This document shows, one piece after another, positions 1 to 64,000 of a DNA stretch of 64,000 nt. Origin of the DNA: Candidatus Brocadiia bacterium (GTDB lineage Bacteria > Planctomycetota > Brocadiia > SM23-32). Under the pieces are notes generated by a model. The model was not told the origin of the DNA. It did no database searches and saw nothing but the letters and a program-made list of their open reading frames with translations. The translations under genes were made by a program, and so were the position numbers. The stretch is taken from assembly GCA_046538485.1 (NCBI GenBank), contig JBKHIT010000011.1, positions 32,693 through 96,692 of the forward strand, read 5' to 3'. Positions within the stretch are counted from its first letter, which is position 1, and each line of letters begins with the position of its first letter.

Positions 1-127
1 CGAATTAATGCTGGCAACTCGGATCCACCTTTTGCCGCATCCGCCAGGAACATGGCTTCATATAATTGATCTTTCAATGCTTTTTCCTCCGTTTCGCCAA
101 CAAAATTTCTGTTTGTATCTTATCGTT

Positions 128-712
128 TCAATTTTCGTCGGTTTCTACCGTTCCATTATACCGGCTCATGCAGCTTTCAATGCTTTGTTCCAACCAGCAC
201 AGAACAGCATCCACCCCGTGGGCAACCATTTGCTCCACCGTTTCATACTGACTGTCACTGAATGGACTCAGCACAAAGTCACGGCTATCCTGCTCGGGCG
301 GACAGGGGCCGATTCCCAGTCTCATCCGTGGAACTTCTTCGGTTCCCAGGGCATCCAGCACCGATTGTAGACCGCGATGACCACCGGACGAGCCTCCCGT
401 GCGCAGACGCAAAGTGCCTACCGGCAAGGCCAGATCGTCCATAATAATGAGAACGTTTTCAAGCTCCGCTGACGTTTCATGGATCATAGCGGCAACAGCT
501 CGTCCGCTGGCGTTCATCCAGGTCAGAGGTTTGACCAGCGTGAGTTCTCGTCCGGGCACCCTGGTGATCAGTGAAGTCCACCGTTCTCGTTCGGCACCGA
601 ATCCAACGCGATCACCCACGCTGTCGAGCACCCACCAGCCGAGATTGTGGCGGGTGTTAATGTAACGTTTTCCCGGATTGCCAAGGCCGACAGCATATTT
701 CACGATCGGCAC
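128..712 (-). CDS. pth: Peptidyl-tRNA hydrolase
   Basis: Motifs VGLGNPG..Y..TRHNLG, KPLTWMNASG, DDLALPVG.LRLR..GSSGGH.GL, RMRLGIG; directly downstream of rplY as in many bacteria. Confidence 0.97.
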   Translation of the reverse strand: MPIVKYAVGLGNPGKRYINTRHNLGWWVLDSVGDRVGFGAERERWTSLITRVPGRELTLVKPLTWMNASGRAVAAMIHETSAELENVLIIMDDLALPVGTLRLRTGGSSGGHRGLQSVLDALGTEEVPRMRLGIGPCPPEQDSRDFVLSPFSDSQYETVEQMVAHGVDAVLCWLEQSIESCMSRYNGTVETDEN

Positions 713-769
713 ACCTCAAAGTAAGACGTTCCAGTCAACACGCCGCCGGCAAAAGCTTCCTTCCACTTC

Positions 770-1465
770 CTATTCCTCTTCGGGAGCTTCTTCGGCTTCG
801 GGTGCTTCGGGCTCTTCCTGGCCCTCCTCGAGCATCTCTTCTTCCTCTTCCTCGCGTCCAATAACTTCCGGTTCGGCCAGAATTTCTTCGGCCAATTCTT
901 CTTCCTCTTCTCCCACCATCTCCATGGGCGGTACGCATGTTACCACAACGGTGTTCGGTTCGGGAACCGGTTCCACCCCCTGAGGGAATGCAACGTTGCG
1001 TATCCGCAAATCATCTCCGATCTCGAGAGGGCCAACTTCAACGCGAATCTCCTCGGGTATGTTAACGGGGAGACACTCCACCTCAATCTCGTGCATCACA
1101 AGCTCGAGAACCCCGCCTTCTTTGACGCCTTCAGGTTCTCCATGAGCCTCGACGGGGACCGAAACCTGAACGGTTTCGGAGAGAGAAATTCTGCCCAAAT
1201 CCGTGTGGAGAATGTTATCTCCCAGTGCGTCATATTGCACTTCCCTGATCTGGACGGGTTGGCTATTGCCATCCCATTCGACTTCCAGAATCAGCGTGTG
1301 TTCTTTGAGCAAATGTTCAAGTTCGTTCTGCTGCACTGTCAACAATACATTTCCCTCACCCCGCCCGTACATTACGGCGGGGATCAGGCCCCGTTTTCGC
1401 AGACGCCGACAGGGCCGTGTGCCGCGTTCTTCCCGCGGCCACGCTTGTATTGTGGGGATATCCAT
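770..1465 (-). CDS. rplY: 50S ribosomal protein L25/Ctc (long form, acidic C-terminal tail)
   Basis: RRLRKRGLIPAVMYG, REVQYD, H.DL, GVKEGG.L, EVECLP.NIPE motifs; ATG at 1465 preceded by AAGGAG; start trimmed from the 1606 ORF call. Confidence 0.96.
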   Translation of the reverse strand: MDIPTIQAWPREERGTRPCRRLRKRGLIPAVMYGRGEGNVLLTVQQNELEHLLKEHTLILEVEWDGNSQPVQIREVQYDALGDNILHTDLGRISLSETVQVSVPVEAHGEPEGVKEGGVLELVMHEIEVECLPVNIPEEIRVEVGPLEIGDDLRIRNVAFPQGVEPVPEPNTVVVTCVPPMEMVGEEEEELAEEILAEPEVIGREEEEEEMLEEGQEEPEAPEAEEAPEEE

Positions 1466-1629
1466 TTCGATACTTCTCCTTGCTAATGATCGCCTCGTGC
1501 GGAAAAGGGAATAAGCCCGCCGAAGGTAGGTTGTCGAGCCAAGCTTCAAGGCATCGGCTGCTCGGGAATGCGCCGCCCGACGGATCCCGCAACACAAAAT
1601 GCCCATATCGGCCCTTAAAACAAGATATG

Positions 1630-1658
1630 CTTATATCATACCGCCACTAAAGTGTCAA
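1630..1658 (-). promoter_or_regulatory. sigma70-type promoter for rplY-pth
   Basis: Minus strand TTGACA-17 nt-TATAAG with a TG extended -10. Confidence 0.7.
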
Positions 1659-1800
1659 ACGAGGCTATCAGTCGGAATCACTGCCCAACCCCAAAATTCC
1701 CACGGCGAACCTGCAATTCACCTGCCCGTTCAGTTGCCAAATATCGCATATTTTTAGCGCTGAAACGTGTTTTTTCAACCGGCAAGGATAATCTCCGCCT

Positions 1801-1828
1801 TTGTTACCTTTCTCCCGATTCGTATAAT
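1801..1828 (+). promoter_or_regulatory. Possible sigma70 promoter for the amidohydrolase gene
   Basis: TTGTTA-16 nt-TATAAT about 70 nt upstream of the GTG start. Confidence 0.45.
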
Positions 1829-1900
1829 GTCATCATTTACGTTCCATAGCGCGCACCTCTGATGCGTCGGTAAAATCCGGTAGAAATATGGGAGATTCCC

Positions 1901-2728
1901 GTGATTGATACACATACGCACCTTCACTACAGTGGCCGCCTTCCGGATGAGCCTGCAGGAATCACGGCCGAGAAACTGATTGAAACCATGTCTGAGCGCA
2001 GTATCGATATTTCCGTTTTGCTTCCGATGGAAACCCCCGAACTGACGAGTGGTTTCTGTCTCACGGAATGGGTGATCGAAGCCGCTGAACAGTTTCCGGA
2101 GCAGCTCGTGCCGTTTATGCATTTTGATCCCCGCAAACCACGTTGCGTCGACCTGATTGAGCATTTTAACGCCCATCCACTCGTGCGAGGCTTTGGCGAA
2201 CTGGTTGACCCTTTGCCTTTTGATGATCCGCGACGCCTCAAAATCTACGATAAATGCGGAGAACTGGGGCTCCCGCTCGTTTTCTACGGCGATAAAAACG
2301 CATCGGTGGACGAACCCGGTTTGCCTCGTCTGGAGAGATGTTTGCGCGATTTTCCCGATACGATTTTTATCGGTCACGGATCCCGATGGTGGAACGCGAT
2401 TTCAGCCGAGGATGACGGCGAATGCGGCTACCCAGGTGGAGAGGTTGTCCCCGGCGGGCCCGCTGACCGGTTCCTGCAGGAGTACGAAAATATGTATGCA
2501 GATATTTCGGCGCGTTCGGGCTACAACGCATTGATGCGCGATCCTGAATTTACCCTTGGGTTCATCGAACGTAACTGGCGGAAATTGTTCTTCGCCACAG
2601 ATTACCTCGACGTAGACCATGAGATCGGCCATGTGCGGTGGATACGCGAAACTCCAATGGATGAAAAACACCGGTATGCGATCGCAGAGGGTAACGCCCG
2701 TCGGGTCCTGGGATTAGGCCCTGTCTGA
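1901..2728 (+). CDS. Amidohydrolase family protein (Amidohydro_2 type)
   Basis: N-terminal IDTHTH metal motif, GFGE, FIGHG, YADISA, LFFATDY, IAEGNARRVL; GGGAG RBS before GTG. Confidence 0.85.
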   Translation: MIDTHTHLHYSGRLPDEPAGITAEKLIETMSERSIDISVLLPMETPELTSGFCLTEWVIEAAEQFPEQLVPFMHFDPRKPRCVDLIEHFNAHPLVRGFGELVDPLPFDDPRRLKIYDKCGELGLPLVFYGDKNASVDEPGLPRLERCLRDFPDTIFIGHGSRWWNAISAEDDGECGYPGGEVVPGGPADRFLQEYENMYADISARSGYNALMRDPEFTLGFIERNWRKLFFATDYLDVDHEIGHVRWIRETPMDEKHRYAIAEGNARRVLGLGPV

Positions 2729-2879
2729 AAATACGGATCTGGATTCGAGCGGCTTAATTTGCGGCTGGCTTTGTCCGCCTGCATCGGCTTATCTCCACTG
2801 GACAGGTCTGCTTCGGCATCCGCGCCAGCCACAAATGGGCTCGCTCTCGGTCCGCCGACCGTATTCTCAGACACAGCCT
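2716..2879. repeat. MITE-like element with ~21-bp imperfect terminal inverted repeats (repeat family 2, copy 1)
   Basis: AGGCCCTGTCTGAAAATACGG (2716-2736) matches the reverse complement of 2859-2879 (AGGCTGTGTCTGAGAATACGG) at 18/21; the interior is shared with 63701-63815. Confidence 0.7.
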
Positions 2880-2923
2880 CGACGAGTGAAAAAATCGCGC
2901 CACGCAAACCCTACGAAGGCCAC

Positions 2924-5900
2924 TCAGACGTTTTCCAAAAACGATTTCAAAAAGTCCCCGATTTCGCGCGGTGAATCGGCGGAATCAGGCAGTATTAACA
3001 TACTGAGATCCTGATCGATCATTTTAAGTTCCCCCCTTCGGTTCACGACACGATTTTTGAATTTCCCCGGGTCCCTCAGCGTCATTTCCGCATTATGGTC
3101 GCGCAAATGGATTGAGTCCACACCCGCCTTATCGGCCAGAATGCGAATTTCCGCTTCCAACAAGAGGTTTTGCACGGGTTCAGGGATCGGCCCATAACGA
3201 TCCCGCAATTCGCGTTTTACCGCATCGATGTCCGCCAGTTTTGTGGCCTCGCTGGCCTTTCGATAGAAAGCAACGCGTTGTTGGAGAGCCGGCATATATT
3301 GCTCCGGGACATACAGGTCGAGGCCGATATTCACTGTGGTAACCGGCGGTTCTTCGACAGCTTCGCCTTTCAGCCTTGCGGTGGCTCGCGACAGAAGCCG
3401 ACAGTACAGGTTATATCCCACCGCTGCCACATGCCCGGATTGTTCCGGGCCGAGGATGTTCCCCGCACCGCGCAGTTCGAGGTCGCGGAGCGCGATGTCA
3501 AACCCTGCGCCCAATCGGCTATAACGCCGGATAGCGTCAAGCCGTTTCCTTGCCTCGGGGGTGATCGGTCTGTCTGGAGGCGTGAAGAAATAAGCGTACG
3601 CTTTGTGGATATATCGTCCGACTCGTCCTCGTAGCTGATGCATCTCCGCCAGACCCAGGAGTTCGGCTCGATTCACGATCAGTGTGTTTGCGTTTGGAAT
3701 GTCCAGCCCATTCTCGATAATCGTCGTGCTTACCAGCACGTCCACTTCACCGTCCGTAAATCTTTCCATTGCTGTGGCGAGTTGCCGTTCCGGCATCTGG
3801 CCGTGTGCGATAGCTACGGTGGCCTCGGGCACCAGCTTGCGGAGCTTATCGGCGATTTTGTCGATACTGTTGACGCGGTTATGGACGAGATAAACCTGCC
3901 CTTCCCGGTTCATCTCCCGCTGGATCGCGTGGGTCAACAGCTGTGGATCGAATTTCCTCACGCGGGTTTCAATGGCCTGGCGTGACCGAGGCGCTGTTTG
4001 AAGCGCCGAGATGTCACGCAGTCCCATCAGCGACATGTGGAGCGTTCGCGGGATGGGAGTGGCGGTAAGCGTCAGGACATCGACCGATGCACGCATTTGC
4101 TTCAGGGTTTCCTTGTGCCGCACTCCGAACCGCTGCTCTTCATCGATAATAATCAGGCCCAGATCTTTGAAACGGACATCATCCTGCAACAAACGGTGGG
4201 TCCCGATCACAATATCCACTTTCCCGTCGGCCATGTCTTCCACGATTTCCCGGCTCTGAGCGGGCGTGATGAACCGACTCAGCATTTCGATGCGGATTGG
4301 GTAATCCGCCATGCGGTCGCTGAAAGTCCAGAAATGCTGCTGGGCGAGGACGGTGGTCGGAACCAGCATCGCGCACTGCCGTTCGCCCATGACGCATTTG
4401 AACGCCGCCCGCATCGCGACCTCGGTCTTGCCGTAGCCTACATCTCCGCAGACCAGCCGGTCCATCGGTCGATCCGCTTCCATGTCACTTTTCACATCTT
4501 CGATGGTCCGGAGCTGATCCTCAGTTTCTTCGTAGGGGAATTCGGCCTCAAACTGTTGCTGCCACTCGTTGTCAGATGGAAACGCGATTCCGCTTTTTGT
4601 CTGTCGCACCGCCTGGATTCGAAGGAGTTCGGAGGCCAGATCTTCCACGGCACCCTCGGCTTTCTCCCGGGCGCGCCGCCAGCTCCGGCCGCGCAATTTG
4701 CTCAGGCTGGGTCGACGCCCACCGACACCGATGTACCGGTGGACCATCTCCACCCATTGAATGGGAACGTAGATCCGCGCGTTGTCCGCGAATTCAATTT
4801 CGAGATGTTCGCGCCGTCGTCCGTCGTCCTCCAGCACTTTCAGGCCCCGAAAACGCCCGATCCCATGCTGGACGTGCACGACGGTATCGCCGGGACGCAG
4901 CTCGGCAGCCTCGATCACCGGTTTTGTTTTCTCGGCGTGATGCAGCAGACGCCTCTGGCGATACCGGCCGAAGAGCCTGTGATGTGGGACCAGTGCGAGG
5001 GATCCGGTCGCGAAGACCGCCCCGTGATTCAGCCGCCCGCGCCGGAACCGTACTCGCCCGGCCGCGGCCAGGTCACGGTCGTCCAAAAGTTTGCGGAGGC
5101 GATCTTCCTCCGCCGAACTCATGCTGAATAAATAGGTTTTTTCGCATTCCCGACTGAGCCGGTCGAGTTCCTCAAGAGCGTCATCGACATCCACCCCGAA
5201 GACATCTCGGTGTTGGCACTCGATGTTATGGGCTTGATCTCCGTCGGATTCTTGATCTTCAGCAAAAAATTTTACCTGCTGTTGTTTCTCCACCCGAGAC
5301 TGGAGTTCGCTGGCGGAATTGTAAAAGTTTTGCATCTCGCCGGCTGAAAGCTCTTGAGCTCGATGCCAGACCCGAGCAGATTCAACAATGAAAACGATCG
5401 GATTATCAATATACGAAAGAAGCGATTCCTGCCCGACGCTCTGGTTTGCAAGCGGATCAGTTGGTGCTGTTAATTCACACAGTTCAATTCGTTGCCGGGA
5501 TATCTGCGTCTCACAATCGAAGGTTCGAAGCGAATCGATCTGATCTCCGAAGAATTCCACGCGCACGGGCTTTTCCGCCCCGTGAGAAAAAATATCCAGG
5601 ATGCCTCCGCGGAGACTGTATTGGCCCGGTTCAGAGATGCGGGGGACGCTGTAAAAACCGGCATCGACGAGCCATTCGACCAGCTCGTGCGGCCCGATCT
5701 GGTCGCCGACCGAAAGGGCCCGAGAACCATTTTTGAGCGATTCCGCATCGCAGACCGGTTGCAGAAGCGCATTGATTCCGGCGCAAACGATCCGCGTTTC
5801 CGGTTGCGGCCCCAAAATGCCGGCCTCCGAGGGCTCATTGGTTCCGAAGACCAGGTGGCGCAGAACGGCCAACCGGGAGGTCAAAATTTCCTCGTTAGGG

Positions 5901-6184
5901 GCTTCTTCGTCGCCGGGCATGATCTCCAGGGCGGGGAAATGGCAGGCGAGGCCCGGTCGGAACAGATTAATATCTTCAGCAAAATCTTCGGCGTATTCGA
6001 CTCCGGGACAAAGAGCCAGACAATGATCTTCGAAGTCCTTCAGTAGAGCCGCTGTCACAACTGCTGCCCCGCTGGCCACAGGTCCGCGGATTGACACACT
6101 GCGCCCCTGCTCGAAGACTTTCCGCAGGCCTTCGAGTTCGTCGATCTTGCGAAGCTGCGTCAGCACACGTCTCACACCATCCAT
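2924..6184 (-). CDS. mfd: Transcription-repair coupling factor
   Basis: UvrB-like RGGILDIF, CarD-like VVHVQHGIG, PMDRLVCGDVGYGKTEVA, DEEQRFG, TATPIPRTL, QLRGRVGR, DLELRGAGNILG, C-terminal TRCF domain; start uncertain (6184 or 6235). Confidence 0.97.
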   Translation of the reverse strand: MDGVRRVLTQLRKIDELEGLRKVFEQGRSVSIRGPVASGAAVVTAALLKDFEDHCLALCPGVEYAEDFAEDINLFRPGLACHFPALEIMPGDEEAPNEEILTSRLAVLRHLVFGTNEPSEAGILGPQPETRIVCAGINALLQPVCDAESLKNGSRALSVGDQIGPHELVEWLVDAGFYSVPRISEPGQYSLRGGILDIFSHGAEKPVRVEFFGDQIDSLRTFDCETQISRQRIELCELTAPTDPLANQSVGQESLLSYIDNPIVFIVESARVWHRAQELSAGEMQNFYNSASELQSRVEKQQQVKFFAEDQESDGDQAHNIECQHRDVFGVDVDDALEELDRLSRECEKTYLFSMSSAEEDRLRKLLDDRDLAAAGRVRFRRGRLNHGAVFATGSLALVPHHRLFGRYRQRRLLHHAEKTKPVIEAAELRPGDTVVHVQHGIGRFRGLKVLEDDGRRREHLEIEFADNARIYVPIQWVEMVHRYIGVGGRRPSLSKLRGRSWRRAREKAEGAVEDLASELLRIQAVRQTKSGIAFPSDNEWQQQFEAEFPYEETEDQLRTIEDVKSDMEADRPMDRLVCGDVGYGKTEVAMRAAFKCVMGERQCAMLVPTTVLAQQHFWTFSDRMADYPIRIEMLSRFITPAQSREIVEDMADGKVDIVIGTHRLLQDDVRFKDLGLIIIDEEQRFGVRHKETLKQMRASVDVLTLTATPIPRTLHMSLMGLRDISALQTAPRSRQAIETRVRKFDPQLLTHAIQREMNREGQVYLVHNRVNSIDKIADKLRKLVPEATVAIAHGQMPERQLATAMERFTDGEVDVLVSTTIIENGLDIPNANTLIVNRAELLGLAEMHQLRGRVGRYIHKAYAYFFTPPDRPITPEARKRLDAIRRYSRLGAGFDIALRDLELRGAGNILGPEQSGHVAAVGYNLYCRLLSRATARLKGEAVEEPPVTTVNIGLDLYVPEQYMPALQQRVAFYRKASEATKLADIDAVKRELRDRYGPIPEPVQNLLLEAEIRILADKAGVDSIHLRDHNAEMTLRDPGKFKNRVVNRRGELKMIDQDLSMLILPDSADSPREIGDFLKSFLENV

Positions 6185-6282
6185 TGTACCGGCCCTGGGG
6201 CGGCTGATAAATGGTAACGGCAAAATGGAAGACAATCGGAATTATACTGGCCCATGATACTTGATTTTTTGGGTAGAACGGA

Positions 6283-6382
6283 GAGATTGCCGCGTCGCCC
6301 AAACAACGGGCTCCTCGCAATGACGTTCTAAACGTGTTCCTGGTGATTGCGAGGCCGCCGTACGGCGTGCCGAAGCAATCTC
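6283..6382. repeat. Pair of inverted palindromic repeat halves of the GAGATTGC...CTCGCAATGAC type
   Basis: GAGATTGCCGCG...CTCGCAATGAC (6283-6324) followed by GTGATTGCGAG...GAAGCAATCTC (6343-6382); resembles widespread REP/RPE-like bacterial elements. Confidence 0.75.
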
Positions 6383-6438
6383 GGCCTTTTACCGGAGCCT
6401 ATAACTTCAATTGTCACGAAGCACTGGATCGCGGCCAG

Positions 6439-7545
6439 CTACCTCTCCGCAATTCCCAGTATATCTCCGATCGGGCCAGCGAGATTTTGCGCCATACGCA
6501 TGAAACCAAGATCATTGGGGTGGGCTCCATCCACCGTGCATTCGTCCGCATCCTGACCGAGAAGGTCTGATCCGTCCACAAAATGCACATTCTCGTCCCC
6601 TTTTTCGCGAAGGTCTCTCACCAATTTGGCCTGCATCGCCCGGTTGCGCTGAGCGGATTCGCGGGCCTCCAGATGAGTAAATTCCCCGGCGTACGTTATG
6701 CGCGATAGCACCAAAATAGGCGTGTTTTGGTTGTCCTTCCGCAGAATACTTATGGCCTCAGGCAAAGTCCTTTCATACGTATCGAAATTGACGCTGTTGG
6801 CTTCATAATCGAGGACAAAAAGCGCCGGAGATGGGATGCGAGCCGTTGCCTCGATGACCTCCGGGTCACCTCGGCCGTTTCTGGAAAACCCAAGGTTGAT
6901 GAATTCCATATTGAGCATTCGGCTTAGAATATTTGTGTACGCCATCCCGGGCCGTGAAGCGCACCCACCCTGGGTGATTGACGTCCCATATACCACGATT
7001 CTGCCATCTTCTGTCCGGGGAAGCGGGGCCTGTACATGCGACTCCGGCGCCAGACCGATCCTCACCTGTTTCACTCCCTGATACAGAGGAAAATTGAGCG
7101 TAAAATTTCGCATCTCCCTTTCCGGATGCTTGAAAAGAAGAACTTCGTACGATAGCTCAGTGTGGTCAAATTTGGCGGTATTATGGAACCGCTGGTTGAA
7201 CGGTGCGCCCGTATAAAGGTCGAATCCACACTGCCCCGTCGCTGGCATATGACACATACCGGCCGGGCCCGCGAGTTCCACACTGATAGCGATTTCTGAA
7301 GTGTCCGAGCGGAACGAAACCTGTCCACCCGCCGTGCAATCGGCGAGATTGTCCACCGCCTCGCGAAATTTATCTGCGGAATTAACCGGCAAACGACGGA
7401 AAAGGCCATTATCATCGTACCAGGGGAAGCCGCTCAGGCGAAATGGTTTTTCGTCAGGCGTCAACCACGCCAGTTCTTTGTCCGTACCGGCAAGCGGTGC
7501 TGTGTGTTCGGTAAGATCGGATATTTTTCGAGGTTCTTCGGCCAT
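6439..7545 (-). CDS. SGNH/GDSL hydrolase family protein with N-terminal accessory domain
   Basis: YGTSITQG (block I), INLGFS.NG (block II), DYEAN (block III), DGAHPNDLG (block V). Confidence 0.9.
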   Translation of the reverse strand: MAEEPRKISDLTEHTAPLAGTDKELAWLTPDEKPFRLSGFPWYDDNGLFRRLPVNSADKFREAVDNLADCTAGGQVSFRSDTSEIAISVELAGPAGMCHMPATGQCGFDLYTGAPFNQRFHNTAKFDHTELSYEVLLFKHPEREMRNFTLNFPLYQGVKQVRIGLAPESHVQAPLPRTEDGRIVVYGTSITQGGCASRPGMAYTNILSRMLNMEFINLGFSRNGRGDPEVIEATARIPSPALFVLDYEANSVNFDTYERTLPEAISILRKDNQNTPILVLSRITYAGEFTHLEARESAQRNRAMQAKLVRDLREKGDENVHFVDGSDLLGQDADECTVDGAHPNDLGFMRMAQNLAGPIGDILGIAER

Positions 7546-7731
7546 AACGTTATCTCCGATTGTCTGAGGAACTCATTCTCAAGAAGTTCAGAACACATGC
7601 GCTGACTCAGGCCTTATCCTGGAGGCACCGCGGAACCGGGCTTCTATTACAAAACGGATTGGAAATAGAATTTATACTGATTTCTATCATACAAACCGAA
7701 TCTGGCGCGTTTTCGATCTCCTGTCCTGCTT

Positions 7732-9279
7732 TTAGCCAGCCAGAGGCTCGGGGGGTTCAATCCCTGCGTCCACGTAGATTACGGTCAGGGGAGGTCCCTG
7801 ATCGAGACAAATTTCAACGGTGTTTTCTCCATCTCGCACGAGCGGGGCTGGCAGAATCCAGGCTCGACGGTTGCTTTTGGGGCTGATCATCCCGTCGAAC
7901 GGATTGCCAAAAAGCCGCGAAATGTTGTCCGACCGCTCGAGCGTCTCACCATTGATCAAGACCGTGAGTTTGCTATCCGGGGAAAGCGGCTCCCGAGTGT
8001 GAACGCGAAGTCGCCCGTCCGACGTCACTGAATCTTGCTCCAGCATATCCAGGGTTACGGTTACCGGATCGGTTTCGGTCAAATCATGCGGCAATTGGCG
8101 GTCGTAGGAGCAGGTTCCCGCCATGTAGTATTGCGGCTGGCGCGCCAGGAAAGCCGGATCTCGCAGCTGCGGCAGCACGTGAAACGGCGGTTCCATAACG
8201 GGTACGTCGGGATGATGTCCGCTGCGGTAATAAGCGAAATTGAAAAGACTGACGCCATCCGCACCGCGTTCGTAGGCCAGCCGCGCGGTGGTGTAAAACT
8301 GCTCGGGACTGGTCCTCGGATCACCATCGCAACCGTAGTTTGGGTTCTGAATGAAATGCGGATATCGGCTGGTCGAATGTGTCATTTCCACATACAGAGC
8401 GGCGTCAGGAACAAGTTCCCGCACTCGGCCAACGTCCGTTCGCTGGGTCGTATGATACCACCCGGAGAGGTTGAACATATCCACGCCGGCCTCATGCAAC
8501 CTCTGGACATCCAGACCGCTCTGTGCATGGTGATCGATGCGGCACGGAATCCTCACCCCCAGATATCGTTGTTTCCGGCCGACCGTGTTCTGATCGAGAA
8601 TCTGCCGCACATTCTGTGCAAAACATGAGATAATCTCGATACGTTCCGTTTCGTCGGGTCCATCGGGATGGAAAAGGACATCATCGCGCAGAAAATCCAG
8701 TTCGATGCCGGCCAGGTCGTAGTTCTCGGCAAGTTCCTGAAGAAGATTGAGTTTGTATTGACGCACTTCCGGAACCGCCCAATCCATGCCACGTTGTTTA
8801 TAGTAGCCCGATTTCTCCGGATGGTTCCGGTCGATATGCCATTCGGGGTGTTCGACGTAGAACCGACAGGAAACCAGCGACCGCTTGTTTTTCTGGACAT
8901 AATTATCCTGATGATGGACATCGTTCATACGGAGCGAGACGAACGGCGCCATCCCGTAGCGGCGGCAGGTATCGACAAGCACCTGCACCATGTCGCCGCC
9001 CTGGTAGATGTAGCGGTCATAGCCGGTCACGGGCAGGCCCGTGCGTTCCTGCCACCAGTCGTAGAAGTCCGGTTCAACATCGCTCTGCCACCAGGGGACC
9101 CAGCCCATGCCCGGACTCAGCAGGTAGCAGTCGACGCCTTTATCGGCCACTTCCTCGATGGAGGCTACAAGCATCTCTTCCCGGAATGGTTCGCCCTTCT
9201 CGTGCCAGGGGCTAACGCAACCGACGGTGTTCGTGTTATCATTGTTGTACAAAAGTCTGTAGGGCGCTTTGGCTTTCAT
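7732..9279 (-). CDS. Glycoside hydrolase-like TIM-barrel protein (GHL10/DUF187-like)
   Basis: LLYNND, SLRMNDVH, MDWAVPEVR, YDLAGIELDFLR, GADGVSLFNF motifs; no signal peptide. Confidence 0.6.
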   Translation of the reverse strand: MKAKAPYRLLYNNDNTNTVGCVSPWHEKGEPFREEMLVASIEEVADKGVDCYLLSPGMGWVPWWQSDVEPDFYDWWQERTGLPVTGYDRYIYQGGDMVQVLVDTCRRYGMAPFVSLRMNDVHHQDNYVQKNKRSLVSCRFYVEHPEWHIDRNHPEKSGYYKQRGMDWAVPEVRQYKLNLLQELAENYDLAGIELDFLRDDVLFHPDGPDETERIEIISCFAQNVRQILDQNTVGRKQRYLGVRIPCRIDHHAQSGLDVQRLHEAGVDMFNLSGWYHTTQRTDVGRVRELVPDAALYVEMTHSTSRYPHFIQNPNYGCDGDPRTSPEQFYTTARLAYERGADGVSLFNFAYYRSGHHPDVPVMEPPFHVLPQLRDPAFLARQPQYYMAGTCSYDRQLPHDLTETDPVTVTLDMLEQDSVTSDGRLRVHTREPLSPDSKLTVLINGETLERSDNISRLFGNPFDGMISPKSNRRAWILPAPLVRDGENTVEICLDQGPPLTVIYVDAGIEPPEPLAG

Positions 9280-9303
9280 CTTGCCTTCCTCAGTAATTCT
9301 TTT

Positions 9304-10926
9304 TTATGGCCCTCGCTGATTTTCGTGTTCATAAATCGTGTTCATATCCCACACATTGAGCGATAGCAATCTGGCGTCTCGGCCCTGCGCCCGCAGGGAG
9401 ACCCCGGCGCTGTCCTCTCGCTCCGGATATACCCGCACTGCCAGACATTGACGATCGTTCACAAATGCTTCCACAACACTCCGGTCAACAAAAACGCGCA
9501 GCTGTAACGGTTCATCATCATCCACCAGCACCTCGGCCGTCTCCGGGCCGCGGGGCGTGACATCCGGGTGCAAAGAAGAGCGCGCCGAATCAATGGTAAT
9601 CAGGCTGTAATGCCGAGCGGGCGGATCGAACCGTCCGCTGTGGCGCATGCCTCGTTTGTGATAAAAGACGATTCGCGTATATTCCCCGCGATCAGGGGAC
9701 CGCAAAACATTGAATTCGAGCGCCGGCACGCCATTATGCTCAAGTTCGGCCTTGATCTCCATGGATTTACCCTCTATTTCATCGAGGACAACTTCCTTGT
9801 TTGCCGGAAGCGGCATGGCGTCGATTTGCCGATGGTTCGTGCGCAATGAGGCAATATCGCCGGCGGGCTCAATACGGAGTTGTTCCTTACCCACCAGCCT
9901 TAATCGACGCGGTAGCGTCATAATCTGGTTCCATCCCTCGGTCGGTTTGCCCGGATTCATGTTGAAAATGACAATCACATCATCATTTTCGGGCGTGGCC
10001 GATGGGGCGTGAACTCCGGATGGTGTGGACGGACCGAAATTGAACTTTCCGTGCGCCGTGGCCATAAATTTCTCATGTTGCGTATCGTAATCGCCCAGCA
10101 GATACTGTCCTCCGCTCATGTGACTGAAGAACAGCAGGATATGACGGTTTCCGATGGGCCAGAAATAGGGACACGCCCCGTCATCGCCCGCCAGCGTGAA
10201 ACGATCCGCCTCGACGAACGGGTGGAGATACTCCCAATTGACAAGATCATCCGACCGGAACAGGAAATCTGCCCTGTACTCTTTGTCGCCGACCCCCGGT
10301 TTTGTCCCGTTGGATAGTGCATAATACCTTCCCTCCTGCCGCCAGATACACGGGTCGTGCACGCGATATGGCAGCGGTGTGCCATCGGGTGCGCTTCGGC
10401 GGTCCTCTTCGGTATCGCCCGCTGCCATCGGGATGACGGGTCCGCCGGTGAGTTTGGTCCAGTTCAGAAGCAGCGGGTCATGCGCGACCGCCACCATATT
10501 GCCGGCGCGTGTGCCGTGGTACATGGCGATCACCCGGTCCTCCTCCACAAATGTGGATCCGGAGAAACACCTATCTTCGGGCCCGGGTGCGATCGCATAC
10601 GGGAGATCTTGCCAATGCACCAGGTCGTCGCTGACCGCGTGGCCCCAGTGTTGCCGCGGATCTTCGGGGGGATACCCCTGGTAGAACAGGTGCCATCGTC
10701 CCTGCCAGAAGCACAAGCCATTCGGATCGTTCATTGTGCTCTCGGGGCTGACGAAATGATAATGGGGACGGTAAGGATCGTCGGCCATTTTGCGTCGCGA
10801 TTCCGCGAACCTGTGCATGAGAGGGAGTTCTTCCAGTTCCCTCTTCTGTTCCGCCAGAGAATCGCTTAATTCAGGGGGGTGGATTATGGACGTTTCGGGT
10901 GCTTCGGCATGATCGTTTTCGGTCAT
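9304..10926 (-). CDS. GH32 family glycoside hydrolase with atypical catalytic motifs
   Basis: RPHYHF, MNDPNG, WHLFYQ, WGHAVS.DLVHW, FSGS, C-terminal LRVFVDRSVVEAF; RDP is HDP and EC is AC; start 10926 or 10950. Confidence 0.88.
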   Translation of the reverse strand: MTENDHAEAPETSIIHPPELSDSLAEQKRELEELPLMHRFAESRRKMADDPYRPHYHFVSPESTMNDPNGLCFWQGRWHLFYQGYPPEDPRQHWGHAVSDDLVHWQDLPYAIAPGPEDRCFSGSTFVEEDRVIAMYHGTRAGNMVAVAHDPLLLNWTKLTGGPVIPMAAGDTEEDRRSAPDGTPLPYRVHDPCIWRQEGRYYALSNGTKPGVGDKEYRADFLFRSDDLVNWEYLHPFVEADRFTLAGDDGACPYFWPIGNRHILLFFSHMSGGQYLLGDYDTQHEKFMATAHGKFNFGPSTPSGVHAPSATPENDDVIVIFNMNPGKPTEGWNQIMTLPRRLRLVGKEQLRIEPAGDIASLRTNHRQIDAMPLPANKEVVLDEIEGKSMEIKAELEHNGVPALEFNVLRSPDRGEYTRIVFYHKRGMRHSGRFDPPARHYSLITIDSARSSLHPDVTPRGPETAEVLVDDDEPLQLRVFVDRSVVEAFVNDRQCLAVRVYPEREDSAGVSLRAQGRDARLLSLNVWDMNTIYEHENQRGP

Positions 10927-11042
10927 CCTGCAGTTCCTGACTATTTGCAACCAGAGGGCGTCATTGTATGATAATTGTCGTTATATCATTATGAAATACT
11001 CGTCGTATTGCAAAAACCGATCCCATAAAGGAGTGAAGAACC

Positions 11043-14000
11043 ATGCGCATGCCAGCACTCGTGAGTCTTGCCGTTATAGCTCTTCTCACTTTTGCCTCGC
11101 CGCTGCGCGCCAATGTGCAGATTGCCAGAAAGGGAAAACCAGTCGTAACCATCGTACACAACGGGCAGGAGGCCATCGCCAGTGACCTCGCGGGGTATCT
11201 GAAAAAAATAACCGGGGCAGAAATCCCTCAAGTGGCAAAAACTACCCCGGATACCAGGAACAAAAACCTGATTTTCTTGCAAATTGTCGGCGACCTGCCC
11301 GGCACAACGGATGGACGGACCGCCGACCAGGCGTATCGACTGCGCACCGAGAACAACCGGCTCACGATTATAGCTCAAACGGAACTCGGGCTGAAATATG
11401 CCGTCTACGGTCTCCTGCAGGATCACCTCGGGGTCACGTTCTGTACTCCCGGCTATACACATATTCCGCAAAAACCAACGCTTACTGTCCCCGACCTCGA
11501 CGAACTGCAAGAGCCGGCGTTTTTTCTGCGTAATTTCTTTCTGCGCCGTAATAAACCCGGATCTCCCGTCGCCAATTATGCGCTGCACAACCGCCATTAT
11601 TTGCCGAACGGTGACGACATATCGAGCCATCATTCATTCCGCGGCTACGGCGTGGGGAAAAACTGTCCCCTGGATGAAGAGTTCCAGAAAAAGTTCGGCG
11701 AGGAGCTCAAAAAGAAATTCGCCAAACGAGATGCCCATGCAAAACCGCTGAGGGTCGGACAGATGGACGGCCCGTTCTATGCCGATTGCGAGGAAGCCAA
11801 AGATCTCGCCAGAAAAGAGGGATCCTGGGCCGCTCCCATGCTGCGAATGCTCAACGGTGTCCTCGACCGTGCCGGGGAAGAATACCCGAATCACCAGATT
11901 ATCACTTTTGCCTATTTCAACACACTTGAGGTTCCCGAAACCGTCAAACCCCACAAAAACCTCTGGATAAACGTTGTTTCGAGCAGTTACTCCGCCAACG
12001 CCGCCGGCGATCAGCTCAATCCTATCCGCAACAACCCCGCGAATTTTGCATACGATAAGGCTCTCCGCGAATGGCCACAGGTCGCCGAGGCGCCGGTGGT
12101 CACCTGGGAATGGGGACAGAACTACAACGCACGCAAATACGAATGGCCCAACCTGTGGTCGGAGATCGATAATATCCGCCTCTGGGCTGAATACGAAGTC
12201 GAGGGAGCCCAGTACCAGCACAACAACGTGACCGGCATCAGCTGGGGCGGACTCAAACACTGGGTCTGGGCTCAAATCATGTGGGATCCGGATCAGAACG
12301 AGGATGAACTGATAAACCGTTTCCTGCGCGATTTTTACGGCGCAAAAGCCGCCCCGATTATCAGAGAGTATATCGATACGGCCGATAAACTCCGCCAGGA
12401 CAGCGGTTACATCACCAGTGTCGTCCGCTGGTCCTCATGGCCGCTGATGCTGCGGCAAAAATTCTTGACACCGGACAGGCTGAACAGACTCGACAAGATT
12501 CTGAAACGAGCATACGAGGCTGCCAGAGAGCAAAACGATCCGATTTTCGCCAAACGCATCGCCGAGGCCCGGGCAAAATCGGTGGATATGCCCATTATTG
12601 ACACCGTGCGTCAGCAGGTCGGTTTCGGATTGGCCCGGGACCCGGACGACAACAGCCTCTGGTACGTGCCGGGCGGACGGGAGGATATGCCCGGGCGGAT
12701 TAAGCGAGTGGTGAGCATTACCCACGGCCACAACTGGCAGAAAAGAATCGTCTGGCTTCACAAAAAAGCCGGAGGGCGCGTGCGCACGGTCAAGGCGGGC
12801 GATCTCGTCGCCCAAATCGTCGCCAAAATGGACGGTCGTGTCATCAGTATCAAACACGCGCCGACAGACACCGAACTGCTCGCCGGGCGAGCCTACGAAG
12901 ACAAAATGCACGTCCGCGAGACGCTCTGGAATACGGAGAGGGCAACGGACACAAAAGTTGAGACAAGTGCCAAAGAATCCAAAAGTTACTGGGGCTTTTC
13001 CGTCAAAGGAATTGTTAATCGCACCGTGGAAGGCATCTCCGATGACAATACGTTTCGCATCGTCCGCACCGGCAATCCAATGAAACCTCTGGACTCACTG
13101 TGGGCTATTATAGCTCCGCAGCCGGCTGTTGCCGGATTGACGGTGCAGACCACAGGGGTCAAAGAAACCATGGAGGGGGCTAAACTAACCGGCCGAGACG
13201 AGGCTTCCACAATTGATCTGGAAAATGCAAAGGGGAAGCTGGTTATTGAGGTCGACCGGGGTGATGGACTGATCGCTCGGATCGAAACCGATGCGGCCGG
13301 CTGGAAAGCGCTCAAAGTGCTGCCGGAACCCACTTACACCGGGGAAAAATTCGACACCAGCTGGCGCGGGGATCCGCAGATGATTCCGGGAGCATCATCG
13401 GCCGACGTCACGTCGCACTACCAGTGGCGGCGCCAAAAATCATGGCCGAACAGCATAGAAATCTGGCCCGCCGACGAAACACCAAGAGTCCGGTTGCAAC
13501 TGATCGGCAAAAAAGGGAAAGGCAAAGAAGCCGTATTACCCGCGCAGCGATTCTCGGTTCGGACAGATGGCGAAAAACGCGCTGCAGAGGCGGGGAAAAC
13601 GGAAAAGGACGAGCCGGATCAGGCGAAGCCAGTCGCCCTGAAAATGACCGGCGACGGCACAGCAATCAACCCGCGCGATGGGGCAGAACTTGTCCGGGTG
13701 CGGCCCGGAAAGTTCACGCGCGGCGATGCCAGGGCCTACGGCGACGCCCAACCCGCCCGCAAAATTTCTCTCGACGGATACTGGATTTACAAAAAACCTG
13801 TCATTATTCGCCAGTACCGCAAATTCATAAAAGCGACCGGACGGGACGATAAAATTAAGATTCCCGGCTGGCCGCACAAAGTCGCGAAACCCATGGAGGA
13901 AGAGGAAGGTGCCTATCCTGTCCTGCGGAACTGGTACGACGCCCAGGCCTACGCGCAATGGGCCGGCGGTTCCCTGCCGACCGAGGCTCAGTGGGAAAAG

Positions 14001-14405
14001 GCCGCCCGGGGCACTGAAGGCCGCATGTATCCCTGGGGCGATAAATGGGATGCCACGAAAGTGCCGGAACACGACTACGACGAACGACCGCTCGATATCG
14101 GCATGGTGCCGGCGGGTAGCTATCCCGATAGTGCCAGCCCGTACGGCGCACTCGATATGGCCGGCAACGTCTGGGAATGGGTCGGCGACTGGTATGCGCC
14201 GAATTACTACAAGAACTCGCCCGAACGGGATCCGCGCGGCCCAGGCAGCGGAGTGTGCAAAATCCTCCGCGGCGGCGATGTCCACTGGGATCGCCGCATG
14301 CTGCGCAGCACCTATCGCCTCCCACAACCACCGCATGTGGATAACTGGGTCATGACCGGTTTCCGGGTGGTGATCGATGCCGACGAAAACGGAAAAATGC
14401 GGTAA
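11043..14405 (+). CDS. Secreted DUF4838-type protein fused to a C-terminal FGE-sulfatase (SUMF1-like) domain
   Basis: Signal peptide; GLKYAVYGLLQDHLGV.F..PG, EPAF..R, IITFAY, LKHWVWAQIMWDP; C-terminal LPTEAQWEKAARG, YPWG, SPYGALDMAGNVWEW, RGG, GFR. Confidence 0.8.
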   Translation: MRMPALVSLAVIALLTFASPLRANVQIARKGKPVVTIVHNGQEAIASDLAGYLKKITGAEIPQVAKTTPDTRNKNLIFLQIVGDLPGTTDGRTADQAYRLRTENNRLTIIAQTELGLKYAVYGLLQDHLGVTFCTPGYTHIPQKPTLTVPDLDELQEPAFFLRNFFLRRNKPGSPVANYALHNRHYLPNGDDISSHHSFRGYGVGKNCPLDEEFQKKFGEELKKKFAKRDAHAKPLRVGQMDGPFYADCEEAKDLARKEGSWAAPMLRMLNGVLDRAGEEYPNHQIITFAYFNTLEVPETVKPHKNLWINVVSSSYSANAAGDQLNPIRNNPANFAYDKALREWPQVAEAPVVTWEWGQNYNARKYEWPNLWSEIDNIRLWAEYEVEGAQYQHNNVTGISWGGLKHWVWAQIMWDPDQNEDELINRFLRDFYGAKAAPIIREYIDTADKLRQDSGYITSVVRWSSWPLMLRQKFLTPDRLNRLDKILKRAYEAAREQNDPIFAKRIAEARAKSVDMPIIDTVRQQVGFGLARDPDDNSLWYVPGGREDMPGRIKRVVSITHGHNWQKRIVWLHKKAGGRVRTVKAGDLVAQIVAKMDGRVISIKHAPTDTELLAGRAYEDKMHVRETLWNTERATDTKVETSAKESKSYWGFSVKGIVNRTVEGISDDNTFRIVRTGNPMKPLDSLWAIIAPQPAVAGLTVQTTGVKETMEGAKLTGRDEASTIDLENAKGKLVIEVDRGDGLIARIETDAAGWKALKVLPEPTYTGEKFDTSWRGDPQMIPGASSADVTSHYQWRRQKSWPNSIEIWPADETPRVRLQLIGKKGKGKEAVLPAQRFSVRTDGEKRAAEAGKTEKDEPDQAKPVALKMTGDGTAINPRDGAELVRVRPGKFTRGDARAYGDAQPARKISLDGYWIYKKPVIIRQYRKFIKATGRDDKIKIPGWPHKVAKPMEEEEGAYPVLRNWYDAQAYAQWAGGSLPTEAQWEKAARGTEGRMYPWGDKWDATKVPEHDYDERPLDIGMVPAGSYPDSASPYGALDMAGNVWEWVGDWYAPNYYKNSPERDPRGPGSGVCKILRGGDVHWDRRMLRSTYRLPQPPHVDNWVMTGFRVVIDADENGKMR

Positions 14406-14574
14406 TTCCTTGGCTCGCTAACTGAATTGTTGTCGGCGAGAACGGCAGACGATGTGGAAGGACAGGGTAGAAAGACGATGTAGAGCCTTTTGACTCCCTT
14501 GTCGTTCCACATTATTTTCCTGTCCGGCATGAATCCGATTCTCTTTCGACTTTTCCAGTGAGGAATGGATAAGT

Positions 14575-15594
14575 ATGAGTGACAAGAAGGCCGTCGTGTA
14601 CAAAGGTTATCCGCCGGACCACTGCTGCGTTGGCAGCAACGTGCAAATACTTCCCAATGGTGAATTCGCAGCTTTTTTTGTGACCGGCGGGCCAAGGGAA
14701 CCGGATGTGAACAATTACATTGCGATGTGCCGTTCCACCGAGCCCGGACTCGCCTGGTCAAGCCCCCCTGAAACCGTACTCAAATTACAGGACCGTGCAT
14801 GCCTGTGTTCTGGAATTTACGTGGACGGTGGCAGTATCGTCATTCATGCCCTTACCCACGATGGCAGTTGGGGGAAATGGCGCAATTATACCGTTGAAAG
14901 CCACGACAACGCCCATTCGTGGAGCGAACCGGAGCTGTTCACGCCATCGCCGAGGCGCACATTTATTCGCAACCGTTACGTCGCTACATGGGGGGAATGG
15001 TTTCTGCCGCTCCAAAGCGCATATGATGTTGAAGATTGGACCGACATTCCTAATGCTGATGGTTCTTTCCGGCCCCCGGTCAATGGGGTGCTGATCAGCT
15101 CCGATAATGGACAAACCTGGACGGCTTCTGAGATTATCTCGGGGGCCAATCGTTTCGCTGAAAACAACGTCGTGGAACTGTCCGACGGGAGCATGGTCAT
15201 GCTGATCCGTTCCGATGGAGCCGGTTGCCTGCTTCGGTCGGACTCGAAGGACCGCGGACGCACCTGGAGCGACCCACGGCGCACCGACATCCCGAATCCC
15301 GGCAGCAAATTTCGTTTGTTCCGGTTGAAAGATCGGCGAATCCTGCTCGTGCACAATCCCAACCCGGCCACCTCGCATCCCAACTCCGAGCCACAGAAGC
15401 AGTGTCAGCGCAACCCGCTCTCTATCTGGATATCCGACGATGATATGGAGAGCTGGGGATACAAGCGGGATCTAACCGACTTTCCGGGTATGCTTGCCTA
15501 TCCCGACGGTGTGGTCGACGAGGCAAACAATACCCTCCATATGGCTTTCGACTACAACCGGCACGATGTTATCTACTGGGGAGCAAAACTGTAA
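14575..15594 (+). CDS. BNR/Asp-box beta-propeller protein (sialidase-like)
   Basis: Asp boxes SHDNAHSW, SSDNGQTW, SKDRGRTW, SDDDMESW; RNPL, AYPD, YDYNR-like terminal motifs. Confidence 0.85.
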   Translation: MSDKKAVVYKGYPPDHCCVGSNVQILPNGEFAAFFVTGGPREPDVNNYIAMCRSTEPGLAWSSPPETVLKLQDRACLCSGIYVDGGSIVIHALTHDGSWGKWRNYTVESHDNAHSWSEPELFTPSPRRTFIRNRYVATWGEWFLPLQSAYDVEDWTDIPNADGSFRPPVNGVLISSDNGQTWTASEIISGANRFAENNVVELSDGSMVMLIRSDGAGCLLRSDSKDRGRTWSDPRRTDIPNPGSKFRLFRLKDRRILLVHNPNPATSHPNSEPQKQCQRNPLSIWISDDDMESWGYKRDLTDFPGMLAYPDGVVDEANNTLHMAFDYNRHDVIYWGAKL

Positions 15595-15668
15595 TCGTTT
15601 GTTTTTTAACACCAACAGGTTTCGTGAAACTTTTGAGGTGATCTTGCTGTTTGAAAGGATAAAAAGTA

Positions 15669-17798
15669 ATGTTGCCCATTGTTGATATTTCTTCTGAAAC
15701 GGATCGCCACGCTGTGATAGCCCGGGGGACCGAAGATGTGTATCAGGGTCATCCCACGACTCTGCTGATGCCGGATGGTCAGACGATGTTCGCCGTCTGG
15801 TGCATCAATCACGGCGGGCACGCCGGGCCGATGGCGCGGAGCGACGATGGCGGACGGACCTGGACGCGTCTGGACGATAAAATGCCGGAAGGGTTCACCA
15901 ACCATTTCAATTGCCCCAGTATCTACCGTATGGTCGATCCCGATGGCCAGCAGCGAATCTGGGTGTTCTCCGCACGCCGAGAAGAAGGCGGAGAAATCAC
16001 AGACTGGATGCCGAGGATAGTGAGCGAGGACGGCGGCGAAAGCTGGCGCGAGGCCAAACCACTGGGCTTGCCCTGCGTGATGACCTTCAGCAGCGTCGTC
16101 CGGTTGAAAGACGGTTCCTATCTGGGACTCTACCATCGCCGATTGAGAGACGACCGATCGGCCGATGCGCAGATACTGCAGACCCGATCGCCGGACGGAG
16201 GGATCTCGTGGTCCGAGCCACAGCTCGCCGCACGAATGAATGGCAAACAACTCTCCGAGCCGTTCGGGTTCCGGTCTCCGGACGGGGAGGAACTTTGCTG
16301 TCTGATACGAGAGAACACTCATACCGGCAACAGCATGGTTATATTCAGCTCAGACGAAGGAGAGACATGGTCGGAACCGGTCGATACGGCGGGCGGTCTG
16401 ACGGGCGACCGGCACTGGGGAGTCTACACCGCGGACGACCGGCTGGTCATCGCGTTCAGGGATCAAGAACTATACAGCCCGACACGCGGACATTTCGTGG
16501 CCTGGGTGGGCACATACGAAGACATCCGCCAGAGACATCCCGGACAGTGTCGGATCAAGTTGCTCCACAGCTACGCCGGCGGAGACTGCGGATATCCCGG
16601 TATGGAACGGCTCCCGGACGACACAATCGTGGCAACCACCTATATCAAATACCGGCCGGGCAAAGAGAAACATTCCGTTGTATCGACACGTTTCAAAATC
16701 GACGAGATCGACACCCGTATCGAAGACCCAAAGCCGGATTTCTCGATTACACACCTGTTTGAATCCGGCGAGGACGACCAGATACGTATCCCCAAGATCC
16801 TGGTTGCGGAGGATGGCTCGGTTCTGGCCTTTGCCCGTGGATGTAAGTTCCTGCGGCGCAGTGAAGATGCGGGGGGGACGTGGAGCGACCCGGTTGAGTT
16901 CGGCCCTCCCGGCGGCGGGAATGCGGTGGTTGACCGGACGAACGGCGACGTGCTTGTGGTCTGCCCCGAACCGGAAAAACTCTGGCGCAGCCGCGATCAC
17001 GGGCGCACGTGGGGACGCGAGAATATTTCATTTCTGCCCAACAAAATCGGACACGGTGGGAAAGACACCGTTCCTGTCAGTGTCGCGGCATCGGAATCGG
17101 GCATTACCCTTCAATATGGCGAACATAAGGGGCGGCTGGTGATGCCGGTAAGGATTCAGCTGCAGAATGGACCGGACTACGACGAGGATCGGCAGGAATA
17201 CTGGCAATATCATTACAACACGTCGATTTACAGCGACGATGGCGGCACGACCTGGCAGACGGGCGAACCGGTGCAGAGCGGAACTGGCGAGGGCACATTG
17301 GCCGAGCTGTCCGACGGCCGGCTTTATTACAATTCGAGGTCGCACATGTCCTGTGACCATCGTCGCCGTCTGGCCTGGAGCCATGATGGCGGGTACCGTT
17401 GGGTCGATTGGGAAGTTTCGGACGATCTGTTGGAGATCGGCGGCCCGCACTACTTCCGCTACGGCACGCGCCCAAGCTACGGCTGCAATGCCGGCCTGGC
17501 GCGGATTCCCGACGGAATTGTGCCCTGTGAAGATGCGCTGTTGTTCAGCACCATCGATAATCCCGGGAGACCCAGTGCGGAAGACCGCATTCGCATGACC
17601 GTTTGGGCAAGCTTCGACGGGGCCGGGTCCTGGCCGCTCAAGCGTCTGGTCTATCCCGGGCCGAGCGCTTACTCGTCGATAACGGTCAGCGACGACGGAA
17701 CGGTGTATCTGCTGTTTGAAAACGGGGACGAATACCGCTACGAACGCATTTCCGTGGCGCGCTTCAATCTGGACTGGCTGACGGAGGAATACGAATAG
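15669..17798 (+). CDS. Tandem two-domain sialidase-family (BNR) protein
   Basis: Nine Asp-box-like repeats; first domain has GHPTT and DCGYPG; second has IRIP, GEG..AELSDG..YYNSR and SAYSS. Confidence 0.85.
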
Positions 17799-17812
17799 AG
17801 GACAACAAATTT

Positions 17813-18730
17813 ATGGATTTACAGGAAGTCCGACATTATTTGACCGGGCCTGTGATGTCGCTCCGTACCCCTTTCCAGGAAAACGGGGAGATTGATTACG
17901 ACGGGGCGCGGAAGATCATAGACGCCGCTATCGCCGGTGGATCGAAGACGGTTATGCTTACGGCGGGCGACAGCCACTATGAAATTCTCAGCGATGATGA
18001 GATCGCGGAATTGACCCGCGTCGCGGTGGAGCATACCGATGGACGCGCGATGGTCATCGCCGCCGATCGTTATTACGGAACAGCAAGGGCCGTCCAGTTC
18101 GCGAAATTCGCCGGGGAAACAGGGGCTGATCTTGTCATGTGCCTCCCGCCGGATTGGGCCAAATCAACAACTCCGAAAACACTTGCCGACCACTACGCTG
18201 CGGTGGCGGAGATTATGCCCGTTATGATTGTGACCAACCGATTCATCGCGCGCGGGGAAGAATTCGGTCTGGAAACATTGCAGCGCGCCGTGGATAAATC
18301 ACCCAATGTGGTCGCGATAAAGGACGATATGTGCGGGGTATTCGCTCAGAAAATGTGCGCGGCGTTGAGCGATCGGTGTGCCATCATTTCGGGAGGCCAG
18401 AAGCGCAACCATCTTAATTGCCACCACTATGGGTGCGACGGATACCTGTCGACATTTGTCCCCTGCCAAACGGATATTACCGGCCGCTACTGGAATGCAA
18501 TCTGCGGGGAGGACTATCGCGCGGCCGCACGGATCGTGTCAGAAGAAGATGGGCCGTTTTTCGACTATGTCGTTAAACAAACGGGAGGATTCGATGCATG
18601 CATGCACGGCATGCTGGAGCTGAACGGTCTGGCGAAACGCTATCGCCGTCAACCCTATTACACACTTCCTGACGCAGAGATGAAACGACTGGGAAAACGA
18701 CTGCGCGAACTGGGACTGCTTACCGATTGA
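17813..18730 (+). CDS. Dihydrodipicolinate synthase/N-acetylneuraminate lyase family aldolase
   Basis: TPF.ENGEIDY, LS.DE, GAD.VM.LPP, NVVAIKDD (Schiff-base Lys); the GxTGE motif appears as TAGDS. Confidence 0.85.
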   Translation: MDLQEVRHYLTGPVMSLRTPFQENGEIDYDGARKIIDAAIAGGSKTVMLTAGDSHYEILSDDEIAELTRVAVEHTDGRAMVIAADRYYGTARAVQFAKFAGETGADLVMCLPPDWAKSTTPKTLADHYAAVAEIMPVMIVTNRFIARGEEFGLETLQRAVDKSPNVVAIKDDMCGVFAQKMCAALSDRCAIISGGQKRNHLNCHHYGCDGYLSTFVPCQTDITGRYWNAICGEDYRAAARIVSEEDGPFFDYVVKQTGGFDACMHGMLELNGLAKRYRRQPYYTLPDAEMKRLGKRLRELGLLTD

Positions 18731-18781
18731 CAACGGATGGGTTTGTGCTCAAATACGATACAACCAGATAAGGGATAACCA

Positions 18782-20761
18782 ATGGGCCGCGAAACAGAAA
18801 AGCGGGTGCTGAATCGTTTCCCTCGCATGATGCAGGAGTATCTCGTCCGAAAACTGCGGGAAAAATATCGGGCCAACCATGCTCGTCTAATGGGGCTGAA
18901 GACAAAAGCAGAAGCTGAGGCTTATGTCTCTGAAGTGCGCGAGAAGATCGAGCAGGTTTATGGCCCGTGGCCGGAGCGAACGCCGCTCAATATCCGAATT
19001 ACCGGGGAGACTGACCGGGAGGATTATGTTTTTAGAAACATTGTTTTCGAGAGCCGCCCCGATGTCCCTGTCACGGCCAATCTTTACCTCCCACGAGGTT
19101 CGGCCGGTCCACGGCCCGCGGTCCTTTGCCTTTGCGGCCATACTGTAAACGGCAAGACCGGTTACGATACATTTCCCCAGGCCCTGGCGCGCATGGGGTA
19201 CGTAACCCTGATCTTTGATCCATTAGGGCAGGGCGAACGCATCCAGTATCCTGATGACGAGGGCAAATCGCCTTTCGGGCCGGTTCGTGAACACAATATC
19301 ATGGACCGCCAGATGGTGCCGACCGGGGATTGGATTGGCAATTGGTTTGTCTGGGACGGTATGCGCGCGCTGGATGTCCTGCTGGAACAAGAAGGCGTCG
19401 ATTCAACGCGTGTAGGGGTTACGGGCAATTCCGGGGGCGGGACCCAGACGGCTTACGTGACGGCTTGCGATGAGCGGATTACCATGTCGGCACCTTCATG
19501 CTGGGTCTGCAGCTGGTATCACAACGCAGCGCTTAATGAAGAACCCGTTGACGCCGAACAGTGTCCGCCCGGGATCCTGGCCGCGGGCCTTGAGCACAGT
19601 GATCTTTTGATTTCGCGAGCACCGAATCCGGTTATCGTGCTGACCCAGGAGCAGGATTTCTTCGACCAGCGCGGAGCTCTGGAGGCTTTCGAAAGAATCA
19701 AACATGTCTACAAGCTGCTGGGGGCCGAGGAAAAAGCGGTTTATCACGTTGGCCCCGGCGACCACGGCTACCATCTTGATGCCCGCGAGGCGATGTATGC
19801 GTTCTTCAATCGACACGCGGAAGTTGACGTTCCCGGCAAAGAGCCTGACCTTGTTAAAGAAGATGTTGCGACAGTTGAGTGCACGCCAGGTGGCGCTGCA
19901 AATGATTTGGAAGGCGCCCGTTCTGTTCCGTCATTGACCTGTGAACGTTCGCAGGATCTGGCAAAGGGGCGTGGGACACCCGCTGGCGATGATCTCGACC
20001 AGCATATCCGTGGTTTGCTGGATTTGCCAAACCGCAAGGGTCCACCGGATTATCGCATTCTTCGTCCCTGGGATGATCGCGGTTATGCCCGCCCACATTC
20101 GAATCAGTTCGTTTTAGAAACCGATCCGGAATTTGGGGCGCAAGTTGTGGTGACAAAGCTGGAGGACGAATACCGCACGGCCCGCCCGCAACGAGGCGAT
20201 GGTCCCGCGATGCTCTATCTGCCGCATATTTCGTCCGATCAGGAACTTCGGGAAAACGAGGAAATTCGGCAACTGGAGACCGAAAACCCGGCTTTTTTTG
20301 CCTGCGATTACAGGGGTATTGGCGAGTCGCGTCCCGATACCTGTCGCCCTGATTCTTTTTTCAGCTTGTACGGAAGCGATTACCATTACGCATCATGCGC
20401 GAGCATGCTCGGCGATTCATACGTTAGCTGGCGGGTTCACGACATTCTTTGCACGCTGGATTGGATGGCATCTTTCGGCTATGACCGCGTGCATCTTGTG
20501 GGACAGGGGTGGGGAACCATCCCCGGCGCGCTTGTCGGCCTGCTGGATGAACGTGTAAAACGGGTCACGCTGATCCACGCGCCCAAATCCTACACCGAAC
20601 TCGCCGAAGCACCGATGCAAGAATGGCCTTTGTCCTGCATGTTGCCCGGCGTGTTAGAACGGTTTGACCTGCCGGATGTATACAGGAAGCTGGCTCGAAA
20701 GGATTTACGGATGATTGAACCGTGGGGACCCCTCATGAAAAGCACTGGCCCGGAAAGTTAA
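18782..20761 (+). CDS. Two-domain alpha/beta hydrolase, acetylxylan esterase-like
   Basis: FESRP, LCLCGH, DPLGQGER, WDGMRALD, RVGVTGNSGGG nucleophile elbow, GDHGY; second degenerate hydrolase domain. Confidence 0.82.
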   Translation: MGRETEKRVLNRFPRMMQEYLVRKLREKYRANHARLMGLKTKAEAEAYVSEVREKIEQVYGPWPERTPLNIRITGETDREDYVFRNIVFESRPDVPVTANLYLPRGSAGPRPAVLCLCGHTVNGKTGYDTFPQALARMGYVTLIFDPLGQGERIQYPDDEGKSPFGPVREHNIMDRQMVPTGDWIGNWFVWDGMRALDVLLEQEGVDSTRVGVTGNSGGGTQTAYVTACDERITMSAPSCWVCSWYHNAALNEEPVDAEQCPPGILAAGLEHSDLLISRAPNPVIVLTQEQDFFDQRGALEAFERIKHVYKLLGAEEKAVYHVGPGDHGYHLDAREAMYAFFNRHAEVDVPGKEPDLVKEDVATVECTPGGAANDLEGARSVPSLTCERSQDLAKGRGTPAGDDLDQHIRGLLDLPNRKGPPDYRILRPWDDRGYARPHSNQFVLETDPEFGAQVVVTKLEDEYRTARPQRGDGPAMLYLPHISSDQELRENEEIRQLETENPAFFACDYRGIGESRPDTCRPDSFFSLYGSDYHYASCASMLGDSYVSWRVHDILCTLDWMASFGYDRVHLVGQGWGTIPGALVGLLDERVKRVTLIHAPKSYTELAEAPMQEWPLSCMLPGVLERFDLPDVYRKLARKDLRMIEPWGPLMKSTGPES

Positions 20762-20845
20762 ACGATCTTGTGTAAGTAACCTGAGGATATTGTTCGGATT
20801 TCTGATGTTGGAGGCCCCGCAGGGCCTGACAAAGAGGAGTCGAAA

Positions 20846-22507
20846 ATGCACGGAGAACGTACCGGCCGAAAAGAGATTTTTGTCGAAGCTGGAGAACCGA
20901 TCGCCGTCATGGGAGCGGCCACGAAGGATATGTTTCGAGAAGAGGAGGCGCTTGTTATAGGCCCCGATGAATCCTGGGGACATCCTTTGTTCGCTGATTT
21001 AGCTCTCAAGGAGGAAGATTTTCACATCCATGCTCGTTTAACGCTGGACGAGGTGGCCGGGACCAGCGCCTCGTTCCTTATCGGTGGTTTTTATCACTAT
21101 CCCTGCACGCGTCCAGAGGGGAATGAGACGTTCCGGGTCTCGCTGGATGATGAAACGGAAACCTACGATAGAGACAGACTGGGAGCCGATGCGCGGATCC
21201 TCTACGGAATGACGAAACGTCGCGCCCCCTGGGATCAGGCGGACAAGGAAATCGCCGGTAAGACTGCGGATCATATCGAGCCGGGGCAGCCGTTCACACT
21301 CGATCTGTATCAGGAAGAAGGCGAGGCCCGTTTTCAGATCAACGGCAACGAACTCTTCAGAATAGATCTCGGCACAAAAGAAAGAATCTCTGGCTCAAGT
21401 GACGGAGGATGGCCGATATGTTTTGGTTTTCTTCCCGATTGTGCCGTGATAAGGCTCTATGATTTTTGGGCCGAGGGACGTTTCGCGGAGATATCCCTCG
21501 ATCATGCGGATGTATGGTCGATGGGCCACGATGGTTATTTTACGTACCGCATCCCATCGCTTTGCCTGACTCCGAAAGGATCTCTTCTCGCCTTTGCGGA
21601 GGCGCGCCGATCCGATTTCGGCCGGACATGGTCCTGGAACAAAAAATGGAACCCGGATGAAGTTCACTGCGTCATGAAACGGTCCACGGACGGCGGCAGG
21701 ACTTGGTCCGGGCAGAAACTGATCCTGGGGCATGGTTCCAGCTACGAGGTGCGCGATCCCTCTCCTGTTGCCGACCGGGAAACCGGGAATGCGTTCCTGA
21801 TCACGCGAGGACCCTACGTTATGAAATCAGAGGACGATGGTGAGTCGTGGTCAGAGCCCCGTTCACTGAGACCGTTGCTCCCCGATAACCTGAAGACGTT
21901 GAGTCCTGGACCGGGGAACAGTGGGATACAGATTCGCAACGGCCAATACGCGGGACGTTTGATGGTTGCGGTTGCCGGGGATGGAAACGTAGGTGTGATG
22001 TATTCCGACGACCACGGGGTCAACTGGACCCTGGGGGGAATGGTGGAAGGATTCCAGGGATGGGAGCCCCAGATAACAGAACTTACCGGCGACCGCGTCC
22101 TCGTAAATTCCCGCAATCATTCGGACAACCCCGGGCGGCTTATATCGATAAGCGACGATGGGGGGACAAGTTTTGAAAATTACTACGACGAAAACCTTCC
22201 CGCTAAAGGCTGTGAAGCCTCTTTGCTGCGATACAATGGGACCGAAAAATCGGGCTCCGAAACAATCAAGCCGGCTATCTTCTGCGGACCTGACGAAGGG
22301 AGGAGAAAACTCACAGTCAAATTCAGTTTAGATGACTGCAAAACCTGGGAGATCTCGCGTATGGTTTACGGAGGTCATTCAGCGTATTCTGCCATGGCCG
22401 TGCTGCCGGACGGGGAGATCGGGGTGTTATATGAGAAAGACGCATATCGTCGGTTGAGCTTTGCCAGATTCGATCTCGATTGGCTCAGCGATGCCGAGAA
22501 AGAGTAA
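20846..22507 (+). CDS. Sialidase (GH33-like) with N-terminal extra domain
   Basis: YRIPSL, AFAEAR, Asp boxes STDGGRTW, SEDDGESW, SDDHGVNW, SDDGGTSF, SLDDCKTW; EPQ, NSR, SAYSAM, LYEK. Confidence 0.88.
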   Translation: MHGERTGRKEIFVEAGEPIAVMGAATKDMFREEEALVIGPDESWGHPLFADLALKEEDFHIHARLTLDEVAGTSASFLIGGFYHYPCTRPEGNETFRVSLDDETETYDRDRLGADARILYGMTKRRAPWDQADKEIAGKTADHIEPGQPFTLDLYQEEGEARFQINGNELFRIDLGTKERISGSSDGGWPICFGFLPDCAVIRLYDFWAEGRFAEISLDHADVWSMGHDGYFTYRIPSLCLTPKGSLLAFAEARRSDFGRTWSWNKKWNPDEVHCVMKRSTDGGRTWSGQKLILGHGSSYEVRDPSPVADRETGNAFLITRGPYVMKSEDDGESWSEPRSLRPLLPDNLKTLSPGPGNSGIQIRNGQYAGRLMVAVAGDGNVGVMYSDDHGVNWTLGGMVEGFQGWEPQITELTGDRVLVNSRNHSDNPGRLISISDDGGTSFENYYDENLPAKGCEASLLRYNGTEKSGSETIKPAIFCGPDEGRRKLTVKFSLDDCKTWEISRMVYGGHSAYSAMAVLPDGEIGVLYEKDAYRRLSFARFDLDWLSDAEKE

Positions 22508-22518
22508 GCCGATCGCCG

Positions 22519-23457
22519 TTACTTTCTTTTCTCCGGTCTGATATCAAAAACTGCAATTTCGGGTCCGGAGAAGAATCTTACTCGTGGGGCCCTGCCTCCC
22601 TCCATACCGATCCCGCGGTTTACGTACATCGTCGTGGGGCCCACATAATACAGGCCCCTCTCGTATTTTTTCCCGAGTTCGGCCAGGGTAATCAGCGCCC
22701 CATAGAACGGCAGCGCCACCTGTCCTCCATGCGTGTGACCGCAGAGGTACAGATCGACCTTCGGCCCCTTCACGTCTTCCACCACTCCTGGATAATGATG
22801 GAGGAAAACCGTGTAAACGGTTTCATCGAGTTTTTCGACCAGATCTGTCGGATCGTCAGTTTCCAAATTTAGACCGGCCACACAGAACGATTCGCCATCT
22901 TTTTCCAGGACGAGCGATTCTGAGTCAAGTTCGTGGAATCCTGTTTCCTTGAAGAGCTCCGCCGCTGTTCGCATGCCGACATCAATATTGCCCCGCACCG
23001 CGAATTTGCCGAGTTTTGCCTTGAGGCCCGCAAGCGTTTGATGAAACTTCTCAAGGGCATCCGGATGGTTCACGCAATCGCCGGTGAATACGATCAGATC
23101 TGGTTTCAACGGGTTTATCATGCCGGCGAGTTTGGATTCATTTCGCGTCTTGCGATCGCAGTGTAGATCCGAAATCTGCACGATCCGCAGGGATACAGCT
23201 TCCAATTTGTGCGTCTTCAGGTCGATCTCATTTAGCTCAAGCGAATACGGCTCGACGAAATATCCATAGCCGAAGCAAACGAGGCCGACCAGCGCAAGCA
23301 CGTGAATAATGAGCGTGAACGGAGTGAGAAGTTCCGAATCACCTGCTCCTCTCAGCCGCCGTGCCAGCTCACGCAGCAAAAGCAAGGTTTCAACACCGTA
23401 CACGAAAACGACAACAAAAAGAAATACGCCCAGTATCACTCTCTCCGCTGGATTCAT
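22519..23457 (-). CDS. Membrane-anchored metallophosphoesterase (YkuE/YaeI-like)
   Basis: Two N-terminal TM segments; QISDLH, FTGD, RGNID, HHYP, GHTHGGQ, YVNRGIG. Confidence 0.9.
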   Translation of the reverse strand: MNPAERVILGVFLFVVVFVYGVETLLLLRELARRLRGAGDSELLTPFTLIIHVLALVGLVCFGYGYFVEPYSLELNEIDLKTHKLEAVSLRIVQISDLHCDRKTRNESKLAGMINPLKPDLIVFTGDCVNHPDALEKFHQTLAGLKAKLGKFAVRGNIDVGMRTAAELFKETGFHELDSESLVLEKDGESFCVAGLNLETDDPTDLVEKLDETVYTVFLHHYPGVVEDVKGPKVDLYLCGHTHGGQVALPFYGALITLAELGKKYERGLYYVGPTTMYVNRGIGMEGGRAPRVRFFSGPEIAVFDIRPEKRK

Positions 23458-23460
23458 CGG

Positions 23461-24519
23461 TTAAGTCTCGCGTTTCAAATGGATATAATTCCGGGCGATC
23501 CGGAGATCTTCGAGGGCTTCCTCGGAATCGCAGGGTGGATCGGTTTCGCCGCGGCAGACGCGGGTGAAATTGGCGGCCTGCTGCTGCATAGCATGAGTCC
23601 ATGGCAGCTGCGGAATTCGCGTCTCTGGCGGATTGCCACATCCGGGGTCGCGGAAAATAGAGACCTTCCCGGCCCGGTTGCAGGCCAGCGGCGCGGGCAA
23701 ATCGAGACGGATCCAGCCTTTTTCGAAACATACAAGCGCCGATTCCTGCCAGTCGACCGTTGTCACGTACGGGCTCATCTCGATCGTCCCCGCGACCCCG
23801 CTCCCGCTCTGAACGGCCATCAGGACCCCCGACGGTTCCGCGTAGGTTACGTCGTAGGGCTCTCCGAACAGCAGGCGCATCAAATTGACCTGATGGATGT
23901 AGTAATTGACGAACGCAGTGTACTCCTGGAACGTTTCTTCGTTCATATCCGGGGGCGGCGGATCGCGGTCAAGGTCCGGACATTGCTCGTCGGTCTGGAT
24001 CAGATCGTTGAATCCGCTGGCCACCCAATCGCCGGCGGGCATCAGGATGCGCACGTATTTTAAGTCGCCCAGCTCGCCGGTTTCTTTCAGGTTTTCGATC
24101 TCCTCGACGGTTCGGACGGTGGCCGGATCGCTCCGTTTGTGGTAACCCACCATGTGAGTTGCACCGGCCTTTTGTTCGGCTTCTACAATTTGTTCGCCAA
24201 TCTGACAGGAGGCGGCCAGGGGTTTTTCGGTAAAAACAGGGACGTCGGCTTCAAGAAGCTCCAGCACAAGCAACCCATGCCGGTCAAAAGGTTGGGAAGC
24301 GACGATTCCATCGAGATCTTCATTCTCAAGCATATCTTCGTGGTTTGAATAGACATTCGGTATGCCGTAACGTGCTGCGACTTTCTGGGCCAGTTTCGGG
24401 CGGATCTCGGCAAGCGCCACCACTTCACAATCCTGGAGACGATTGTAATTCTTCAGGTGAGCGCACTGGCCCATACTCCCGACGCCAACAAAACCAATTT
24501 GAACGGTTTGATCAGGCAT
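23461..24519 (-). CDS. Gfo/Idh/MocA family oxidoreductase
   Basis: IGFVGVGSMG..AH Rossmann motif, VFTEKPLA, MVGYHKRSDP; start trimmed to 24519 after an AAAGGGA RBS. Confidence 0.9.
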   Translation of the reverse strand: MPDQTVQIGFVGVGSMGQCAHLKNYNRLQDCEVVALAEIRPKLAQKVAARYGIPNVYSNHEDMLENEDLDGIVASQPFDRHGLLVLELLEADVPVFTEKPLAASCQIGEQIVEAEQKAGATHMVGYHKRSDPATVRTVEEIENLKETGELGDLKYVRILMPAGDWVASGFNDLIQTDEQCPDLDRDPPPPDMNEETFQEYTAFVNYYIHQVNLMRLLFGEPYDVTYAEPSGVLMAVQSGSGVAGTIEMSPYVTTVDWQESALVCFEKGWIRLDLPAPLACNRAGKVSIFRDPGCGNPPETRIPQLPWTHAMQQQAANFTRVCRGETDPPCDSEEALEDLRIARNYIHLKRET

Positions 24520-24809
24520 GAAATGTTCCCTTTGCGTTTTATGAGTGCGCAAAATTTGGCCTGTTACATTCTAACGGCAAAATCTTGAAATTCACTGGAG
24601 TTTTTGGAGTTCCAATCCTGCCTCGCCGAGGGGGCTTCTTGTTGGTTATTGGCCGTTTTGAGATCTCCAAGGGGACGGAGATCTCGGGGCAACGAATCCG
24701 TCGCAGCGTTCGACAGCCAGCTTGCGCCCAGACCATCTCGTAGTTTTCAATCCGGAAACCGGGAGTTCACAAAAAAAGCGTGAGACCTCCCCGCCGCAAG
24801 GTGGGAGCT

Positions 24810-24886
24810 TGCTCGCAGAAATGGAAACGCGAGTTCAGCTGAGCTCGCTATCAGCGGGCGAAACTGGGCTTGAGGCGGACAAATCT
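24810..24886 (+). repeat. Dispersed hairpin repeat family 1, copy A
   Basis: CGAGTTCAGCTGAG-stem-loop-CGAAAC..CTTGAGGCGGACAAATCT shared with 37557-37620 and 56213-56286 (minus). Confidence 0.85.
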
Positions 24887-25021
24887 CGGAATATGGACCA
24901 CTAATACAGGTAAGTTCGTTTGCGTGCGGGAAAGGCTGAAGATGGCAGGACGGGCCCGAAGCGGATAACCCTCTTGCAGACTACGATTCCGGTTTTGTTA
25001 TGCGTGAACCGTGAATTTTGT

Positions 25022-26062
25022 TTACGGCTGACCGTTTCCTTCGACCCACGGTGCGTCGCCGCGATACTGTTCCGATTCTTCATCTGTCGAAGGTGGCTCG
25101 GGCGGATTTTTGTTCGGACCGGGGGTTCGCGAATTAGTTCCGTTCGGCGGCGTGTGTGGGGCTGACCGGTTTTCTTGGAAAAATTGCCATTCTCCCCCGA
25201 ACTGGTTCAAAAAACACAGCGAATAGTTTCGGAAAAACACGCTGACCGGGAGAAAAACAACTGAATTTACGTAGGGTAAAGCGGCCAGGCAGCAGGTGAG
25301 GCACATAACAATCGTCGCCAAAAGGGCAAACGCAATTCCAAGGAATAATTTCATCAAATAGAAAAGCGTAAACGCTCCGAGGTTGCCGGGAAGAATGTCC
25401 TGTAAGAATAAGCTGCAGGCTTTTCTTGCCAGAACTTGTTTTTTGTACATAATCGGCACGATGAAATCCTGGAGGATCGCATGAATTATGGCGAATCCAA
25501 ACACCAGCGGCAGGAAGAGAAAGACGATTATTACCAGTGCCACTGTCATCCCGGCTCCAAACTGTTCCGCCTGTATATCGCCATAAGCAAGCGCTAAGGA
25601 ACCAACCATCACGGCTATCCCGACGAGTCCTGCGATTATTGTTATGGCAAACCGAAGGAAAAAGAAGCTATTGGCGGGCACACGAAATTTCTTCCATGGT
25701 TGCACAACGGCTGCTCTATTATGCACAACTCCGTCCAGAAACATAAAATGTCCCCGGCTGCTCAGCCATTGCAGAAGAGCAGTAATCGCCAAGCCAGCAA
25801 TGAGGCCCCCAAGCACGATTGCTACAGCAAGGACGGGATTTCCCTCCAGCCAATCGAGCGCTTGTTCCGGGATATTGCCGGGCCCTTGTCTCTGTCCCCC
25901 CATTTTAAAATTGAAATTGAGATTCATACCGCCCTGGCTCAGGCTTGCCAGGAAGGCACAAAAAGCGAGAATAAGCCATTTCCCGAGGTCGAACCGCTGG
26001 AACAACAGGATGTTCGTTCGCTCAAAGGCGTGTGAAATTGATTTTGTTACGGACAGATACAT
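25022..26062 (-). CDS. Multi-pass membrane protein of unknown function
   Basis: About 6 hydrophobic segments, FDLGKW..LAFCAFLA, WLSSRG.FMFLD, DFIVPIMY, CLTCCLAALPY; Pro-rich C-terminus. Confidence 0.75.
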   Translation of the reverse strand: MYLSVTKSISHAFERTNILLFQRFDLGKWLILAFCAFLASLSQGGMNLNFNFKMGGQRQGPGNIPEQALDWLEGNPVLAVAIVLGGLIAGLAITALLQWLSSRGHFMFLDGVVHNRAAVVQPWKKFRVPANSFFFLRFAITIIAGLVGIAVMVGSLALAYGDIQAEQFGAGMTVALVIIVFLFLPLVFGFAIIHAILQDFIVPIMYKKQVLARKACSLFLQDILPGNLGAFTLFYLMKLFLGIAFALLATIVMCLTCCLAALPYVNSVVFLPVSVFFRNYSLCFLNQFGGEWQFFQENRSAPHTPPNGTNSRTPGPNKNPPEPPSTDEESEQYRGDAPWVEGNGQP

Positions 26063-26252
26063 ATGGTTTTCCGTTCGAGCTTTTTGAAGACCAGCAGGTT
26101 ACACTTTATCCATGACAAAGATTAATTTCCAACAGTAGACAGAACAAGTTAATTTTCGCTCCGTTTTCAGCGAGCCCATTTATTTGACAAATTATTGTTC
26201 ATGTTGCAATTTTAAAAATTATCTTCGGATGATTTACAGGTGAGGAGAGTCC

Positions 26253-27869
26253 ATGGCACGTCCCAACATTCTATTGCTTCACACTGATCAACAACGTTTT
26301 GACACGATCCGAGCCCTGGGGGCTTCGCATATGGAGACTCCCAACCTGGATCGTCTTGTCTCAGAAGGGATCGCTTTCAGGAAGGCTTACAGTTCGGACC
26401 CCGTTTGCATGCCCGCCAGACATGATCTGCTGACCGGTGCCAGCGCACAACATCACGGCTACTGGTGGAACGCCGGGCGACCAATCCAGAACTACGGTCT
26501 TGCGACGCTTCCCCGCATGCTCACCCAATCCGGCTATCAAACGCTCGCTGTGGGGAAAATGCATTTCAAACCCGAACGGGAACATCACGGATTCGGCCAC
26601 ATGTTCCTTATGGAAGAATTGCCGGGGTGCCGCGAGAACGACGCATACCTTGAGTACCTCAAAGAACAGGGCTACGGGCATATTCGATGTCAGCACGGTG
26701 TGCGCCCTTTGTTTTATCATTCGCCGCAGGAATCACGCGTTCCCGAGGAGCATCACGGCTCAGCCTGGGTTGCACATAAAACTATCGAGTTAATTCGTCG
26801 AAAGCGCGATCGGCCATTTTTCCTGATGGCCAGCTGGGTTGGGCCCCATCCACCCTATTACATGCCCCGGCGATATCTTGAGATGTACCGGGATGCAGAG
26901 CTTCCTTCCCCAATCGAAGAAAGCGCGAAATTGCATGCCCCAACAAGTCCCGAAAACCTTCGGGGTAAATCTCTGAAAAGACTCAGAGAAGCATATTTCG
27001 GAGCGATTAGCCTGATCGATACGCATCTCGGCAGAATACTCGACGTCCTGGAACAGACCGGGCAGAGAGAAAACACGCTCATTATTTTCACGTCCGATCA
27101 CGGGGAAATGCTCGGCGATCACGGGTGTTACCAGAAACATGTCCCGTACGAAGGATCGGCCCATATCCCCTTGTTAGTCAGCGGACCGGGTTTTGAAAAA
27201 GGTACCTGCGAGGTCCCCGTAACGACATGGGATACGTCAGCCACAATTCTTCACGCGACGGGGGTTGAGCCTCCTGAAGGGCATCCGATGGTGGGCGTTC
27301 CGCTCCAAAAATGTCAACACGAAGAAGCGGGCAGAACGGTGGTTTTTCATCATTCCACCGGCCGGGACAGGTATCTGGCTGCTGTATCGGGCCGTTTCAA
27401 ATTCATTCACTGGCTGAATGGAGGAGAAGAAGAACTTTACGACCTTGAGTCAGATCCAGAGGAACGAATCAATCTGCTGGCAAAAAAGCCCGATGACAAT
27501 GGTTTTCCCGTCAGTCGGTTGAGAGATGCGTGTGTTCAATTCGAATCCGAACACGGAAATCCGGAAAACGTTGATAACGGTCGTTTTGTGGATCTTTCAT
27601 TCGAATCCCCTCCGGAACATCGGTGCAGCGCGCACCCCGAATGGTCTTTTCGCCAGTTCCCCCAATGGATGGACGGGTATTCGCAAGACGATCTGCGAGC
27701 TATCGCCGAGGAGATGAGCGATTGCCTGAAGAACGAAGGCATTAATCTTTTCAGCGATCCCGAATGGCGGTCGCGGGCCAAAGAAGAATGGACAAAACGC
27801 GGAGGCGATCCGGCGGTGTACGAAGAATTGTTTCAGCAAATTGATCGGAAAAGGACAGGCCGGTCGTAA
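26253..27869 (+). CDS. Sulfatase (S1, Cys-type)
   Basis: RPNILLLHTDQQR, PVCMPARHDLLTG (CxPxR), GKMH, PHPP, FTSDHGEMLGDHG, ELYDL..DP.E..NL. Confidence 0.93.
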   Translation: MARPNILLLHTDQQRFDTIRALGASHMETPNLDRLVSEGIAFRKAYSSDPVCMPARHDLLTGASAQHHGYWWNAGRPIQNYGLATLPRMLTQSGYQTLAVGKMHFKPEREHHGFGHMFLMEELPGCRENDAYLEYLKEQGYGHIRCQHGVRPLFYHSPQESRVPEEHHGSAWVAHKTIELIRRKRDRPFFLMASWVGPHPPYYMPRRYLEMYRDAELPSPIEESAKLHAPTSPENLRGKSLKRLREAYFGAISLIDTHLGRILDVLEQTGQRENTLIIFTSDHGEMLGDHGCYQKHVPYEGSAHIPLLVSGPGFEKGTCEVPVTTWDTSATILHATGVEPPEGHPMVGVPLQKCQHEEAGRTVVFHHSTGRDRYLAAVSGRFKFIHWLNGGEEELYDLESDPEERINLLAKKPDDNGFPVSRLRDACVQFESEHGNPENVDNGRFVDLSFESPPEHRCSAHPEWSFRQFPQWMDGYSQDDLRAIAEEMSDCLKNEGINLFSDPEWRSRAKEEWTKRGGDPAVYEELFQQIDRKRTGRS

Positions 27870-27879
27870 TAATAGGAAA

Positions 27880-28404
27880 TCAAAAGAGTCCAAACGTCAC
27901 CAGAGCGATCATGACCAGTGCGATAAAGACTTTTGTGATACTCCCGATTATCCGTCCGATGAGAGCGCCTTTTGCGACGGTGGCCGATGCTTTTACTGTG
28001 CGTGTACGGTGGTACTCAAGAGCATAGGCCCCGGCGAATGTCCCGACAAAGGCACCCAGAAGCGTTCCAATAAGTGGCAGGACAGCTGATCCCACCACCG
28101 CGCCGATGATGCCCCCCAGCATGGCGCCGATCGAACTCCAGAAACTGCCCTTGGCTTTGCTTGCTCCGAGCATACCGGCAATCGCTTCGATGATTTCGGC
28201 AAGCACCGCCAATCCGAAAAGCGTCAGCACAATCCACCATGGCAGAGCGTCCTTCCCGGCTATAAGGGTGCCCCCGAGCGCCGCAAACGCTATGATGAAT
28301 TGTCCTGGAATACCGAGCGGAATAATAATCATCCCCGCGAGCATCACCAGATAAAACACGATGTAGCCGAAGACAGCACCGGTGGTCTCCAAAATGGCCG
28401 CCAT
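27880..28404 (-). CDS. DUF456-like membrane protein
   Basis: Gly-rich hydrophobic helices (GIPGQF, GA..GGIIGA, P.IG.LLGAF.G.F.GA...EY); ATG at 28404 after a GGAGAGG RBS. Confidence 0.8.
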   Translation of the reverse strand: MAAILETTGAVFGYIVFYLVMLAGMIIIPLGIPGQFIIAFAALGGTLIAGKDALPWWIVLTLFGLAVLAEIIEAIAGMLGASKAKGSFWSSIGAMLGGIIGAVVGSAVLPLIGTLLGAFVGTFAGAYALEYHRTRTVKASATVAKGALIGRIIGSITKVFIALVMIALVTFGLF

Positions 28405-28666
28405 GAATTTGCCCTCTCCTTGAAAACGCCTCGCGCCCACTTCAAAATACTGCAAGGTAACCAGTTAAACTCAGAGAGAGCGTAATCGTATTTACCCTTT
28501 TCGGCAAATCGGTAGAGGCTTCAAACAGCACTCTGACCTTTGCCGGGCGAATTTTACCGCGTTGCTGGCTCCGGATAGCATTCCGAACTCGAGAGAGTCA
28601 CAGCGGCCTGGGTTGTGCCGGACCAGGATAGACGGTCCGGTCTTTGCAGTTCGAAAGGAATATGCC

Positions 28667-30789
28667 GTGACTGAAAAACGAAGCGCTACCATTTTTTTGG
28701 CGTTCTTTGCAGTCTGGGTCGCCATTTTTGGATTTCTGCCATCAACGGACGCCGGCGGCGGCCCCCAAAACCTGGCTCTTTTGGTGAATCCGAACGATAC
28801 TGATTCTCTCCGTATTGCAAACGAGTACATCCATCTGCGCAAAATTCCCCCGGCTAACGTTATTTATCTGCCTGAAGTGCCCGAAAAATCTGTGATTCCC
28901 GTCGAACAATTCCGGAAGAAAATTCTCGGCCCGGCACTCAAAACGCTCGAAAAACGACACGTCGCTGGCCAGATTGATTACCTGATCTATTCAACCGGTT
29001 TTCCCCATGCTGTTAATGTCAAATCAGATATCAAAGGCAAAAAACTTCCCAAAATTCTGAGTCAGCCGGCGTCCATTACCGGGTTGACGTATCTCTACCT
29101 TTTTGCTCTTGCTCAGAACCCCAATTACATGTCGCTCAATGCCAATCAATACATGCGAAAGACACGCCTTGGACCGATGCGCAGCGGCAGAAGAAACTGG
29201 AATTGCAAAAAGCATTTAAACGCCTGCGAGAAGCGCAAAAAGCCGCCGCGAAAAAAGAGAAAAAGGAAGAGGCCGGAGGGACAGAAACAAAAAAGGCACA
29301 AACAAAGGTAATTGAATCCTACCTCGACGAAGTTCATGGAATTATCACGGAGCTGCTGGACTCGCACCCCGGGAATCCGGGCCTCCACTACAACATGGCG
29401 TGCATCCTGACCATTCAAGGCCGAAAACAGCTGGCATTGAAACAGATTGAGAAAGCTGTTGATGTCGGCTGGTGGAATTTCGTGCATGCCCGACGCGATC
29501 CCGATCTGAAAGCGCTTCGCAAGAATGAAAAGTTCAAGAAACTGATCGCACAGATGGAAAATGTCACGCTCCGTGCACAGCCCACGATTCCTTTCCGGAA
29601 CAGTTTCGGTTTTGCAAAAGGTGGGGAAATCGTCAATCCCCAGATGGGTGTTCGTTACCTTATCTCGACCATGCTGGCGCATGTCAGCAAGAAAACCAAC
29701 ACGCTGAACGAAAGCCTGCGATGTCTGCGTCGGAGCGTCCAGGCGGATGGATCCCGCCCGGAGGGAACGATCTACTTCATGCGCAATCGGGATATCCGAA
29801 GTATTACCCGGGAATGGGCGTTCCGGAGTGTCGTCCGGCATTTGGAAAAAATCGGTGTGAACGCGGAGATCGAAGAAAGCGTTTTGCCGAAGAACAGATC
29901 CGATGTAATGGGCGCGATGGTGGGAAAAGCAAAGTTCAATTGGGAAAAATCCGGGAGCAAAATTCTTCCCGGTGCCATATGTGAACATCTTACCAGCGCT
30001 GGTGGGGTAATGTCAGGTAGCGGACAGACGCTTTTGAGCGCGTGGATAAGCGCCGGGGCATCTGGAACCTGCGGGACCGTTACCGAGCCGTTCGCGGTCC
30101 AGGCTAAGTTCCCATCTCCGTTCATCCACCTGCACTACGCCCGCGGCGCGAGCCTCGGCGAAGCCTTCTATCAATCCGTTCAGGGCCCCTACCAGCTTTT
30201 GATCGTCGGCGATCCGCTTTGCCAACCATGGGCGCGATTCCCAAAAGTAAAAATTGGTGGCGTTTCTCCCGGCGATACTGTACAAGGTGAAATCGAAATA
30301 ATCCCGGCCGCCGAAACACATGAAAAATTGAAACTTCAGCAGTTCGAGCTTTTTATCGACGGTATGCGCCGCGCGGCTTGCAAGCCCGGACATGTTTTCA
30401 ATCTGGACACAACTGGATTTGCCGACGGATATCATGAATGGCAGGTGGTTGCCGTTGCCGGACAACTTCATACGCAAGGACGGAAAACGGTGCCGGTCAC
30501 TATTAATAACGGCGGCCACCTGATTAAGATCACCAAAAAACCCGAAGGTAATATTGAATCCGGACAAACAGTTCAAATCGGGGCTGAACTCAAAGATGCT
30601 GCCGAACTGCGCGTGGTGCAAAACGCGAGACTGGTGGGGACAATCGAGGGAAATCAAGGAACTGTGGAAATAAGTAGTGATAAACTCGGAAACGGCCCGG
30701 TTCAGCTGCGTGTCATCGGCCAAATCAAAAGCAAAAAACCCCCCAAAGCTCTCAGCGCTCCCATTGACTTTACCGTCGTGGAGAACTGA
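28667..30789 (+). pseudogene. TIGR03790-like secreted protein with a TPR insertion, split by a -1 frameshift near 29160 (pseudogene, assembly error or programmed shift)
   Basis: ORF1 has a signal peptide then GGGPQN..LLVN...DS..IANEY..LRKIP; ORF2 (-1 frame) continues with YNMAC..., EHLTSAGG, GASGTCGTVTEP, KFP, GASLGEAFYQSV.GPYQLLIVGDPLCQPW. Confidence 0.75.
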
Positions 30790-30866
30790 AGGGACTGATT
30801 CCCGTCACTTCACAGCAAAAACCTTATGCAAAAACCGAAGACGGATTGCTTAACCCGGATCAGACC

Positions 30867-33800
30867 TTACTTTTTGATTACCACGCATTCAGCCGTTCTT
30901 CCGGTGGTAACTTCGCGCGCCTTCAGGGTCCATTTGCCCGCTGGATCGTTGTGAGCAAAACGCATGCTCGTCCTGGCTTTGCCTCCTCTGCCCTGTGCCG
31001 ACCACGGGATGACTTCCACCCATTCGCCCTCCGGGTTTAGAAGACGAGTGGAGAAACTGAAAGGGCCTTTCTCCCGTGCGGGCACTCCCGACATGGAAAT
31101 CCTGAACGTCACTGTCTCGCCACCGTGTACCGTCTCGCGCGAAGGTTCCACTTTCGGCTGACCGGGATCGTAGGGATAGGTGGTGAGGAATTCAGCGTAG
31201 CCGGGTTTGAGCCGCGGAATATCCACGGTCGTCGTTTTGCCAACTTTTCCTCGCCGCAGATCGAAGATCCACTGCTCCGAGGGCAAAACAACACGTGCTG
31301 GACCCTCTTTTCCGCCGTCACGGTAAAGACCGTAAACGGTGACGTTTCCGCCTTTCCAGGTGGCCGTTTCGGCCCGCAGGAGTTCGCTCCCTTCTCCGTC
31401 GTTCCGTTCCAGCTTCGGTTTCAGCCCGATAGCATCGGCCAGCTGTCGGAAAAATTCCCGTTGCGCCTTTCCCTCCGATAACAGGCGCTCGGCATTGTAT
31501 TGCGTGAGGTGGAAATTGAGCAGTATCGCCCGTCCGTCGCCGATCTTGTTGGCAACGAAGACGGGACAACCTTTCATCTTTCCGGCCGCAGTGCCGCCGT
31601 CAACCGTCAACTGTGCGTCCGCGCGGTTGTTGTTCAGGCGGATGGAGATCGTCTTGCCCTTCAGTTTGGCCTGGAGTTCTCCATCGATTCTGACGGCTTT
31701 TCCTTCGCCGGTGCGGCGCACGCCGAAAAGCGCATCGGCAGGTCCGTGTTCCAGAGGACGGCAATGTCCGGAATAAACTCCCGGCCGCAGGTCGGCCAGG
31801 ACGGTGCCGCCGTTTTTGACGAATTTTCGTAGCGTATCGACCTCTTTTTGCCCGAGGGTCTGGATGAAAGGCAAGATCAACAGCTTGATGCCCCGTTCTT
31901 TCAGGTCGCCCTCGAGCGTTCTCTTTCTGGTGGTGTAGACCCACTGGTAACCGCAATCTTCAATCAGTCGCAGGATGCTGCCGTGGGCGCCTTTCACGGA
32001 ATTGAAGGCGGCCGCTTCTGTCAGTTCGCCGGCATGGCTTGCCGCAACAGAATAATACAGTGCAATCCCGTCGTGTTTTTGATCGAGTTGCATCAGGAGA
32101 TCCCCGAGTCCGCGTCGCAGGGGAATTATAACTTCGTCGAGGAACCGGCGATTTTCAGGATACGGTTCGTTATTGGGGGCCAGCCACCCGTGGAACCGTC
32201 CCCGCCCGGCCAGCATCCACCACCAGATCGAGGGGGCGTCGTTTATGACGGCGCGCCAGGCTCGCGCGATCAGACGGTCGCCTTTCTTGTTGTAGCCAAT
32301 CCAGAAGCTGTGGATGAAACCTTCGGGTTTGAGACTTCGGACGACTTCGGTGCGAATTCCATCATAAGGGCACCAGAACCCGGAGTTGCTGATCAGCTCG
32401 TCGAAGTCCATTCCGAACCCGCCGGAACCTTCGAATCCGACGAGGGCTTTGGGATCATATTTGCGGGCCCGTTCTGTGAGACCACCGATCATCCGGCGGC
32501 AAAAATTAACCTCCCCGAAATGCTTGCGGTCCGACCACCGCGCATAAATCCCGGCCTCCCGGGCGGCTTTCTCGTGATTGTCGCCCTTTTTCATGACGTT
32601 AACCTGGTCCCAGGATTTGTAGTCGCTTTCCCATTCCCGGTTCAGGGCGTCCAGTTCGTCCCCGTAGAATTCTTTCAGCCAGGATCGATACGCCTTGAGA
32701 CATTCCGGATGGAGACACATGCCGGAGTGCGGGCCCTCGTCGTACATGTTGTAGACGAAGACCGGGGTCCGCGTGCCGGATTCGAAGACGCCGTCTTTTG
32801 CGGACAGCATTTTCTGGAAAGCTTCCTCCTCGTTCCAGCAGGCCGGTTGCATGACGGGAACGCCCAGTTCGGGGTCTTTTTTCGGGCGTGGCGATCGCAT
32901 CTTTTTCTCGCCCACGGGCCAGTTATACGCGAAATTCGTGGGTGTCCGGTTGATATTCGCCACCTCTGATTTGCCGCTGAGGGAAGACGTTACTCCCGTT
33001 TCTCGAAGCTTGAGCTTTCCCCAATGCCGATAGGGACCGTTCCAGGAGCCCCACAGCACCATGTTGAAGCGGTCGTGCCGACGCCGCAGGATGTGGTACG
33101 TTAGCCACGCCGAACCCGCTTCCCGCTTCCCGGCAACAACTCGTGCCCGGACGCGCATTTGAATGGGATAATGCGGGTCGATCGAAAACGCGTATGGCAC
33201 TTTTTGCCCCGGTTCAGCGTCAACACGTCTGCGCACAACGATCCGGTCGTGGTTGTCGAGAACTTCCAGCAAAAGGGCAGGTTTCGGGATTTCCTGCTCT
33301 TCCTGCAGGGTAAAGAGGGCGGTGCCGGCGAGTTTGCCGTCGGGTTCGACCCCTTTCTGCTTTTGGTTCAGTTCCACCTCGCAGGGTGCGGGGACGTGGA
33401 GGCCCGCATACCCGTAATTTTCTCCGCCTCTGGCGCTTTTGATGAGCAGATCGGTGTAGTAGCGGCCGGCGTCGAGATCGGGGAGGGTGAACTGGCAGGT
33501 GATCTTGTCTTTTGCGCCTTCAAATTTTCGCTCATCGCGTGCCAGCACGTGGTCTTTGAGATCGCGCACTCGCCACTCGATTGTGAGACCGAGCGGGTTT
33601 TTGCCGGCATCCAGAATCCATTTCCCGGTTTGTCCTTTGGTTTTGCCCCAGGCTAATTTGCGCAATGCCGGAGGGGTCGAGACGAATTTCACCCGGGGTT
33701 CCTTTTGGGCGGCCCAGAGGATAGCGCGGCCCATTTCGGCCATCATGTATTGATGGTCGATGGAGTGGTCCCAGCGGAAGAGTTTCGCGCCGCTGTTGTC

Positions 33801-34451
33801 CTCGATTTTGAACCGTGAGAATACCAGGGCGCGTCCTTTTCCCACTTTGTAAGCTGTGGCGAAAGCTTTTTTGAAAGCGGCTTCTTCCCGGGGAAGTCTG
33901 TTGAAGTATTTCTCGGTACGCCCGGCCCTTCCGGTGAGACCAAGTCCCCCGGCGATGTCGTTTACCGGAGTTTCGATCTGCCGATCTTTTCGCAGCACAT
34001 TGCGTGGGGGCCTTCGCACAAAGAGGATGCCCGTACCGTCGGCAACGGTTGAGAGGACGCGGAACTTCGCTTCGTTCGACAGTTTGGGCCAGGGGGCTCG
34101 CCAGTGGTCCCAGCTCACGATCACATCCCATTTGCGCGATTCCAGCAGTTTGAGAGTTCTCTCGTTGTCGGACATGTGGTACCCATAGAGAGAATATTCG
34201 ATGTCCATGAAGGGGAAAGCACGAAGGAGTTCCATGGGTTGCCGCGTATTCTGACGGTAGCCGAGCTGATCCCCTTTGAGGATCAGGACGGAAATCTTGC
34301 CGCTGGAGTACTGCTGGCCCAGCCAGCGGGTGGTCGGAGTCCCGAGATTCCCCGGCTCCATGGTATATTCCTGGGCTTTCCAGTCCTGTGCGAGCAATCC
34401 GGGTGCCAGCAAGATGGCGGTCAGAACGACGCAAATGGAACGATATTTCAT
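30867..34451 (-). CDS. Large secreted beta-galactosidase-like protein (GH42-like catalytic and trimerisation regions)
   Basis: Signal peptide; YDEG, YRSWLKEFYG..LDALNREW..Y..W, VGFEG, IALYYS, LLILPF, FVKNGGTVLADLRPG, C-terminal DPAGKW. Confidence 0.65.
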   Translation of the reverse strand: MKYRSICVVLTAILLAPGLLAQDWKAQEYTMEPGNLGTPTTRWLGQQYSSGKISVLILKGDQLGYRQNTRQPMELLRAFPFMDIEYSLYGYHMSDNERTLKLLESRKWDVIVSWDHWRAPWPKLSNEAKFRVLSTVADGTGILFVRRPPRNVLRKDRQIETPVNDIAGGLGLTGRAGRTEKYFNRLPREEAAFKKAFATAYKVGKGRALVFSRFKIEDNSGAKLFRWDHSIDHQYMMAEMGRAILWAAQKEPRVKFVSTPPALRKLAWGKTKGQTGKWILDAGKNPLGLTIEWRVRDLKDHVLARDERKFEGAKDKITCQFTLPDLDAGRYYTDLLIKSARGGENYGYAGLHVPAPCEVELNQKQKGVEPDGKLAGTALFTLQEEQEIPKPALLLEVLDNHDRIVVRRRVDAEPGQKVPYAFSIDPHYPIQMRVRARVVAGKREAGSAWLTYHILRRRHDRFNMVLWGSWNGPYRHWGKLKLRETGVTSSLSGKSEVANINRTPTNFAYNWPVGEKKMRSPRPKKDPELGVPVMQPACWNEEEAFQKMLSAKDGVFESGTRTPVFVYNMYDEGPHSGMCLHPECLKAYRSWLKEFYGDELDALNREWESDYKSWDQVNVMKKGDNHEKAAREAGIYARWSDRKHFGEVNFCRRMIGGLTERARKYDPKALVGFEGSGGFGMDFDELISNSGFWCPYDGIRTEVVRSLKPEGFIHSFWIGYNKKGDRLIARAWRAVINDAPSIWWWMLAGRGRFHGWLAPNNEPYPENRRFLDEVIIPLRRGLGDLLMQLDQKHDGIALYYSVAASHAGELTEAAAFNSVKGAHGSILRLIEDCGYQWVYTTRKRTLEGDLKERGIKLLILPFIQTLGQKEVDTLRKFVKNGGTVLADLRPGVYSGHCRPLEHGPADALFGVRRTGEGKAVRIDGELQAKLKGKTISIRLNNNRADAQLTVDGGTAAGKMKGCPVFVANKIGDGRAILLNFHLTQYNAERLLSEGKAQREFFRQLADAIGLKPKLERNDGEGSELLRAETATWKGGNVTVYGLYRDGGKEGPARVVLPSEQWIFDLRRGKVGKTTTVDIPRLKPGYAEFLTTYPYDPGQPKVEPSRETVHGGETVTFRISMSGVPAREKGPFSFSTRLLNPEGEWVEVIPWSAQGRGGKARTSMRFAHNDPAGKWTLKAREVTTGRTAECVVIKK

Positions 34452-34507
34452 TGTTGTATCCTCCGCTTGGAACAGTTCTTGCTATCCACAATTCTTTTCC
34501 ACGGCTT

Positions 34508-34619
34508 AGCTCTATTACACGGTTATTCCAAAGTCTCCACGTGCGCAGGACTGGAGAGGTCCTGTAACATTCGATGCCAGTTTATAGAGCTGATCTTACC
34601 ACCGAGCTTGTCCCGGTGG
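34508..34619 (-). promoter_or_regulatory. Candidate structured leader RNA containing an H-type pseudoknot
   Basis: Minus strand: 8-bp stem AGCTCTAT/ATAGAGCT enclosing CAGGAC-C-TCTCCA-GTCCTG-CGCACG-TGGAGA; an upstream 8-bp hairpin; ends ~57 nt before the ATG at 34451. Confidence 0.4.
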
Positions 34620-34713
34620 GGCGATGCTTGCTTTGCATTGAACTCTGCTCAGCGCTTTCTTCCATCCGCAGGTTGTTGCCGGTGCGAAACGCAGGGATGA
34701 TTTCATGGTGGTT

Positions 34714-35814
34714 TCATTTTTTCTCGACGGCCGGGATTGATGCATTGAGTTCGTGGTATCGAACCATCCAGAGTGTGCTCCGACACCGTTTTTTCAGTTT
34801 ACTCAAGGCCTCGGTTACGCCTGGCCCCGGTTTGTTTTGGGATAGTTCTTCAAGGCTTTTCACGATTTTAGAAACGCTTTCACGGGCGTTCTGCAGACTT
34901 TTTTTGTCGAGGCGGCCCGCCAGTGCATCGGTTTTGTGCCGAATCTGGGCAATGAGTTGTCGCACCTCACGCATGCGGTCTGCGCGCATTTCGGGATATG
35001 TTGTGTAAGTGATTACGCCTTTTTCACCGTACATTTTCAATTTTTCGCCGAAGACCGGAGCGAGATTTTGGGAGAACATTTTTTCCAGTTCGCTCGTGGT
35101 TCCCGAAAAAACGATGTTTCCGTATCTCTGGGGGCTTGCGTGGGTTGCGCCTCGGTCCCAGGCGCTGTATTCATGTCCGCCTTTTGGGTTGGCATATCGA
35201 AACCGCACGATCTCAAAACTCCACAGGTCGCCGGGCTTTGGTGGTTTTGTTTCCAGATCCGCGTACGGAAATCGAAATTCCAGAGCCCAGTAGTCATCGG
35301 CGATGTGAGCTTCGACTTTCCAGTCGGTACCCGTGCCCCAGTCGAAGAGTTTGAACCCCATCGGAGTCTCACGGGCGCGCCAGTCGGCGCGTGTGCCGAG
35401 AGGAGTTGACATGAATTTGAAGTACTCTTCGTGGCTGCATCCCGATTCCAGGTAGATTTCCACCGAGTCGTCCCACCAGAGCGGACCATCGTATTTTTTG
35501 ATCCGTTTTCTCAGACCTGCGGGGTTTGGTTCGTTCATATGGATCCCGACGTAGATTGCTTTGTCGTCGTAGATTATCTTCGTGGATGTTTGCACTTTTG
35601 CCCGGATCCGGGTGGATGCGTCCCGCAGCACCATATCGGTGATGACGGGTTTGTCCTGCCAGCATTTTTCATCGAGTTTTCCGTCGATGACGGGAGGTTG
35701 TTCGATGCGGCGGACATCGTAAAGGTTCACCACGCGGGCAGAGTCTTCCTTGGCTGCTCCGCATCGGACCGCCACCGCCACCAGAATCAAAAGAATTAAG
35801 CAGTATTTGCGCAT
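34714..35814 (-). CDS. Secreted CBM9-like (DOMON-fold) carbohydrate-binding protein
   Basis: Signal peptide; PPVIDGKLDE..W, YDDKAIYVG, LWWDDSVEIYL, W.LEFRFPY..L, P.PGD.W; start 35814 after an AAAGGAG RBS. Confidence 0.8.
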   Translation of the reverse strand: MRKYCLILLILVAVAVRCGAAKEDSARVVNLYDVRRIEQPPVIDGKLDEKCWQDKPVITDMVLRDASTRIRAKVQTSTKIIYDDKAIYVGIHMNEPNPAGLRKRIKKYDGPLWWDDSVEIYLESGCSHEEYFKFMSTPLGTRADWRARETPMGFKLFDWGTGTDWKVEAHIADDYWALEFRFPYADLETKPPKPGDLWSFEIVRFRYANPKGGHEYSAWDRGATHASPQRYGNIVFSGTTSELEKMFSQNLAPVFGEKLKMYGEKGVITYTTYPEMRADRMREVRQLIAQIRHKTDALAGRLDKKSLQNARESVSKIVKSLEELSQNKPGPGVTEALSKLKKRCRSTLWMVRYHELNASIPAVEKK

Positions 35815-35837
35815 TTTTTCTCCTTTTTCGATGTCGA

Positions 35838-37232
35838 TCAGCCTTCTTCGAAAATACCTCCCTGCTTGAGCCATTGCCCGGTGAGGGGGTCTATCGCCTG
35901 TTTTACACGCTGTTCACGGACGATCACTTCCTGTTCAGCAAGCAGTCTCGTGGGTGTTCCGCGCGCCGGAATTGATTTCAGTTTCTCCAGAGATTGCTGG
36001 TATTTTTGCAGGGCATCTTTCAGCTGACGGCGCTGTCCCTGGTCCAATTTTTCGCAGCTGAGCAGAACTCGACATTGTTTTCGCGAGTTTTTTCCCAGCA
36101 GGTCGTTGATCGGCCAGGAAAAATCCGTTTGGCGGAGTGCCTTTACTGTCCGCGGCAGTGATTCGGTGAACTTTTTTCGCTCGGGGTGCCAACCATTCCA
36201 TGATTTCCATTCGCGAATGGCGAGTCTGATGTGATTTTCAGAGGGCTGCATTGTTACGGAGACGCCGTAGGTGCCCCGTGCACGGATGTGCTGGATCTGT
36301 TCGGGCAGGAAAATCGCTTCCATCCCGGCCAGTCGGCAGTTGTCGCGATTGTACCAGAAGATGCCCGCGTTTTCGTCCGTTTTTGGTTTTGTGGAATGCT
36401 TTTGCTTTCTGTCGTGCATGTTCCAATCTTTGCCCGCGGTCCATACCCACCGGTAACGGTCGATAAAACGGGCTGAGCGCAATCCTCCCGGGAACCGCAT
36501 GTACGACGGATGCGTGGTCATGGGATAACCCCCGACGGATATTTCTCGCACCTCCGCTCCGTCGGGCACGACGTGAATACGCATGTAAAGATAATCGGAA
36601 CCGCGAACACGTCTTATACGAATCGATGTGCGCGGCGTGCAGTCTTTTGCGAGCGGGCGTTCGAATATCATTTGCGCGGAGGCACAGTTTTTGCCCTGGA
36701 AACGATGGACAGCTACACATTTCGACGGTCGAAGAATCGAAGCCACGTCTTTCTGGTCCGGCGCGACGACAGTAATATTCAAAAGATTCCACTTGTTAAA
36801 ATTCCCGTTTCCGTGAAAACGTCCCGGGGCGGTGCAACCGATACTATTGCTCAGGAGAAGTGTGCCATCGGGCAACTGCGTTTTACCAAAGTCCCATCGC
36901 CGCCTGGCGTCTTTGCCCGGTGGAACCCGGTATTCTTCGTGGCGAAAGCCGAATCCGCCGCTTTCGTGCATTGATGCTGTAAGTCGGACCGTTCCCTCGG
37001 GGTAGCTTTTGCTCCATCGTGCCCGTTTCGACCACGAGCTCGTCTTCCGCCTGACGTCGATGGACAGATCAGGGGAAGGTAAAAGGGGAGATACTGCCTC
37101 AGCGGCAAGGACGGGCCTGACGGAACGGGGATTGTCTTGAGCGTTACAGCTAAAAAGGGGCGCGGTGATGAGCATTAAAACGAGGATAAGTCGTTTGTTC
37201 TGCTCCGTATCTTCTATGCCCGATTTATTCAC
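35838..37232 (-). CDS. Hypothetical secreted protein
   Basis: 464-aa ORF with GGAGG RBS and N-terminal hydrophobic segment; co-directional with and close to the CBM9 gene. Confidence 0.65.
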   Translation of the reverse strand: MNKSGIEDTEQNKRLILVLMLITAPLFSCNAQDNPRSVRPVLAAEAVSPLLPSPDLSIDVRRKTSSWSKRARWSKSYPEGTVRLTASMHESGGFGFRHEEYRVPPGKDARRRWDFGKTQLPDGTLLLSNSIGCTAPGRFHGNGNFNKWNLLNITVVAPDQKDVASILRPSKCVAVHRFQGKNCASAQMIFERPLAKDCTPRTSIRIRRVRGSDYLYMRIHVVPDGAEVREISVGGYPMTTHPSYMRFPGGLRSARFIDRYRWVWTAGKDWNMHDRKQKHSTKPKTDENAGIFWYNRDNCRLAGMEAIFLPEQIQHIRARGTYGVSVTMQPSENHIRLAIREWKSWNGWHPERKKFTESLPRTVKALRQTDFSWPINDLLGKNSRKQCRVLLSCEKLDQGQRRQLKDALQKYQQSLEKLKSIPARGTPTRLLAEQEVIVREQRVKQAIDPLTGQWLKQGGIFEEG

Positions 37233-37356
37233 CAGACGCTGCCTCCGGCTGGTTTTTGAGAGTCAAAATCTCGGTTGCCGAAACAGCAATGGGTAATGAA
37301 AACACCCGGCATGATAGTAACACAGTGGGTGGGATTGTCAACTTTCTCTAGACTGG

Positions 37357-37452
37357 AAGGAATTTGCGGTGTGGGTCATTTTGCTGTTTGACAACGCTGG
37401 ACTGGTTTGGAATTGCCAGTAACTCCCCAATAGAAGCAGGCGCAAATTCCTC
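37357..37452. repeat. 96-bp element with terminal inverted repeats (repeat family 3, copy 1)
   Basis: AAGGAATTTGCGGTGTGGGTCATTTTGCTG...GGCGCAAATTCCTC; same length and ends as 63895-63990. Confidence 0.8.
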
Positions 37453-37556
37453 AGGTTTCCTTCGGAAATGTCATTGAAGCTTGCTGTAATATAAACCTTA
37501 CGTCTGGTCTCAATCATTCTGTAGGCCTGCAACCACGCCGCTCGACCGCATATCCC

Positions 37557-37620
37557 GCAGACTCGAGTTCAGCTGAGCCCGCCAGCGGCGGGCGAAACGG
37601 GACTTGAGGCGGACAAATCT
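37557..37620 (+). repeat. Dispersed hairpin repeat family 1, copy B
   Basis: GCAGACTCGAGTTCAGCTGAGCCCGCCAGCGGCGGGCGAAACGGGACTTGAGGCGGACAAATCT. Confidence 0.85.
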
Positions 37621-37746
37621 TGCAGAAATGCAAGAGAGGAAGGGCCGCCAACAAAAACCTTTTTTCCTCGCCTGTCCCCCGGGCCTGCGATCTGCATTTC
37701 GGGCTTTTGTGAGATGCCCTTTCAGGCTATTAAATGGGAACGCGGA

Positions 37747-37794
37747 GTAGTAGCGGCCTGGGGCCGCTTCCACAGGCTGGAGAGCCTGTGCTAC
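37747..37794. repeat. REP-like double palindrome
   Basis: GTAG + AGCGGCC-TG-GGCCGCT, then CACAGGCT-GGAG-AGCCTGTG + CTAC; GTAG/CTAC ends are typical of REP sequences. Confidence 0.6.
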
Positions 37795-37899
37795 AGGCGT
37801 ACTTTTGTTCTTTCACCCCGGTGTTTCGATGAAGTAAAATATTTCCCGGGAATTATGGTCAAGAGCATTTTTTATGGACCCTATTTTATCTGGTGAAAC

Positions 37900-38479
37900 G
37901 TGCCACGGTCTTATCACAATTGGTCATTGCGTGATGGCGTCGACGGCTACGGATGCGTCAGGCGAGGTTTCACGCTCATTGAGCTGTTGGTCGTCATAGC
38001 GATCATCGCCATCCTGGCTGCGATGCTCATGCCGGCGCTGGAGAAAGCGCGGGCGGCGGCGCGGGGAACTTTATGCAAGAACAACATGCATCAGATTGGC
38101 CTCGGTATCCTGCAGTATGCGATGGATAACGGTGAGTACGGACCGGTAGCGGATTGGCCAAACCGAAAGTGGATGTTTCAGATCGGAGATTACATGGACC
38201 TCAAATTGTCGAATATCGACACGTCCGGAAGTAATCGTGCCGATGCCGAAAACGCGGCGATTGCGAATTGCCGCTGAAAGCATCAGTTACTGCTGGATTA
38301 TGGCAAGCTGGGGGCATGGTTCGGCTCTGAACGATATGAAGACCGTATATCCTCGCGTTCACAACAATAGACGTAACAACATTTTGTCAGATGGACACGT
38401 TGAAGACCGTGAGGTGTACGGCCAGGATTTTTCTGGGGGATGTCGGGGCTCGCGGGGGGGACCCCGCCGAAAACTGTGA
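37900..38479 (+). pseudogene. Prepilin-type N-terminal cleavage / H-X9-DG (DUF1559-like) gene, frameshifted
   Basis: [31 protein letters not shown]...[14 protein letters not shown] in 37900-38277; HNNRRNNILSDGHV (H-X9-DG) lies in the +1 frame ending at 38479. Confidence 0.8.
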
Positions 38480-38705
38480 CACAGAGCAATGGTCAGCATG
38501 GGACCATATCGGCAAGGGGGAGATCCCTCCCTACTATTGATCGTCATCTTGCTGACCGTTATCCGCCAATCAAAATACAAGAAGCGGCCTGCCGTTACGA
38601 TTGCCGCGGTTTTCGAGGACGGTTACCATAGGGAACCGTGGAAACACGACGAAAGTAAGAAGCGCACGACTCTATCTATCTTATCGAACAGGAGGTATTG
38701 CAGTT

Positions 38706-41207
38706 ATGACGCCAGGATTTCATGAGCTTGCGGTGGCAGCAATTCTATCTCTCGCCTTTGTGCAGGTTGCCTGCGCGGCGACGGCGGGTGTTTCGCAGAA
38801 AAACGATCTTATCATTGCGGAGAAAGGCAAAACCGAAACCATCATCGTTGTCTCGCCCGAAGCGAAAAAAGACGAGGGGTTTGAAAACAAACGCCGCCTT
38901 GCCAGCCCCACCAGCTGCGAGCGGTTTGCCGCCGAGGACCTCGCCCGCTATATCGGGTTGATGACGGGGACGCGCCCTTCGGTTGCCGACACCGAAGAAG
39001 CGATCCGGGAAGCACTTGCAGAGAAACAAAAACCCGTTCTGATTGTGGGGTCAGAAGCATCGAAAACCGCCCCTGCGGTCGGCAAAACGCTTAAGAAAGT
39101 GGCGACGACTGACCCCTTGCTCATGGCGGATGCCATCGTCGTGCGACGTGACCGTAACCGGGTTTACATAGCGGGTATGACTGACGCCGGACATTATCAC
39201 GCGGTGGCCGAACTGCTCCATCGCTGGGGATGCCGTTGGTATACTCCGACTGAATTTGGCGAGTGCATCCCCCAACACGAAAAGCTTGCCGTGGGCAAAC
39301 TCGATTATGCTTACGCGGCTCCGTTTGAAATGCGGGAGTACTGGATTTCCTGGAATGGTAGCTATAAGGGATATATACCTTTCAAACTTCGCAATCGTAT
39401 GACCGTGGGGCTGCCGAAGATCAGCGCCGGCCACGCTCTCGGTCCCCTGACAAAAGAGATCGTCCCCGAGGATAAATCGATCTTTGAAATCCCAATCGCC
39501 AGCGAAAAAACGGCACAACACGTGGCCGACAAGATCATGAAACGACTCGAGAAAGGAGATACTCTCACCGCTTCTGTCTCGATATCGGACGGCATATATC
39601 GCTCGGATCACGAACGCGACGTGAAGCTTCGCGCGGGGATGTTCGATAAATATTTCCTCGTGCCGGCGATGAGCGACGTTTTCATGACGCTCTACAACCG
39701 TGTTTGCGAGATCATCGCGGAGAAAAAGCCCGAGCTGAGCAAGAAGATGCGAATCGGTTTCCTGGCCTACAGTAATATGACGATTCCGCCTCAGAGGGTT
39801 TTTGAAGCGGCCGATCCGCTCTTCTGCGAACTGGCCCCGATCGATATCGATCCCAATCACGGCATGAACGATCTGTGGTCGCCGCCTCGCCAGGAATACC
39901 GCGAGATCATGTATCGCTGGGCCAAAATCATGGAAGGTCGTGTGATGATCTACGATTACGACCAGGGCATGCTGGTATGGCGCGACATCCCTAATCCAAG
40001 CTATATGGCCTTTCAGCAGGACGTCAGGCATTACGCGAAAGCAGGCATCCTCGGGGTGAAAACGGAAAGTCGCAACGCGATCGCCACCACGTTCCTGAAC
40101 CTCCACCTGCGAGGTCAGCTTATGTGGGATCCCGAACTCGATTTGGAATCCCATCTCGAGGAGTTCTACGGCAAGTTCTATGGCCCTGCGGCCGAACCGA
40201 TGAGTCGTTACTGGGGAACGATTTTCGAGGCGTGGGACGAGACGATCGTAACGGAACATGAATTTTTCACCGCCCCAGCGATTTATACCGCGGAGGTTGT
40301 GGAAAAAATGCGCTCGTCACTCAAGGATGGAGAAAAGGCTATATCGGATCTGCAGGGCGGGAAAGATCTCTCGCGTAACGAAAAACTCTTCCTCGATCGT
40401 ATGAAGTTCACCCGATTGTCGTTTGAAATACTGGATAACTATATGGGGATGGTTCGAACCGGAGCTACCAACTGTGACTACAAACGGGCTCATTCCCACG
40501 GCATAGAGGGGCTTAAGAAGGTGAAAGAGATCGCCCGCATGAATCCAACGTTCGCCACGCGGGTTATCGGCCGTGCGGCACTGCCCGATTACGGCGGAAG
40601 TCCCGCCTGGTGGCCGGGGGAAGTGAAACTTTACGAGGATTTCAAGAAACTCACTGACGGAACGGAGGGTCGGCTTGTCAAAAAGTTGCCCCTGAAATGG
40701 GCTTTCCGACGCGATCCCAACGACACCGGTCTTGCGCGTGGGTGGGGTTACCGAGAAAAGATCGATCTCTCATACTGGGAACAACACAAGGGTGAAATAA
40801 CGATCCGAAACCGCAAGGATTATCCGACCACCGAGTGGGAAATGCTGCGTACGGATCTCTACATGCAGGCCCAGGGCGTTCTCCACCCCGATCGGCAGGC
40901 TTTTACCGGCTATGCCTGGTATCAAACGCCGGTTCAGCTCAATAAGAAAGAGGCCGACCAACCGGTGCACATCAGGTTTCCCGGCCTCTTCGGAGAAAGC
41001 TGGCTGTACTGCAATGGGAAACTGGTCGCACACCGCGAGCAGAATCCCATGTGGTGGCACAACAGTTACGCTTTCAACTGGGACGTCGATCTGGGAGGAC
41101 ACGTCAGGACGGGAGAAAACCTGCTGGTACTACGAAATTATACTGAGCATCACGTCGGGGGAATGTTCCGGAGACCGTTCCTTTATGCATCTGTGAAGCA
41201 AGATTAG
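38706..41207 (+). CDS. Secreted DUF4838-domain protein with a C-terminal galactose-binding-like (GH2 sugar-binding) domain
   Basis: Signal peptide after a GGAGG RBS; AAEDLARYIGLMTG, GCRWYTP...GE.IP, IGFLAYSN..IPP, LMWDP, FYGKFYGPAA; C-terminal W.FR.DP..G...GW, GYAWY, L..NGKLV..R. Confidence 0.8.
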   Translation: MTPGFHELAVAAILSLAFVQVACAATAGVSQKNDLIIAEKGKTETIIVVSPEAKKDEGFENKRRLASPTSCERFAAEDLARYIGLMTGTRPSVADTEEAIREALAEKQKPVLIVGSEASKTAPAVGKTLKKVATTDPLLMADAIVVRRDRNRVYIAGMTDAGHYHAVAELLHRWGCRWYTPTEFGECIPQHEKLAVGKLDYAYAAPFEMREYWISWNGSYKGYIPFKLRNRMTVGLPKISAGHALGPLTKEIVPEDKSIFEIPIASEKTAQHVADKIMKRLEKGDTLTASVSISDGIYRSDHERDVKLRAGMFDKYFLVPAMSDVFMTLYNRVCEIIAEKKPELSKKMRIGFLAYSNMTIPPQRVFEAADPLFCELAPIDIDPNHGMNDLWSPPRQEYREIMYRWAKIMEGRVMIYDYDQGMLVWRDIPNPSYMAFQQDVRHYAKAGILGVKTESRNAIATTFLNLHLRGQLMWDPELDLESHLEEFYGKFYGPAAEPMSRYWGTIFEAWDETIVTEHEFFTAPAIYTAEVVEKMRSSLKDGEKAISDLQGGKDLSRNEKLFLDRMKFTRLSFEILDNYMGMVRTGATNCDYKRAHSHGIEGLKKVKEIARMNPTFATRVIGRAALPDYGGSPAWWPGEVKLYEDFKKLTDGTEGRLVKKLPLKWAFRRDPNDTGLARGWGYREKIDLSYWEQHKGEITIRNRKDYPTTEWEMLRTDLYMQAQGVLHPDRQAFTGYAWYQTPVQLNKKEADQPVHIRFPGLFGESWLYCNGKLVAHREQNPMWWHNSYAFNWDVDLGGHVRTGENLLVLRNYTEHHVGGMFRRPFLYASVKQD

Positions 41208-41535
41208 GGGAAGAGCACTATTTAACGAGTTCAAGCGCGGTTTTGCGAACAGAGACAATTCCGCCCCCCCCAGAGTCGCAAGCCATATTTTGTCTCCGGC
41301 TCGGATCAGGCCTTTGCCAACGGCGTGATCCGGCCCGAGACTCTTAAATCCTCGGCGCGTTTCCCGGGGGCGTGTACGATCATGCCATGGTTTGGCGCCA
41401 TCCACAGAATGGAATCGATTTCCAGAATGTCGTAGATATTATCCCAGAATAAAGCGTCGCGCTGTCCCCTGTAGCTAAAACCCGCCCCATCGGTCTATCC
41501 ATTCATCGAGAAGACGATTATTCGAAATAGTCCAG

Positions 41536-42627
41536 TTAAGAAATGACGTTTTCGACGGCGCTGTCGAGAATGGGAGCGACGCTGTCCCAACCATAATCTT
41601 TGACGCTATCTTTGATATTCAGCGAACGAATTGTCTCGGGTTTTTCTGCCCACCGTGCGAGTTGCTCCACGAGTTCCTCGTCCGATTTGTAGAGATGTCG
41701 CGCGTGAAGGTGTTCCGGGATCAGCTCAGGATAACTGAGCCGGTGCGGCAACAGCGGCACGCAACCGGCGTAAATCGCTTCAACCACTGCAATGCCGAAG
41801 AACTCGTGCCGGGCCGTCGAAACGACGACGTCTCCGTCCAGAAGATTGCGCCGATATTCCTCGCGCGTCTCGGCAAAGCCGAAGTGCACGATGTGTTCAT
41901 CGAGTTCGCGCCGGGCCTTCTCAAAGATCTCCGGCTGATCGCGAAAAGTCTCCCCCATTACACACAGTTCGAAATCCGCCCTCTGTTCGTTCAGTTTTTG
42001 CATGGCCAGGAAAAAGCGCCCCGGTCCTTTATCAAATTCCCAGCGGTGATTCCATACGATCCTGAGCGGCCCGGTCGGTTTGTTGGATTCACTGCGAAGC
42101 CGGTCGATTTCATTGAGATTTACGCCAACCGGTATTACATCTGCATTTTCCCGGATGGCTGAGGTAACATTCTCAGGCCGGTGATCCGGCATTTTTCCAA
42201 GTAATTCATCGACTGCGTCCAGGAAACTATCAAGATGGAAATGTGTATTGAAAAAAACTCGGTCGGCTGCGAGGCACGAGGTGATATTGGTAAAACCGAA
42301 TTGGTAGTCGCGTTCAGCTTCGTCCTGGACCGGATAGGTGAGCTGATTTTCATGGAAGTAGGCGACAAGCGGGACATTCTCAAGTTCTGTTTTTGTCAAA
42401 GTCCCAAAAGCCGCCAGATCGAGGAAATCACTTGCGATCACAGCATCGGGAGCAAATTCGGGAAGACATTGGCTGAAGTAAACGGCCGCCCCCCTCATCC
42501 GCCATTTCCATTTTCGTGCTGGCAGCGTAAGGAGTCGAATTGTATGACGGCTTTGTTTTTGCCATCCGTCAGCAAAAGCCCTGTGCGATCCACCATAGTA
42601 CGGTTCAATAAAAAGGATATTTGCCAC
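41536..42627 (-). CDS. GT-B glycosyltransferase with DUF3524 N-terminus (GTDC1/QTMAN-like)
   Basis: EPYYGGSH, LTLPARKWKWRMRGAA, YFHENQLTYP, NITSCLAAD.V.FN..FH, WNHRWEFDKGP, STARHEFFGIAVVEA, P.RLSYPE. Confidence 0.9.
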   Translation of the reverse strand: MANILFIEPYYGGSHRAFADGWQKQSRHTIRLLTLPARKWKWRMRGAAVYFSQCLPEFAPDAVIASDFLDLAAFGTLTKTELENVPLVAYFHENQLTYPVQDEAERDYQFGFTNITSCLAADRVFFNTHFHLDSFLDAVDELLGKMPDHRPENVTSAIRENADVIPVGVNLNEIDRLRSESNKPTGPLRIVWNHRWEFDKGPGRFFLAMQKLNEQRADFELCVMGETFRDQPEIFEKARRELDEHIVHFGFAETREEYRRNLLDGDVVVSTARHEFFGIAVVEAIYAGCVPLLPHRLSYPELIPEHLHARHLYKSDEELVEQLARWAEKPETIRSLNIKDSVKDYGWDSVAPILDSAVENVIS

Positions 42628-43469
42628 TATTTTGCCTCTGTTTTTGAAGTCCCCTCAAAAGGTCCGAACAAAGTTGCCGGATTCTGGACAAAAAGGCGGC
42701 CTTTTAGGTCAGAATCCGCGAAGAAAATCGCGACTTTTTTCAGTGTTTTAAGCTGATCCTGCCAGGGGCTGTCCGTTCCGAACAATAAACGGTCTTTTGG
42801 ATGTCGATCAATAATTTTTCTCAATATCTCTTCGTTTATGTAACCAAACGTGTAGGAAGTCTCCAGATAGATATCTTCCCCGGCGAGTTTTTCCAGGACA
42901 GCATCCCATCTACGCCAGCCTCCCATGTGGGTTGCAATAATTGTAAGTTCGGGAAAATTGCGGTGGATCGAGAGAATTTTCTGCGGGTGGGCTCGTTCAT
43001 CATCGTCGGGAAATGCAAAATCAAGCCCACAGTGAAACGTTACAAGCAGATCGTTTTCCATCGCTTCCTGGAGGATGGGGCGAATACCGGGATCGGCGAG
43101 GTCAAAATCCTGGTATTGAGGGTGCAGTTTGAGGCCGGCGAGCCCCGTTTGAGCAATTTTTCTGACGCAAACTTCCGGATTTTCGTTATCTGGATGGACC
43201 GATGCCAGCGGTATAATTCTTGGTCCCTTAACTTTCCGGGACCAGGCAAGTATTGATTTGAACTGATTCGGGGCGGTCGCGATCGAGCACACCACGCTTC
43301 GTTGGATGCCCGCGTGGTTCATAGATCGGATCAAACTACCGATGGTCCCGTCGGTGACTGCCCGTGCATCGTCCTGCGATTGTTCAAGCGTCGAAATCGC
43401 GTGATGCGCTAAACCATCGGGAAAAGCGTGCGTATGAACATCTGTGATACCCGTTTGATCCGTCATCAC
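42627..43469 (-). CDS. Amidohydrolase family protein (Amidohydro_2 type)
   Basis: DVHTHAFPD, SIAT.P.Q, GLKLHPQYQ, FHCG.D, THMGGW, YLETSY, LFGTDSPW; its TAG overlaps the GTG of the next gene. Confidence 0.9.
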   Translation of the reverse strand: MMTDQTGITDVHTHAFPDGLAHHAISTLEQSQDDARAVTDGTIGSLIRSMNHAGIQRSVVCSIATAPNQFKSILAWSRKVKGPRIIPLASVHPDNENPEVCVRKIAQTGLAGLKLHPQYQDFDLADPGIRPILQEAMENDLLVTFHCGLDFAFPDDDERAHPQKILSIHRNFPELTIIATHMGGWRRWDAVLEKLAGEDIYLETSYTFGYINEEILRKIIDRHPKDRLLFGTDSPWQDQLKTLKKVAIFFADSDLKGRLFVQNPATLFGPFEGTSKTEAK

Positions 43470-43471
43470 GT

Positions 43472-44581
43472 TTATCCGATCTCAGCTTTCAGACCGTTAT
43501 GGTCAATATTGAGCGGTACAACGTATTCTTCCCCCAGTTCTTCTCCCATTGTGGATACAACTTCTTCCCGTCGATTCGGTGCCAGGAGGATGAGCCCCGG
43601 CCGATTTCCGAAGGCAAAAGTGAGCTTTGCACCGAGAGCCCCCGCCTCGACGGCCTCCTTGCGCAATTCCGGCAGTCGGGTGTCGGGGAATCCCATGTAG
43701 TCCTGGATGAGCGCGCTCTCTTCATCACATATTTCGGCAAGCCGGTCATTATCAGTGACCGGGGCCATTTTTTCTATGCGCGTCTGAATCATCTCGCGCA
43801 CTCTCAGCAGTCCGTAGAGGATTGAGATCTCGGTATCGGTCAGTTTCCCATCGGTCATTTCGAACAACGCGCCGATGTCATCTTCTGTTTGGCTGATTAA
43901 TTTAGAAGCCCCATCCATTTTTTGCAGGGCACTTAACAGATCTTCTTCCCATTGTTGCCTGCCCGGTTGAGGTTCACCCTCCGGGTCAAGAACAAGGACA
44001 ACAGACTCGGATGGCAGAATCCACTGGATGTTAAGGGGTTCCCCTGTGCTACTGAGATACATCGCCCCACCACGGAGAGACGCACAACAGCGAGCGTCGA
44101 ACTGTTGCGGGTGGATGCGCCTTTCGCCCGAGGCCGATTCAAGGAGCATACCGGCAGTTTCGAGGAGCTCTTTTTCCCTGATTTGCCGGTCGGGACCTCT
44201 GTGAGCGAATACTGCTGCAGCTAAGGCAACACCGGCCGCAGGGCTTGATAGCAATTCTTCGTTTCGGCAACAGGCTTGCCAATTTCCGTAAGAGAGACAG
44301 ATGTCAAGACCGTGCAGTTCATCGGAATCATATCGAGTTGTTTCAAGAATGGCATGTTTTAATCGGTCGAGAGCGTTTTTGCCGGCTGAGGTTTCGGTTC
44401 CTGAAACGAGTCGGATATGGAAGTCTTCGAGAGTTTCATGGACTTCCACTTCAAGGTGGGAGTCACTGGCAAATACGATTGAGCCGAGGCCAAGCAGGTG
44501 TTGTTTTTCGCCGGCCAGACAGAAAGAATGAGGGACAGAGAACTGGCCGAATTCTCTCGCATGCAGAGTGAAATCTCGCAA
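43472..44581 (-). CDS. GHMP kinase-fold protein with degenerate motifs
   Basis: P.SF.LAGE (cf. PG...L.GEH), LLSSPAAGVALAAA (cf. GLGSSAA), D..CASLRGG, EAGALGAKLTFAFG (cf. GALGAKLTGAGGGG); TTG start after GGAG. Confidence 0.6.
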   Translation of the reverse strand: MRDFTLHAREFGQFSVPHSFCLAGEKQHLLGLGSIVFASDSHLEVEVHETLEDFHIRLVSGTETSAGKNALDRLKHAILETTRYDSDELHGLDICLSYGNWQACCRNEELLSSPAAGVALAAAVFAHRGPDRQIREKELLETAGMLLESASGERRIHPQQFDARCCASLRGGAMYLSSTGEPLNIQWILPSESVVLVLDPEGEPQPGRQQWEEDLLSALQKMDGASKLISQTEDDIGALFEMTDGKLTDTEISILYGLLRVREMIQTRIEKMAPVTDNDRLAEICDEESALIQDYMGFPDTRLPELRKEAVEAGALGAKLTFAFGNRPGLILLAPNRREEVVSTMGEELGEEYVVPLNIDHNGLKAEIG

Positions 44582-44655
44582 TATGATTCTCCAAAACGGG
44601 GATTAAAAAAGGAATGCGATTCGGCAGTGGGTTAACAACAGGAATAGGAGACGAA

Positions 44656-45255
44656 CTACATTTCTTTCCACTTCCCTACGGGATCCGCTTCCGGCCCCGG
44701 TCCCTCGTATTTTTCGCCGGTGGTGGCATTAACGCCGCATCGGGGACAGACATTTGCGCCTGGCGGAAGGGGAATACTGCAGTCTTCATTGACGCAGACT
44801 TTTTGCCCGGGTCGCAAGCTGATCCGCCCGCTATGCCCCGCCCGGCGGAGTCGTTCGACCTGGCCACCCGTGCCACCTTCTTCTTGTCTTTTGCCTTTTT
44901 TAAGAACGCGGCTCAGTTGTTTCTCGAGTATACGCGGCGGAATCCGCAAAACACGTTGTTTGGTCCGTCCCTTTGCAGGTTTTGGCAATACTACCCGACG
45001 CCCACAAACTTTACACTTAACCGTTTTGCCCGCTCGATCAGGAGGTTCGACGATGAAACGTCCGCAGGTACACATCGCGGCAATATTCGGGGCAAGCGCC
45101 TCGTCAACCATGAGAAATTGGAGTCCCGTACGGAGATAACTTCCGCAATGAGGACAGGGGAATATCCTACCCAGTAATTCCGGATCAATTAGCAGCTCTT
45201 TGCCGCAGATACATTTAATCTGGATTGCATTATCTTTTGTGGTCTCCTGTGCCAT
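44656..45255 (-). CDS. Triple zinc-ribbon protein
   Basis: CICG..CPHC, CTCG..CKVC, CVNEDC..CPRC; ATG at 45255 after AGGAGG. Confidence 0.75.
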   Translation of the reverse strand: MAQETTKDNAIQIKCICGKELLIDPELLGRIFPCPHCGSYLRTGLQFLMVDEALAPNIAAMCTCGRFIVEPPDRAGKTVKCKVCGRRVVLPKPAKGRTKQRVLRIPPRILEKQLSRVLKKGKRQEEGGTGGQVERLRRAGHSGRISLRPGQKVCVNEDCSIPLPPGANVCPRCGVNATTGEKYEGPGPEADPVGKWKEM

Positions 45256-45480
45256 ACATCCTCCTGTCATTATTATAGAAGCCCGAATTCGAAAAAGCAA
45301 CGTTGCGATATCCGGTAAATACCCGATTTGACCCTCCGGAGGCCTTGGGATAAACTCACGGATCCATCCGGAGTACCGGTCTGGATTCAGCGGGGAATAC
45401 GGCCGAGTATTATCTGCCCTCCTGAATCCATGTGTTCCACGCGAGTTGTCCTCTTTCCCAGCTTATACCGGAGACCAGAT

Positions 45481-47367
45481 ATGCCGTTTATAAATGACCC
45501 AGAGCGAATTCATGAACTGCTTGACCGAGAAGTACTGGCGAATGTTGAGCAGCCTGGACAGTATGTCAACGGGGAAATAAACGCTATTTACAAGGCATCT
45601 GCCGGGGTGGATATAAATACCGCACTGTGTTTCCCCGATCGATATACGGTAGGTATGTCGCATCTCGGTTATCAGATTCTTTACTCTCTTGTGAATAATC
45701 TGGATTGGGCGTGTGCCGAACGAGCGTACGCGCCGTGCCCGGATATGCAGGCAGAAATGCGCAAACGGGGTATCCCCTTGTTCACCCTGGAAAGTTTCCG
45801 GCCAGTCCGCACATTTGACGTTATAGGATTTACGTTACAGTCTGAGCTGCTTTACTCCAACATTCTCGCCATGTTGGATCTCGCGGGAGTGCCCCTGAAA
45901 AGCTCGAATCGCCGTGAAACCGATCCCTTCGTCATCGCAGGGGGCCCGGGAGCACTCAACCCCGAGCCTCTCGCGGATTTTTTCGATATTTTTTTTATCG
46001 GGGATGGAGAAGCAAACTTGCTGCCTTTCCTTACTCTGCTCCGTGAATCCAAAGCTGCCGGCAAAAACCGCGATGAGGTCCTTCTGCTGTGTGCCCGGGA
46101 AGCTCCGGGGGGGTATGTCCCCGGGCTGTACAATGTTGAATATGAAACAAACGGTTTGGTCAAATCCGTACAACCTTGCAACAAGAATATCCCTGTGAGA
46201 GTCCGCACCGCTCGTGTCGATAACCTTGACGATGCTCCTTTCCCTGCCAATCCAGTTGTGCCGCTTGTTGATACGGTTCACGACCGAATTACTCTTGAGA
46301 TTATGCGGGGATGCACTCGAGGATGCAGGTTCTGTCATGCCGGAATGACCGATCGTCCGACACGATATCGATCATCTAAAAAACTGATCGAGCTTGCTCT
46401 CGAATCCTACAGAAATACCGGCTACGAGGAGATATCGCTCGTTTCACTGTCTTCCAGCGATTACTCTGATCTGAAGCCGCTTTTGGAAGAACTGACCGAA
46501 CATTTCGATCCGTTGAATGTCAGCATATCTCTGCCAAGCCTCCGCGTTTCCGATCAACTCGAACTCTTAGTTGGTCCCCTCAGCAGCGTGCGTAAAGGAG
46601 GTCTTACCCTCGCTCCGGAAGCGGCCACAGAAAGATTGCGGCGGATAATCAACAAGGATATTACTGAAGAGGACCTTCTCAGCGGTTTAAAAGCGGCTGG
46701 AGAAGAAGGATATCGGCATGCAAAGCTCTATTTTATGATCGGATTGCCGGGTGAGACTGAAGATGATGTGCGCGAAATCGCTGGTCTTTGCCAACGAGCG
46801 CTTGGGAATTCGAATACGCCCGGAAATCCCGGATTCCAAAAATTGAACGTTACGATTTCGCCTTTTGTTCCCAAAGCCCACACACCGTTCCAATGGGAAC
46901 CCATGGCTTCCCTGGCAGAACTGAAACGGAAAACACACATGCCTCAAAATGAAACATCGGATGGTCGGATCCGTTATAAATACCATGATCCCCGACAATC
47001 AGTTCTTGAAGCTGTTATCGCCCGCGGGAGCCGCCAGGTGGGGCAGATGATACGTCGAGCGTGGGAGCTCGGAGCGCAGTTCGATGCCTGGGATGAATAT
47101 TTCCGTTTTGAGCTCTGGGAAAAGACGTTTGCGGAGTTCGGCCTGGATGTACATGCCGATGCAGAAAAAAGTGAACATCCCGATTCGCCTTTTCGGCGTC
47201 GAGGAGAAAATGAGATTTTACCCTGGCATCATATCGATTGCGGCGTTCGAGCTGAATTCCTGCTATCGGAGCTGGAAAAAAGCCGTCAGCAGACATTTAC
47301 GCCGGATTGCCGAACAGGAGAATGTCAACAGTGTGGAGCGTGTCAAGGCACTGAATCAACCCAATAA
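45481..47367 (+). CDS. TIGR03960-like B12-binding radical SAM protein
   Basis: V.QPGQY.NGE.N, FPD.Y.VGMSHLG, EIMRGCTRGCRFCHAG (CxxxCxxC), SLPSLR, LAPEA.TERLR..INK, KLYFMIGLPGET, FVPKAHTPFQW, FDAWDE, C-terminal CxxCGxC; start trimmed to 45481. Confidence 0.9.
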   Translation: MPFINDPERIHELLDREVLANVEQPGQYVNGEINAIYKASAGVDINTALCFPDRYTVGMSHLGYQILYSLVNNLDWACAERAYAPCPDMQAEMRKRGIPLFTLESFRPVRTFDVIGFTLQSELLYSNILAMLDLAGVPLKSSNRRETDPFVIAGGPGALNPEPLADFFDIFFIGDGEANLLPFLTLLRESKAAGKNRDEVLLLCAREAPGGYVPGLYNVEYETNGLVKSVQPCNKNIPVRVRTARVDNLDDAPFPANPVVPLVDTVHDRITLEIMRGCTRGCRFCHAGMTDRPTRYRSSKKLIELALESYRNTGYEEISLVSLSSSDYSDLKPLLEELTEHFDPLNVSISLPSLRVSDQLELLVGPLSSVRKGGLTLAPEAATERLRRIINKDITEEDLLSGLKAAGEEGYRHAKLYFMIGLPGETEDDVREIAGLCQRALGNSNTPGNPGFQKLNVTISPFVPKAHTPFQWEPMASLAELKRKTHMPQNETSDGRIRYKYHDPRQSVLEAVIARGSRQVGQMIRRAWELGAQFDAWDEYFRFELWEKTFAEFGLDVHADAEKSEHPDSPFRRRGENEILPWHHIDCGVRAEFLLSELEKSRQQTFTPDCRTGECQQCGACQGTESTQ

Positions 47368-47437
47368 ATTCCCAATGAGACGAGCAGGGGCTGATGCGCG
47401 AGGAGGGATATATTAAGGAAGTTCTTCTGGTTGGCTC

Positions 47438-48046
47438 TCAGTTATACGGGTTTTTGGGAAGGATTATGCCGGCGCAAACAGCAGCCAGAAGTGCTTTGCA
47501 GACGTCCCATATGATAAACGGAAAAACTGCCTGAGGCATAACAACAGCCGGAGCCACTCCGGCGTAAAAAGCATAGTGAACAGCGCCAAAAAGATATATT
47601 ATTCCGACCGCTGGCACCATTAAAAAGGTCAAGGGTATCGGTTTTCGAAAACAGGGATATTTATCTGCGACAAAACCGATCAAGGCAGCCGCGGGGATAA
47701 ATCCCAGTAGATAACCGCCCGTCGGGCCTGCCAGCATCGCAAAACCGCCAGCGAGGCCGTTAAACCAGGGCAATCCAAAAGCGCCCGCGGTGACGTAGAA
47801 CGCCATACTCAAGGCCCCATAGCCTTGCCCCAAAAGAATCCCTGCCAGCAAAACTGCAAAGACCTGACCCGTTACCGGCACGGGCGTGCCCGGGACATGA
47901 AACCGAATCTGAGCCAACACTCCGGTCAGCAACGCAACGCCGACCGAAAGACCGAGACGAGCCGGAATTGACAGGGAATTTCGCCAATCAAACGCTTCTG
48001 ACCGCTTTTTGTCCCAGTAGTCCATAATATGCGTTGCGCTTGCCAT
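47438..48046 (-). CDS. bioY: Biotin transporter BioY
   Basis: PVPVTGQVFAVLLAG..LG, G..GLPWF, GPTGGYLLGF..AA, IYLFG, PFI..D..K; start 48046 or 48079. Confidence 0.93.
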   Translation of the reverse strand: MASATHIMDYWDKKRSEAFDWRNSLSIPARLGLSVGVALLTGVLAQIRFHVPGTPVPVTGQVFAVLLAGILLGQGYGALSMAFYVTAGAFGLPWFNGLAGGFAMLAGPTGGYLLGFIPAAALIGFVADKYPCFRKPIPLTFLMVPAVGIIYLFGAVHYAFYAGVAPAVVMPQAVFPFIIWDVCKALLAAVCAGIILPKNPYN

Positions 48047-48445
48047 CTCGTTCTTATCTCCAAACCTTGCGTTTGCCATCGGCCAATTTTAACACAGCTA
48101 AAGCATAAAGGATAGCGTCTGGTGGTTGTGAATTTCAAGAGTACAGTGGAGATTTTGCGCTTCAGGTCTTCTCAAGCGTCGGTAGACTTCAATTTGCGAA
48201 AGATTTCCCGCTCTTCCGAGAAGTTGTCGGGTGCATATCATTATGCTTGGTTAAGTAAAAATCCGGCGTTCCGGCCCGAACAGAACAGGAGAACCTCTGG
48301 ACAGTGGGTTCTGGCAATTTCCTTTTTCCATCGCGCTAAGCGATTTTTGCTAATAGGCTTACAATTATAGCAAGCAGCCCGCACGGTCAATTAATTGCGC
48401 CGCGATAGCGCTTTTCGCGAATTCTCGTCTTTGTTTTGCCCCCAC

Positions 48446-48635
48446 AAAAAAGCGGAGGCCTTCTTCGCAAGCCTCCGGCAAGACTTGCGAAAGAAGGCCA
48501 AATTCCCCCCGGCCGTCCCTCGGGCGGGGGAAACCCCTCTCCGCTATTTAATGAGACCACCTTTTAAAAGCGAGAAAGACCAGTTATGCGGTTTTCAGGT
48601 CTTACCCCAAACGATACTTAATTTGTCTCTGACAA
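48446..48635 (-). ncRNA. Candidate sigma54-dependent structured small RNA (~190 nt)
   Basis: No ATG; follows a -24/-12 promoter; 3' half folds into two GC-rich hairpins closed by AGCGGA/TCCGCT and ends in T6. Confidence 0.55.
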
Positions 48636-48645
48636 GTCGAAGAGA

Positions 48646-48661
48646 TGCAAACGGCACGCCA
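48646..48661 (-). promoter_or_regulatory. sigma54 (-24/-12) promoter
   Basis: Minus strand TGGCGTGCCGTTTGCA matches TGGCACG-N4-TTGCW at exact spacing. Confidence 0.7.
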
Positions 48662-48747
48662 GAAAAAGAAGTTTCCGCTGAGAATATGAAAAATTATATT
48701 AAGGACAGGCCTGGGGGATGCAACAAAGAGCAACGGGCCAAAAAAGA

Positions 48748-48764
48748 TGTCGCGTTATGATACA
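48748..48764. promoter_or_regulatory. Possible enhancer-binding-protein upstream activating sequence
   Basis: Imperfect palindrome TGTCGCG-TTA-TGATACA about 115-130 bp upstream of the predicted sigma54 start site, with an AT-rich stretch in between. Confidence 0.4.
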
Positions 48765-49319
48765 TGTTTCGGGTTTGTACGCTACCGGTTAAACAAATCT
48801 CGGGTTTTTTGCCAGGATCTTTCAAGCGCTAAGAGTGGCCCCGCCAGGGCGAAATTGGCTCTTTCGTTTTTTAAATCCCTGAGCACACACTATCCCAAAA
48901 ACCATCCTAACTTTGCTACGTAAAGCTTATTTGAACAAGATCTTATAATAATTAGTGTTTTAAATTCATGGCATGTTCGGGTTAGAGGTTTACAAACTGC
49001 ATTTGGAGGCCCGATTGCTTTATGATGCCGACAGTGCCGACAATGTGTTGGTAAGGCACCTCATCGTCACAACTCAGCAGCACCCGCCCTTTTTCGTTGA
49101 TTTCTGCGAGATAATGCAGTTTGGCCAACAGTGCTGAATTTTCTGGGACAGCTTACTCACGAAATAAGGATACCTCAGAATGTGGATTTCCGCCACAATT
49201 TTTTGCCGATATTTAAAGAAACTTCATCGCGATCGCATTTTTGGCTACCGGAATCAGGTACAAAAAAAGCCGACCACCTCGTGGTGGTCGGCGGAAAACA
49301 CATTAACAAGCCGATTTTA

Positions 49320-49766
49320 TTATAGTCCTGCAAAACCCATCGGCATTTCAGCTTCTTGGACGAGACTTATGGTTTGAACAAGAGATGCATAGGGGACTTC
49401 ATCCTGGCATTGCACGACCACTCGTCCTTTTGCGTAGACTTCTTTCAAGTTTTTCAAGCTTCCCAGCAGCATTTCATCGCTGAGCATTGGTTGGCGATTG
49501 ACAAACCGTTTAACTTCTTCAGTTGTTGGGTTCCATGCCAGCCGAAGGGTAATATCTTCGAATTCTTCCCGTTCTTTTTCTTTCTCTTCGGTAGCGATTT
49601 TCCCGGTGCCAACTGCTTTTGGCAGGTTTGTCTCAATAATGCCTTCTTCCTCCGGTATTTCCAGGTTTATGAGGAAGAAAATCAGGAGCAGGAAAACCAC
49701 GTCGATCATCGGCGTCATTTCCAGCTCGAGTCCTTCATTTTGACTGCTGCTGGCCGTGACGGGCAT
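49320..49766 (-). CDS. exbD: ExbD/TolR family biopolymer transport protein
   Basis: MTPMIDVVFLLLIFF with the conserved Asp; C-terminal V......VPY..LV. Confidence 0.88.
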   Translation of the reverse strand: MPVTASSSQNEGLELEMTPMIDVVFLLLIFFLINLEIPEEEGIIETNLPKAVGTGKIATEEKEKEREEFEDITLRLAWNPTTEEVKRFVNRQPMLSDEMLLGSLKNLKEVYAKGRVVVQCQDEVPYASLVQTISLVQEAEMPMGFAGL

Positions 49767-49778
49767 TGCGAGATCTCC

Positions 49779-50228
49779 TTACCTAGTACTTTCTGGGCTA
49801 TATTTATAAGCGGCGAACATAATCTTCGTGAATTGATGCTTATAGATGGCTTTCAAAATTCCCTTTACGTGTTTGTAGGGGACTTTTTTATCGCCTCGGA
49901 TTATGATAGGTGCTTGCCCGGTTTGTTTTTGCCGTGCTTTTAAAGCGGACGCTTTACGTGAGAGAACATTTTTGAACCCGGCGAGTGATGTCCTCTGATT
50001 ATAGATTACTATTGTTCCATCCGTTTCGATATTAACCACTAAGCGGTCTTTAGCAACACCTTCCCTGAAGATGACACTACGCGCCTGAGGGAGTTTTAGT
50101 TTCGCCATTTTCTCCATTTTGTTAAAGACGGATACGATAATGAAGAAAATCAGCAGGAGAAACACCACGTCAATGAGCGGTGTCATATCGACTTCGAGTG
50201 GTTTTTCTTGTTCGATAGCATGAGCCAT
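49779..50228 (-). CDS. exbD: ExbD/TolR family biopolymer transport protein
   Basis: MTPLIDVVFLLLIFF, LKLPQA, IIIRGDKKVPYKHV. Confidence 0.9.
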   Translation of the reverse strand: MAHAIEQEKPLEVDMTPLIDVVFLLLIFFIIVSVFNKMEKMAKLKLPQARSVIFREGVAKDRLVVNIETDGTIVIYNQRTSLAGFKNVLSRKASALKARQKQTGQAPIIIRGDKKVPYKHVKGILKAIYKHQFTKIMFAAYKYSPESTR

Positions 50229-50290
50229 TATGCGTACTCCATTATACCGCTTGAAGCGTCAGTTAGCCAAGATTTCCCGAAGAGCTTTTT

Positions 50291-51268
50291 TTACTCCGGT
50301 GGGGGCGGCGGAGGAGCTTCATCGCCTTCTTCCATCGAGGGCGGTTCTTCTTCGGGGCCTGCTGGAGCTTCCTGGGCACCACCTGGCATACCTGCTTCGG
50401 CGGCATCTCTCACGCCTGCAACCATTGAAGGGGTAACCTCAATACCCTTGAATGTTCCAAGGAGATCTTCGCCCACGAGTCCGACGTCCAGCATCAGAGA
50501 TGTTACTCTGTTTCGGAAAAAAGCGTATGCAAGCAAAACCGGGACGGCGACGATAAGGCCTTCACATGTAGTAGTCAGAGCGAGCTGAATATCGCTGGCC
50601 AGCAACTGAGGTGATGGTTGTTCACTCATCTGGCTGATGGTTCCGAAAGCACCCATCATCCCGAGGACCGTTCCCGTAAGTCCTAACATGGGGGCGATAG
50701 CGCCGATAATGGAGAGCCAGCTGACCTGTTGTTGAAGTCTGATGCTTTCATTTTCTATCGCCTCTTCGAGACTTTCGAGCATACCATCGTGACCCGCACG
50801 TATGTCGAGCAATGCTGAGCGCATAACCCGTGACAGGACAGTATCGGTCACACTGCATGTTTCGACAGCTTCGGCCACCCGCTTTTCTTCGAGCTGATCC
50901 TCCAGTTGCGCGATGAGCATATCAGGCATAACTTCTGGTTGGCGAAGGTAATAGAAGAACCGAGCGATAAGATAGAGGGCCACCACGGACATGATTATGA
51001 CGATCCAGCCGGGCACCCCCGAATGTTTTAAGACGACGCTGAGGATGCTAACGCCTTTTGCTTCAGGTTCTTCGCTGGTTTCTTCTTCACCACCATCTTC
51101 TTCACCACCATCTTCTTCAGCGGGTTCGCTGCCGCCTCCACCGCCTTCATCGGCGACGGTAGATGGTCCACCGGCGCCGGGATCTTCTTGTGCATAAACT
51201 ACCGCGCGGTTCGCAACCAGCACACCGCAAATCGCCACCACCAATAGGGCCAGCCAGCTTCGTCGCAT
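50291..51268 (-). CDS. exbB: MotA/TolQ/ExbB proton channel protein with signal peptide, acidic linker and Pro/Glu-rich tail
   Basis: LSIIGAIAPMLGLTGTVLGM..AF, ALTTT..GLIVAVP. Confidence 0.88.
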   Translation of the reverse strand: MRRSWLALLVVAICGVLVANRAVVYAQEDPGAGGPSTVADEGGGGGSEPAEEDGGEEDGGEEETSEEPEAKGVSILSVVLKHSGVPGWIVIIMSVVALYLIARFFYYLRQPEVMPDMLIAQLEDQLEEKRVAEAVETCSVTDTVLSRVMRSALLDIRAGHDGMLESLEEAIENESIRLQQQVSWLSIIGAIAPMLGLTGTVLGMMGAFGTISQMSEQPSPQLLASDIQLALTTTCEGLIVAVPVLLAYAFFRNRVTSLMLDVGLVGEDLLGTFKGIEVTPSMVAGVRDAAEAGMPGGAQEAPAGPEEEPPSMEEGDEAPPPPPPE

Positions 51269-51392
51269 TGGGACACTCCTTTAGGATTTTGCCGAGCTCA
51301 CATACCGTGGTGCGGCATCGTTGTCCGAAGCTCGGCGATTCAACGGACAACGTGAAGGACGGGCCCGCACGCATTCTAAATCCAGTTTTTGC

Positions 51393-52592
51393 TCAGGGGA
51401 ATTCTTTTCTTGCTCTTTGTTCCCAGTAACTCCCCGGATATCTCATTTTCAGTTGCTGTAAAAGTTCTCTCCAACGGGTTTGAGTTTCGCCTTCGTAATA
51501 ATCCTTTGCCATTTTAGTGGCATAGAATAACGCACGCTGATGCTCGTTGGCAATGTTATTATGCAGGACGTGCACACGCAGGAAGGAAAACAGCGCTTCA
51601 CGCGTATCGCCGCGGTTCATTAGACTCTGCCCCCGGCTATTGATCGCTTCGGCTCTCATCTCTTCGTTTGGGCTCCGGATGCCAACTTCCAGGAATAGTT
51701 CTTCAGCTTTGCGGAAATTTTCCAGGCCCTGCTCCGCGTAACCTTTCGATATAAGCGCCAGATAAGCCAGTTCCATTTTTTCTTGTTCCCGTTCTATAGA
51801 GTCCTCTTTTTTTGCCGCGTTCTTGTATGTGTCATAGAGACGTGTCAGTTCATCGATCACTGACCCAAACGTTCTTTCTGCGCGGGATTCTTTACCGGCG
51901 GCTTTCATTGCTGCTGCTTCTTCTACTTTAAGCCGTGCTGCCCAGACCTCCGCAGCGTTTTTGATATCCCGGGGATATTTCTTCTTTTTGTCCTTTATCT
52001 CGTCCAGAATAATCTTTGCTTCCGTGAAATTGTCAAGTCTCATCAAGGCTTGAGCTCTTCCAAGCTGAGCTTTCGCTGCAAAACGATGTTTAGGGTTTTC
52101 GTCAATGAGTTTTTCATATTGCTGCTCGGCCTTTTTATACCAGGCAGATTTCCCTTTGCTCGTCGCCTGGGAATATTTGGCTTCTTTAAATGCGGCCTCT
52201 CCCGCATAATAGAGACTGTAGGGGCCAACCCACTCTGTCTCTTCCCCCTTTTCGGTTTTGTATGCTTCCAGTAACGTATCGTATGCTTCGCGGAAATTGC
52301 GATTTTGGAGTTTTGAACTGCCCACACTGTACTGCTGGGGTTTAGGACGATGATCGACCTGTAGCACGCGCGCGATTGGAACAATACGTTCTTTATCCTG
52401 GGATTTGAAATAAAATTTAAGGCCTTCGTACGTCTCTTCTCTGATCTCACCAAAAAATTGGCGGGGCCCCTTATCAGGGACATCGACCATAATCATGTCG
52501 GAACGTTCTGCCTGTGCCGGCAAACCCCACAGAATGGACGACACCACGAAAAATCCTAAGAAGACAAAAATCTTTTTTTTCATCTTTGGCAT
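51393..52592 (-). CDS. Secreted TPR-repeat protein
   Basis: Signal peptide (MKKKIFVF...AQA); helical repeats with TPR patterns; ends with ALF.FLRVH.L and L..RYPGSYW; start 52583, 52592 or 52616. Confidence 0.78.
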   Translation of the reverse strand: MPKMKKKIFVFLGFFVVSSILWGLPAQAERSDMIMVDVPDKGPRQFFGEIREETYEGLKFYFKSQDKERIVPIARVLQVDHRPKPQQYSVGSSKLQNRNFREAYDTLLEAYKTEKGEETEWVGPYSLYYAGEAAFKEAKYSQATSKGKSAWYKKAEQQYEKLIDENPKHRFAAKAQLGRAQALMRLDNFTEAKIILDEIKDKKKKYPRDIKNAAEVWAARLKVEEAAAMKAAGKESRAERTFGSVIDELTRLYDTYKNAAKKEDSIEREQEKMELAYLALISKGYAEQGLENFRKAEELFLEVGIRSPNEEMRAEAINSRGQSLMNRGDTREALFSFLRVHVLHNNIANEHQRALFYATKMAKDYYEGETQTRWRELLQQLKMRYPGSYWEQRARKEFP

Positions 52593-52708
52593 ACCCAACA
52601 ATCTGGTTGTTGTCATTTCTCAAACGCAACAATGTTGTTCCGGGGCCACCTTCGCAGCAGAAACTACAGGCGACCCAACCCACACCCAGGCTAAACCGCC
52701 TCAATGTA

Positions 52709-52736
52709 AGCATAACGCTAAAGAAAACTTTGTCAA
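52709..52736 (-). promoter_or_regulatory. sigma70 promoter for the TPR-exbB-exbD-exbD operon
   Basis: Minus strand TTGACA-16 nt-TATGCT. Confidence 0.55.
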
Positions 52737-52741
52737 GTGTC

Positions 52742-52790
52742 AGAAAGGAAAACCGCAATCTCAACCTCTCGGCCGATATTGCGGTTCCCC
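52742..52790 (-). terminator. Long hairpin, probable terminator of the small acidic membrane protein gene
   Basis: GGGGAACCGCAAT-A-TCGGCC-GAGA-GGTTGA-G-ATTGCGGTTTTCC followed by TTTCT. Confidence 0.6.
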
Positions 52791-52822
52791 AACTTGAGAA
52801 TCAACAGGTGCAAAAGCACCGA

Positions 52823-53068
52823 TTACAGTTGCTCTTGTTCTCCTTCTTCGGCCGCTTCACCTGTTTCTTCAGCCTCCTCTTCCGTCGAAATCTCTTCTGC
52901 TTCCACGGGTTCAGGCTCGGTGTCTTCAAGAGGGGCTGCTTCGGCGGGCGGCTCTTCAATCTCCGGCTTCCTGCTGGCCATCATAATCACCAGCACAATA
53001 ACGATGATCACGGCAATCACGATGAGGACCCATGTTGTGGTCCCCAAAGCAGCGAGGAGAGGATACAT
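52823..53068 (-). CDS. Small single-pass membrane protein with a Glu-rich tail (81 aa)
   Basis: GGAGG RBS; ~20-aa Ile/Val helix, then RK, then an acidic low-complexity tail; flanked by promoter and terminator. Confidence 0.75.
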   Translation of the reverse strand: MYPLLAALGTTTWVLIVIAVIIVIVLVIMMASRKPEIEEPPAEAAPLEDTEPEPVEAEEISTEEEAEETGEAAEEGEQEQL

Positions 53069-53220
53069 GGCGGACCTCCAGATGTTCCCTGGCGACTCTT
53101 TTTTAATTTCCCGCCGACCGGGTCGCCCTTCATCTCGGCGAGAGTCATTAACTAATTGCGGATGTTACCTCCGCATCTTTGCACTTCGAACACAAAAATA
53201 CAAATCAACCATACGTTATG

Positions 53221-53258
53221 GTCACCAATATTATGGTGACAGGAGACGCCGAGGTCAA
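53221..53258 (-). promoter_or_regulatory. sigma70 promoter with a palindromic operator over the -10 box
   Basis: TTGACC-17 nt-CATAAT; palindrome GTCACCA-ATATTA-TGGTGAC (perfect 7-bp arms) at 53221-53240. Confidence 0.6.
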
Positions 53259-53461
53259 GGAAAATATTCCATTTCTCCTTGCTCAGCGCAATCTTGTGGA
53301 ATAAATTTCGCTCCGATATCAAATTTTGTCCCTTTTTAACACTGCCTTAAACTGGTTAAATCACGTCACGAAAAGCGGCTACGGGAGCAAAAAGCAGCTC
53401 AGACATGCAAACTTTGCGTGAATAGGATACACTCGAAGGGATAACACCGAATGGAGTGGTC

Positions 53462-54619
53462 ATGAAAATTATTGTTTCGCCCGATTCATTTAAACAGTGT
53501 ATAACCGCGACGCAGGCGGCTCGTGCTATTGGGGCGGGAATCCAGAAAGCATGGCCGGACGCTCAAATAACGGAAGTCCCCATGGCAGACGGCGGAGAGG
53601 GAACCCTCAAGGCCCTCGTCGATGCCACCCGAGGCGAAACAGTAGAGATAGAAACGTTCGATCCTTTGCGACGCCCTGTTCAGGCTGAATTCGGAGTTTG
53701 CGGCGGCGAAACCGGAGTTGTCGAGATGGCCGCGGCGAGCGGTCTCCAGCACCTGAACCCCTCCGAGCAAAACCCACTTGTTACTTCGACCCATGGTACA
53801 GGGAAATTAATTCGTTCTGCGCTTGAGGCGGGTGTAAAAGAAATTATCGTGGCCATCGGGGGCAGTGCTACTGTTGATGGAGGGACTGGACTCGCCGAAC
53901 AGCTCGGTATACGTTTTTTTGATGCAAAGGGGAAACTCCTGCGAGACCTCTGTGGGGGGAAACTAACTGAAATCACGCGATTCGATGCTGAAAATCTGGA
54001 TCCGCGGATAAAGGAATGTCGCATCAGCGTGGCTTGCGACGTTCAAAACCCTCTCACTGGCCCTGCAGGAGCTGCGGCCGTTTACGGCCCGCAGAAAGGT
54101 GCAACCCCAGAACAAGTATCGGTCCTCCAAAAAGGCCTGGAAAATCTCGCAACTGCTATCGAGCAAGAAACAGGACGCGACGTAAGGAACCTGCCAGGTG
54201 CCGGTGCGGCCGGTGGGCTCGGCGCCGGCTTGGTTGCGTTTCTCGGCGCGGAACTGCGCAGCGGCGTCGATACCGTCATTAAAGCCGCCAATCTGGACGC
54301 GAAAATGCATGGCTGCGACCTGGCCGTCACCGCCGAAGGCCAGGTGGATCACCAGAGCGCTTTTGGTAAGGTACCCTCCGGGATCGTCCAGCTCGGAAAG
54401 AAATTGTCCGTGCCGGTTGTTGTGCTGGCCGGGAGGCTTGGTTCCGGATGGGAGAAAATGCTGGAAAACGGTGCCTGCGCTGTAATGCCCATTCCGACCG
54501 GTCCCATGACAAATAAAACCGCAATGCAAGAGGCCGAAAAAATGCTCGAATATGCCGCCAGGACCATGGCTCAAATCTGGGAAGCAGGTGCCCAATATGC
54601 CAGAGGAGATAAATTATGA
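53462..54619 (+). CDS. glxK: Glycerate kinase (GlxK/GarK family)
   Basis: MKIIVSPDSFK, PMADGGEGT, EMAAASGL, GGSATVDGG, DVQNPLTG..GAA.VYGPQKGA, GAGAAGGLG, EGQVD.QS..GK. Confidence 0.93.
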   Translation: MKIIVSPDSFKQCITATQAARAIGAGIQKAWPDAQITEVPMADGGEGTLKALVDATRGETVEIETFDPLRRPVQAEFGVCGGETGVVEMAAASGLQHLNPSEQNPLVTSTHGTGKLIRSALEAGVKEIIVAIGGSATVDGGTGLAEQLGIRFFDAKGKLLRDLCGGKLTEITRFDAENLDPRIKECRISVACDVQNPLTGPAGAAAVYGPQKGATPEQVSVLQKGLENLATAIEQETGRDVRNLPGAGAAGGLGAGLVAFLGAELRSGVDTVIKAANLDAKMHGCDLAVTAEGQVDHQSAFGKVPSGIVQLGKKLSVPVVVLAGRLGSGWEKMLENGACAVMPIPTGPMTNKTAMQEAEKMLEYAARTMAQIWEAGAQYARGDKL

Positions 54620-55545
54620 GGGAACGAGAGCTCATCGAGTTTCTCCATACACTGTCAGCTGAAGCGCCTCGCGAGTGGCTCAAACTGGGTATGGGCGATG
54701 ATGCGGCGGTGGCACGTATGCATGGCCAATCCGCAGTAATAACGACAGATATGTTGATTGAAAAAACTCATTATCTTGCGAAAACATCACCCGCTAAGAT
54801 CGGATGGAAAGCGATCGCTCGTTGTCTCAGTGATCTCGCGGCGATGGCTGCCGAACCGCTCTGCACTGTCGCGGCTGTCAGTTTTCCCCCCGATGCAAAA
54901 ACATCGTTTTGCCGGAAAATGTTACGTTCGCTGGCGGAAGCCGCCGAAAAACTCTCCGCTCCCCTGATTGGCGGAGATATCAGCAGCGGCACCGATGTGA
55001 CTGTCCTGGCCGTGACCGCGATCGGAACCCCTCCGCCTGAAGGCTGTGTGCGTCGAGATACGGCCCAACCCGGCGATTCCATATGCGTCACCGGTAAACT
55101 CGGCGAAAGCGTGAAGAGTGGGAGACACTTGGTCTTTACCCCCCGGATCAATGAGGGCCGGGAGGCCCGCACGAACTACAACCTTCACGCCATGATCGAT
55201 ATCAGCGACGGAGTCAGCACGGATCTGAACCATATCTGCGAGGCGAGCGGCCTGGGAGCAACGATTCATGCGGGAAAAATGCCGATAAGCGCGGAAGCAA
55301 TTTCGGGAGAAGAGCGTCAAAAATCCGCCCTTAATAGCGCTCTCAACGAAGGCGAAGATTACGAATTGTTGTTCTGTCTGCCTTCAGATGAGGCCAGAGT
55401 GGTTGAAGAAAAAGGCCTTGCCGGAACACCGGTCTCCGTTATTGGTTCGATGACCGCGGAGACAGATTGCGTAATTGTTTTGAAAGATGGAACCCAAAGG
55501 AGTCTCAGGCCCGGGGGGTGGGAACACAAAACCAATGAAACATGA
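54616..55545 (+). CDS. thiL: Thiamine-monophosphate kinase
   Basis: GMGDDAAV, TTDMLIE..H, LSDLAAM.AEP, LIGGD, R..AQPGD.I.VTG.LG, AMIDISDG, GEDYELLF, GGWEH. Confidence 0.95.
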   Translation: MRERELIEFLHTLSAEAPREWLKLGMGDDAAVARMHGQSAVITTDMLIEKTHYLAKTSPAKIGWKAIARCLSDLAAMAAEPLCTVAAVSFPPDAKTSFCRKMLRSLAEAAEKLSAPLIGGDISSGTDVTVLAVTAIGTPPPEGCVRRDTAQPGDSICVTGKLGESVKSGRHLVFTPRINEGREARTNYNLHAMIDISDGVSTDLNHICEASGLGATIHAGKMPISAEAISGEERQKSALNSALNEGEDYELLFCLPSDEARVVEEKGLAGTPVSVIGSMTAETDCVIVLKDGTQRSLRPGGWEHKTNET

Positions 55546-56050
55546 ACTACCGGTTTTGGAGACAAGTTTACCCGAAGAAACCAAACGCCTTGCTGCCATT
55601 TTCGCAACGCTCTGCCAGCCAGGAGATGTCGTCGGGCTTCAGGGCAGTCTCGGGGCCGGGAAAACCTGTTTTGTGAAAGGCATGGCCCGGGGACTCGCCG
55701 TCCCGGACGAACGGATCGTAACGAGCCCCACTTTTGTTTTGCTCAAACGGTACAAAGGTAGCACGACACTTCATCACTTCGATGCCTATCGACTCTCCGG
55801 TGCTTCGGAAATGGAAAGTATCGGGTGTTACGAAATCTTCGAAGGCGATGGGGTCAGTGTTATCGAGTGGGCCGACCATGTTGCGGAATGTTTGCCGGTG
55901 GAACATTTTCTCTGGGATATTCGGGTAAAAGGAAAGCAGAAACGCCGTTTCCAGCTGGAAGCCGCTGGCGAAGGCCCCGTGAGCCGACTCCCAAAAATTT
56001 CAGAATCTTTGACGGAATGGCGGAACGGATCTTCTGAGATTGACTCTTGA
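55535..56050 (+). CDS. tsaE: tRNA threonylcarbamoyladenosine biosynthesis ATPase
   Basis: GSLGAGKT.FVKG, VTSPTFVL, HFDAYRL, IEWAD; start trimmed to 55535, overlapping the end of thiL. Confidence 0.95.
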   Translation: MKHELPVLETSLPEETKRLAAIFATLCQPGDVVGLQGSLGAGKTCFVKGMARGLAVPDERIVTSPTFVLLKRYKGSTTLHHFDAYRLSGASEMESIGCYEIFEGDGVSVIEWADHVAECLPVEHFLWDIRVKGKQKRRFQLEAAGEGPVSRLPKISESLTEWRNGSSEIDS

Positions 56051-56212
56051 AAATCAGACCTTATCCTCCGCCTTTGCGCTTCGGATCTTTTCGGATAGCG
56101 CGCATTTTGTTTCCGGGATCGGGTGCTTGAGCGGACTGGACTTCAGCCGGAGGCTGGAGTTCAGAACGCGGGCCGTTCCTGATGCTTCTCTGTGTTCTGG
56201 CATTTTCGGGCC

Positions 56213-56286
56213 ATTGCCCGCCTCAAGTCCCGCTTCGGCCGCCGGTGTGGACCTCAGCTGAACTCGAGTCTGCATTCCTGCGAGCA
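56213..56286 (-). repeat. Dispersed hairpin repeat family 1, copy C
   Basis: Minus strand GCTCGCAGGAATGCAGACTCGAGTTCAGCTGAGGTC...GGCCGAAGCGGGACTTGAGGCGGGCAA. Confidence 0.82.
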
Positions 56287-56356
56287 GAAAATATACTCCC
56301 TGTCCCACTTCCATCGTTGCGCCCGGGGGCATCCTTTGATACTATCGCAAAGTACG

Positions 56357-58120
56357 ATGAGCATACAGGTCCTCCCAAAAATTTTGGTCGATAAAATTGC
56401 CGCGGGAGAGGTGATTGAACGGCCCGCCTCTGTAGTGAAAGAACTTGTCGAGAATTCTCTGGACGCCGGGGCGAACCGGATTGAGGTGGAACTTGAGGAC
56501 GGCGGGACCAAACTCATCCGGGTCAGCGACGACGGGCATGGAATGTCGGAGAGCGATCTGGCACTTGCCTTTGTGAGTCATTCCACAAGTAAACTCGACA
56601 GGGAGGAGGATCTTTTCGACGTTCGAACGATGGGATTCCGCGGGGAGGCCCTTTCGAGTATTGCGGCCGTTTCCCAGGCCCGGATTACGAGCCGGACTGC
56701 GGAGAGCGACGCGGGATATGAAATCACGGCTGAGGGCGGGGAAATCGGACAGGTCAAACCGACCAGCTCGCCCCCTGGAACGCAGGTGGAAGTGCGAAAT
56801 TTATTCTTCAATGTGCCCGTCCGACGCAAGTTTATGAAAACGCCTGCGACCGAGATGGCCCACGTCAGCGAAGCTGTCACGCGCCTCGCACTCGCCTATC
56901 CGGAAGTGTCTTTTGTGCTTGAACATCAAAGCAGAAAAGTGTTCAACCTGCCGCCGGCCGACCACCGCGAAGGTCGTATCAGCGAATTTTTCGGAAGCGA
57001 AATCGCCGATAATATCATTTCTATGAATGAGCGGCATCCGGAAGTCGAAATCGAGGGCTATCTGCTGCCGCCATCGGTCGATCGTTCGAACACAACGATG
57101 CAGTATACATACGTCAACCGTCGCTATGTGCGCGAAAAAACTCTCATGCACGCGGTGGGTCAAGGATACCGGGGTTTGATGCGCAAAGGACGCCGCCCCG
57201 TTTGTTTTATTTTTCTTACCATCGACCCCGGCGATGTCGATGTCAACGTCCACCCGACAAAAGTGGAGGTGAAATTCCGCCGCAGCCGCGATATCCACAA
57301 TCGGGTTGTCTCGAGTATCCGGGAAACACTCCGACAGGCGTATATAACGCCCGAAGTCAGGTTGACAGACGAAGAAGGGAGCGCGGAGCAGCAGGACTCT
57401 GTCAGGACTGCAATCTCGGATTTTTTTGCCAATCGGAATGAAAAAGCTCCGGCCGGAGGTCACGGTTCCTTTTCTCCCCATCCCGGTTCTATGAAGCGGG
57501 GAGGCATCGAATCTGTGCAAAAAATGGCTGGCCCGGGACCCGAAGTCCATTACGGCAACACCGCCCAGATGCTCGATACCTACATCGTCGAAGAAGCCGA
57601 GAACGGAATCCGGATCATCGATCAACACGCGCTCCACGAGCGCATACTTTTCGAGAAAATGCGGACTCAGCTCGAAGAAGGCCCCCTCAACAGCCAGCGC
57701 CTGCTTGTGCCGGAACTCGTCGAGTTGCCGAAAACGGAATTTTATGCCGTTATGGACATGCAGGAAGATCTGAAACGTTTTGGGATGGAAATTGAATCGT
57801 TCGGAGACAATACAGTGGTGGTTCGTTCGTTCCCGCAACTTTTAGGGAAATTCGACGGCCCCGGCTTTTTCCGAGAACTTCTTGAAGAAATGGAGGGGCC
57901 TGAAAAAGCACGACGGGCCTCCGGGAGAATCGAGAAACTGCTGAAAATCATGTCGTGCCGCGGTGCCGTGAAAGCCGGCGACCGCCTCAGCCCTAACCAG
58001 ATAAAAAGTATCCTCAAGCAACGTAAAGACTGCGAAAACCCCGATACCTGCCCCCATGGCCGCCCCACCATGATCGTTATGACCGAACAGGAACTGGAAA
58101 AACACTTCCACAGGGGCTGA
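56357..58120 (+). CDS. mutL: DNA mismatch repair endonuclease MutL
   Basis: IAAGEVIERPASVVKELVENSLDAGA, GFRGEAL, DVNVHPTK.EV, DQHALHER, SCRGAVKAG, CPHGRP. Confidence 0.97.
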   Translation: MSIQVLPKILVDKIAAGEVIERPASVVKELVENSLDAGANRIEVELEDGGTKLIRVSDDGHGMSESDLALAFVSHSTSKLDREEDLFDVRTMGFRGEALSSIAAVSQARITSRTAESDAGYEITAEGGEIGQVKPTSSPPGTQVEVRNLFFNVPVRRKFMKTPATEMAHVSEAVTRLALAYPEVSFVLEHQSRKVFNLPPADHREGRISEFFGSEIADNIISMNERHPEVEIEGYLLPPSVDRSNTTMQYTYVNRRYVREKTLMHAVGQGYRGLMRKGRRPVCFIFLTIDPGDVDVNVHPTKVEVKFRRSRDIHNRVVSSIRETLRQAYITPEVRLTDEEGSAEQQDSVRTAISDFFANRNEKAPAGGHGSFSPHPGSMKRGGIESVQKMAGPGPEVHYGNTAQMLDTYIVEEAENGIRIIDQHALHERILFEKMRTQLEEGPLNSQRLLVPELVELPKTEFYAVMDMQEDLKRFGMEIESFGDNTVVVRSFPQLLGKFDGPGFFRELLEEMEGPEKARRASGRIEKLLKIMSCRGAVKAGDRLSPNQIKSILKQRKDCENPDTCPHGRPTMIVMTEQELEKHFHRG

Positions 58121-58170
58121 ATCCGCCTCTCCGCAAGTCCCTTACGTCCTTTGGGCCCCCTTTCGTCCCT

Positions 58171-59670
58171 TCAGCTGCCCTCGCCGATGATCGCTTCCAC
58201 CTCCCCTCTCAGCAACTTTTTGGCTTCTTCCAGCCGTTCCCGTCGCTCGCCCTGCCGTCGGCGGGCTTTTTCAAGCGCCTCGCGCCGTTTCGCAACCAGC
58301 CGAAGCGTCTCTTCCGGGGCAGGCGATCCCAGGCACCGGTGTTTTTCAAAAAACGTTTCCAGCCCCATGGCATCCTGCACATCCTCCGTGGAAAGACCGG
58401 GACCCGGTTCGCCGGTCACGTCAGCCGCTTCGTCAAGCAATTCCCCGGTCATTCCGGCAGGTTCAATCCCACGCTCGCGGGCCAACCGAACGAAATTGCA
58501 GCAGATCCTGTGCGCCTGTCGTTTTGCGTAATCGAGATCACGAACCAGCTTGATCACAAGGTCGGGGGCTCCGGAATATCCCTCGCGCACGATTTCCTTC
58601 ATCCGTTCTCTGTCGATCCGGAGTGTGGGCAGAATTTCGGACCAGACGCCCAGCGCACGCTGGATCGTCCCGCATCCTTTCATGGCATACTGTGGCGAAT
58701 GTTTGATGATGAGCGTGTCCTGGATGGGTTCCGCTTTCAGGGAGTTGACGGCGGTCTCCATCTCCCCGATCACCTCGTTGCAGGGGATGCGGATATTTTC
58801 AAAAATCCCACCGGAGTGGGCCTTCTGGGGCATCAGCGAGCTGACGCCCTGCCATTGGGGCGCCACCTCGTGGGTCATCATGGCTTCGAGTGTCCATATC
58901 TCGTGATCGAGGGTTGTCCGCGCCAGCGTGATCGCTATGCTGGAAAGAGCAAAAAGTATCTGCGTGACGTGGTCGTAGGAGGATTCGCAGTCGCAGGTGG
59001 GCTCCACGGTGCGATCGAACCCGAGCAGTTCGGTGATCATCTCCCGGTCGACCGGCCACCCCGGTCCGGAGCAGGCGCCGCATCCGCCGCTGTTCATGTT
59101 CGTTGTGCGGTAGGCCAGTTCCAGCTGTTCCAGCCCACGCGATAGCGGGTCGTGGACGGCCAGCAGATACGCTCCATAGGTGGTGGGCTGGGCGTGGGAG
59201 AAATGCGTGCTCCCCGCCATCATCGCATCGGCCGTCTCTTCGGATTTGTCCAGCGTCACCGCCATGGCATCGTGCAGGACATCGAAGACATCGAGCATGA
59301 TATCTCGCAGCTGCATCCGGGCCATCGGTTCCTGGGTGGTGCGGCCGAGATTCACCGCGCTGGCCGTATCCTCATCCCCGGCCAATTTCTCCTTCAGCCA
59401 GGGCTCGATGAGATGCCCCGCTTCTTCATCGGCATCACGGAGAGCTCTGAGCAGCTTTTGGGCCGTTTCACATTCGATCACATCGTGTTTGTGCAGCATG
59501 ACGACCCATGCCCGGCTCATGCGGGCGTTGTAGGGCAACTGGTTCCCAAATTTCCGCATTTCCTCCCCCGGAACTGACTTCCAGTAATTCCACCTCGGGG
59601 CCCGTTCAGCTCCGGGCGTCTGGCGACGATGAACCGTCCTGCTGGCGAATTCGTTTTTATCTTCAGTCAT
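58171..59670 (-). CDS. Argininosuccinate lyase / fumarase-aspartase superfamily C-N lyase (non-canonical)
   Basis: IEP.L, NLGRT..E, MAGSTHFSHAQPTTYG, W..DRE....LLGF, SSLMPQKAHS signature variant, R.AHR. Confidence 0.85.
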   Translation of the reverse strand: MTEDKNEFASRTVHRRQTPGAERAPRWNYWKSVPGEEMRKFGNQLPYNARMSRAWVVMLHKHDVIECETAQKLLRALRDADEEAGHLIEPWLKEKLAGDEDTASAVNLGRTTQEPMARMQLRDIMLDVFDVLHDAMAVTLDKSEETADAMMAGSTHFSHAQPTTYGAYLLAVHDPLSRGLEQLELAYRTTNMNSGGCGACSGPGWPVDREMITELLGFDRTVEPTCDCESSYDHVTQILFALSSIAITLARTTLDHEIWTLEAMMTHEVAPQWQGVSSLMPQKAHSGGIFENIRIPCNEVIGEMETAVNSLKAEPIQDTLIIKHSPQYAMKGCGTIQRALGVWSEILPTLRIDRERMKEIVREGYSGAPDLVIKLVRDLDYAKRQAHRICCNFVRLARERGIEPAGMTGELLDEAADVTGEPGPGLSTEDVQDAMGLETFFEKHRCLGSPAPEETLRLVAKRREALEKARRRQGERRERLEEAKKLLRGEVEAIIGEGS

Positions 59671-59740
59671 TTGAAGGTCCTCAGTTTGCGTTGAGTCTTG
59701 ATTGGCAATACGTGGGCAAGGGGTTGCTCAATGCCACATT

Positions 59741-61150
59741 TCAATTTCCCTCGGCGGTCAACAGCGCCATAAGTTGACGGACGTCATCCACTTTTTCAAA
59801 CCTGTCGATCAAATCGACAATCTGGTCGGTACGGTCAGGCGGGAAATTGCCGGAAAATTCGGCGCAGTCCTTGAATTTCTGCACGATCTCTTTGAACGTC
59901 GCATTACCCGGCGCGAAAGTCTGGCACGGACATTGCCTCCGCACGAGCCGGCGGCCGTCCTGTAAATGGACCACAAGACCCTGTGGATATCGTGATCGGT
60001 CCGGGTAATCGAGGGGTTGCTCGGCGATGGGCTCCATTTCGTCAGGGGGTTTGATGTGCGCGATTTCGTTCGCGAATTCGGCCACCTCGGTGTCGTCTCG
60101 CACGTTCTCGTTCGTGTAATCCCTCAGGGAGGCCGGGCCGCGGAGTAAGGTATGGGCCACGCCCCACGCAACACTGAACTGGGCATCGACCTGCGGGTTT
60201 TCGCCAATCCGAAACGGATTGCCCACCAGCCCGCCGGGTCCGCACCCGAACAGTTCAACCCCGGCGATCTGTTCGGGTCGCAGGTCTTCCTCTTCGCGAA
60301 GCTTTTCGGCTGCAGCCTGGGCGTGATGGCAGGCCCCGCAACTCGGCCAGCGCTTGATGGCCACCCTCTCGACCTGCAACCATTCGCGTTCTTTTGTCAG
60401 TTCTTCCGCCTCCGGCGCATCGCCATTCATGTAAACACTGAAATACCCGGCCTCCCCGTCCAGAGCCCGTTCGGGCCCCGTCACCCCCCGCGCGGCCATG
60501 GTTGTGGACCAGAGGGCCGACCGCGCGGCAAACCCGGGCTGCATGCGTTTCGTGAGAGTCGAATCGAGCAATGCCTGCCGGTTGCCCGAGACCTGCGCGT
60601 AGTTGATCCCCATCGCATTGACGCATTCCCGGCGGTCGAGACCCAGAAGCCGGGCCACCGTGAGGACGGCCCCAAAACTTCCCGCGAGGGACGTCGGAAG
60701 AAATCCCATCCCCCGCCGGCGTCCCCGTTCGGCCATCGAAAGCCGCCCGGCCACTTCAATGCCCATGATCATGGCCGCAAGAGCCTTCTTACCGGACGTT
60801 TCCGACATTTCCTGCGCGGCGAGCATGATGGGAACGATGATGGAGGTGATATGGAGCGTGCCGGGAATGTAGACATCGTCGTAGTCGAGCGCATGAGTCA
60901 TAGCTGCGTTTGCAAAGACGGCGTTCGGGGCGGGAACTTTGGTGCCGCGCCCTATAATCGTGGCTTCCTTTTTCCCGCCCCAGGCTTCCGCTTGTTCGAC
61001 AGCTTGCCGCACCCCGGGCTCCTGCTGCCCGGCGATCGCACATCCAGTAGCGTCCAGCAGCAATTTTTTAGCAGCTTCGTATGCGCTGGAGGGAATATCC
61101 GTTACGTCAGGACGCAGACCAAAATCACTCAGAACTTCGCTCAGAGTCAT
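59741..61150 (-). CDS. MmgE/PrpD family protein
   Basis: LLDATGCAIAG, ANAAMTHALDYDD, H..S.I.P, TKRMQPG.AA, KRWPSC...H, AQFS, KF.DCA. Confidence 0.93.
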   Translation of the reverse strand: MTLSEVLSDFGLRPDVTDIPSSAYEAAKKLLLDATGCAIAGQQEPGVRQAVEQAEAWGGKKEATIIGRGTKVPAPNAVFANAAMTHALDYDDVYIPGTLHITSIIVPIMLAAQEMSETSGKKALAAMIMGIEVAGRLSMAERGRRRGMGFLPTSLAGSFGAVLTVARLLGLDRRECVNAMGINYAQVSGNRQALLDSTLTKRMQPGFAARSALWSTTMAARGVTGPERALDGEAGYFSVYMNGDAPEAEELTKEREWLQVERVAIKRWPSCGACHHAQAAAEKLREEEDLRPEQIAGVELFGCGPGGLVGNPFRIGENPQVDAQFSVAWGVAHTLLRGPASLRDYTNENVRDDTEVAEFANEIAHIKPPDEMEPIAEQPLDYPDRSRYPQGLVVHLQDGRRLVRRQCPCQTFAPGNATFKEIVQKFKDCAEFSGNFPPDRTDQIVDLIDRFEKVDDVRQLMALLTAEGN

Positions 61151-63539
61151 TATTAATCTCGGTGAGAAGTTTCTCGGCTCGGTGGTAGAGGTAGGATGCC
61201 AGGACCATCAGAACTCCCAGCACCACGAACGATATGATCCGGTAGATCTGCTCGATTCCTGAGAGGTCCATGGCGACCAGTTTGATGGCCGTCGCGCCGA
61301 AGAGTCCCAGGGCCCCCAGTCGCACCGTCCGCCACTTTCTCCAGAAACCGACCACAAGAGTAACGGTCGCAGAGATAGCCCAGACAACGGATACCGACAT
61401 TCTTGCCATCCATTGTGCGCGGGAAAGATCCGAAATTGTCTCCCAGCAATACGCGGCCGGTTCGGCGCTTAAAATCACAATCAGATAGAGCCATCCGCAC
61501 CAATGAAAGACAGCGGCACCGGACTCCACGACATCTTCATGCGTTGAAGAACGCCAGAAACCGTAGCTGAACAGGAGCGCCACGGGGATGATTGCCGTGA
61601 TGAACCGAAGGTTGAAACCCACCGTGTGGGGAGAGACGATCTCCTGCGAGTAGAGAGACCCGCTCAAAATGCACGCCAGCAATAGCGGCAAAACACCCAC
61701 CCAACCCGCGACCGCATGCAGCCCTTTGCCGGCAATCAGAAGGCCGAATGCGCCAAACGTCCAAACGAGGATTATCGAACATCGAGCGTAGTAAGCACTC
61801 GCTTCCGGCGCGGAATCATACAGGTGCGAGGTGATCTCAACCTGGATCACAAACACTGCAAGCAACCAGGATGTTATTCCCCAGATGAGTTTCAAAGCAT
61901 CGTCCATCTTCGATTCCGACGGGGCGAACTGTTTGCTCAAAAACGCGCATATGGCGCCGGCGAACGGGACCGACAACATCGCCCCGAATTCGCGATTCAA
62001 GAAAAGTGTCGCAAACTCTTCATCGGACGGCAGATGAATCAACAGCACCCGCAAGACGGCGATGCCGAAGACGGTGAGAGCAAGAACACGCAGCGGTTCA
62101 TATCGGAGTCGGAGACCGAGGCACAGTAGAACCATCGCTTCTATCGACCACAGGACGGGTATTTTGTAATATCCAAATTCAAGCAGCACACCCCACGTCA
62201 CAAAACCCACGGCAAGAATCACAAAAAGCAACCGGGTTTTGCGGTCCTCCGAGACCCACCAGTTCCAGCCGATGGTTCCAAGGGTGTAAACGGCGCCCAG
62301 GGCAAAAAATACGAGGGCGAGAGTATTCTGGTAGCTTTCGTAAAGCATTGCCAGCAAATAACCTGTAACCACAAAGGGGATCACAGTCTCAACAATAAAC
62401 CGATCCATAGGCAGCGGGTTCCGTCCCCGCAGGTGGCAGACCAGAGGTAAGATGAGAAACAAAACGAAGAAGCCCAAAAGCCACGCGAGAGTTCCTGTCA
62501 GGACGTTTCCAGAATAGAATTCAACATACCATCCCGCGAATAACAACCAGGTGCCCGCCAGAGCAACAAGGTCCAACCCGCGCCATTTTTTCAGCAGAAT
62601 AACCCCGAGCATGCCGAGATTCAGCACGGTCAGGTAGGTGAAGAGGACGTCCCGCTGGTTCGTGCCCGTGGAACACAAAACGGGAGTCAGCAGACCGCCG
62701 ATGAGCGCAAGGAAGGCGATTGTGATGGCATCGTTCCTCATCGCAAGTGCCATCCCAAGGGCCGTAACGCCCACCATAGATAGAAATGCCACCTGTTGTG
62801 GAATCAGATCATAAAGCGAGAAAGCAGCAAAAAGCGAGACATAGAGCACCGCCAGCGCGCCTCCCATCAGGGCCTGGCCGAGACCCCGCATCTCTTTGCC
62901 AATCGATATCTGGCCCGCAACCAGCATGGCAACCCCACCAATAAGCCCGAGAACGCATCGTTCTGCCGGTCCGAGCCATCCCATATCGATCGCGTATTTC
63001 ACGAACAAACCGGCAGCCAGGAAAAGGATAAATGCTCCAATTCTGGCGACCCAGAGTTTCCCGATCGCCCACTCGATATTGTCCCAGCCGCCAGCTGTGG
63101 TCTCGGCTGGTTCAACCTCGGTCTGCTCCGGCTCGCCCCACTGCGGCTCTTCCTCAGCAACTTCAGCCTCTTCCATCGGGCCTGATACTGGTTCGGCCTG
63201 GGGTTCCTCAGTAGTCTCGGGCTCTTGTTCCCCCGGGGTGAGCTCCGGTTCGGCTCCGGGCTCTCCAGACATCGCCGACTTCTCCTCCTGCGTGGCCGCC
63301 GTCCCATCTGTCTCAACGTCTTGCTGAGGAACGGTTTGCCGCTCGACAGGGGATTTTTCTCGTGGAGTCGGGATCTCTTCTCCGGACACCAGAACGTTGA
63401 GCTTTTTCTGGAGCTGGCTCAGGCGCCTTTCGAGGCTCCGGATCGTGCTTTGATTCGAAAGCACGAGGATGAACGCGATAATGCCAAGGACACTTCCGGC
63501 AATAATTAGTAAAACCAGCAACGTCAAGAAACCCATCAT
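61125..63539 (-). CDS. DUF2339-like polytopic membrane protein
   Basis: N-terminal TM plus coiled coil, acidic linker, E..IG..W..RIG, FVKYAID.GW.GP..R, many TM helices, K.V.MDLS....YRIISF..LG; start 63539 after AAGGGAG. Confidence 0.88.
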   Translation of the reverse strand: MMGFLTLLVLLIIAGSVLGIIAFILVLSNQSTIRSLERRLSQLQKKLNVLVSGEEIPTPREKSPVERQTVPQQDVETDGTAATQEEKSAMSGEPGAEPELTPGEQEPETTEEPQAEPVSGPMEEAEVAEEEPQWGEPEQTEVEPAETTAGGWDNIEWAIGKLWVARIGAFILFLAAGLFVKYAIDMGWLGPAERCVLGLIGGVAMLVAGQISIGKEMRGLGQALMGGALAVLYVSLFAAFSLYDLIPQQVAFLSMVGVTALGMALAMRNDAITIAFLALIGGLLTPVLCSTGTNQRDVLFTYLTVLNLGMLGVILLKKWRGLDLVALAGTWLLFAGWYVEFYSGNVLTGTLAWLLGFFVLFLILPLVCHLRGRNPLPMDRFIVETVIPFVVTGYLLAMLYESYQNTLALVFFALGAVYTLGTIGWNWWVSEDRKTRLLFVILAVGFVTWGVLLEFGYYKIPVLWSIEAMVLLCLGLRLRYEPLRVLALTVFGIAVLRVLLIHLPSDEEFATLFLNREFGAMLSVPFAGAICAFLSKQFAPSESKMDDALKLIWGITSWLLAVFVIQVEITSHLYDSAPEASAYYARCSIILVWTFGAFGLLIAGKGLHAVAGWVGVLPLLLACILSGSLYSQEIVSPHTVGFNLRFITAIIPVALLFSYGFWRSSTHEDVVESGAAVFHWCGWLYLIVILSAEPAAYCWETISDLSRAQWMARMSVSVVWAISATVTLVVGFWRKWRTVRLGALGLFGATAIKLVAMDLSGIEQIYRIISFVVLGVLMVLASYLYHRAEKLLTEINNDSERSSE

Positions 63540-63700
63540 CGCCGTTCTCCCTTGAGAGATTTTTGGGGCGGGGTTTGGTCCGCAGCTGGCGAACCGGGCA
63601 AGACATTTCCTGCATTCCTCATCCAACCGCCGCAACGGTAACCATGCTACCGGCCAGAGCCGACGAACGCAAAAAAACAGCAGGACGCTTCCTGTGCACC

Positions 63701-63815
63701 AGGCTCCGTCTAAGAATACCGGTCGTTCGGCCCGAAAGCGAGCGTCCCGCAGGCGGGGGAGGCTGGCGCGGACGCCGAAACAGACCTGTCCAGTGGAGAT
63801 AAGTCGCTGCAGGCG
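63701..63815. repeat. Repeat family 2, copy 2 (inverted relative to 2716-2879)
   Basis: CAGACCTGTCCAGTGGAGATAAG (63781-63803) is the exact reverse complement of 2788-2810; similarity extends to one terminal repeat at 63701. Confidence 0.85.
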
Positions 63816-63894
63816 TACTTAAAACGTTCCGATTTGTTGAAAATTACTCTTACAATTCCTATTCACAACCACCCGCGTATTTGCGGTACCCTGC

Positions 63895-63990
63895 AAGGAA
63901 TTTGCGCTGTCGGTCTTTTCGCTGCCCGGGAGTCGGACATTCCCGGAAAATCCCGGCTGACTCTGCCCTCGGACGGGGCGCAAATTCCTT
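63895..63990. repeat. 96-bp element with perfect 13-bp terminal inverted repeats (repeat family 3, copy 2)
   Basis: AAGGAATTTGCGC...GCGCAAATTCCTT; may extend past the window end. Confidence 0.8.
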
Positions 63991-64000
63991 AATTTTCCTT

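Follow-up and report, generated by a model that had tools for sequence, protein, structure and literature searches.

A non-coding region between an exbD remnant and bioY in a Candidatus Brocadiia bacterium: terminator module or small RNA gene?

Organization of the exbD2-bioY gap

The region under study lies on contig C7 of a 5.19-Mb genome assembly (143 contigs, 88% complete), within a stretch of 64,000 nt that we refer to as the window. Read along the minus strand, which is meant throughout unless stated otherwise, a TPR-exbB-exbD1-exbD2 cluster recognized with Pfam is followed by a terminator, an exbD remnant, an AT-richer spacer, a 17-mer, a -24/-12-like box, ∼190 nt of sequence, and finally bioY (47438-48079; Pfam BioY, 5.2e-33). 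The gap from the exbD2 stop (49320) to bioY measures ∼1.24 kb, and a strong terminator with a 10-bp stem and T7 (49269-49292; -20.8 kcal/mol) sits directly 3′ of exbD2. A preliminary description of this DNA had read 48446-48764 as a stand-alone gene for a structured small RNA under sigma-54 control. When checked against the sequence, every motif that it listed was found on the minus strand where it had been placed, and the spacer is indeed AT-richer (GC 0.42-0.48).

The gap holds no credible gene, as had been proposed. Its open frames have negative scores on our own codon-usage measure, among them a 121-aa plus-strand ORF over the element (-0.09 per codon) and a 57-aa minus-strand ORF (-0.37 per codon), and none of its 13 stop-to-stop frames yielded a Pfam family above cut-off, the top match being DUF3966 at 17.5 bits against a cut-off of 25. 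The 121-aa ORF had no homologue in a search of 5.8 billion clusters. ATG is likewise absent, as noted before, from the ∼190 nt that lead up to the T6 run (48451-48446). The composition of the region gave no sign of a foreign island.

Downstream, bioY begins 370-400 nt beyond T6 with an ATG at 48079 or 48046, and the possible sigma-70 promoter previously suggested for it was returned by our promoter scan as TTGAAA-N18-TATCCT at 48138-48109. Between the terminator and bioY we also read from the sequence a second sigma-70-like site, TTGACC-N15-TGcTATAAT with an extended -10 (48364-48390), which may be a bioY promoter that gives a long leader. The 104 nt downstream of this site are unstructured (z 0.28). 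The site is followed, too, by a putative frame of 26 aa and by a site weakly resembling a terminator (48287-48267).

One feature of the gap is absent from the preliminary description. At 48985-49128 lies the C-terminal remnant of a third exbD, 48 aa long, which matches the C terminus of ExbD2 by BLASTP (38% over 48 aa, E 2e-12). The relative G005 carries an intact exbB-exbD1-exbD2-exbD3 cluster, and in three relatives a converging gene directly follows the exbD cluster, with no similar element there. Two terminator scans found no other terminator on the minus strand between the stop of the remnant (48985) and 48453; a transcript crossing the remnant would therefore end at the hairpin domain described below.

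A compound terminator preceded by an unstructured 5′ half

The 3′ domain of the element (48446-48550, 105 nt) folds with a minimum free energy of -62.4 kcal/mol and a z-score of -5.18, and none of 200 shuffled sequences folded as well. All of the helices drawn earlier for this half are present: a closing helix AGCGGA/UCCGCU surrounds a GC-rich hairpin (TTCCCCC/GGGGGAA) and a ∼19-bp hairpin, and U6 (48451-48446) follows, so that the whole is Y-shaped. Both terminator scans returned it as an intrinsic terminator on the minus strand, the ∼19-bp stem standing directly before U6.

The 5′ half proposed for the RNA (48551-48636, 86 nt) fared differently. Its GAGAC/GTCTC and AGACC/GGTCT helices are present in the sequence as described, but the folding of this part is at chance level (z -0.27, with 74 of 200 shuffles folding as well), and it is effectively unstructured. 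The 201-nt stretch as a whole has a z-score of -4.14, with the excess stability coming from the 3′ part alone, and the 349 nt upstream of the unit are less folded than their shuffles (z +2.25). The 3′ domain is the only part of the region that is clearly beyond chance.

The -24/-12 box and other promoter-like sites

The -24/-12-like box TGGCGTGCCGTTTGCA (48646-48661) agrees with 10 of the 12 specified consensus positions, with its GG and GC 10 nt apart and with G and T at -22/-21. The box is thus present with the spacing that had been reported, but its frequency is that of chance and it scores below all local reference boxes. The window contains two occurrences of the pattern TGGC-N7-TTGCW where 1.18 are expected (35 of 100 shuffles have at least two), and the genome contains 103. 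The second occurrence of the pattern in the window, TGGCACCCGGATTGCT at 34393-34408 on the minus strand, has a better TGGCAC half. For a local standard, we built a sigma-54 matrix from 25 boxes: 16 that stand upstream of a C21-type RNA, an RNA family treated in the last section, in different genomes and found by position rather than by consensus, and nine others that stand before glnA, an ammonium transporter gene, groEL, a gltB-like gene and others. On this matrix TGGCGTGCCGTTTGCA scores 12.6 bits, and the lowest of the 25 training sites scores 14.8 bits; position -22, which is G in TGGCGTGCCGTTTGCA, is A in 25/25 local reference boxes.

Genome-wide counts gave the same picture. These rest on a gene map from a crude ORF and codon-score caller that misclassifies some genes, bioY being one that it dropped. 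Intergenic sites scoring at least as high as TGGCGTGCCGTTTGCA on the local matrix number 32, versus 29, 20, and 18 in wrong-spacing controls, and on the crude ORF-based map intergenic sites with exactly 10 of 12 positions number 46 at the correct spacing versus 54, 40, and 50 at +1, +2, and +3. A box followed by a terminator 50-320 nt downstream, with no coding sequence between, is found four times genome-wide (1, 3, 5, 4, and 3 times in five wrong-spacing controls). The TGGCRY-N5-TTGC class, by the crude map, is enriched between genes, where 15 of its 37 members fall versus about 20% of the genome. Another TGGCGT box, at C10:7360, lies 69 nt upstream of a response-regulator gene that adjoins an activator gene. 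Near-consensus boxes were also seen at C87:11594(-), C80:50325, C127:63843(-), and C2:15922(-), 83-107 nt upstream of genes whose products, judging their N termini by eye, resemble glutamine synthetase, an ammonium transporter, GroEL and a glutamate-synthase-like protein. For groEL to be preceded by a sigma-54 box would be out of the ordinary.

The genome does contain rpoN, as the preliminary description had supposed (a 498-aa open frame on C84, Sigma54_DBD 206 bits), and nine full-length sigma-54 activators (204-249 bits), none of which is encoded on contig C7. The proposed enhancer, the 17-mer TGTATCATAACGCGACA (48748-48764), is unique in the window and is found where it was placed. As a palindrome it is weak: only four of its seven arm positions pair, and it was not among the inverted repeats detected. 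Control by sigma-54 and an enhancer, the core of the earlier proposal, is not borne out by these results, with G at -22, a score below 25/25 references, wrong-spacing sites that are as frequent, a weak dyad, and no activator on the contig.

Sigma-70-like alternatives lie nearby. TTGCAT-N19-TATAAT (48693-48723), which we read from the sequence, has a perfect -10 at 48698-48693 and an over-long spacer, outside the 16-18 nt range of the promoter scan, and would start an RNA near 48686. The scan itself returned ATGCCA-N18-TATTAT at 48974-48945. In all, it found two promoter-like sites in the region, and shuffled sequences led us to expect 1.5. In the relative L071, TTGCAT-N16-TATAAT stands before a copy of the C21-type RNA.

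Conservation, copy number and strain variants

The window contains no Rfam match at gathering thresholds (Rfam 15), and the element is not a multi-copy repeat, its one match in the genome being the locus itself; both agree with the preliminary description. Rhizobiales-2, the best Rfam hit of the region, scored 24.8 bits against a cut-off of 40 and lies on the opposite (plus) strand, and we rejected it.

Searches for relatives of the element were negative. Blastn of the element found no homologue in 60 relatives, a set with no second genome of the genus, and a covariance model built from the single sequence (R1) had no match in 100 relatives. Among 400 genomes of the phylum, only matches of 22-39 nt at chance level appeared, in 11 of them, and scans of metagenomes gave nothing with BioY and nothing with the promoter-plus-5′-stem pattern. 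Conservation of promoter plus structure, on which the earlier proposal depended, was thus found in 0 of 30 family genomes. This is a weak test for a fast-evolving RNA, because this genome alone represents the genus in the set and identity among the family's BioY orthologues is itself only 38-58%. It is not a powerless one, since the same blastn in the same genomes recovered the C21-type RNA in 25 of the 30. At the bioY loci of 22 family genomes, two of which offer less than 70 nt of upstream sequence, no box of the scanned form lies within 1,100 nt upstream of bioY; three matches lie farther off, at 1,117-1,417 nt. An antisense blastn of the element against the genome for possible targets had as its best match 17 of 19 nt, which is at chance level.

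Close variants of the region do occur in DNA contigs from two studies, of microbial mats and of a salt lake (reads of four DNA runs). Among the differences listed for these strain contigs is a 4-nt insertion behind 48546 in X2 and X4, which lies in the linker immediately 5′ to the closing helix, spares the helices and would shift any reading frame, and a 1-nt deletion at 48439, beyond the U-tract. The listed differences, which seem to comprise fully supported ones only, include no substitution from 48223 to 48706, and we do not take this as a sign of constraint on the box or the RNA. X2 and X4, which come from a related strain, depart from the window sequence at 49152/49153. This divergence points to a longer exbD3 in the other strain than in the window; the truncation of exbD3 may be strain-specific or may be an assembly difference.

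Interpretation of the region

The region is non-coding and single-copy, it carries an exbD3 remnant, and its promoter statistics are those of chance. Its strong intrinsic terminator has no intact gene to serve. The reading that we prefer, with a probability of about 45%, is that of a lineage-restricted 3′-end or terminator module behind a decayed exbD3, with a sigma-54 box that is probably fortuitous. Minus-strand transcription would enter from the decayed exbD3 and the AT-rich spacer and would end at the Y-shaped double hairpin and U6, which would shield bioY from upstream transcription; no dedicated regulator would be made. On this view the -24/-12 match, which lies 12 nt before the start that was proposed, is most likely fortuitous, and an accumulating RNA would represent the protected 3′ terminus of that transcript, with an unstructured 5′ arm and a stable Y-domain. 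We read the Y-domain as the 3′-end module of a transcript from the remnant and spacer because no other terminator stands between 48985 and 48453, and the point at which X2 and X4 diverge fits a fuller exbD3 in that strain.

Several findings speak against this reading. exbD2 already has its own strong terminator (49292-49269), so that little read-through is expected unless a promoter lies in between, and a 3′ UTR of 530 nt would be long. The start predicted for the RNA (about 48635) immediately precedes the first possible helix, an arrangement shared by many small RNA genes, the TGGC and TTGCA cores of TGGCGTGCCGTTTGCA are both perfect, and sigma-54-driven small RNAs do exist in the lineage, as the C21-type RNA illustrates. 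Intrinsic (Rho-independent) terminators and small RNAs derived from 3′ UTRs have a GC-rich hairpin and a U-tract downstream of a gene; unlike these, the hairpin here is compound and Y-shaped and lies unusually far, 530 nt, past the stop of the exbD3 remnant.

A real small RNA of some origin is possible, at somewhat less than even odds, and the element is at best an unconfirmed, species-restricted candidate for one. Such an RNA might be young and arise from a sigma-70-type promoter (48723-48693 or 48974-48945) or by processing of the exbD3 3′ UTR, with the Y-domain protecting its 3′ end. The perfect TATAAT at 48698-48693, the ATGCCA-N18-TATTAT site listed by the scan, and the use of TTGCAT as a -35-like element before the L071 copy of the conserved C21-type RNA all point this way, as does the stretch free of terminators from the exbD3 stop to 48453. 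The strain insertion, too, counts in its favor: it enters the linker rather than a helix and would break any reading frame. Yet a promoter spacer of 19 nt is over-long, TATAAT turns up often in AT-rich spacers, promoter-like sites are hardly in excess (two versus 1.5 expected), conservation does not extend beyond near-identical strains, and antisense matches stay at chance level, so we consider this origin unlikely.

The original proposal, a stand-alone ∼190-nt gene driven from the box at 48661-48646 by sigma-54 and an upstream enhancer-binding protein, whose RNA would act in trans through its unstructured 5′ arm, appears doubtful. It draws on the correct GG-N10-GC spacing and the perfect TGGC and TTGCA cores, on the presence of rpoN (206 bits) and nine full-length activators (204-249 bits), and on a unit that lacks an ORF and any match in Rfam and has a strong terminator; the intergenic enrichment of the TGGCRY-N5-TTGC class (15/37 versus about 20% of the genome, by the crude map) and the order-wide C21-type RNA, sigma-54-driven in 15 of 17 relatives' copies examined, count in its favor as well. 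These points are set against the G at -22, a score under 25/25 references with as many sites at wrong spacing, a contig without an activator gene, a weak enhancer dyad, 5′ structure at chance level, and the lack of conservation in any genome searched. A young, species-restricted small RNA under sigma-54 and an enhancer-binding protein, in an uncultured mat and salt-lake bacterium without detectable Hfq, is in our judgment equally doubtful. If it were real, it would belong to a wider layer of sigma-54 small RNAs together with the order-wide C21-type RNA and the C81 hairpin RNA described below, and it would show new sigma-54 small RNA genes arising in the debris of a decaying gene, here exbD3. 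Lastly, a long regulatory bioY leader, in which transcription would stop at the hairpin unless a signal permits read-through, is very improbable: the orientation is the same and the terminator does lie between upstream promoters and bioY, but 370-400 nt separate it from the start codon, two promoter-like sites lie within that stretch (48390-48364 and 48138-48109), no Rfam riboswitch or leader matches, and the bioY loci of 22 family genomes (two with less than 70 nt to scan) have no box within 1,100 nt upstream.

Small RNAs that depend on sigma-54 are an established class, with Qrr, GlmY/GlmZ and the Desulfovibrio ncRNAs as examples. Qrr RNAs are conserved, often multi-copy and Hfq-dependent, whereas the C7 element is single-copy and unconserved and no Hfq was found in this 88%-complete genome. 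GlmY and GlmZ are structured, terminator-ended RNAs of about 150-200 nt with sigma-54 promoters, overlapping sigma-70 promoters and defined activator sites, and the element has no sequence or Rfam similarity to them. GlmY and GlmZ are small RNAs of Enterobacteriaceae (PMC4152352, PMC7073468), and the Qrr RNAs of Vibrio are tied to LuxO and sigma-54 (PMC10162802); as proposed, the element would resemble the latter, a small RNA acting in trans whose sigma-54 promoter is served by an NtrC-type activator. The sigma-54 regulome of Desulfovibrio vulgaris Hildenborough includes four non-coding RNAs, three of the four listed beside their own activator (downstream of DVU0653, downstream of DVU0679, and upstream of DVU2357 in the DVU2359 regulon) (Kazakov et al. 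2015, PMC4641369). With these the element would share its proposed layout, in which a -24/-12 promoter drives a short non-coding unit and needs an enhancer-binding protein (PMC4641369); unlike them, it has no activator on its contig and a box at chance level.

Taken alone, the C7 element matters little: if real, it is one more unconserved sigma-54 small RNA candidate, and if not, it is an ordinary terminator. Chance readily yields a 10-of-12 match to -24/-12 together with a terminator, about three times per 5-Mb genome here.

A conserved sigma-54-associated RNA family in the same genome

The C21-type RNA served as our positive control. At C21:484-626 (L036:458-626), a perfect 12/12 box, TGGCACGGGGGTTGCA, precedes ∼140 nt with three hairpins and a terminator (z -6.69). 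A covariance model (R2) finds six copies in the genome, the others at C20:81911-82053, C66:61190-61325(-), C72:1416-1560(-), C115:31435-31573, and C128:8106-8216. With the same model the RNA was found in 25 of 30 family genomes, in the one genome of the sister family (1/1), and in 0 of 100 genomes of other families of the class. Among 17 copies examined in relatives, 15 have a -24/-12 box of the GGCA[CT] type that ends about 10-13 nt before the first conserved base; the other two, and the copies on C20 and C115 of the genome under study, have sigma-70-like boxes instead. RNAalifold placed 32 pairs on an alignment of 18 sequences, and compensatory changes occur in 17 of these pairs. The 5′ GCUGCCUGUCC and a hairpin loop CUCCCACC are nearly invariant, and a second hairpin and the terminator follow. 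The RNA had no Rfam match at E values up to 1, and a wider contig scan for the motif of the family returned one unrelated record only.

The C7 element is not a member of this family. On the minus strand, R2 aligns only terminator fragments of at most 4.4 bits, and the element is absent from the whole-genome matches of the model; a plus-strand match at 16.6 bits contains many non-standard pairs and was rejected on its alignment. The two share a genome and a proposed layout of sigma-54 box, short transcribed unit (∼140 nt in the C21-type RNA), and terminator. They differ in that the C21-type RNA has a 12/12 box, presence in 25/30 family genomes, and compensatory changes in 17/32 pairs, and it is by far the stronger sigma-54 small RNA. 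As a well-supported, uncatalogued family with a conserved sigma-54 promoter, it offers a much better entry into RNA regulation in a poorly studied lineage. Hfq (PF17209) had no match in the 88%-complete genome; if it is truly absent, the small RNAs of this lineage work without it.

A further unit was found at C81:53640-53741 (L037:741-842), where TGGCACAATTGTTGCA (11 of 12 positions) stands before one long hairpin and U6, ∼70 nt in all (z -3.43). The unit contains no ORF, lies 270 nt from the end of the contig, and had no homologue in 60 relatives. It is a second orphan sigma-54 small RNA candidate, with a box better than that of the C7 element.

Two kinds of repeat were seen in passing. One, of at least 300 nt, is common to C44:111636-111980, C119:51992-52340, and C84:86740-87068(-) and includes GGGCACGCT[AG]AATGCA, with a conserved stretch upstream and sequence rich in hairpins downstream. 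An identical 15-mer, TGGCGGCGCCGTTGC, is present at three intergenic positions, C23:34068, C26:37244(-), and C134:21892, and is probably part of another repeat family.
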